36,129 nucleotides of DNA from a virus: the UHGV virus genome UHGV-0276305; one strand, 5' to 3'. The notes beneath the pieces are model-generated. The model was given only the letters and a program-made list of their open reading frames with translations. It was not told where the DNA came from and searched no databases. Positions within the stretch are counted from its first letter, which is position 1. Every line of letters begins with the position of its first letter. The position numbers and the translations under genes were made by a program. This document shows positions 1 to 36,129 of this stretch, piece after piece.

Positions 1-889
1 CCATTGCAGGTCTTTCCGATAAACCACCACCTGATTCATAGGTCAATCTGTGGTTATGAGCACCAGCAGAACTTGTTGACCCACTACCAACATGGTTATG
101 GTTACCAGTTGTGTTAGTGGTCTTAGTTCCATAGTCAAAAGAGTTGGTAGTCTTAGTTCCATAGTCAAAAGCTGAAATTGACACAGTTGCATTATGAGCA
201 TGACCACCACCACTAAGAGACACGGAGTGTGAATGTTGAGGCATGTTATTAACTGACAAAGTAACAGTTGAAGCACCAAATACAGAACCTGCTGGTCTTG
301 TGTCAGAGTCATAACCAACCAATGCTCTACCTTTTGAAACTAACTCCCAAGTTCCTCCACAAATTAAGTATGTAGAAGGATTTGCAGAGTTCATAGAAAG
401 ATGGATAGTACCTACTGGATAAGAAGCCTGAACAGCCTTGTACAAGTTATTTACTGCTCTTGCTGTAGCATACTTATCTGCATCTTCGTTATAAAGGTTC
501 GATGTTGTCCAGTTCTGGACATTGCTCAACCCTACCTGTGCCTTAGTTGTATTGTGTGGGTTGCTCTTGTCCTGAATATGCTGTTGAACAAGGTTATTAA
601 CCTCTTCTGAAGACATAATCTGTAGATTTGCTCTTGCCTCAGCTACATTAACAACATCTGATAAGTTATTTGCAGCAACTAACTGAAGAGCATTAATAAC
701 ATTATCTAAACCAATTTGTGTTTTAGTAACACCATGAGGGTTATTTCTTAGGCTTGAGTGTGGAGCAAGTAATTGCTCAAGAGTACATCTCTTATCCTCA
801 ATACCCTGCTTAAGATGGAAGATATCACTAAGGTCAATTGGTAAGGCTGCTTGAGGCAAGGCACTAATTTGAATTTCACCTACCGCCAT
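1..889 (-). CDS. tail fibre / receptor-binding protein, N-terminal 296 codons only (gene runs off window start)
   Basis: ATG at 889-887 two nt after the upstream stop; frame open to position 1 (verified by hand over several stretches); translation has fibre-repeat-like motifs (TKTQIGLDNV, TKAQVGLSNV), a tail-collar-like block (PVGTIHLS..YLICGGTWELVSKGRALVG..LSVNNMPQHSHS) and tandem SFDYGTKTTN x2; not in ORF track because it is incomplete. Confidence 0.75.
   Translation of the reverse strand, partial: MAVGEIQISALPQAALPIDLSDIFHLKQGIEDKRCTLEQLLAPHSSLRNNPHGVTKTQIGLDNVINALQLVAANNLSDVVNVAEARANLQIMSSEEVNNLVQQHIQDKSNPHNTTKAQVGLSNVQNWTTSNLYNEDADKYATARAVNNLYKAVQASYPVGTIHLSMNSANPSTYLICGGTWELVSKGRALVGYDSDTRPAGSVFGASTVTLSVNNMPQHSHSVSLSGGGHAHNATVSISAFDYGTKTTNSFDYGTKTTNTTGNHNHVGSGSTSSAGAHNHRLTYESGGGLSERPAM
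118..177 (-). repeat. 30-bp tandem duplication inside tail fibre gene
   Basis: gtggtcttagttccatagtcaaaagagttg / gtagtcttagttccatagtcaaaagctgaa, encoding SFDYGTKTTN twice. Confidence 0.8.
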
Positions 890-891
890 TA

Positions 892-8910
<8,019 letters not shown>

Positions 8911-8911
<1 letters not shown>

Positions 8912-9150
8912 TACATTTTTCCTGCTCTTCTAAGTTCGTTGTAAGCAATTTCCTCTTTATACGACCTCTGAATTTCAAGAAATTGTCTCAATGATAATAA
9001 ATCAGAGAATGTCATAGCAAAGAGTTGGTCAAGTGTTTCTTTACACCCTTCCATACCATAAATAGCAAGCACAAATTTCATCTCGTCTGCTTCTTCATAG
9101 GTTGCCTCTACAGCAGCATCAGTTAGTGGTGTCTGTAGAGTGTTACCCAT
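8911..9150 (-). CDS. tail assembly chaperone, frameshift-extension ORF (GT-like C-terminal part)
   Basis: 79-aa ORF in the -1 frame relative to the upstream chaperone; frame stays open upstream across the chaperone stop. Confidence 0.6.
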
Positions 9151-9152
9151 GT

Positions 9153-9551
9153 TTACTGAGAAGTTAGGCTTTTGAAAATGCTTGCTTCGAAAAAACTTCC
9201 GAAGTTTGCCTCCAGCGCAAATGCTAAGTAATCAATAAATTCACCATAGTTTGCTTGGAAGTATGTATCAATATTAAGTGGGAAGTCATCAACAGTTGCC
9301 CCTTGAAATAATAAGGTAGCCATCTCTTCAAGGTTAATTTCTTCAATTCTGTCAAAACAAGCTTCAACAAGTTCTTTAAATGGAACCATTGGAGCTTCTT
9401 TCTTACCCTTGTCAGTCAGACTTGACAGCATCTGTGCAAAAGTTGGAACAACAATTTTACCCAACTTCATAGACATCTTAATACCATCTCTTGCCCCAAG
9501 CAGAATGATATTCACTTTCTTACCGTTAATTACTCTAGATTCTGTTTTCAT
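9153..9551 (-). CDS. tail assembly chaperone (G-like)
   Basis: 132-aa ORF between tube and tape measure genes; contains slippery U_UUU_UUC about 40 nt before its stop. Confidence 0.6.
   Translation of the reverse strand: MKTESRVINGKKVNIILLGARDGIKMSMKLGKIVVPTFAQMLSSLTDKGKKEAPMVPFKELVEACFDRIEEINLEEMATLLFQGATVDDFPLNIDTYFQANYGEFIDYLAFALEANFGSFFEASIFKSLTSQ
9189..9195 (-). other. candidate -1 programmed ribosomal frameshift slippery heptamer (U_UUU_UUC)
   Basis: plus-strand gaaaaaa = minus-strand UUUUUUC, in-frame as U UUU UUC in the 132-aa chaperone; a -1 slip reads FFRSKHFQKPNFSVN then continues into the 79-aa ORF. Confidence 0.55.
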
Positions 9552-9577
9552 TGTGATTCCTTAATACTTTTAAAAGA

Positions 9578-9613
9578 AACAAAAAAGGGGAAGACCTTTT
9601 AAAGTCTCCCCCT
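9578..9613 (-). terminator. intrinsic terminator between tube and chaperone genes
   Basis: minus-strand RNA forms a 9-10 bp GC-rich stem (GGGGGAGAC / GUCUUCCCC) followed by UUUUUUGUUUCUUUU. Confidence 0.6.
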
Positions 9614-9624
9614 TATAGGATTTA

Positions 9625-10071
9625 TTAAACACTTGACGCTGGAATTGTAGAAGTGTAGTCTAGCTTCTCACAACCAAAAATCCAAGTTTTAGAGTTCTGG
9701 TCACGACCAAGTTCAATCTGTGGTAATTCCTGCAACCAAGCATTAATACCAGTTGCCAGAACAGAGCCTGATGGGTCGTAGATTACGAAGTTAGAAGAGA
9801 TATCTTCTTCAAGTTCCATATTGTCTTGTTTAGCTTGAATTGCAGAAAGCATCTGGTTAGAGAGAGAAGTCTGCATTAACTCAATCTCAATAGTACCTGT
9901 CTTGTCTGCATTTCTTGTCAGAGCAACCTGACCACCTGCACCAACAACTGGTGTCACAAGTGGTGATGTTCTCTGTAGACGCAAGAATGAGTCTGGAGCA
10001 AAGCCTTCAATGGCAATACCATTCCAGCTACATACAACGTCTTTAGGGGAATATTGCTGATACATAGCCAT
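9625..10071 (-). CDS. tail tube protein
   Basis: 148-aa ORF immediately downstream of sheath gene; positional and size-based. Confidence 0.6.
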   Translation of the reverse strand: MAMYQQYSPKDVVCSWNGIAIEGFAPDSFLRLQRTSPLVTPVVGAGGQVALTRNADKTGTIEIELMQTSLSNQMLSAIQAKQDNMELEEDISSNFVIYDPSGSVLATGINAWLQELPQIELGRDQNSKTWIFGCEKLDYTSTIPASSV

Positions 10072-10086
10072 TCCAATTTACCTCTA

Positions 10087-11439
10087 TTATTCGTAAGCCA
10101 CTGTACCTTTCAAGTCAACATCCAAGATAGCCCCTGCTAAGATACCTGCGAAGGTAACGTCTTTCAGGATACGTGCTTTCTTGTCTGCTAAAGCAACTTG
10201 AGAGGCTTTAGGAACATTAACTGTGTAAGATGACAGGAAGTTTCTGTTGACTGCTCTTTGCAGAGAGGTTTCAATGACTTGACGAATACGGGTAATACCA
10301 GTATCATCATAAGTAATCTTACCACCCTTCTGGTTAATTAGCAAGTCTCTCAGAGAAGTTTTCAGGTCTGATTCTAACCAGTCAACACCACGGACGATAT
10401 CAATCCATTCCCCACCAGAAGTAATCCCTCTACGAACCACTGGAACACCACCATCAAGGTCAATAAAGTTACAGTGACGTACATCTAAAGCAGACTTCTG
10501 AATACTTGTCAGAGGTCTCTGATTAGATGGTTGTAGAGAAGCTGCTACACCAGTTAGCTGAGCATTACCCCAAGCAATTGAACCTGCATCATATGGAGCG
10601 CCATAAGCAATGTATGCCATCTCTGGATAGTCTTCTGCTGCTGCGTGATGCCACAAGCAAACTGTACGAGTGTACATATTCTTAGCAAGCTGTGCTGGAA
10701 CATCATTTGCACTGGCTAATTCTGTACCTTGCAGGGCTGTTACATCGGAGTTAGCTGTAAAGAAGATTTTCTTGCGAGCCTGAATCTCAGAAGCCATTGC
10801 TAAGACAAACTGTTGAGTTCTGTCTTCTGCTGCAATGAAATACCAGTCAGTAGAGTAAGCTTCGATAGCTGCTAGAGCAGTTGATGCTGTATCGGCAGTT
10901 GTACTTGCAATATATACAGTCTGTGCTGTGGTTGTTACTTTCACAAAGTCATTATCACCAGCTTTGGTAATAATCATTGTGGCAGAGCCATTGCTACCAG
11001 TTACATTCACAGAAACCTTATCTTTGATTGTTGGGTCAGCTTCAATCTGTGTTTTAAACTGTTGCAACACTACTTCAGCAGTGTCTGAGTCTTGCGCTGT
11101 ATACTGGTATGGTTGAGAAATTCCACCGCCAGCAGCTACAGTAATCGAGTAGTCTGTACTTTCAGTAACGGCATCAGGAATTGATACAGTGTACTGCATA
11201 GCACGTCTACCAATATAAAGCTGAGTTACTTTAGGAGTCTGACTCCAAAGTTGTTTAGCAGCCTTATATGCAGCAGAGTTTTCATCGAAATCTTCAGCAA
11301 CTTCAGTTAAGGAAGTGTAACCACGGACTCTTTCTTCAAAGTTATCTGTTGAAGCTAAGAATAGTGGCAAACCAAAACCTTCTCTTGTAGTTCCTGCGGT
11401 GTTCAATGTAATATCTACATTAACAATTGGATTCCACAT
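10087..11439 (-). CDS. tail sheath protein
   Basis: 450-aa ORF immediately upstream of tube gene; positional and size-based. Confidence 0.6.
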   Translation of the reverse strand: MWNPIVNVDITLNTAGTTREGFGLPLFLASTDNFEERVRGYTSLTEVAEDFDENSAAYKAAKQLWSQTPKVTQLYIGRRAMQYTVSIPDAVTESTDYSITVAAGGGISQPYQYTAQDSDTAEVVLQQFKTQIEADPTIKDKVSVNVTGSNGSATMIITKAGDNDFVKVTTTAQTVYIASTTADTASTALAAIEAYSTDWYFIAAEDRTQQFVLAMASEIQARKKIFFTANSDVTALQGTELASANDVPAQLAKNMYTRTVCLWHHAAAEDYPEMAYIAYGAPYDAGSIAWGNAQLTGVAASLQPSNQRPLTSIQKSALDVRHCNFIDLDGGVPVVRRGITSGGEWIDIVRGVDWLESDLKTSLRDLLINQKGGKITYDDTGITRIRQVIETSLQRAVNRNFLSSYTVNVPKASQVALADKKARILKDVTFAGILAGAILDVDLKGTVAYE

Positions 11440-12039
11440 TTATTTTACCCCTTTGGAGTCTACATCTAGATGGATAGTATATTCTGGTGGCTCTTGTCCT
11501 TCTTCATAAACCAACTCACCATCAACAATGACACGCTCAATAATACTTCCACGTTCATCTTTCAGGACTGAGTTTTTTACAAGAGTTACAACAAGAGGTG
11601 CAGAATTTTCGAAATCTGTATTGAGATAAGTGTAATTATTTGGGATTGCTCCAGTGTCCAGTACTGTAGCTCCTGTTTCTTCAAGGATTAAATCTCTGAC
11701 TGAACTCATCTCTAATCTTTGTTTAAGCTCAAGCATAATACTGTGAGCACCTTTGCCATTTACCGTAATTAATACTGGAATCTGAAAAGCAATTCTGTAG
11801 CAAACTACATCATCCTCAACAAACTTATCAAGAACCCAACCATAAGGTGTTGCGGCATCTTGACAATATACGGTAATAAATGGCTGGTCAGGTTTTAAAC
11901 CTTTGTCATTTGAGTTATCAGAAGGGTAAGCTCTAATTACGTTTGGTCTATTATTTTTATCACGAGCTAGTCTGTGACCAATAACATCCACTAAGGTTCT
12001 AACTAGACCTTTTTCAAGTTCTGCTGTTTCTAACTGCAT
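11440..12039 (-). CDS. hypothetical protein (tail completion / head-tail joining region)
   Basis: 199-aa ORF. Confidence 0.45.
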   Translation of the reverse strand: MQLETAELEKGLVRTLVDVIGHRLARDKNNRPNVIRAYPSDNSNDKGLKPDQPFITVYCQDAATPYGWVLDKFVEDDVVCYRIAFQIPVLITVNGKGAHSIMLELKQRLEMSSVRDLILEETGATVLDTGAIPNNYTYLNTDFENSAPLVVTLVKNSVLKDERGSIIERVIVDGELVYEEGQEPPEYTIHLDVDSKGVK

Positions 12040-12415
12040 TCATTTTATCCCTTCTAATAATGATATATTCATAATGGGACGTATGGGCTAATTGCTGTGA
12101 CCAATCCATAGTCATAAATACTTCATACTCATGACCATCAATCATAACAATATCAGACTCATTCCACTCTACATCATCTGAAGTTCTAAGTTTATATGTG
12201 GTATACAGGATTCTTGTATCGGTAAGTCTAATACCTTCCGGTAAAGCAATCTGTGTACCATTCTTTACAGAACCTTTGATATATGGCTGGATATTACCTT
12301 TACAGTTAACCTCCACAATATCTTGTGAAGATACCCAATCACCATCATCGTTATAATAACCGTCTTCAGAGACTTTGCGCTTTACTACAAAGCTGTGTCT
12401 GTTTAAGAGTCTCAT
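12014..12415 (-). CDS. hypothetical protein (head-tail joining region)
   Basis: 133-aa ORF. Confidence 0.45.
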   Translation of the reverse strand: MRLLNRHSFVVKRKVSEDGYYNDDGDWVSSQDIVEVNCKGNIQPYIKGSVKNGTQIALPEGIRLTDTRILYTTYKLRTSDDVEWNESDIVMIDGHEYEVFMTMDWSQQLAHTSHYEYIIIRRDKMNAVRNSRT

Positions 12416-12894
12416 TTCTTAATACCCTTCTTAGTAGAAATTTTATAAGCAAGGTTATCTCTTAAGTCACCTGTCTCAACAAGAGGTGCGTTAAAGCCTT
12501 TTTTCTTGACTGTGGAAGGTGCGTTAGGAGGGAGGATAGCAGAATTACCAAAACCTCTTTTAATTGCCTTTTGAGCATTCTTTGCAAATGCTTCTAAGGT
12601 ATTTGAAGGGTCTGTGTTGAGACTGCTAAGTTGCTTATATAGATTCTTCTTAGTCTGCTCTAACAAGGTCTGTTTGTTTAGCATCATAGTGATTTCAAAC
12701 AACCTACGATATACTTTACCAGAAGCTGAAGGAACCCCAATAACTTCTTGTAAATACATTAAAGCAGGATAAGAAAAACCAGAGCTATGTTGACCTTGTT
12801 CTTGAAAATACCCAACTTGAGCATTAGCCGTTTGCAAGTTCTTCATAGCCCCGACTAATTTTGCTCTAGCGGGGTGAATAACCCTTTTAACCAT
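12412..12894 (-). CDS. hypothetical protein (head-tail joining region)
   Basis: 160-aa ORF. Confidence 0.45.
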   Translation of the reverse strand: MVKRVIHPARAKLVGAMKNLQTANAQVGYFQEQGQHSSGFSYPALMYLQEVIGVPSASGKVYRRLFEITMMLNKQTLLEQTKKNLYKQLSSLNTDPSNTLEAFAKNAQKAIKRGFGNSAILPPNAPSTVKKKGFNAPLVETGDLRDNLAYKISTKKGIKK

Positions 12895-13343
12895 TATTCA
12901 TCTCGCTCGATAATAAATACGCCATTAACACGGTTGCAGTAATCTCTGCCTTCGTATCTGGCAGCATCACCATATTCTGTGTATTTCTTGACAGAGCAAG
13001 GATTATGACGACGCATGTCAATATCACACTGATTAATACCACCTGCATAGGGTAGTCCTGAAACAGAGCTTTTAACAAGGTCGTCATAAACAGCTTTCAG
13101 AGATTTGAATCTGGAAGAGTTACGTAAGTAAACACCACCAACTTTCTCATCTCCCATCTTGGCTACTTGAAAGAGTAAATATTTAAGAGCTTTGATGGCT
13201 GCTTTCTTTTCATCCTTTCCAGATTCTAGGTAGAACCACTCTAGCACAGACTGTTCAATAAGAATTTCGTCATTATTGGTGTCTGTGCAGAGGATTCTTA
13301 CTCTATCAAGAGGGTTATTGGCTGGGTCGCCTGTATAACACAT
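12894..13343 (-). CDS. hypothetical protein (head-tail connector region)
   Basis: 149-aa ORF downstream of capsid gene. Confidence 0.45.
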   Translation of the reverse strand: MCYTGDPANNPLDRVRILCTDTNNDEILIEQSVLEWFYLESGKDEKKAAIKALKYLLFQVAKMGDEKVGGVYLRNSSRFKSLKAVYDDLVKSSVSGLPYAGGINQCDIDMRRHNPCSVKKYTEYGDAARYEGRDYCNRVNGVFIIERDE

Positions 13344-13364
13344 TCATAACCCTCCTTAAGAATA

Positions 13365-14474
13365 TTAGTCTTTAGCGTCAGAACGAACATCTACCAGCAA
13401 CTGAGGACGAGTACAGTATGGCAGCATGTAAGAGTGAGCTTCAAAGTCGATACCTTCGTCACGGTCTTTTTCGTATTCGAATACGTATAGTTCCTGACCA
13501 AGTGTATTCGCATAACCCATCTTAGGACATGGGCCATATGCCACTTCGAAGATGTTGTTTGCTTCACCCAGCATAGAAACGTTAGGGAAAGCATGTCCTA
13601 CACCTACAGTTCCATCCTGAGTAACACCATCAATGCTAACCAGAGTGTGAACTTTACCACGCTTGTCTTTGAACTTACCGTTGTACTGGACAAACTTAAC
13701 ACCACCGTAGTAGAAGGTGTTCATATGAGCCTGAACGCCGTCAGCACCACCAGTTCTCAGAGAACCAGTAATCTGTTGCCAAGCCAGTGGAGTCTGCTGT
13801 GCAAGATAAGCGTCACGAATCTTAGGATGCTTAACCAGTTTGCTGAAGAATACACGGTCAACAACTACGTGAATCTCTTCACCGTTGATTACAGTGCCAG
13901 TCTTAGCTTCATCTTCCATGTGCATACGCAGTTCTTCAATAGAAGCGTCGATATCAGCATTAGGATTGTCAAGGTCGAAGTAAATAGTCTTCTTCTCAAC
14001 GTCGAACTGCTTGTACAGGTCAGCGTACAGAGTACCACGAGCATCAACAACTTTACCCTTCAGAGCTTGCATAAACAGGAACTCACGAGTAATATCGAAC
14101 TTGGTACGAATCTTCATCAGCTTCTTAGCACGTACTACAGCTTCAGTAGTCAGTTCGTTTGCAGTGCCTGGCTGACGTACACCCTGAATCTCATCAGGAG
14201 TAATGCTTTCAACTTCTTTGAAGTACATCATTGGGAAGCTGATTTGACGAACACGCTCAGGTGCGCTAGTCTCTGCTTTACGGCTATCACGGTCTACCGC
14301 GTCAAGCAAGCTAACATCCCAATCAGTCAAGTCCATAAGGAAAGTAGTTTGGGTGATTGGTGCTGAACGGAATAGACCTAAGTTGGAAATATACCCATAA
14401 GTATTTGGGATAGACTGGACTTCACCAGTCAGGTCAGCAAGGAAAAATCTGCTTTTTTCAGAATTAGTCAACAT
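13365..14474 (-). CDS. major capsid protein (possibly lambda gpE-like family)
   Basis: 369-aa ORF after protease and decoration genes; GGAG Shine-Dalgarno; noticeably GC-richer third positions than neighbours (high-expression bias). Confidence 0.7.
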   Translation of the reverse strand: MLTNSEKSRFFLADLTGEVQSIPNTYGYISNLGLFRSAPITQTTFLMDLTDWDVSLLDAVDRDSRKAETSAPERVRQISFPMMYFKEVESITPDEIQGVRQPGTANELTTEAVVRAKKLMKIRTKFDITREFLFMQALKGKVVDARGTLYADLYKQFDVEKKTIYFDLDNPNADIDASIEELRMHMEDEAKTGTVINGEEIHVVVDRVFFSKLVKHPKIRDAYLAQQTPLAWQQITGSLRTGGADGVQAHMNTFYYGGVKFVQYNGKFKDKRGKVHTLVSIDGVTQDGTVGVGHAFPNVSMLGEANNIFEVAYGPCPKMGYANTLGQELYVFEYEKDRDEGIDFEAHSYMLPYCTRPQLLVDVRSDAKD

Positions 14475-14507
14475 TGTAAAATTCTCCAGAATGTCTTATT
14501 ATTGTTA

Positions 14508-14885
14508 TTACAGGCCAGTTGGTACGAAATCAATACCTTTAGCAGCCAGAGCTGTCTTGACTGCATCAGCATCAACACCTGATTCAAGAGTAAGCAGGTC
14601 TTTTAGTTCTGCGTCACGGTAAATACCAACAACTTTCAACTGACCGTGGTAAGACAGTTGTAGGTCTGCGTAAAAGTTAACGATACATACAGAATCAGCC
14701 TGAGCTTCTTCCCCTGCTGCAACTTTAGTACCATCTGCTTTCAGGACTTCACCTACACGGTATTCTGTTGAAGCAACTGGAGTGTACTCTTTGCGAGAGT
14801 GACCTGTTGGGGTAACCTGTTCCCAAAGAATGATATCATTCAGAGGTTCTCTTTTACCTAAGTGAGTAAAACCTTCATATGCCAT
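14508..14885 (-). CDS. head decoration protein (lambda gpD-like)
   Basis: 125-aa ORF directly upstream of capsid gene; N-terminal EGFTH resembles lambda gpD N-terminus (recollection). Confidence 0.5.
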   Translation of the reverse strand: MAYEGFTHLGKREPLNDIILWEQVTPTGHSRKEYTPVASTEYRVGEVLKADGTKVAAGEEAQADSVCIVNFYADLQLSYHGQLKVVGIYRDAELKDLLTLESGVDADAVKTALAAKGIDFVPTGL

Positions 14886-14896
14886 TATTGTGTTCC

Positions 14897-16243
14897 TTAT
14901 TTGATAAGAGATTTTAGAGCATTCTGGAGAGCCAGTTTGCGTTGTTCAGCGGTGTCTTCGGAAGCATTCTTAGCTGGTTCTTTTTCTTCTTCAACCAAAT
15001 CAGCTTCGCCGTCATTACCCATTTCTTCCATAGCATTAGAATGTTCAAGAACAGCACCAGCAGTTTCTTTCAGCTTGGTAATTTCTGATTCTTTTTCTTC
15101 CATTGCAGAAGCATGGGACGCGATAGTTTCATTAAGTTTCTGGTTAGCACCTTCCATAGCATTCATAAACAGAACGCTCAGAGGGTTATCAAGACCAGCA
15201 CCTAAAATAGTCGTTGCAGCTTCTTTTGCATCAAACCCAAAAGCTTCAGCAGAAGCAGAAATCTTATTAGTCAAATCTGACAAAGCAGCTTCCTGTTCTT
15301 TAGCTTTCATTTGAGCAACCTGAAGACGCAAAGCTTCTAGTTCTTGCTTTTCTTGTTCAGTCATTTCTTCACCTGAATTGTTAACGTTTAAACTTACAGG
15401 AGCCTCTTCAGAACCTTGTAAGTAATTTAAGAAATCATCTTGAGACATGATTGAGTTAATTAAACCAAGTTCAAGAGCTTCCTGAGCAGAATAAACATTC
15501 GCCTCAGTATTCTTTACAGCTTCTTCAGAGAGATTACGAGATTCAGCTACAAAGCCTGTAAAGGTTGCGTAGGTATCATTAATTCTCTTTTGAAGTCTTT
15601 CTTTGCTTTCTTCTGAAAGTGCTTGGAATGGTGAACCCATACCTTTAAACTCACCAGCTTTGATGACGTTAATTGTTACGCCATTCTTTTCAAATGCCTT
15701 AGTTAATTCCTGATGAACCATGATTACACCGATAGAACCAACATCTGCATCTGGTGATGCAATAATTTCTTCAGCAGAAGATGCAAGAGCATATGCAGCG
15801 GAACAAGCGAACTCATCTACATAAGCAATAATTTTCTTTTGGCCTCTTGAAGCCATGATATGACGTGCTAATTCAAAGCAACCTGAAGCTTCACCACCAC
15901 CAGAATCAATATGCAGAACAATAGTCTTAATTGACTCATCTGCTAAAGCTTCGTCAAAGCCTCTACGTAAACCTTCATAAGAGCTTAAACCACCAGTACA
16001 CATTGCATCAATGAATGTCATACGATGAGTTAAACCACCCATAATAGGGATAATAGCAATATCATCTTTTACTTTTAAAAGACTTCTTGCTTCGCCTTTG
16101 GGTTTATCAAAGTTTACTGCTGCTTGGACATCACCCAGCAATCTGTTATTCACATAAGTTGCTGCTGAGTGAGCTAATGATTCAGTGGCTAGTAAAGGTT
16201 GGTTGAATAATCTATCAGCAAGTCTGAAGATATTCGAACTCAT
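14897..16243 (-). CDS. prohead protease (S49/ClpP-like) fused to scaffold-like coiled-coil domain
   Basis: 448-aa ORF; HIDSGGGEASG and CSAAYALAS blocks typical of ClpP/SppA-type serine peptidases; Glu/Ala/Lys-rich helical C-terminus. Confidence 0.8.
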   Translation of the reverse strand: MSSNIFRLADRLFNQPLLATESLAHSAATYVNNRLLGDVQAAVNFDKPKGEARSLLKVKDDIAIIPIMGGLTHRMTFIDAMCTGGLSSYEGLRRGFDEALADESIKTIVLHIDSGGGEASGCFELARHIMASRGQKKIIAYVDEFACSAAYALASSAEEIIASPDADVGSIGVIMVHQELTKAFEKNGVTINVIKAGEFKGMGSPFQALSEESKERLQKRINDTYATFTGFVAESRNLSEEAVKNTEANVYSAQEALELGLINSIMSQDDFLNYLQGSEEAPVSLNVNNSGEEMTEQEKQELEALRLQVAQMKAKEQEAALSDLTNKISASAEAFGFDAKEAATTILGAGLDNPLSVLFMNAMEGANQKLNETIASHASAMEEKESEITKLKETAGAVLEHSNAMEEMGNDGEADLVEEEKEPAKNASEDTAEQRKLALQNALKSLIK

Positions 16244-16254
16244 TTTTACTCACC

Positions 16255-16587
16255 CTATTTGTTTAAATCTACAGAGACTGAAGAGATAACATAGATACCT
16301 TCTTCAGCAAAGAATTGAGGTTTGCTAAGAGCACCAGTTGCCACGCATTTATCGTTAGCATCCCACAAGCTATAGTGTGAGACCGTTGCAGAAGCTGGAA
16401 CAGTAATATTAACTGTATCTTCTGAGGCAATTAAGCCATTATCCGGTTCAGAAAAATAAATAGCCACTGGCTGAGTAACCTTATTTGCTGTAGGGTCTGC
16501 CGTTGGGTCTACATTGTGTAAAATAATAGTCGTTGGGGTTAGCGTGGCGAGGATTTTATTCTTACCATCAATAGTTAATGTTCCCAT
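16255..16587 (-). CDS. hypothetical protein
   Basis: 110-aa ORF between portal and protease. Confidence 0.45.
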   Translation of the reverse strand: MGTLTIDGKNKILATLTPTTIILHNVDPTADPTANKVTQPVAIYFSEPDNGLIASEDTVNITVPASATVSHYSLWDANDKCVATGALSKPQFFAEEGIYVISSVSVDLNK

Positions 16588-17087
16588 TAATTAAACCTTA
16601 CTTTTTGTTTAAGGACTGTTGAATGGTTACCAGATTCATCTACCACATTTACAATCATATTATATACTTTACCTTTGACAAGTACTTTGTAATCATTTTG
16701 TGAAAAAATGTACTCAAGTCTGTTTGTTTCTTTATTAACTGTCATTGGAGATTGAAATGCAGTGTCGAGGGTAATGAAAGCGGCTTCAATGCTATTAACA
16801 TTGATACGTTTATTCTCGCAGTTATATAACTTTACACCCAAAAGGCATGAACTGTCAAATGGAATTTTAACAATTTCACTACAATTTCCTAAAATAAACG
16901 GTTTTCCACTCATTGGTGCATCAAGTAACCTGCAAATAGTGAAAACGTCAGAGGTTCCACCATCACTTACATAACCTGAAAGGCTGACCCTTGAGCCAGC
17001 CTCTACAGATAATTTGTCAGTGATAATAAGAACACCTCTATACGAATGCACTCGTGTAGCATTTGAAATAGAGATAACTTCAGCCAT
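16587..17087 (-). CDS. hypothetical protein
   Basis: 166-aa ORF, start overlaps portal stop. Confidence 0.45.
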   Translation of the reverse strand: MAEVISISNATRVHSYRGVLIITDKLSVEAGSRVSLSGYVSDGGTSDVFTICRLLDAPMSGKPFILGNCSEIVKIPFDSSCLLGVKLYNCENKRINVNSIEAAFITLDTAFQSPMTVNKETNRLEYIFSQNDYKVLVKGKVYNMIVNVVDESGNHSTVLKQKVRFN

Positions 17088-18562
17088 TATTTATTTGCCT
17101 TATTTGCTGTGCTTGGGTCTTTCGCTGAAGGTGTCTTTGCAGTACCTTCTCCAGCGGTCTTATAACCATCTCCTGAGCGGCTTTGGCTATTTGGAGAAAG
17201 CTTTTCAGATACTGGCTGAGACTCATCAGCAGGAGGGAGACCAATATGCTCTCTAAGTTTGTTAGATAGCTCTTTGTCAACTTCCAAAGCACCTACTGCA
17301 ACAGTCTTCTGAATATAAGAACCAATTGCTTCAAGGTCTGGAGTTTCGATATCATCATATGTGATTTGTACATGTTCTTCATCATCCCACATATTAAGAG
17401 CATAAGTCTGTGCAACTAAATCACGGTTAATTACGTTCTTAATTTGCTTCAGCAGAATATCTACTGACATTGCTAGTAAACTCGTCTTAGAATCTGCAAG
17501 AGAGAATGAACCATATTTTGACTGACCCATAGCAAGAACATCTGACATAAATGCCATCATAATCTGCTTGGAATATCTGTCAATAATAGAACCTGTATCG
17601 TATGCTTTAGCACCCTGTCTAGAAACTAATGAGAACTCAAAAATATCCTCTTTAGTATCTGGGTCGATATATCTAGGCCAGATTAAACCTGCTCTATCAT
17701 TAGCAATCATATCGTTAACAACAGTTTTGCAGTATTGTACGAAAGCTTTCTTTTCAGGTTCTGCATTTTCATCTAGATAGTCTGGTGGTAAACCAATCTT
17801 TGGCATACCTACTAAGTCTCTTGAAACGCCAACAGCCTCATACTCTTCAATCTGTACTTTATATTTCCACGGTACATAAGCATTAAGTAGTGGTGAACGA
17901 CCTTCTGGGTTTCCATATTCATCGTCATACTTAAACAGCATGAATTTAGCTCGTGGAAGTTTTCTTGTTAGCGGTCTTTCTCCAAGATTAATTGCTCCAG
18001 CAATATGTGAAACATTTCTCAGATTCTGTCTAACACCAGTAACTTTTCTAAAGTCTTCGTCAAAATACCACTTATCAAGTGTTGATTGGTTTCTGATTGG
18101 TAATTTAGCCCATCCAATTAGACCATCATCAAATTTTGACTGGTACTTTCCTTTTTTACCCTGTCGCTTCTTATAAACTTTCTCGTTAACACAGAACCCA
18201 TAAGTGCAGAATGACATTACAGAGTTAATAAAATCTGCCCAATCATGCTCCATGTCATCCATTAAAGAATTAAAGAAGTCTGCTCTCTCAAGCATTTTAG
18301 GGTCTTGCTCTTTTCCCTTTGGAGGTACGAATCTCCAGTTGACTTTTCTGACAAACATCTTAATAATATTTACAGATGCTGCTACAGCAGGGTCACGCAT
18401 CATTAATTGGAAAGTTTTAATACTTTCAGGGAACCTTAGTGCCTGACGAGGTTCTTCATAGATTCTTCCATTCTTAACCTTCAGACCCAAAGAACCTACT
18501 TCACCCATTCTAAATGGTGGTAAGCTTTCTTGTGTTTCTGTAATATCTGCCATTCTTCTCAC
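17087..18562 (-). CDS. portal protein
   Basis: 491-aa ORF immediately downstream of terminase large subunit; positional and size-based. Confidence 0.6.
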   Translation of the reverse strand: MRRMADITETQESLPPFRMGEVGSLGLKVKNGRIYEEPRQALRFPESIKTFQLMMRDPAVAASVNIIKMFVRKVNWRFVPPKGKEQDPKMLERADFFNSLMDDMEHDWADFINSVMSFCTYGFCVNEKVYKKRQGKKGKYQSKFDDGLIGWAKLPIRNQSTLDKWYFDEDFRKVTGVRQNLRNVSHIAGAINLGERPLTRKLPRAKFMLFKYDDEYGNPEGRSPLLNAYVPWKYKVQIEEYEAVGVSRDLVGMPKIGLPPDYLDENAEPEKKAFVQYCKTVVNDMIANDRAGLIWPRYIDPDTKEDIFEFSLVSRQGAKAYDTGSIIDRYSKQIMMAFMSDVLAMGQSKYGSFSLADSKTSLLAMSVDILLKQIKNVINRDLVAQTYALNMWDDEEHVQITYDDIETPDLEAIGSYIQKTVAVGALEVDKELSNKLREHIGLPPADESQPVSEKLSPNSQSRSGDGYKTAGEGTAKTPSAKDPSTANKANK

Positions 18563-18569
18563 CTAGCTA

Positions 18570-20186
18570 TCAACGTCTAAGCCCCTCATATGGGTTTCCT
18601 CTCACTAAGTCTGTGTGAGCACCCATTGATGGTGGCTTGAATAATTTAACTTCGTTCAGACTGTTGAAAGCATCACTGGTAGCATCCACTTGGTCATCTT
18701 TAGTTTTACCATCACCACAAAAGCCTTCAAGCTCTTGGAAGTAAGCTTCATTCCAACTACCTCTCAAGACTTTTACAAGTCCAGCTTCAGAAGCAGCAGA
18801 AAACCCCGCAAATCGGGTAACTTTATCTTTATTTGTTGGTTTAGCTCTTGCACGATAGCCTTTCTCGGCAAGTTTCCTGATGAGGGATGTTGCGTAGGAT
18901 TTACCAGCAGCGCCTGGGTCTTGAGGGATAAAAATACCAGTTCGCTTACCGTCACTTTCAGCAGTCAAATTAATTTGTGTTTCGACTCCAGAGGGTCTAT
19001 CTCTAAATCTTACTACATCAATGATATAATAGCAACCGTCTTTTTTAGATTTACCCATCTTAACACCTGCTGTCCAGTCTGGATTAGGGTTAATCTCAGA
19101 TGGTAAAGTTGCTGCTAAGTCCCATGCTCTGACATCAAACACATCTTCTGGGAGTGAATCAACAATCTCACACCATTGTCTTTGCCAATAGTTTGAACCT
19201 TCTGCACGAGCCTTCCAGTTACCGAAACGAAGTCTTGCAACGTTTACAGGGGTGTTGTTTTCCAACTTACCACGGTACTTAGGTTCTAAGAAGTCAAGGA
19301 TTGGGTTATCATCAATCGTACCAGAAATAAAGGTGTATGTTTGAGGAATCTCAAGAGGAAACATTTCAAGAATCTTGTCTCTCTCCCAATCAGAAACCAT
19401 CACACCATCGTTCATAACATACCAACGAATACGACCACACTTTTCAGGGTCTGGATAACCTTCTTCATCTAAGAATGGCTCTACCCAATCGTAAATAAAG
19501 TGGTCTCTGTCTGGGTTCATGGAAATCTTCATGTATGAATCACCTTCAGCACCAGAACGGAGACGGGTTTGTAGGTATGAAATCTGTGAAGCAGAGAAGT
19601 GTGTACCTTCATCAAAGTAAATAGCTGAGTATTCAATACCCTGATGACCTTCAGCGTGCTTTTCAAGTTCTAGGTAGGTAAACTTGATAGTTGCCCCAGA
19701 AGGGAATGTGATAGTCATTTTCTGCTCGTGAGGAATCCCACCAAACTTACCAAATAGTTTCTTTGCAGCAGGCCATAAACCACCCTGTAACTGTGTTGTG
19801 TTTCGACGGAAATACACAGCATTATAGTTAGGGTCTTCAATAAATCTTAAAGAGTCCATTAACAATGCAGCAGTCTTACCAGCACCAGCAGCACCACCAT
19901 AGAGTACCAAGTCAGCATTAGTATTTAAAAAGACCTCTTGAGAACCCGGCTGAGGGGCTACATAGTTCTTATCAGTCATCAATTTGAAGATAAGTCTAAC
20001 TTGGTCTGGTGTGTATCTTAATAAAGTCAGAATTTGAGTTGGAAGGAATTTAGAGGGGTCTTTACCGAACGATTTGATAATTTCTTTTACTTCATCAGAA
20101 AGCCCCAACTCTCCAGCTAGGACTTTCCTAACATCTTCCACTCGCTTCTGCTTAACAGCATTTAAGTCCATTAAGCACCTCCGCAA
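18570..20186 (-). CDS. terminase large subunit
   Basis: 538-aa ORF with Walker A VLYGGAAGAGKT near N-terminus; first large gene of the late operon. Confidence 0.85.
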   Translation of the reverse strand: MRRCLMDLNAVKQKRVEDVRKVLAGELGLSDEVKEIIKSFGKDPSKFLPTQILTLLRYTPDQVRLIFKLMTDKNYVAPQPGSQEVFLNTNADLVLYGGAAGAGKTAALLMDSLRFIEDPNYNAVYFRRNTTQLQGGLWPAAKKLFGKFGGIPHEQKMTITFPSGATIKFTYLELEKHAEGHQGIEYSAIYFDEGTHFSASQISYLQTRLRSGAEGDSYMKISMNPDRDHFIYDWVEPFLDEEGYPDPEKCGRIRWYVMNDGVMVSDWERDKILEMFPLEIPQTYTFISGTIDDNPILDFLEPKYRGKLENNTPVNVARLRFGNWKARAEGSNYWQRQWCEIVDSLPEDVFDVRAWDLAATLPSEINPNPDWTAGVKMGKSKKDGCYYIIDVVRFRDRPSGVETQINLTAESDGKRTGIFIPQDPGAAGKSYATSLIRKLAEKGYRARAKPTNKDKVTRFAGFSAASEAGLVKVLRGSWNEAYFQELEGFCGDGKTKDDQVDATSDAFNSLNEVKLFKPPSMGAHTDLVRGNPYEGLRR

Positions 20187-20192
20187 ATAGAA

Positions 20193-20393
20193 TTATTCAG
20201 AGTCTGTAGCAGTCTCTTCTTTCTTAACTTCGAACTTTGCATCAACAGCATCAAGAAGTGCATCCATAGATGCTTCTTTAATATCAATACCTGTTGCTAC
20301 AGACAATCTGTCTGCAATTGCCATGATAGTATTCTGCATAAATTCTAGCTTCTTGTTAGCTTCATAAAGTTCTTTATAAACGGTCTCGCTCAT
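20193..20393 (-). CDS. small hypothetical protein upstream of terminase
   Basis: 66-aa ORF with GGAG Shine-Dalgarno 8 nt upstream of ATG. Confidence 0.5.
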   Translation of the reverse strand: MSETVYKELYEANKKLEFMQNTIMAIADRLSVATGIDIKEASMDALLDAVDAKFEVKKEETATDSE

Positions 20394-20429
20394 TATGTTT
20401 TCTCCAAATAATTAACCATGTTTCCCCTT

Positions 20430-20453
20430 AAAAAAGACGGCACAGAGACCGTC
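20430..20453 (-). terminator. intrinsic terminator candidate downstream of tRNA cluster
   Basis: minus-strand GACGG-UCUCUGUG-CCGUC hairpin followed by UUUUUU. Confidence 0.45.
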
Positions 20454-20518
20454 AAGGAGAAACCACAATGTACGTCAGAGACATACTGTATAAGTCTTCT
20501 TATAAAGTATAGCTCTGT

Positions 20519-20578
20519 AAAAAAGCCCTGTCTAAAAATACTCTTCGGTAGCGAAAGGAAGAATACTTATAGCAGGGC
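20519..20578 (-). terminator. intrinsic terminator candidate downstream of tRNA-Cys
   Basis: minus-strand GCCCUG...CAGGGC stem with nested CUUC/GAAG pairing, followed by UUUUUU. Confidence 0.45.
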
Positions 20579-20615
20579 ATTATTATTATTTTAATTGAGA
20601 GAGAGTAAAATAACT

Positions 20616-20691
20616 TGGAGAATCCGAAGGGACTCGAACCCTTATAAACCTGTTTTGCAGACAGGCACATAGCCATTTCTGTCACGGATTC
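20616..20691 (-). tRNA. tRNA-Cys (GCA)
   Basis: hand-folded: 7-bp acceptor GAATCCG/CGGATTC, anticodon arm CCTGT-CTGCAAA-ACAGG, T-arm AAGGG-TTCGAGT-CCCTT, CCA encoded. Confidence 0.8.
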
Positions 20692-20695
20692 AAAT

Positions 20696-20788
20696 TGGAG
20701 GAAGATACCAGACTTGAACTGGTACACCGATTTCTCAGCTACTGGCAGTTTAGCAAACTGCTCCCTTACCTTTTAGGGTTAATCTTCC
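20696..20788 (-). tRNA. tRNA-Ser (GCU), long variable arm
   Basis: 93 nt; acceptor GGAAGAT/ATCTTCC, anticodon arm GCAGT-TTGCTAA-ACTGC, T-arm ACCAG-TTCAAGT-CTGGT, CCA encoded. Confidence 0.75.
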
Positions 20789-20789
20789 A

Positions 20790-21533
20790 TTATTTCTGTA
20801 ATGCGTTCTTCATTTCTGGTGTTGCAATAGTGTCAATCACACCAGTTTTACAAGCATCATCAAACCAGTCTGGTAAGATACCTGCTAAGAACCCATTGAT
20901 ATTCGTTTTAAGGTACTCTGCAATAAGAGCAGCTTCTTCTTCAATCATCTGCACAACTTCATCTGCATAAGCTGTAATCTTCGAAATACCTTCATTAATC
21001 TTACTAACAGCTTGGTTAGCTAAATCAGAAATAGTATCAAGACCTTTGTCAATAGCATCTTGTAAGTCACTTAATACACCATTAACACTATCTAGTGTAC
21101 TGTTCATCATGTCAATAGCTTTTTGACCATACTCTGTAGCAACACCCATGATACCACTGAATGGTGTACAACCAACTTGTTCTCCTGCTGCACCCATAAC
21201 ATTGGAATACCCCTTTGCTACCTGCATACGTGATGAAAACTCATCAATAGACTTTTGACCGTAGTCTGTCAGAGTTTTAGTAGTTGCTGTAGTGCTTGTA
21301 AGGCTTGTTGTAAAGCTGTTTAGAAGGACTGTTGTAAGTCCAGCAGCAACAAGTTTCTCCTTCATTGTAGGGTCTGTTACAGAACTAATAGAGCTTACAA
21401 GTGATGTAGAAGCAGCTACGGTTCCACCGAGAACTGCTGCACCAGTAATAAGCGGGTTAGAGAACCCTTTACCGGTTTTTAAGAGATTAAAAATCTCCTT
21501 ACCTTGTTCTGTCATCTCTTTCATTAAGCACCT
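20790..21533 (-). CDS. hypothetical protein embedded at edge of tRNA cluster
   Basis: ORF track gives 20790..21587, but the first 18 codons overlap a tRNA-like gene; start more likely the MKEM Met at 21533; hydrophobic N-terminal segment then Ala/Thr-rich and helical regions. Confidence 0.5.
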   Translation of the reverse strand, partial: RCLMKEMTEQGKEIFNLLKTGKGFSNPLITGAAVLGGTVAASTSLVSSISSVTDPTMKEKLVAAGLTTVLLNSFTTSLTSTTATTKTLTDYGQKSIDEFSSRMQVAKGYSNVMGAAGEQVGCTPFSGIMGVATEYGQKAIDMMNSTLDSVNGVLSDLQDAIDKGLDTISDLANQAVSKINEGISKITAYADEVVQMIEEEAALIAEYLKTNINGFLAGILPDWFDDACKTGVIDTIATPEMKNALQK

Positions 21534-21540
21534 TTGAAAT

Positions 21541-21617
21541 TGGTAGTCCAGTGGGATTTGAACCCTCTTCTCATGTTTTTCAGACACGCGCTTTAACCAT
21601 ATAAGCTACTTGGACTA
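21541..21617 (-). tRNA. atypical tRNA-like gene, anticodon GAA (Phe-like)
   Basis: perfect 7-bp acceptor TAGTCCA/TGGACTA, D-stem GCTT/AAGC, anticodon arm CGTGT-CTGAAAA-ACATG, T-loop TTCAAAT; but 2 extra nt between acceptor and U8 and an A-A mismatch in T-stem. Confidence 0.35.
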
Positions 21618-21622
21618 TAAAT

Positions 21623-21698
21623 TGGGGTGACCTACGGGATTTGAACCCGTATAGACCATGTTCACAGCATGGGTCATTACCATTTATGATAAGGCCAC
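21623..21698 (-). tRNA. tRNA-His (GUG)
   Basis: acceptor GTGGCCT/AGGTCAC, D-stem TCAT/ATGA, anticodon arm CCATG-CTGTGAA-CATGG, T-arm ACGGG-TTCAAAT-CCCGT, CCA encoded. Confidence 0.8.
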
Positions 21699-21704
21699 AT
21701 TTAA

Positions 21705-21724
21705 GGACTCTCGTAAGAACCCTT
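21705..21724 (-). promoter_or_regulatory. conserved ~20-nt motif (plus-strand GGACTCTCGTAAGAACCCTT) just upstream of tRNA-His
   Basis: near-identical copies at 25261-25281 and a diverged copy at 24326-24347, each a few nt upstream (in the transcription direction) of an RNA gene. Confidence 0.3.
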
Positions 21725-21729
21725 AGAAG

Positions 21730-21805
21730 TGGCAGCGGCATAAGGATTTGAACCTTAATAGGACAGCTTCAGAGACTGTTGCATTGCCAGTTATGCTATA
21801 CCGCT
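21730..21805 (-). tRNA. tRNA-Gln (CUG)
   Basis: acceptor AGCGGTA/TGCCGCT, D-stem GCAT/ATGC, anticodon arm ACAGT-CTCTGAA-GCTGT, T-arm TAAGG-TTCAAAT-CCTTA, CCA encoded. Confidence 0.75.
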
Positions 21806-21810
21806 AAATT

Positions 21811-21889
21811 TGGTACTCCATATCGGATTCGAACCGATACATAACACAGATTTTAAGTCTGGCCTCTCTGCCAATTGGAGTAATGGAGC
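21811..21889 (-). tRNA. tRNA with anticodon UAA (Leu by anticodon; short variable loop)
   Basis: 79 nt; acceptor GCTCCAT/ATGGAGT, D-loop AATTGGCAGAG (Leu-like), anticodon loop CTTAAAA, T-arm ATCGG-TTCGAAT-CCGAT, A73, CCA encoded; variable loop only about 7 nt. Confidence 0.6.
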
Positions 21890-21891
21890 AT

Positions 21892-21967
21892 TGGCGGGGG
21901 ATGTTGGAATTGAACCAACTTCTTCGATTTCAAAGACCGAGGTTTTAACCTTGTAAACTAATCCCCT
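21892..21967 (-). tRNA. tRNA-Gln (UUG)
   Basis: acceptor with 1:72 A-C mismatch, D-stem GTTT/AAAC, anticodon arm TCGGT-CTTTGAA-ATCGA, T-arm GTTGG-TTCAATT-CCAAC, CCA encoded. Confidence 0.7.
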
Positions 21968-21975
21968 TTAAATCT

Positions 21976-22533
21976 TTACTTTCTCAGTGGATGAATAAAG
22001 AATGCCAACATAACTCTTTCCCTTGAGAATGCTCTTTCTTCTGGGACAACACTTTTTAGTTTCCATCCAATATAAATTCTCCAGTAAAACTGTTTACCAA
22101 AGACTTTGATTGATGGGATAAAAGCGAATAATCCCCAAGCATTACTGTTCCACATTAGGAGATAACCAGTCTGATTATCTTCAGGGTTAGAACTTACGTT
22201 GATATTACCTTTCCACTTAGTAACATCTTTTACATCTCTTCCTAATACATGGTAAGAGAAGTTATAAGCTTTGTTTCTCCAGAGCCATCCAACTCTCTGC
22301 ATGTAGACACCAAGCTTACCAATCTTTCTAATCTTAGCCCATCTCTCAACGTGGCCTTTGTCACCATCAATAGGGTTGTCATAGGTCTCCATCCATCTGA
22401 ATCCAAAAGGTAGATGCCCTTTCTTCTCACTGTAGAATGGAACTACGAAAGGTGCTAAGATGACTGCTAGGGTTGCTGCAAATGGTTCTAACAAAGCTAA
22501 GAAAACCCATGAAGCATACTTCAAATATCTCAT
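21976..22533 (-). CDS. hypothetical membrane-anchored protein inside tRNA cluster
   Basis: 185-aa ORF between tRNA genes; hydrophobic N-terminus (WVFLALLEPFAATLAVILAPFVVPF), Trp/Lys-rich remainder. Confidence 0.55.
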   Translation of the reverse strand: MRYLKYASWVFLALLEPFAATLAVILAPFVVPFYSEKKGHLPFGFRWMETYDNPIDGDKGHVERWAKIRKIGKLGVYMQRVGWLWRNKAYNFSYHVLGRDVKDVTKWKGNINVSSNPEDNQTGYLLMWNSNAWGLFAFIPSIKVFGKQFYWRIYIGWKLKSVVPEERAFSRERVMLAFFIHPLRK

Positions 22534-22552
22534 CTAAATAGCCTCTTTAAAT

Positions 22553-22628
22553 TGGCGCAGGATAAGGGATTCGAACCCCTATTAACAGCTTCGTAGACTG
22601 TTGCTCTATCCATTTGAACTAATCCTGC
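22553..22628 (-). tRNA. tRNA-Arg (ACG)
   Basis: acceptor GCAGGAT/ATCCTGC, anticodon arm ACAGT-CTACGAA-GCTGT, T-arm AGGGG-TTCGAAT-CCCTT, CCA encoded. Confidence 0.8.
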
Positions 22629-22633
22629 AAAAT

Positions 22634-22711
22634 TGGTGTTCCAAGACGGATTCGAACCGTCACTAGTACAAGGTTTGAGCTTGCATCCTCTGCCAATTGG
22701 GATACTGGAAC
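22634..22711 (-). tRNA. tRNA with anticodon CAA (Leu by anticodon; short variable loop)
   Basis: 78 nt; acceptor GTTCCAG/TTGGAAC, D-loop AATTGGCAGAG, anticodon arm GCAAG-CTCAAAC-CTTGT, T-arm GACGG-TTCGAAT-CCGTC, A73, CCA encoded; variable loop about 6 nt. Confidence 0.6.
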
Positions 22712-22712
22712 A

Positions 22713-22787
22713 TGGTACTCACTAAAGGACTTGAACCTTTTTCTTCATCTTGTAAGGGTGATGTTTTACCATATAAACTAAGCGAGT
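22713..22787 (-). tRNA. tRNA-Val (UAC)
   Basis: acceptor ACTCGCT/AGTGAGT, D-stem GTTT/AAAC, anticodon loop CTTACAA, T-arm AAAGG-TTCAAGT-CCTTT, CCA encoded. Confidence 0.75.
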
Positions 22788-22790
22788 GTG

Positions 22791-22878
22791 AAAGAGGTCT
22801 GAAGTTGTGCCGCTAACTCAACTCCGTGGAATTTGTTACGGTCTTCAGTTGACACCAGCGGTCTTTCACTTGACCTCT
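22791..22878. ncRNA. structured spacer: ~88-nt extended hairpin between tRNA-Val and tRNA-Thr
   Basis: outer 7-bp pairing agaggtc (22793-22799) with gacctct (22872-22878), inner tgaag/cttca pairing; no canonical T-loop so not callable as tRNA. Confidence 0.3.
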
Positions 22879-22882
22879 GAAT

Positions 22883-22958
22883 TGGTGCTCCCACAAGGAT
22901 TCGAACCCTGATAAGTTGCTTACAAGGCAACCGTAATAGCCAATTATACGATAGGAGC
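22883..22958 (-). tRNA. tRNA-Thr (UGU)
   Basis: acceptor GCTCCTA/TGGGAGC, anticodon arm GTTGC-CTTGTAA-GCAAC, T-arm CAGGG-TTCGAAT-CCTTG, CCA encoded. Confidence 0.8.
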
Positions 22959-22965
22959 ATTAATT

Positions 22966-23040
22966 TGGAGCATCCAGAGGGAATCGAACCCTCAACCTCA
23001 GTTTGGAAGACTGTAATTTTCCCGTTTAAACTATGGATGC
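22966..23040 (-). tRNA. tRNA-Gly (UCC)
   Basis: acceptor GCATCCA/TGGATGC, D-stem GTTT/AAAT, anticodon loop CTTCCAA, T-arm GAGGG-TTCGATT-CCCTC, CCA encoded. Confidence 0.75.
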
Positions 23041-23046
23041 ACTAAT

Positions 23047-23122
23047 TGGTGGAGAAGCAGGGGATTGAACCCTGTACTTAAGTTTGCAAAACTTATGTTT
23101 TAACCATGTAAACTACATCCCC
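23047..23122 (-). tRNA. tRNA-Ala (UGC)
   Basis: acceptor GGGGATG with G3-U70 wobble, D-stem GTTT/AAAC, anticodon arm TAAGT-TTTGCAA-ACTTA, T-arm CAGGG-TTCAATC-CCCTG, A73, CCA encoded. Confidence 0.75.
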
Positions 23123-23128
23123 AATGTT

Positions 23129-23204
23129 TGGTACAGGTGGAGGGAATTGAACCCATCGTCTTACTGATTAAGAGTCAGCCGCATAACCATTTTGCTACAC
23201 CTGC
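23129..23204 (-). tRNA. tRNA-Lys (CUU)
   Basis: acceptor GCAGGTG/CACCTGT, anticodon arm GCTGA-CTCTTAA-TCAGT, T-loop TTCAATT with imperfect T-stem (ATGGG/CCCTC), CCA encoded. Confidence 0.65.
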
Positions 23205-23211
23205 ATTAATT

Positions 23212-23289
23212 TGGTAGGAGACAAGGGATTCGAACCCTCAAACACCAACTTCTAAGGATGGTAGGTTTACCAATTACCGTCAATCTCCC
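23212..23289 (-). tRNA. tRNA with anticodon UAG (Leu by anticodon; short variable loop)
   Basis: 78 nt; acceptor GGGAGAT/GTCTCCT, D-loop contains TAATTGGTAAA, anticodon loop CTTAGAA (stem has one T-T mismatch), T-arm GAGGG-TTCGAAT-CCCTT, A73, CCA encoded. Confidence 0.5.
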
Positions 23290-23364
23290 ATTAAATCTTT
23301 TTAGAGAACTTCTAAGAACCTAAGCAACAAGGTTCCACAACAAGCTGTAATAACCTTAGAAGCC

Positions 23365-23390
23365 CTCTAAAAAGACCTAAAAAGGTCTTT
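23365..23390 (-). terminator. terminator-like hairpin inside tRNA cluster
   Basis: minus-strand AAAGACC-UUUUUA-GGUCUUU then UUAGAG; U-tract partly within stem. Confidence 0.35.
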
Positions 23391-23547
23391 GCATAGTCTT
23401 GTTTAATCCGGTGACTAGAACCTTTGGAGAGCTTGATATTATCTCTTCTCCGTGACACCTACTAGGTGTTTTATCTGTGTGTACGACAATACACGAGGGA
23501 TAAACCGAAAATGCGAGCAAGCATGGACGGTGTAAAATCTTATTAGG

Positions 23548-23635
23548 CGGTAAGTAAAGGAGTCGAACCCTCACCGTATCTCTACAGTGGCAACTGTTTT
23601 CAAGACAGTTTGGCTACCATTAGCCGCTACCTACC
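23548..23635 (-). tRNA. tRNA-Ser (UGA), long variable arm
   Basis: 88 nt; acceptor GGTAGGT/ACTTACC, anticodon arm ACTGT-CTTGAAA-ACAGT, about 20-nt variable arm, T-arm GAGGG-TTCGACT-CCTTT; CCA not encoded. Confidence 0.7.
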
Positions 23636-23648
23636 CCTAATAAGACTT

Positions 23649-23731
23649 TGGCATGGGACGGAGGAGTTGAACCACTTTGAAACGGTTTTGGAGGCCGTTG
23701 CTCATGCCTTAGAGTCTTAACATCGTCCCAC
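23649..23731 (-). tRNA. atypical tRNA-like gene, anticodon CCA (Trp-like)
   Basis: 83 nt; acceptor GTGGGAC/GTCCCAT, anticodon loop CTCCAAA on ACGGC/ACCGT stem, CCA encoded; D region about 7 nt too long and T-stem AGTGG/CCTCC has 2 mismatches. Confidence 0.4.
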
Positions 23732-23868
23732 ACTATAATTCGAAGCTTACCGTATTATCTCAACACTGTAAAGCCCCTTCTCAGATTATTTACATGTTCT
23801 GGAAAACATGAGATACAGACCACCTCCTTACACGGAGACCCGATAAGGTCGTCTAAGCAATCTGCTAA

Positions 23869-24216
23869 CTAATACTTTGCATGTCTTACCCTATGGCAAT
23901 TTGAACATAGCAAAACACATTTGTCAAGTTCATCTTTTAGTTCTTGAGAGAACTTCAGACTTTTTCTATGACCAATGTTAAAATCTTTCTCTGAAGGATT
24001 CAAATGATGGAAGTCATACACTGCTGGATGATACCTTTTACCACAATCATGACAAACCCCACCTTTGTACTCAATAGCTGAAAGTTTAAGTGCTCTTTGT
24101 CTTTCTATGGTTTGCTCATTAACACACTTTTTACAGTATGAATGAGTTCTCTTACCATCTTTCATGTAGAAATCATTTTCATCCTTGCTAAGTTTGCACC
24201 TAATACAAGTTTTCAT
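23869..24216 (-). CDS. HNH homing-endonuclease-like protein
   Basis: about 116 aa from MKTCIRCK (ORF-track N-terminal extension overlaps a tRNA-like gene); CxxC..CxxC zinc-finger-like N-terminus and HNH core (YDFHHLNP ... N ... LLCSNCHRVRH). Confidence 0.8.
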   Translation of the reverse strand: MKTCIRCKLSKDENDFYMKDGKRTHSYCKKCVNEQTIERQRALKLSAIEYKGGVCHDCGKRYHPAVYDFHHLNPSEKDFNIGHRKSLKFSQELKDELDKCVLLCSNCHRVRHAKY

Positions 24217-24230
24217 GATTTCTCCAAAAT

Positions 24231-24312
24231 TGGTCGAGGCGGCAGGACTCGAACCCGCATACTCCACTTACTCGGTTAACGGCGGTTTAGAAGACCGCTG
24301 AGATACGCCCCG
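24231..24312 (-). tRNA. atypical tRNA-like gene, anticodon UCU (Arg-like)
   Basis: 82 nt; acceptor CGGGGCG/CGCCTCG, canonical T-arm GCGGG-TTCGAGT-CCTGC, CCA encoded, perfect anticodon arm GCGGT-CTTCTAA-ACCGC; no recognisable D-arm and an extra 23-nt segment before the T-arm. Confidence 0.4.
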
Positions 24313-24325
24313 TAATTATCTTTAA

Positions 24326-24347
24326 AGACTCTCTTAGAAAGCCCTTA
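24326..24347 (-). promoter_or_regulatory. diverged copy of the conserved ~20-nt motif, just upstream of the Arg-like tRNA
   Basis: plus-strand agactctcttagaaagccctta versus ggactctcgtaagaaccctta at 21705. Confidence 0.25.
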
Positions 24348-24649
24348 AAGATGCCCACTTTATTAATCATACCGTGGGCTAGTACGCCAAATTCTTTGAT
24401 GAGGGATTGGAAGACCTCACTGGTGTTTAGCCTATCAAGCTACTGCCAGAAAAACATTGTCGTTTGCATTTATTTTAAATTTGCAAAATAGACGCTACGC
24501 AACGAAAACTATTCAGAATATGTACAACAAATTTCCCCACATTGTGTTACGTCTAACGCTCATGTATTGGTGTTTGAATTATACATATTATGAAGTATTT
24601 TAGTTACTATAAAGTGGTCACATCTCAATGTCAACAACTTTATTGAAAT

Positions 24650-24725
24650 TGGTACTGGTAGGTGGAATCGAACCACCGATGTTCCCTTATCAGGGGAGTG
24701 TTATAACCTTCTTAACTATACCAGC
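24650..24725 (-). tRNA. tRNA-Ile (GAU)
   Basis: acceptor GCTGGTA/TACCAGT, D-stem GTTA/TAAC, anticodon loop CTGATAA, T-arm GGTGG-TTCGATT-CCACC, CCA encoded. Confidence 0.75.
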
Positions 24726-24726
24726 T

Positions 24727-24803
24727 TGGAGGTTCAGATGGGAATCGAACCCACATTCATAGGGCTTATGAGACCCTTGCATTACCTTATCTGCGACTGA
24801 ACC
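24727..24803 (-). tRNA. tRNA-Met (CAU)
   Basis: acceptor GGTTCAG/CTGAACC, anticodon arm AGGGT-CTCATAA-GCCCT, T-arm GTGGG-TTCGATT-CCCAT, CCA encoded. Confidence 0.75.
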
Positions 24804-24807
24804 ATTT

Positions 24808-24883
24808 TGGTAGAAGTGGAGGGATTCGAACCCATCGCCTGTCAGATTAAAAGTCTGCCGCATCACCATTCTGCTACACTTCC
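24808..24883 (-). tRNA. tRNA-Lys (UUU)
   Basis: acceptor GGAAGTG/CACTTCT, anticodon loop CTTTTAA, T-loop TTCGAAT with same imperfect T-stem as tRNA-Lys(CUU), CCA encoded. Confidence 0.65.
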
Positions 24884-24887
24884 ATTA

Positions 24888-25031
24888 AATTATCTTTGTA
24901 GATAAGCTACCCAGACTTGCTTAAGGTCTGTAGCGATGTGCCTTTTTGGGTTTAAATCTAGAATTTACCCTTTCACCCTTTGTGGTCGCATACTCACAGG
25001 TAAGCTTAATAACTTATCTACAAAGATAATT
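24888..25031. repeat. 19-bp perfect inverted repeat flanking a ~106-bp core (long-stem structured element)
   Basis: 24888-24906 (aattatctttgtagataag) is the exact reverse complement of 25013-25031; core contains further short hairpins. Confidence 0.6.
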
Positions 25032-25032
25032 A

Positions 25033-25163
25033 CCAGACCGTTGTTTATCATCTTAAGTGCTACCATTACACCAACTCGACATCTGCCGAGTGAAGGAATC
25101 GAACCTTCGCCTTTTCTTTACCGAGAAATAGATTGTTTAAGTTTTGCTGTAAACGGTCTTCTG
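25033..25163. repeat. repeated spacer element copy A (ccagacc ... gtttgctg-N-ggtcttctg), contains a tRNA 3' fragment
   Basis: shares 5' ccagacc and 3' ttgctgNaaNggtcttctg with three other copies. Confidence 0.5.
25084..25108 (-). pseudogene. tRNA 3' fragment (T-arm plus acceptor 3' strand), no matching 5' half found
   Basis: GAAGG-TTCGATT-CCTTC T-arm followed by ACTCGGC; no complementary GCCGAGT within 100 nt upstream. Confidence 0.35.
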
Positions 25164-25176
25164 TAAATTTGTTGAG

Positions 25177-25250
25177 CCAGACCAAGTTTTAAATTTTTCA
25201 AAATTAAATTGGCTTGAAATTTTAAGTAACTTGCTGTATTTGGTCTTCTG
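25177..25250. repeat. repeated spacer element copy D
   Basis: ccagacc at 25177-25183 ... cttgctgtatttggtcttctg ending 25250. Confidence 0.5.
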
Positions 25251-25260
25251 CTCCTTTAAA

Positions 25261-25281
25261 GGATACTCGTAAGAACCCTTT
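25261..25281 (-). promoter_or_regulatory. second copy of the conserved ~20-nt motif (plus-strand GGATACTCGTAAGAACCCTTT)
   Basis: matches 21705-21724 at 18 of 20 positions; lies just upstream (in the transcription direction) of spacer copy D. Confidence 0.3.
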
Positions 25282-25311
25282 AAGGGAGGGGCTAAATAGC
25301 CCTCTCAAAAT

Positions 25312-25389
25312 TGGCGGTTACGAAGGGATTTGAACCCTCATCATCTCCCGTGACAGGGGAGTATTTTAACCAAATTAAACTACATAACC
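25312..25389 (-). tRNA. tRNA-Asp (GUC)
   Basis: acceptor GGTTATG/CGTAACC, D-stem GTTT/AAAT, anticodon arm CTCCC-CTGTCAC-GGGAG, T-arm GAGGG-TTCAAAT-CCCTT, CCA encoded. Confidence 0.8.
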
Positions 25390-25394
25390 TTTAT

Positions 25395-25482
25395 TGGTGT
25401 GCCGTGTAGGAGTCGAACCTACCGAGTCTCAATGACAAGGGATTTACAGTCCCCACCGCTACCATCTACGGGATAACGACAC
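25395..25482 (-). tRNA. tRNA-Tyr (GUA), long variable arm
   Basis: 88 nt; acceptor GTGTCGT/ACGGCAC, anticodon arm GGGGA-CTGTAAA-TCCCT, about 15-nt variable arm, T-arm GTAGG-TTCGACT-CCTAC, CCA encoded. Confidence 0.75.
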
Positions 25483-25551
25483 ATTTAATTTCTATTCAGG
25501 CTAAGGACTTGCACCTTACAAATCGGTGAGCAATTGCTTCTCTCCTAAATT

Positions 25552-25628
25552 TGGCGGTTAGTCAGGGATTCGAACCCTGTGCCATTCGCTTAACAGGCGA
25601 CCGCACATACCTTATGTGCTTCCTAACC
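25552..25628 (-). tRNA. tRNA-Asn (GUU)
   Basis: acceptor GGTTAGG/ACTAACC (one mismatch), D-stem GCAC/GTGC, anticodon loop CTGTTAA, T-arm CAGGG-TTCGAAT-CCCTG, CCA encoded. Confidence 0.75.
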
Positions 25629-25639
25629 TTAATACATTG

Positions 25640-25699
25640 CCAGACCGTGTTTTTTCTTTTATCCGCAAAAAGTAGTTTGTTGCTGAATACGGTCTTCTG
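25640..25699. repeat. repeated spacer element copy B
   Basis: ccagacc at 25640-25646 ... gtttgttgctgaatacggtcttctg ending 25699; directly abuts the 3' end of the next tRNA. Confidence 0.5.
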
Positions 25700-25705
25700 C
25701 AAAAT

Positions 25706-25782
25706 TGGAGGCGGGTGCAGGAGTCGAACCTACCGATACCATGCTAATGAGACATGTGAGACGCCCTTTCTCTATACCCGCA
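25706..25782 (-). tRNA. tRNA with anticodon CAU (Met, initiator or Ile2; unresolved)
   Basis: anticodon arm CATGT-CTCATTA-GCATG, T-arm GTAGG-TTCGACT-CCTGC, CCA encoded; position 1:72 unpaired (T-C) and 3 nt between acceptor and D-stem. Confidence 0.6.
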
Positions 25783-25793
25783 ATTCTTAATGA

Positions 25794-25866
25794 CCAGACC
25801 AAATCTCTTCTTTGTCCGATTTCGTGTCAGATGAATAAGATTAAGTTTGCTGCAATTGGTCTTCTG
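25794..25866. repeat. repeated spacer element copy C
   Basis: ccagacc at 25794-25800 ... gtttgctgcaattggtcttctg ending 25866. Confidence 0.5.
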
Positions 25867-25873
25867 TCAAAAC

Positions 25874-25951
25874 TGGCGTTCCAGAAGGGATTTGAACCCT
25901 CAAATATCCACTTTGAAAGAGTGGTGACTTTACCGTTTTGTCTACTGGAAC
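25874..25951 (-). tRNA. tRNA-Glu (UUC)
   Basis: acceptor GTTCCAG/CTGGAAC, anticodon arm CCACT-CTTTCAA-AGTGG, T-arm GAGGG-TTCAAAT-CCCTT, CCA encoded. Confidence 0.8.
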
Positions 25952-25958
25952 ATTAATT

Positions 25959-26035
25959 TGGTCTCTGTTGGAGGACTTGAACCTCCGGCCTTACCGCCCC
26001 AAACGGAACGCTCTACCAAGCTGAGCTAAACAGAG
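25959..26035 (-). tRNA. tRNA-Pro (UGG)
   Basis: acceptor CTCTGTT/AACAGAG, D-arm GCTC-AGCTTGGTA-GAGC, anticodon loop TTTGGGG, T-arm GGAGG-TTCAAGT-CCTCC, CCA encoded. Confidence 0.8.
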
Positions 26036-26160
26036 ATAAACTTTTCAAACTCTATGTAACCACTTTAACATTATTTTTTAGTGGTTGTCAAGAACTTTTT
26101 TAAAATATTTTTCAGTATCTTAGAAAAGCTCTCATTTCGTTTCTATGTAGAACATATTAA

Positions 26161-26193
26161 AGGGTATTAAACACATTGTCAATACCCTTTTTA
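26161..26193. terminator. hairpin with flanking T-runs between vWA gene and tRNA cluster
   Basis: 8-bp stem agggtatt / aataccct with 12-nt loop; TTTTT follows on plus strand, AAAAAG precedes it (weaker U-run on minus strand). Confidence 0.35.
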
Positions 26194-26200
26194 AAACTTT

Positions 26201-27616
26201 TTACCAGATATAACGGTCAATCATTACTGCTTTGAGCATTACACTAATTGGGTCAAACTTCTCACCACCAAGCAGAGCTTTTAAAGTGGCTGGAGAGAAA
26301 CCAGATACCATTGCTACACCGTTATCCTTAACAGATACTTCGCAAGTGCCATTACGGTTTGCTAAGTACCAGAATACCAGTTGTGGCATCTCATATCCAG
26401 CTTTTTTGTACTTACTCTGAATTGCTTCAAAGTTTGTACGACCGTTAGCTCCATCAACCTGATTGAACTCCATATCAGAGAAGATGATAAGCTTACTTGG
26501 CATATCTTTCTGAGTCAAGTTATTTCTCTTACCTGTCTCAAGAATGCGGTCAAAAGCTGCTTGTAAGTTAGTTGAACCGTATTCAACATGACGCATTACC
26601 TGACGATGACGGTTTCGTAAATCACCACTCAGTTCAATGAAGTGAGGGTTTGTTGAATAAACCATCAACTCATTCTTAAAGCAACCTGTATTACGTTCTG
26701 CTACATACAATGCAAGTGAAACACCAATATCAAGAGCAGTAATTGAACCAAAATTCACCCAAGACATTGAACTTGAAACATCAGACATACATAGAATGTT
26801 TTCACCCTCTGCCATCCAGTTTGGTAGTGCTTTCCACTGCTCATTAGCAACATCTGCATTACCATACTTAACAGATTTAATCACATCGTATGGGTAAACA
26901 GCACCAGCATTAATCTTAGTCTCACCCTTTGATAAGGACTCGATGTAAGCTTTGTAGCGTTCTCCATCTTTACGGTTAAACAGTTTTTGGTAACGTGCAG
27001 CAGCAAGTGAAGGAATCTTACTGTAGTCAATCTTACCAAACTCATTAGCAGAGATTTTTTGCTCAACTGTATCAGATAGTGCAGACAACAGTGTGCGGTA
27101 CTCTTTCTCACTCAAGTTGGCAAACTTACAGAAACGTTTTACAAACTGTTTGTGACGTGGTTTTACTCGTGGTAACCACTTAGCTGCTAAACCTGCTGTT
27201 GCAGGGTCTAGTAAAGCTGCTTCTAAATGTTTGAAGGCATCTGTCTCGAAACGAGTACCTACAAAGATTTTGAAGTCATCAAAGCGACCAAGCTCTGCAA
27301 TCTTATCCATAATGCGAAGAACCTGCGTAGGCTCTAAAACTTTATCTTCAATCGCTTGAAGTAAAACAGTTCGGAAAGCTTTACGCTCACCCATACCTTC
27401 TCGTACATCTCGCATATGCAGTAAAATACGAACTGCAACATCAGCATCCTCATGCAAAGCTTTGTAGAACAAGTCTGGTAAGATTTCTACATTGCTACGG
27501 CTAGAACCAGCAGCTTTGTAAAAGTCTACAAGAGCAGACATTGATGAAGTATGGTTTACAGCACCATTTTCAGTTCGACCTGCATGAAGGTGCGCATGTT
27601 TAAATAATTCGCTCAT
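26201..27616 (-). CDS. vWA-domain protein with N-terminal helical domain (candidate Ro60/TROVE-like RNA-binding protein)
   Basis: 471-aa ORF; C-terminal half has MIDAS-type DxSxS (MSDVSSSMS) and downstream T and D positions (GSTNL, LIIFSDMEFN) typical of vWA folds; N-terminal about 250 aa predicted helical; Ro60 relationship is inference from architecture and genomic context. Confidence 0.6.
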   Translation of the reverse strand: MSELFKHAHLHAGRTENGAVNHTSSMSALVDFYKAAGSSRSNVEILPDLFYKALHEDADVAVRILLHMRDVREGMGERKAFRTVLLQAIEDKVLEPTQVLRIMDKIAELGRFDDFKIFVGTRFETDAFKHLEAALLDPATAGLAAKWLPRVKPRHKQFVKRFCKFANLSEKEYRTLLSALSDTVEQKISANEFGKIDYSKIPSLAAARYQKLFNRKDGERYKAYIESLSKGETKINAGAVYPYDVIKSVKYGNADVANEQWKALPNWMAEGENILCMSDVSSSMSWVNFGSITALDIGVSLALYVAERNTGCFKNELMVYSTNPHFIELSGDLRNRHRQVMRHVEYGSTNLQAAFDRILETGKRNNLTQKDMPSKLIIFSDMEFNQVDGANGRTNFEAIQSKYKKAGYEMPQLVFWYLANRNGTCEVSVKDNGVAMVSGFSPATLKALLGGEKFDPISVMLKAVMIDRYIW

Positions 27617-27650
27617 ACTTTACTCTCTTCTCTCATTTGTTGTTTGATGT

Positions 27651-27684
27651 GACAGACTTTAGAGCAACTTTATAGAGTCTGTCA
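27651..27684. other. palindromic hairpin between two minus-strand genes
   Basis: gacagac ... gtctgtc inverted repeat with partially paired extension; T-rich run on plus strand. Confidence 0.3.
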
Positions 27685-27697
27685 ACACCTTTTAAAA

Positions 27698-28069
27698 TTA
27701 TTTTTTAAGAGTCGCTACAGCAGAGAACGTTGGTTTGTTATCTGTCTGTGGTTGACCACCATTATCAGGAGTCTTCTTAGTGTCTGCTGCAAGTGCTTTC
27801 ATCTCACCTGCTGAGTGAGTAAAGATAGTTTTACCGACCTCAATCATACTCTTGATGGTTACATCATCTGTGTTTAACCCGAACTCTGCAAGCTTAGCAG
27901 CGTCCCTTGTAACAATCGCCTCAAACAACTTTGCAGCAAACTCAGCAGAATTATCAATGGTCAGTTGAGCTTTTACAAGTGAGCTTTTGTTGCGAGAGCC
28001 TTTTGGTCTTCCAGATGGGTTTCCAGATTGGCCTTTTTTAAACTGGCCTTTGTTTGTTCTGTTTTTCAT
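27698..28069 (-). CDS. hypothetical protein with Gly/Pro/Lys-rich N-terminal motif (KGQSGNPSGRPKGSRNK)
   Basis: 123-aa ORF; motif recalled from a family of small phage proteins of unknown function. Confidence 0.55.
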   Translation of the reverse strand: MKNRTNKGQFKKGQSGNPSGRPKGSRNKSSLVKAQLTIDNSAEFAAKLFEAIVTRDAAKLAEFGLNTDDVTIKSMIEVGKTIFTHSAGEMKALAADTKKTPDNGGQPQTDNKPTFSAVATLKK

Positions 28070-28318
28070 TGGTATGCCTCTTATAAGACCTCTTAAAAGG
28101 CTTTTAAGATAAAAGATAGATATCCAGAAAGATATCTGTTTAAATAGCCTTTTTAGAGGAACCTTTTAAGTTATCTTCTAAGTATTTATAAGCCTATACC
28201 TTGTCAAGTACTTTGTCAACAACTTTTTTAACTTGCAATAGTTCTTGACTTGTTGTATGGATTACTGTACCATCTTACTTAAAGCTGTAGGTCTGCCTTG
28301 TTCTACAAAGGAGACTTA

Positions 28319-28480
28319 ATGAGAAAATCAAATAAACCGAAGAAAGGTAAGAATACCAATCACTGTAAGGAATCAAAAAGGGTAGAGTTAATCTACTATT
28401 CATCCTCTGAAATTGGTCTGTACCTGTTCTTTCAAAATTACAGAAGACAAGAGGATTATCTATGTGTAGTTCCCAATTAG
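28319..28480 (+). CDS. small basic hypothetical protein
   Basis: ORF track starts at 28298, but AAAGGAGAC Shine-Dalgarno sits before the ATG at 28319; Lys-rich N-terminus. Confidence 0.4.
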   Translation: MRKSNKPKKGKNTNHCKESKRVELIYYSSSEIGLYLFFQNYRRQEDYLCVVPN

Positions 28481-28695
28481 AAATCGCAGATATTATAGAT
28501 TTATATCAAACTGCAAAGAGTCATGGCTATATAACCTCAATTGGAAAGAATAGTCACTATGATGCTTTGACTGGAATGTATTTCAGGGCAATGGCTCAAT
28601 CTAGTGAACAACACTTAATGGTTTCTTCCAGTGAGTTTACTTCGTTTCTCTATTGCAGCAAAATTATAAATCGCAGGAGAACTGAAAAATGTTAA
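28462..28695 (+). CDS. hypothetical protein
   Basis: 77-aa ORF overlapping neighbours by a few codons. Confidence 0.4.
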   Translation: MCSSQLEIADIIDLYQTAKSHGYITSIGKNSHYDALTGMYFRAMAQSSEQHLMVSSSEFTSFLYCSKIINRRRTEKC

Positions 28696-29279
28696 CAGTA
28701 AGTTTTAATTACAATAGTGATGGCTCTGTATCAATTAATTCACCATATGCAAATGACCTACTTAAAGAGCTAGTCAATCAGTGTGATAGAGGTCTTCACT
28801 ATGTTCAAAATTCTTTTAAACAGAAGACTATTGCTAATAACTTGATGCGTGTAACAGTGACGGCATCGAATCCAAATTATGACTTTGATAGTGAAAGTCC
28901 GTACTCATTAGTTGCGCTTGGAGAGAGCAGCCAATTCAAACTTGTTTGTCACGACTCAGAAACATTTCTTAAGGTATTTTCAAACCTTATCCATAATAAT
29001 AAGTACAGCTACGTTGATGGTAGTGTAAACTTCTATCCAGCAAACTATACATGTTTGTTGGTTGATAATATGAGAAAAAGTAAACAAGAGCCTACAGAAA
29101 TTTCATTTGATGTGAACTCTAGTCCAGACGCAGAAACAAGTAAGAACTTTGATATGAGTTACGCATTGTCACTCAGTAAGAAATCCGAGTTCATTGATTA
29201 TGTCAATGGATTTGGTTTTAAGTTTGATGAGAGTATGAATCTTAAAAAACTTAAAAACCTACTTAAGACCAAAGCTTAA
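28689..29279 (+). CDS. hypothetical protein
   Basis: 196-aa ORF. Confidence 0.55.
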   Translation: MLTVSFNYNSDGSVSINSPYANDLLKELVNQCDRGLHYVQNSFKQKTIANNLMRVTVTASNPNYDFDSESPYSLVALGESSQFKLVCHDSETFLKVFSNLIHNNKYSYVDGSVNFYPANYTCLLVDNMRKSKQEPTEISFDVNSSPDAETSKNFDMSYALSLSKKSEFIDYVNGFGFKFDESMNLKKLKNLLKTKA

Positions 29280-29326
29280 GTGTGAATAGGGGCATCAGCC
29301 CCTTTAACTATTTATAAGGATATTTA

Positions 29327-29698
29327 ATGAAAGCTAAGAGTGCAAAAGACTTTTATTGCTTCCTACAATCCTATATCAATTCCGTGCAAAATGGTGAAAG
29401 GTACAACCTTAATGATGTTATTCCAACACCTTTGACATGGAGACTCAGTAAATGGCCTGAAGAAGATATTACACCAACAAGAGAACAACGCACCTACAAA
29501 CCTGAAATCAATATTCCAGACTCTGAGAATCTATTATATCCAATGTTCCATATTGTTGGTCTTGGAAGATTCCTTATGGATATCCAGTATGTAATTGGTA
29601 AAGGTTATAAGGTTAAAGGTATTGTTGTTGGTGATGTATCTCCGCATCACAAAGGCTATTTTAGACTAAACGCACATTTAGAGGCTAAAAAGAAATGA
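29327..29698 (+). CDS. hypothetical protein, paralogous to N-terminal domain of the downstream Ig-like protein
   Basis: 123-aa ORF; shares RY..WPE.DI..YKP..LLY..F.MD.QY.I.GK pattern with residues 1-110 of the next gene; ATGA overlap with it. Confidence 0.6.
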   Translation: MKAKSAKDFYCFLQSYINSVQNGERYNLNDVIPTPLTWRLSKWPEEDITPTREQRTYKPEINIPDSENLLYPMFHIVGLGRFLMDIQYVIGKGYKVKGIVVGDVSPHHKGYFRLNAHLEAKKK

Positions 29699-30828
29699 TT
29701 AAAGCAAAGACTTACCCAGACTTCAAAGAGTTTGTGAAGGGTTTCATTGCAAATGTAAAGGCTGGTAAGAGATATGATTTTAGAACATATCAAGAGGCTA
29801 TTTTACCACTTACCTATAGTTCATATTGGCCTGAAGCTGATATTGCAGAAGTTGAGAAGTTTGACTACAAACCAGACTACAAAGTTCCATTTAGTGATGA
29901 ATTGCTTTACAGTGTTGGTGCACAGATGAGAACTGCTGATTTCTTCATGGATTTGCAGTATGCAATCATCAATGGTAAAGATGTTGACACAATTTACTGT
30001 GAATGGTTGGCAAGAGTTAAGCCGTTCTCAATGTTGAATGCTAAGTTGAAGGATGCTATTAAGCCACCAGCAATTACTCAGCAACCAACAGGTCAAACAG
30101 TCAATGAGGGTGGCACACTTACTCTAAGCATTCTAGCAACTAACGCCACTGGATATCAGTGGAAGAAGGATGGTGAGGACATCCCTAGTGCCAATTCTGC
30201 AACTTACACAAAACAGTCAGTAGCACCTTCTGACGCTGGTTCATACACTTGTGTTGTATCTGGAGAGGGTGGAACAAGTGTTACCTCAGATGCAGCAACG
30301 GTTACTGTGAACGCACTTCCTGTGATTACCAAGCAACCTTCTAACCAGACTATTAATGAAGGTGGAAACATCAACTTATCAGTTACTGCAACTGGTGCAA
30401 CTGGTTACCAATGGAAGAAAGATGGCTCTGACATTCCTTCAGCGACAAATGCTACCTATAGCAAGTCTGGTGCTCTGCCAGCAGATGCAGGTTCATACAC
30501 TTGCGTTGTAACAGGTGCAGGTGGTTCTGTCACTTCTAGCCCTGCAACGGTTACTGTTAACGCACTTCCGGTAATCACTCAACAGCCAACCAATCAAGAA
30601 ATCACTGAAGGTGAGACTTTAACACTGAATGTTGTGGCAACAGGTGCAACAGGTTACCAGTGGAAGAAAGGTGAGGAAGACATCCTCGATGCAACTACTG
30701 CAACTTACACCAAAGAAGGTGCAACCGCTGCTGATACAGGAAGCTACACCTGTGTAGTTACTGGCGCAGGTGGCTCTGTAACATCTAATGCGGCAACAGT
30801 TACAGTTAACCCAGCAGGGGAGGCATAA
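29695..30828 (+). CDS. protein with N-terminal paralogous domain and three tandem Ig-like domains
   Basis: 377-aa ORF; three about 83-aa repeats of pattern ITxQPxNQTIxEGxxLTLxVxATGATGYQWKKDGxDIxSATxATYxKxxAxxADxGSYTCVVTGAGGSVTSxxATVTVN. Confidence 0.75.
   Translation: MIKAKTYPDFKEFVKGFIANVKAGKRYDFRTYQEAILPLTYSSYWPEADIAEVEKFDYKPDYKVPFSDELLYSVGAQMRTADFFMDLQYAIINGKDVDTIYCEWLARVKPFSMLNAKLKDAIKPPAITQQPTGQTVNEGGTLTLSILATNATGYQWKKDGEDIPSANSATYTKQSVAPSDAGSYTCVVSGEGGTSVTSDAATVTVNALPVITKQPSNQTINEGGNINLSVTATGATGYQWKKDGSDIPSATNATYSKSGALPADAGSYTCVVTGAGGSVTSSPATVTVNALPVITQQPTNQEITEGETLTLNVVATGATGYQWKKGEEDILDATTATYTKEGATAADTGSYTCVVTGAGGSVTSNAATVTVNPAGEA
30067..30815 (+). repeat. three tandem ~249-bp coding repeats (Ig-like domains)
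   Basis: near-identical nucleotide blocks within the 377-aa ORF. Confidence 0.7.
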
Positions 30829-31292
30829 TGCAACTCTCAAGAAAAGGTTTAGAAGCTATTAAGTTCTTTGAAGGTCTGAAGTTAGAGGCTTACAAAGATT
30901 CTGCTGGAATCCCCACAATTGGGTATGGGACAATTCGTATTGGTGGGAAGCCTGTTAAGATGGGTATGAAGATTACCGCTGAACAAGCTGAACAGTATCT
31001 TCTCGCAGATGTTGAAAAGTTCGTTGCAGCAGTGAACAAAGCCATCAAGGTTCCAACTTCTCAGAATGAGTTTGATGCACTTGTAAGTGAAACATACAAC
31101 ATTGGTATCACAGCTATGCAGGACTCTACATTTATCAAGCGCCACAACGCTGGTAATAAGGTAGGTTGTGCAGAAGCTATGCAGTGGTGGAACAAGGTTA
31201 CAGTCAAAGGTCAGAAGGTCACTTCAAACGGCCTGAAAAACAGACGTAGAATGGAAGCTGACATTTATCTTGACAGTGTATACCCAAAGTAA
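30828..31292 (+). CDS. endolysin, T4-type lysozyme (GH24)
   Basis: 154-aa ORF with hallmark FEGLKLEAYKDSAGIPTIGYGT block (catalytic Glu/Asp/Thr triad context); start overlaps upstream stop (TAATG). Confidence 0.9.
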   Translation: MQLSRKGLEAIKFFEGLKLEAYKDSAGIPTIGYGTIRIGGKPVKMGMKITAEQAEQYLLADVEKFVAAVNKAIKVPTSQNEFDALVSETYNIGITAMQDSTFIKRHNAGNKVGCAEAMQWWNKVTVKGQKVTSNGLKNRRRMEADIYLDSVYPK

Positions 31293-31302
31293 TATCTTCA
31301 TA

Positions 31303-31329
31303 GGCTCCTTCGGGAGCCTTTTTTATTTT
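31303..31329 (+). terminator. intrinsic terminator after endolysin
   Basis: AGGCTCC-TTCG-GGAGCCT stem-tetraloop followed by TTTTTTATTTT. Confidence 0.8.
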
Positions 31330-31343
31330 CTAAGGAGAAAACT

Positions 31344-31742
31344 ATGAAGCTTTGGGCTAGTGACTTTGGAACTTTTAAGTACACTCGTAATGGCTCGCTT
31401 GTACGCATTGTCGGAAACAATGTGGTTTCAAGAGGTGACAAGGTATATACACGGTTTACTGTAGAGCTTGTTGAGCTGTCGCCTATTGAGTCTGTGAACA
31501 ATGGACTCTTCAAGTTTGAGACTTACAATGTCAATGAACATGGACAATTCAACCCTCTTGGTGAAAGTGGACTTGATATTATTTCAGAACACCCATTGAC
31601 AAAAGAGCAACTTGCAAGTTATTATAAAACTGTTCTTGAAAGGCAGTTAGCAACACATGAACAAGAAGCTAACTATCATTTACAACATTGTGAAGCTTTA
31701 AGAGCAAAAATCGAACAAGCAGAGAGAGGTTTTTATGAATAA
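31344..31742 (+). CDS. hypothetical protein
   Basis: 132-aa ORF with strong TAAGGAGA Shine-Dalgarno. Confidence 0.6.
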   Translation: MKLWASDFGTFKYTRNGSLVRIVGNNVVSRGDKVYTRFTVELVELSPIESVNNGLFKFETYNVNEHGQFNPLGESGLDIISEHPLTKEQLASYYKTVLERQLATHEQEANYHLQHCEALRAKIEQAERGFYE

Positions 31743-32130
31743 TAGCAGTCATATCCACGTTAAAGTTGATGTCAGTCGTTACAGTGAAAATGAAGAATTA
31801 GACCTGCAAGATGCTCTTCTCTTTGAGAAGAATGGCAATCTGCATTTGCATTTTGAAGGTACAAACACATATCTCCACAGATGCCGAGATGATGCCGATG
31901 GTTGTCCTGTTTTTGCTTGGTACAATTTAGAGTTTCCTCTTTATGCAATCCATTATCCAGATGGTGGAGAAGACTGGACAACTCAATCAATCTTTGATGA
32001 GCTTAATGGTGTTCCAGTTGAGCAAGAAGAGCGAGAGCCTGTTGAACTTACCTTCACCTTTATCAAAGAAGAGAAAGTAGGTGACTTGTCAGTAACTGAA
32101 GCAATTCAAGTCTCACAGGTGATTCGTTAA
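31735..32130 (+). CDS. hypothetical protein
   Basis: 131-aa ORF, overlapping start. Confidence 0.55.
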   Translation: MNNSSHIHVKVDVSRYSENEELDLQDALLFEKNGNLHLHFEGTNTYLHRCRDDADGCPVFAWYNLEFPLYAIHYPDGGEDWTTQSIFDELNGVPVEQEEREPVELTFTFIKEEKVGDLSVTEAIQVSQVIR

Positions 32131-32423
32131 TGAGTAAAGTACAGGTTATTTTCCCTATTTGTGACTTCTCACTAGAGCGTGAACTTGACCTGTACGAAGA
32201 AATTACTGACGAAATCATCTGGTCTGTTGTAGAAGAGGCTATCAAGAAACTGTATGGTGGCCTCTTAAATCCATCAAGTAAAAAGCTCACTACTAAGCAA
32301 GTAGCTGATACGTACACTTCATATGATGCCTACAACAAGCCTTTTGAGAACACCTGCTTTGACCTTATGGTAGGTAATAATAAAGTCAACTATTTCTTCG
32401 TCAGAGAGTTTAACGATGAGTAA
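32130..32423 (+). CDS. hypothetical protein
   Basis: 97-aa ORF, ATGA-type overlap. Confidence 0.55.
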   Translation: MSKVQVIFPICDFSLERELDLYEEITDEIIWSVVEEAIKKLYGGLLNPSSKKLTTKQVADTYTSYDAYNKPFENTCFDLMVGNNKVNYFFVREFNDE

Positions 32424-32760
32424 GCTCCATGTCACAGTTTACAAAAACTTCTCAGATATTAAAGAGTCTTTAACAAATAAGCTTGACATGCAACGGAAAA
32501 GACTCTTTTTAATGTACGATATTGACAACTACGACCATCCTAAAGAGTTTAACTACAAAGATGGTACAAAGGTTGTTGAATTTGAAGATTCTGTAACGGT
32601 GTATGTCAAGTATGACTTACCAGCGAAGTATATAGGGATGTTAGAGTACTATATATTCAAACATACAGGTATGCGTGGTGAATCTGTCAAGATATCTTCT
32701 ATAGAGGTTTTTGAGAAACCTAACACACAACTTAAAAAGTATTTAATGAGGAAACTGTAA
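32416..32760 (+). CDS. hypothetical protein
   Basis: 114-aa ORF. Confidence 0.55.
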   Translation: MSKLHVTVYKNFSDIKESLTNKLDMQRKRLFLMYDIDNYDHPKEFNYKDGTKVVEFEDSVTVYVKYDLPAKYIGMLEYYIFKHTGMRGESVKISSIEVFEKPNTQLKKYLMRKL

Positions 32761-33350
32761 TGTCCGAAGAGCAACAGAATATTACCCCACAAGTAACACT
32801 AGTCCAACATTTTGGGAACATTGAAGGTTGTGTTGCACTTTTTCAACCAAGTATCAATTCTCCTGCAAAAGTCTGTAAGTTGACTATGAATGTCAACAAT
32901 ATCAGTGTTTGCCTTGTTGATGAAGTACAATACTTCAAATTCAATGACAGAGAAGTTGATGCTGCACTATTGAAGTATCGAGCAAGCCTCGAAAAAGACA
33001 TTGACCATAAAGAGCTTGTCACACTGTTTGGTGACCTACACAAGCTTCTTGAAAAGGTTATTAAGCGTACATACTACATGAACAATGGTTCAATCATCAC
33101 AACTTTGATTTCTCCATGTATATCAGAGCCAATTCTGACTGATGAAGGTGGATACTACGTAGTGGCATCAGCAGATTCTGATTGGTGGATGAAAAATACA
33201 GCACTTAAGACGGTTATTGAGGCTATTCGTGAGCATATCCCTTCATTCAGCCCGTGGAAAGGTAAAGGTGATGACTTTATCGCACTATTGAGTGAAGAAA
33301 GTAGCAAACGCAGTGCATTAATGCCTAAGAAGTACTCTTGCCGAGTATAA
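32760..33350 (+). CDS. hypothetical protein
   Basis: 196-aa ORF. Confidence 0.55.
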   Translation: MSEEQQNITPQVTLVQHFGNIEGCVALFQPSINSPAKVCKLTMNVNNISVCLVDEVQYFKFNDREVDAALLKYRASLEKDIDHKELVTLFGDLHKLLEKVIKRTYYMNNGSIITTLISPCISEPILTDEGGYYVVASADSDWWMKNTALKTVIEAIREHIPSFSPWKGKGDDFIALLSEESSKRSALMPKKYSCRV

Positions 33351-33422
33351 AATATTGACTATAATGGGAGCTATCGAGAGGTAGTTCCCTTTTTAGCTTC
33401 TTAAGAAGATGCGTGGTGAAAA

Positions 33423-33641
33423 ATGAAAAAACTAACTACAGTTGAAGATTACTACAAACTGTCCTTGTTAGAGCAGTATCGTAGGAGCCAGAATATCAGA
33501 AAATGCTATGGTAAACACGCTGAAGGTGACTTTTACCGTTGCTACGATGCAGATTTAAAAGGTGTAACACCTAGAGGGAAAGTCCTGCAAAGACTTGTTG
33601 ACCTTGAGTGGAACAAACGATTGAGAGGGGTTGGGAAATGA
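33423..33641 (+). CDS. hypothetical protein
   Basis: 72-aa ORF. Confidence 0.45.
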   Translation: MKKLTTVEDYYKLSLLEQYRRSQNIRKCYGKHAEGDFYRCYDADLKGVTPRGKVLQRLVDLEWNKRLRGVGK

Positions 33642-34141
33642 TTTACGAAGAAAGATACAAGATAGATTATCAGAAGACTGGTCATCACACTTCACTAAGA
33701 GTAACCAAACCAAATGGGGATACTGGTATCATAGCACATTTTGGTGGTGATTATTGGTACGGTACAGGTTGCTTTGAGGGCTACAGTCAAGAATACTTGA
33801 AAGCCTTCTACAGAGACTTTACAAACGACTACAACAGGGTTGTTGACGAAAAGAATAAGTGCATTAAGCATGAATATCATGCCAGAGGTTGTCTAAATAT
33901 TGTTATGATACTAGTGTTCTTCTTAGCAACATTACTAGCTGTATCAGCAATCAGCTACATAGCTCAAGACTTGACCATTACACAGATTACTGCAAAATTG
34001 CATGATGTCTGGTACTTGTATATTGTTCCTTTAGCTGGTATCATCATCTCACTAATGAGGTTCAGAGTTCATAAAAAACGACTTAAGGACTCTGAGGTTA
34101 AACTTGAAGAGGTAAGTAAAGAATGCAACCTACAATTATAG
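33638..34141 (+). CDS. hypothetical membrane protein (two predicted TM helices)
   Basis: ORF track start 33608; the ATG at 33638 has a GAGAGGGG Shine-Dalgarno and overlaps the upstream stop; C-terminal hydrophobic segments IVMILVFFLATLLAVSAISYIA and VWYLYIVPLAGIIISL. Confidence 0.55.
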   Translation: MIYEERYKIDYQKTGHHTSLRVTKPNGDTGIIAHFGGDYWYGTGCFEGYSQEYLKAFYRDFTNDYNRVVDEKNKCIKHEYHARGCLNIVMILVFFLATLLAVSAISYIAQDLTITQITAKLHDVWYLYIVPLAGIIISLMRFRVHKKRLKDSEVKLEEVSKECNLQL

Positions 34142-34217
34142 CTGTATGTGTTCGTTTTGCAATCGCTGAAATGATTAACAAGGCAATCTTAAAAGATGCC
34201 TATGGAGAAACTAAGTA

Positions 34218-34442
34218 ATGATTAAGACACCTGTACCAATTTTTGGATTTCCTTCTATAGAAGAGTTCAAAGTTTATCTTGACAAAAACTTCTACAACGA
34301 GCAGCCTGTTACTTTGCTGAAGAGCGACTTATCAGAACTTCTTGATATGGTTATTAAGGCAACTTCTGAGAAGGAACCTGAGCAGAAAGCTGAGAAGAAG
34401 ACTAGTAAGAAATCCGATAAGAAGGCTGAAAAGTCTGAGTAA
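34218..34442 (+). CDS. hypothetical protein with Lys/Glu-rich tail
   Basis: 74-aa ORF. Confidence 0.45.
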   Translation: MIKTPVPIFGFPSIEEFKVYLDKNFYNEQPVTLLKSDLSELLDMVIKATSEKEPEQKAEKKTSKKSDKKAEKSE

Positions 34443-34494
34443 TAACTTAGGGGTTACTTGATAGCCCCTTTGTAGAAACTTAGAAGGTAGCGAA

Positions 34495-34923
34495 ATGAAA
34501 GAGCATGTAGGTAAAGAGCTTGACATTGTAGATGCAAAGACACAGAGTTATATAGCTACTGTTAAGTTTCTTGGAATTAGTGATATGAGTGATTTTTATC
34601 CTCTCAACTGCATAGTGCTAGACAAATTTAAGGTTTGTGGTATTAATTTTAATGAGGATAACTTTATAAGCTTTGATAAGGACGGTTTCTGGCGTGGTAA
34701 GAACCATCCTCAAGCAAATGAGTTTGATATGCGTCTAGTGATACCACAAAAAGGTAATCCACAAAACGTAAAAGATATCCTCGTAGAAGCCTATGAAGAA
34801 GGTATAATTGATATTGTGCATGATGTTGAAAAAGCTTTAAAGCTTGTTATGCCGCATTTAGAATCTGGAAAGCTGACTTTAGAGATGCTTAATAGGGTTA
34901 TTCGGAGAGCTTATGAAAATTAA
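34495..34923 (+). CDS. hypothetical protein
   Basis: 142-aa ORF. Confidence 0.55.
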   Translation: MKEHVGKELDIVDAKTQSYIATVKFLGISDMSDFYPLNCIVLDKFKVCGINFNEDNFISFDKDGFWRGKNHPQANEFDMRLVIPQKGNPQNVKDILVEAYEEGIIDIVHDVEKALKLVMPHLESGKLTLEMLNRVIRRAYEN

Positions 34924-35377
34924 AGAAGTAGTGCAAAGAGCAATGCTTGACAATTCTACTAAAGATGAGATGTACACAGAAATTTGTGAAAAGTTGAACT
35001 GTTCAAGACATGCTGCTAAGATTCTTGTACATTGTTTTATTTGGGAATGCTCAGAAGCCTATATGCAATATGTAGCGTTTGAAAGTTCTCACTTGCTAGG
35101 TGATGTAGAAGTTGGTGAGAAACTAAAAGAACCTGAGATGAAAACAGTCCCTAAAGTTGGTAATGTATACCCTCTTAAAGATTTCAAGACTGGAAAGATT
35201 GTTGCAAAAGGTGTAGTAGAATCTGTTTATCACGATGGTAAATACTTACTTAAAGTATTTGAGTATGATAGCCACTACACACACTTGTGTGGGATTACAT
35301 TCTTAGTAACAGAAGAAGACCTCATTAAGAACAACGGCAACAAGTTTGCAGTTCCAGCTTATCAAGTTTTACGATAA
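34913..35377 (+). CDS. hypothetical protein
   Basis: 154-aa ORF. Confidence 0.55.
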   Translation: MKIKEVVQRAMLDNSTKDEMYTEICEKLNCSRHAAKILVHCFIWECSEAYMQYVAFESSHLLGDVEVGEKLKEPEMKTVPKVGNVYPLKDFKTGKIVAKGVVESVYHDGKYLLKVFEYDSHYTHLCGITFLVTEEDLIKNNGNKFAVPAYQVLR

Positions 35378-35939
35378 TGGTGTGATAGATATGGAAAAAG
35401 ATAACTTAAAAGAGGTTGAAGGCAACTACCTAGTCCTTGACTGGAATGATATTCGGGAAGCACTATCCGAAGAAAATCTTGACTGGTTCCAACAAATTAT
35501 CTTTGCAGTACGGCATAACAGAGAAGTTGAAAATGGTAAAGAGCCACTTGAAGGAATCTTTGTAGAAAGGTCTTACCCGTTCTATGAAGACACTTTACAG
35601 AAAGTTAAGATGTACTTTAGACAGAAGAACCGTAAAGTGGTTACTATGGTATCTCTTGGTGGACAGAGTATGTCTGTGATGGAAGATATCAACCCTAAGA
35701 GACCGAGTAAAGGTGTTTGTATAAAAATCACAGGTCACGAAGAGTATATCTCAGTGGATGACTTTAGAGCATTCTGTAGTGGTTCTTGTGTCTTTAATGG
35801 TTTTCACTATGATATCCGAGTTTACCCAATCAAGGGGGATGATATCATGATGCAGGTATTTGATAACAACAATGGATTTACTCATTTTTATCAGACAACT
35901 AAGTCATCATTAAAAACAGTTCTGGAAACACTGATTTAA
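35346..35939 (+). CDS. hypothetical protein
   Basis: 197-aa ORF; true start may be the internal ATG at 35392. Confidence 0.5.
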   Translation: MQFQLIKFYDNGVIDMEKDNLKEVEGNYLVLDWNDIREALSEENLDWFQQIIFAVRHNREVENGKEPLEGIFVERSYPFYEDTLQKVKMYFRQKNRKVVTMVSLGGQSMSVMEDINPKRPSKGVCIKITGHEEYISVDDFRAFCSGSCVFNGFHYDIRVYPIKGDDIMMQVFDNNNGFTHFYQTTKSSLKTVLETLI

Positions 35940-35949
35940 AATATCTTAA

Positions 35950-35978
35950 GAGCCTCCTTAATTGGGGGCTTTTTTATT
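35950..35978 (+). terminator. intrinsic terminator after last plus-strand gene
   Basis: AGCCUCC-UUAAUU-GGGGGCU stem (one G-U pair) followed by UUUUUUAUU. Confidence 0.7.
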
Positions 35979-36100
35979 GAGTAAAATTTACGAAATTTAT
36001 ATTTTTTATAAAAATTTTATCGGTTGTCCCAACCTCTGGGTCACCATCATATGTGAATAAAATATCTATCCTTCTTAACAACCTTCTTAATCTTACTCTC

Positions 36101-36129
36101 TATATAGTTATATAGTACTATATAGTATC
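36101..36129. repeat. short tandem AT-rich repeats (tatagtNNta x3) at window end
   Basis: tatatagtta tatagtacta tatagtatc; also cttcttaa twice just upstream. Confidence 0.5.

Follow-up and report, generated by a model that had tools for sequence, protein, structure and literature searches.

Small structured RNAs in the tRNA cluster of a Felix O1-type phage: a probable Y-RNA-like family beside a divergent Ro60-like protein

Four repeated spacers in the tRNA cluster of a Felix O1-type phage are real, conserved small structured RNAs. The DNA analysed here, referred to below as the window, is a stretch of 36,129 nucleotides identified as carrying a Felixounavirus tRNA cluster, with 25 tRNAs, every one of them on the minus strand. 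The four elements, designated E1 to E4, are probably paralogous small noncoding RNAs that partner the Ro60-like protein encoded next to them, using a platform common to all four. Ro60-Y RNA particles constitute a conserved and poorly understood machine of RNA surveillance, and Ro60 itself is a major human autoantigen.

The repeat itself is exact. The 5' module CAGAAGACC-N5-CAGCAA has four minus-strand occurrences in the window, all with zero mismatches, against a chance expectation of 0.10 (none of 100 shuffles reaches four copies), and the 3' module GGTCTGG closes all four copies, at 25033, 25177, 25640 and 25794. The original prediction had placed four copies of a structured spacer element at these sites, and they are indeed found there. 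The direction and extent assigned to them require revision: the elements read on the minus rather than the plus strand, as do all 25 tRNAs, and each extends 3-4 nt further out at both ends, where a lower helix closes the structure. The accompanying claim that the CCA end of a tRNA marks the exact end of two of the copies was close, the actual gaps being 4 nt for E4, past the CCA of tRNA-Glu, and 3 nt for E3, past that of tRNA-Met. The elements and their surroundings are as follows.

25030..25166, minus strand: E1, 137 nt; two-helix core and CAGCAA, with a permuted tRNA-like interior
25174..25253, minus strand: E2, 80 nt; two-helix core and CAGCAA, with an A/U-rich interior containing a conserved small hairpin
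25637..25702, minus strand: E3, 66 nt; same core, between tRNA-Met and tRNA-Asn; z -2.66
25791..25869, minus strand: E4, 79 nt; same core, between tRNA-Glu and tRNA-Met
25144-25163, 25231-25250, 25680-25699 and 25847-25866, minus strand: the four copies of the 5' module, by exact pattern match
25552..25628, minus strand: tRNA-Asn, 8 nt downstream of E3 (processing context)
25706..25782, minus strand: tRNA-Met, 8 nt downstream of E4 and 3 nt upstream of E3 (processing context)
25874..25951, minus strand: tRNA-Glu, its 3' CCA 4 nt upstream of E4 (processing context)
26201..27616, minus strand: Ro60-like protein gene, 471 aa; Pfam DUF2828 and DUF7788, PHROG 850, orthologue of Bas63 gp130

Only E1-E4 are claimed as elements in the window, where 4 of about 20 tRNA spacers carry one; a relaxed scan of the window for further degenerate copies returned 52 versus 42 matches on the two strands, which is noise. 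At gathering thresholds, Rfam models identify only the tRNAs and, in one relative, a group I intron. A 76-aa plus-strand open reading frame at 24936-25166 was rejected as a spurious call over RNA genes, as were the "hypothetical proteins" that several database records annotate over E1 and E2. The spacer at 25483-25551 contains a degenerate T arm, and HNH endonuclease genes occur near the elements, at 23869-24267 in the window and also in relatives.

All four elements conform to the layout 5'-NNNC-AGA-[AGACCNN]-N3-CAGCAA ... [NNGGUCU]-G-GNNN-3', in which a 4-bp lower helix leads through an invariant asymmetric internal loop (AGA opposite G) to a 7-bp upper helix that opens with an A-U and then a G-C pair, with the unpaired sequence N-U-N-CAGCAA directly 3' of its 5' strand. 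The upper helix (AGACCNN/NNGGUCU) accounts for the partial complementarity of ccagacc and ggtcttctg that had been pointed out at the outset. The lower helix has a different sequence in every paralogue (UUAC/GUAA, GAGC/GCUC, UUGC/GCAA and UGAC/GUCA), and both helices covary, among the paralogues as well as across three genera. When 33 distinct Ounavirinae sequences, picked on the conserved modules only, were examined for pairing, the upper helix was paired in 100% and the 4-bp lower helix likewise in 100%, each position showing 2-4 pair types; one pair further out, 30 of the 33 were unpaired, and slid controls paired at 23-49%. The covariation score is 0.435 versus 0.166 in shuffles, with 0 of 500 shuffles attaining the observed value. 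G.U wobbles (as in AGGCC/GGUCU and AGACCG/UGGUCU) allow pairing on the minus strand only.

The alternatives first offered for the repeat were small structured RNAs or processing or insertion elements. A structured RNA is strongly supported because both helices covary, because the G.U wobbles restrict pairing to the minus strand, because all four copies are kept in Felixounavirus, Mooglevirus and Suspvirus (as found by the search of related phages that the original prediction had suggested), and because the core recurs in about two-thirds of the very distant phages in which the neighbouring gene is found. The term "insertion element," in contrast, is unsupported because the terminal repeats covary, the G.U pairs are strand-specific and the syntenic positions are fixed. 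Terminal inverted repeats and neighbouring HNH endonuclease genes could also suggest that the elements act as DNA, whether as miniature inverted-repeat mobile elements, homing-endonuclease targets or recombination sites. Yet each helix G.U pair would be an A-C mismatch on the other strand, the arms covary instead of staying conserved, no target-site duplications accompany the fixed positions, and among distant phages the core lies 79 times on the strand of the neighbouring gene and 4 times on the other. Because the wobble pairs are strand-specific and this strand bias is so marked, an action as DNA is refuted and retains hardly any probability.

In the interior of E1, a V hairpin, a T arm, a closed acceptor hairpin and a D arm follow one another in that order, making it a circularly permuted tRNA mimic with the same topology as the bacterial YrlA Y RNAs. 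Its parts, in order along the RNA, are listed below.

25166-25163 / 25033-25030, minus strand: lower helix, 4 bp
25162-25160, minus strand: AGA loop, with the unpaired G opposite at 25034
25159-25153 / 25041-25035, minus strand: upper helix, 7 bp
25152-25150, minus strand: N3
25149-25144, minus strand: CAGCAA
25092..25108, minus strand: T arm, GAAGGUUCGAUUCCUUC, folding as GAAGG-UUCGAUU-CCUUC; invariant in six orthologues
25074..25091, minus strand: closed "acceptor" hairpin, ACUCGGC-AGAU-GUCGAGU, 7 bp
25057..25071, minus strand: D arm, GUGU-AAUGGUA-GCAC, preceded by UG at the place of tRNA residues 8-9

E1 has a minimum free energy of -33.4 kcal/mol (z -2.35). Its T arm, which gives a partial Rfam tRNA match over model positions 43-63, had been regarded as an orphan; the arm is real, although it is not isolated but belongs to a complete permuted tRNA-like body. 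Among orthologues the T and D arms are invariant while the acceptor hairpin covaries: three unlike sequences (ACUCGGC/GUCGAGU, ACACG/CGUGU and ACCCUUC/GAAGGGU) all pair, and across genera four pairs are altered on both sides. Some relatives retain a discriminator base and CCA in the closing loop. ARAGORN called no tRNA on the native elements; after in-silico un-permutation it called one in 7 of 15 elements versus 0-20% of shuffled-tail controls. Un-permuted E1 was itself among those called, yet so were 8 of 40 shuffled E1 controls, and the un-permutation results as a whole are a weak indication.

The tRNA-like features of E1 raise the question of whether the elements are simply tRNA pseudogenes in decay, or neutral spacer left over from the duplication of tRNAs in tandem. 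E1 does resemble a junction of two successive tRNAs, with the 3' half of the first and then the 5' half of the second, and the discriminator base and CCA kept by some relatives, together with the degenerate T arm in the spacer noted above, are in keeping with such a history. The closed acceptor strands are nevertheless complementary and covarying, the most conserved part of the elements is the core, which does not derive from a tRNA, E2-E4 are without tRNA parts altogether, and the family persists across phages at 39-47% protein identity. An origin of the elements through tandem duplication is plausible, but as they now stand the sequences are under selection; the pseudogene reading is largely refuted by the covariation and is very improbable.

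A partner for these RNAs is suggested by the gene upstream of them. Its product combines a helical-repeat N-terminal domain with a vWA-like C-terminal domain and thus has the ring of helical repeats and the vWA domain of Ro60, a likeness of fold only: phmmer and profile hmmsearch against PDB sequences did not find Ro60, and Pfam matched DUF2828 and DUF7788 but not TROVE. The protein is best read as a divergent Ro60. Its orthologue Bas63 gp130 was noted earlier as Ro60-like, with a guess that Y RNAs lie hidden in the tRNA cluster, and has been reported to counter the Ppl defence system, escape from which has been linked to it genetically. A phage Ro60 binds adjacent Y-like RNAs and host PNPase (PMC12135203), and YrlA RNAs adjoin Ro60 genes in bacteria and phages (PMC4201824). 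The link with this gene, like the strand of the elements and their likeness to YrlA and to Dictyostelium Class I RNAs, had escaped the original prediction.

Linkage of the RNA core to the gene extends far beyond the close relatives of the window. For this comparison, 75 distant phage loci were chosen through the Ro60-like protein, at 39-47% protein identity. The exact Ounavirinae motif AGAAGACC...GGTCTG gave only 5 unconvincing matches in these loci, and a generalised stem plus CAGCAA pattern, [7 nt]-N3-CAGCAA...[perfect complement]-G, was used instead. It matches 79 times on the gene strand versus 4 times on the other; if the 3' G is not demanded, these figures rise to 97 versus 20, with shuffles giving 7-18. 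Matches are concentrated near the gene, with 62 lying within 1 kb of it (0.43 per kb versus 0.026 per kb farther off, a 16-fold enrichment). At least one strict match is present in 50 of the 75 loci and none in the other 25, and the stems comprise 53 distinct sequences. Several conserved features were not imposed by the search, including G at stem position 2 (72/77), U at position 5 (63/77) and U as the middle base of N3 (73/77). A T loop lies within 13 of the 79 distant members, several of which are clean permuted tRNAs, and the lower helix is not evident outside the Ounavirinae. In a pattern scan of IMG/VR with 15 specified bases, most hits were single chance matches, and two to four copies appeared only in Felix O1-like contigs.

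The distribution of the core bears directly on the role of the surrounding tRNAs. The elements might be cis-acting hairpins that promote processing or stability of the polycistronic tRNA precursor or insulate its parts, for example as RNase III or RNase E entry sites or as folding insulators between tRNAs, with neither a dedicated protein partner nor a free RNA product. Their location within a tRNA cluster, 3-8 nt away from the ends of tRNAs, would be expected of such hairpins, as would the locus (L170) in which the same core encloses a conventional tRNA-Thr, and tRNA clusters stand beside the gene in many distant loci too. But 28 of the distant loci have no tRNA at all, and in 18 of these 28, where none lies within 6 kb, the element is still found directly beside the gene. 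These 18 loci place the linkage with the gene rather than with tRNAs. Processing alone would, moreover, not require of a simple hairpin an invariant unpaired CAGCAA plus an invariant internal loop, nor does it explain the elaborate tRNA mimic on one paralogue in many phages or the restriction of the element to 4 of about 20 tRNA spacers in the window. A purely cis-acting role in tRNA processing is accordingly unlikely.

Close linkage to the gene could instead reflect a cis-regulatory site on the Ro60-like mRNA or operon, such as an autoregulatory site, a 3'-end stabiliser or an attenuator, rather than trans-acting RNAs. Many distant loci have a single short copy 10-60 nt past the stop codon or just upstream of the gene start, a placement in line with regulation in cis, and in the window a terminator-like hairpin and promoter-like sites separate the Ro60-like gene from the tRNA cluster. 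The copies there, however, lie 330-1170 nt downstream of the gene, with tRNAs and promoter-like sites intervening, and the window and two distant loci (L130 and L198) have four to five copies per genome with unlike interiors. A tRNA mimic makes poor sense as the cargo of an untranslated-region element, and bacterial and phage Y RNAs adjoin Ro60 genes in the same way. Regulation in cis is on these grounds improbable.

The reading preferred here, that of paralogous RNAs partnering the Ro60-like protein, leads to a simple scheme. E1-E4 would be transcribed along with the phage tRNA cluster from the minus strand, as RNAs of 66-137 nt. Their release would probably rely on normal tRNA processing: RNase P would cut where the following tRNA begins, the tRNA before would be matured at its 3' end, and exonucleases would trim the element back to its terminal helix. 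The platform of helices, loop and CAGCAA is where the Ro60-like ring protein, whose gene lies immediately upstream, is proposed to bind, by comparison with Y RNAs, in which a terminal stem and an adjacent conserved motif bind Ro60. The variable interiors could then serve as effector or adaptor ends, a tRNA mimic in E1 and small A/U-rich hairpins in E2-E4. By analogy with Ro60-Y RNA particles, such RNAs would act as a gate on the protein and/or as a tether between it and host RNA enzymes or factors that recognise tRNA, and the outcome might be RNA surveillance or counter-defence in infection.

A Ro60-like protein that is widespread in large phages and divergent in sequence thereby gains candidate partner RNAs, with the testable prediction that the DUF2828 Ro60-like protein binds the stem and CAGCAA motif. 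The combination of a terminal helix, N-U-N-CAGCAA and a 3' G provides a searchable signature, without an Rfam entry as a phage family, that marks dozens of new structured RNAs, many permuted tRNA mimics among them. It also joins three topics that had so far stood apart: bacterial YrlA tRNA mimics, phage tRNA clusters and Dictyostelium Class I RNAs.

Among known systems, the elements are best read as a new Y-RNA-like family partnering a divergent Ro60. In YrlA (Rfam RF02553) and the other bacterial and phage Y RNAs (Chen et al. 2014, PMC4201824), the two RNA ends likewise pair into a terminal helix, beside which the 5' side carries a conserved motif that stays unpaired, and several paralogues share a platform while their interiors differ. 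They too are found in phages, and their genes adjoin a gene of Ro60 fold, as do Yrl1/Yrl2 of Thermus phage phiLo (PMC12135203); in YrlA, as in E1, the tRNA mimic is ordered V, T arm, closed acceptor hairpin and D arm. The differences are also clear. The Ro60-binding motif is GNCGAA(N0-1)G in bacteria and GGUCCGA in animals versus N-U-N-CAGCAA in the phage elements (with the AGA/G loop in Ounavirinae); the known 5' motif is absent from the elements, the closest reading, GCAGAAG, departing from GNCGAAG at C. The protein belongs to DUF2828 and DUF7788, not Pfam TROVE, and the elements, unlike Y RNAs, are embedded in a tRNA cluster. The Rfam YrlA model does not match E1 even at E<=10. It matches two distant tRNA-like modules, in L145 (39.2 bits, E 4e-5) and L198 (28.7 bits, E 5e-4), and no element or relative attains the RF02553 gathering score of 69 bits.

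Permuted tRNA genes exist, as in the red alga Cyanidioschyzon merolae, and place the 3' half of the tRNA before its 5' half as E1 does. In E1, however, a loop seals the acceptor end, and a long, putatively protein-binding stem stands in place of the anticodon end; it is therefore a mimic rather than a functional tRNA precursor. Small RNAs flanked by tRNAs are known as well, among them the stable RNAs C and D of phage T4 and mascRNA, and the release by tRNA-processing enzymes that typifies them is probable here.

The conserved core also bears a close resemblance to the Class I RNAs of Dictyostelium (Rfam RF01414), reported to be unique to social amoebae and a 20-year-old puzzle (Kjellin et al. 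2021, PMC7919456). Both have a short terminal stem with many compensatory changes and an unstructured conserved motif directly after its 5' strand (CCUUACAGCAA in Class I, N-U-W-CAGCAA in phages); the exact Class I 11-mer is present in 8 of 77 phage elements and UACAGCAA in 43 of 77. Four of the near-invariant positions of the 11-nt Class I motif (U3, C6, C9, A10 and A11), namely C6, C9, A10 and A11, fall within CAGCAA and are invariant in Ounavirinae; U3 is present in E1 and E4 and absent in E2 and E3, and in distant phages it is the neighbouring position that is U (73/77), so that the most conserved U differs by one position between the two motifs. In both groups a conserved G at the 5' stem base pairs with C, and a 3' C-U-G tail follows the stem. 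The Class I G is invariant, is the 5'-most base and pairs with the C of the 3' CUGU tail, whereas the phage G is second, preceded by a paired A/U; the second stem pair is G-C in 74 of 79 distant elements, whose 3' strand ends in C-U and then G. Variable A/U-rich interiors, multiple paralogues per genome and GC content (median about 37% versus 32-41%) are further points in common. Length is less so: many phage members measure 50-70 nt, but while 35 of 77 phage elements are at most 70 nt, 42 are longer, up to 225 nt (66-137 nt in the window), as against 42-65 nt for Class I, and many of the phage members far exceed Class I RNAs by carrying tRNA-like or other large domains. The Rfam Class I model matches at least nine phage elements at exactly their boundaries, with 30.7, 28.9, 24.4, 24.3, 21.4, 19.7, 17.9, 16.0 and 15.3 bits, all below the gathering score of 41.5 bits (matches span 15-31 bits); within the window, Dicty_Class_I_RNA gives 21.4 bits to E3, over the full model, and 15.3 bits to E2. 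The Dictyostelium promoter element of Class I is absent from the phage elements, and the known Class I partner is the RRM protein Rnp1A, with no Ro60-like partner reported. The DUF2828 branch of Ro60-fold proteins occurs in phages, giant viruses and eukaryotes. A tentative proposal, appreciable in its chances but short of even, unites the phage elements with the Class I RNAs in a single ancient family of Y-like RNAs cognate to this branch. If it is true, Class I RNAs are not unique to Dictyostelia and would work through a Ro60-type ribonucleoprotein, a DUF2828 protein should be the missing Class I partner in amoebae, and similar RNAs may exist in plants and mimiviruses.

The region belongs to a Felix O1-like phage (Felixounavirus), of which it forms the tRNA cluster; the best match is Escherichia phage VpaE1_ev035 at 99% identity, among 299 matching phage records. 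All 25 tRNAs called in the window by ARAGORN, and confirmed by Rfam, lie on the minus strand, so that the four repeated spacer elements among them, E1-E4, are to be read as the reverse complement; the original prediction had placed the four copies correctly but had written them on the other strand. The minus strand holds exactly four copies of CAGAAGACC-N5-CAGCAA, all free of mismatches, against 0.10 expected and with none of 100 shuffles reaching four, and GGTCTGG closes every copy at its 3' end. The repeat is real and non-random. The helix-bounded copies are:

25166..25030, minus strand: E1, lower helix UUAC/GUAA
25253..25174, minus strand: E2, lower helix GAGC/GCUC
25702..25637, minus strand: E3, lower helix UUGC/GCAA
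25869..25791, minus strand: E4, lower helix UGAC/GUCA

Many deposited genomes carry small "hypothetical protein" ORFs over E1, E2, and a neighboring long hairpin; most likely these are spurious, having been called where the genes are RNA genes:

window 24936-25166, plus strand: ORF over RNA genes, most likely spurious
L205 (a compared phage locus) 2638-2912, plus strand: bas63_0137/0138 ORFs, an example of such annotation

All four folds are closed by a helix, AGACCNN/NNGGUCU, whose inner two pairs vary between copies in a compensatory manner. Alignment of E1 orthologues revealed that the flanks pair as well, forming in every copy a 4-bp lower helix immediately outside the conserved modules and unlike in sequence in each paralogue, so that the core reads 5'-NNNC-AGA-[AGACCNN]-N3-CAGCAA ... 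[NNGGUCU]-G-GNNN-3'. Among 33 distinct cores from Felixounavirus, Mooglevirus, and Suspvirus, picked by the conserved modules only and with interiors reduced to a linker, pairing is 100% over all cells of the upper helix and likewise over the four pairs of the lower helix, each of these four showing 2-4 pair types; the pair one step outward is unpaired in 30 of 33, and pairing falls to 23-49% when partners are slid by 1-3 columns. The covariation score is 0.435 versus 0.166 in shuffles, 500 of which never reached it. Moreover, variants such as AGGCC/GGUCU and AGACCG/UGGUCU pair by G.U wobble when read from the minus strand, where the plus strand would have A-C mismatches; selection therefore acts on a minus-strand RNA. 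Paired helices, covariation, and strand-specific wobbles together bear out the suggestion that these spacers are a family of small structured RNAs.

E1 is a permuted tRNA mimic, with the acceptor end closed and the anticodon end opened into a long stem. Its interior runs from a small hairpin through a canonical T arm, a 7-bp hairpin, and UG to a D arm, a short CUUA/UAAG helix replacing the anticodon stem:

minus strand: E1 T arm, GAAGG-UUCGAUU-CCUUC
minus strand: E1 closed acceptor hairpin, 7 bp, ACUCGGC-AGAU-GUCGAGU
minus strand: E1 D arm, preceded by UG, GUGU-AAUGGUA-GCAC

Across genera the acceptor hairpin takes three unrelated sequences, every one of which pairs (ACUCGGC/GUCGAGU, ACACG/CGUGU, ACCCUUC/GAAGGGU), unlike the invariant T and D arms. 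The topology is that of YrlA, the bacterial Y RNA partner of Ro60, in which V, T arm, closed acceptor-like stem-loop, and D arm are enclosed by paired 5'/3' ends (PMC4201824). ARAGORN called no tRNA in native E1; when E1 was un-permuted in silico a tRNA was called, but so it was in 8 of 40 shuffled controls, and the test thus adds little. The E1 loop in the window, AGAU, is without CCA. In other permuted mimics (E1 of Michonne, L121; L198 10484-10606 and 7795-7917; L179 7528-7635) the acceptor-closing loop is discriminator, CCA, and 2-5 nt, the expected leftover of a tandem tRNA duplication, and RNase P, by cutting such a mimic, could produce a nicked tRNA-like molecule whose CCA end is genuine.

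Two further probable RNAs lie close by:

window 24885-25032, minus strand: long hairpin directly 3' of E1, ~24-bp stem around ~100 nt
window 24234-24312, minus strand: extra tRNA, 31.7 bits in Rfam, not called by ARAGORN

The long hairpin is very stable and looks like a fifth structured RNA (MFE -48.3 kcal/mol, z -6.4, with 0 of 200 shuffles folding as well). Mooglevirus and Suspvirus keep it, the stem changing in compensatory fashion and the interior having diverged. It lacks the CAGCAA core and matches no Rfam family, and its 5' arm shares two nucleotides with the E1 lower helix. The gene syntenic to the extra tRNA is annotated tRNA-Arg(TCT) in relatives; an overlapping GTG-started, HNH-endonuclease-like ORF (23869-24267) probably has its true start at an internal ATG (MKTCIRCKL...). 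The tRNA-Asn/tRNA-Tyr spacer (window 25483-25551, minus strand) contains a T-arm-like hairpin that is degenerate (AAGGUGCAAGUCCUU), together with a palindrome (AGCAAUUGCU); it does not belong to the E family and may be the remains of a tRNA.

Directly upstream of the tRNA cluster, in the direction of transcription, every relative has a gene of 1416 nt:

27616..26201, minus strand: Ro60-like gene, 471 aa

Its product carries Pfam DUF2828 and DUF7788 and falls in a PHROGs family named "RNA-binding protein"; PDB sequence searches with it found nothing relevant. As modeled, the protein has the Ro60 fold. The AlphaFold prediction, made with 33 diverse homologues, is confident (pLDDT 89, pTM 0.88), with an N-terminal helical repeat and a C-terminal alpha/beta domain. 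In Foldseek, Ro60/TROVE structures take all of the top eleven full-length places, and below them come isolated vWA domains alone. The gene is orthologous to bas63_0130; for Bas63 gp130, a PhageMaP preprint reports both a resemblance to Ro60 and a role in countering the Ppl defence system. A literature search found no paper identifying the E1-E4 RNAs. DUF2828 proteins are also present in plants and mimivirus-like sequences. Just upstream of the gene is a 123-aa DUF5681 protein (PHROG 4114, window 27698-28069, minus strand), conserved in all Ounavirinae relatives examined.

The RNA and the Ro60-like gene are co-located and co-oriented across distant phages. In 75 loci of uncultivated phages, chosen for encoding Ro60-like relatives at 39-47% identity, the Ounavirinae motif is missing in its exact form. 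The tRNA spacers of L130, the closest outgroup, hold four comparable elements, one with a T arm; their helices are wholly different (AGAGCAC/GUGCUCU, AGAGCAG/CUGCUCU, AGGACAC/GUGUCCU), and each is followed by N3-CAGCAA. A generalized pattern (7 nt, N3, CAGCAA, and the perfect complement within 230 nt) has 97 matches on the strand of the gene, compared with 20 on the opposite strand and 7-18 in shuffles; with a 3' G added, the counts are 79 versus 4. At least one match occurs in 50 of the 75 loci, and 62 matches lie within 1 kb of the gene (0.43/kb versus 0.026/kb farther off). The helix sequences found number 53. Positions that the pattern does not impose are conserved: G at helix position 2 (72/77), U at position 5 (63/77), and U in the middle of N3 (73/77). 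This strand bias, together with the covariation and strand-specific wobbles, contradicts both pseudogene decay and elements acting at the DNA level, including the insertion elements originally offered as an alternative. A pure tRNA-processing signal is likewise contradicted, as 18 of 28 loci without any tRNA carry an element beside the gene, and the linkage is therefore to the gene rather than to tRNAs. A regulatory site in an untranslated region fits some phages, in which single copies adjoin the gene; it does not fit a set of four to five scattered copies with tRNA-mimic cargo.

Interiors of the distant elements range from a bare A/U-rich loop to large structured domains. A T loop is found in 13 of 79, several being textbook permuted tRNAs, in some of which the closing loop holds discriminator and CCA. 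One subset has a second conserved block of the interior, …CCUUUCUGGAGGGGAAAGCAAAAACUCGCC…, in common: L131 (5276-5370), L132 (3133-3232), L136 (149-280), L140 (1265-1373), and L153 (5734-5828). A different large interior, about 150 nt, is shared by L171, L176, L188, and L197. Both resemble separate cargo domains mounted on one platform. In L170 (5734-5833) the stem and CAGCAA core surround an ordinary tRNA-Thr(UGU) without permutation, which ARAGORN and Rfam both recognize. A normal tRNA can therefore also be flanked by the platform, a hint of some connection to pre-tRNA handling. On the same strand as the Ro60-like gene, and no more than a few kb from it, tmRNAs lie in L150 (1317-1767), L152 (11822-12176), L158 (12119-12479), L160 (12694-13067), and L173 (12356-12709), and group I introns are nearby in L145 (11696-11922) and L195 (4253-4443).

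Conservation of the platform with CAGCAA is combined with a tRNA mimic in E1. E1-E4 belong to a phage RNA family that is new and widespread, and its members most likely serve a divergent Ro60 as Y-like partner RNAs. The elements are probably excised from the tRNA precursor. E3 and E4 begin 3-4 nt past a CCA end with the next tRNA 8 nt on, a spacing at which they would be freed by RNase P and 3' trimming. Sequences resembling promoters and a terminator, located between the gene and the tRNA cluster, are matches to consensus only. By analogy with Ro60, which binds the Y RNA stem and an adjacent motif, the Ro60-like protein would bind the platform, and the variable interiors might recruit or decoy host factors. 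The Ro60 of phage phiLo and its Y-like RNAs bind host PNPase (PMC12135203), and tRNA-modifying enzymes recognize YrlA, as does RNase P in one species (PMC4201824).

At Rfam gathering thresholds only tRNAs are found; at permissive thresholds two families recur. YrlA (RF02553) matches two modules of tRNA-like form that adjoin the gene, one in L145 (39.2 bits, E 4e-5) and one in L198 (28.7 bits, E 5e-4), with no match to the window's E1. Dicty_Class_I_RNA (RF01414), a Dictyostelium family, matches short members at their exact boundaries, all under the gathering score of 41.5: L163 30.7, L137 28.9, L195 24.4, L198 24.3/19.7/16.0, and L138 17.9 bits, and in the window E3 21.4 and E2 15.3. The Rfam alignments account for these matches, the consensus GaUcuC-CUUACAGCAA ... 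GagAuC-UG being like E3, GACCGU-AUU-CAGCAA ... ACGGUC-UG. By definition, a Class I RNA has its ends joined in a short stem that shows compensatory changes and whose 5' G never varies; a motif of 11 nt, unstructured, adjoins the 5' stem strand, the interior is variable, and CUGU stands at the 3' end. Such RNAs are about 60 nt long with GC of 32-41%; they are described as unique to Dictyostelia, and their function remains unknown (Kjellin et al., PMC7919456). In layout and in most of the motif the phage family agrees with Class I, and its median GC is 37%, but it falls below the score threshold and has a register off by one position, and it is therefore filed under neither YrlA nor Class I. The resemblance to the Dictyostelium RNAs is unexpected, and the finding is more interesting than at first sight: by analogy, the phage family would work like a Y RNA while looking like a Class I RNA.
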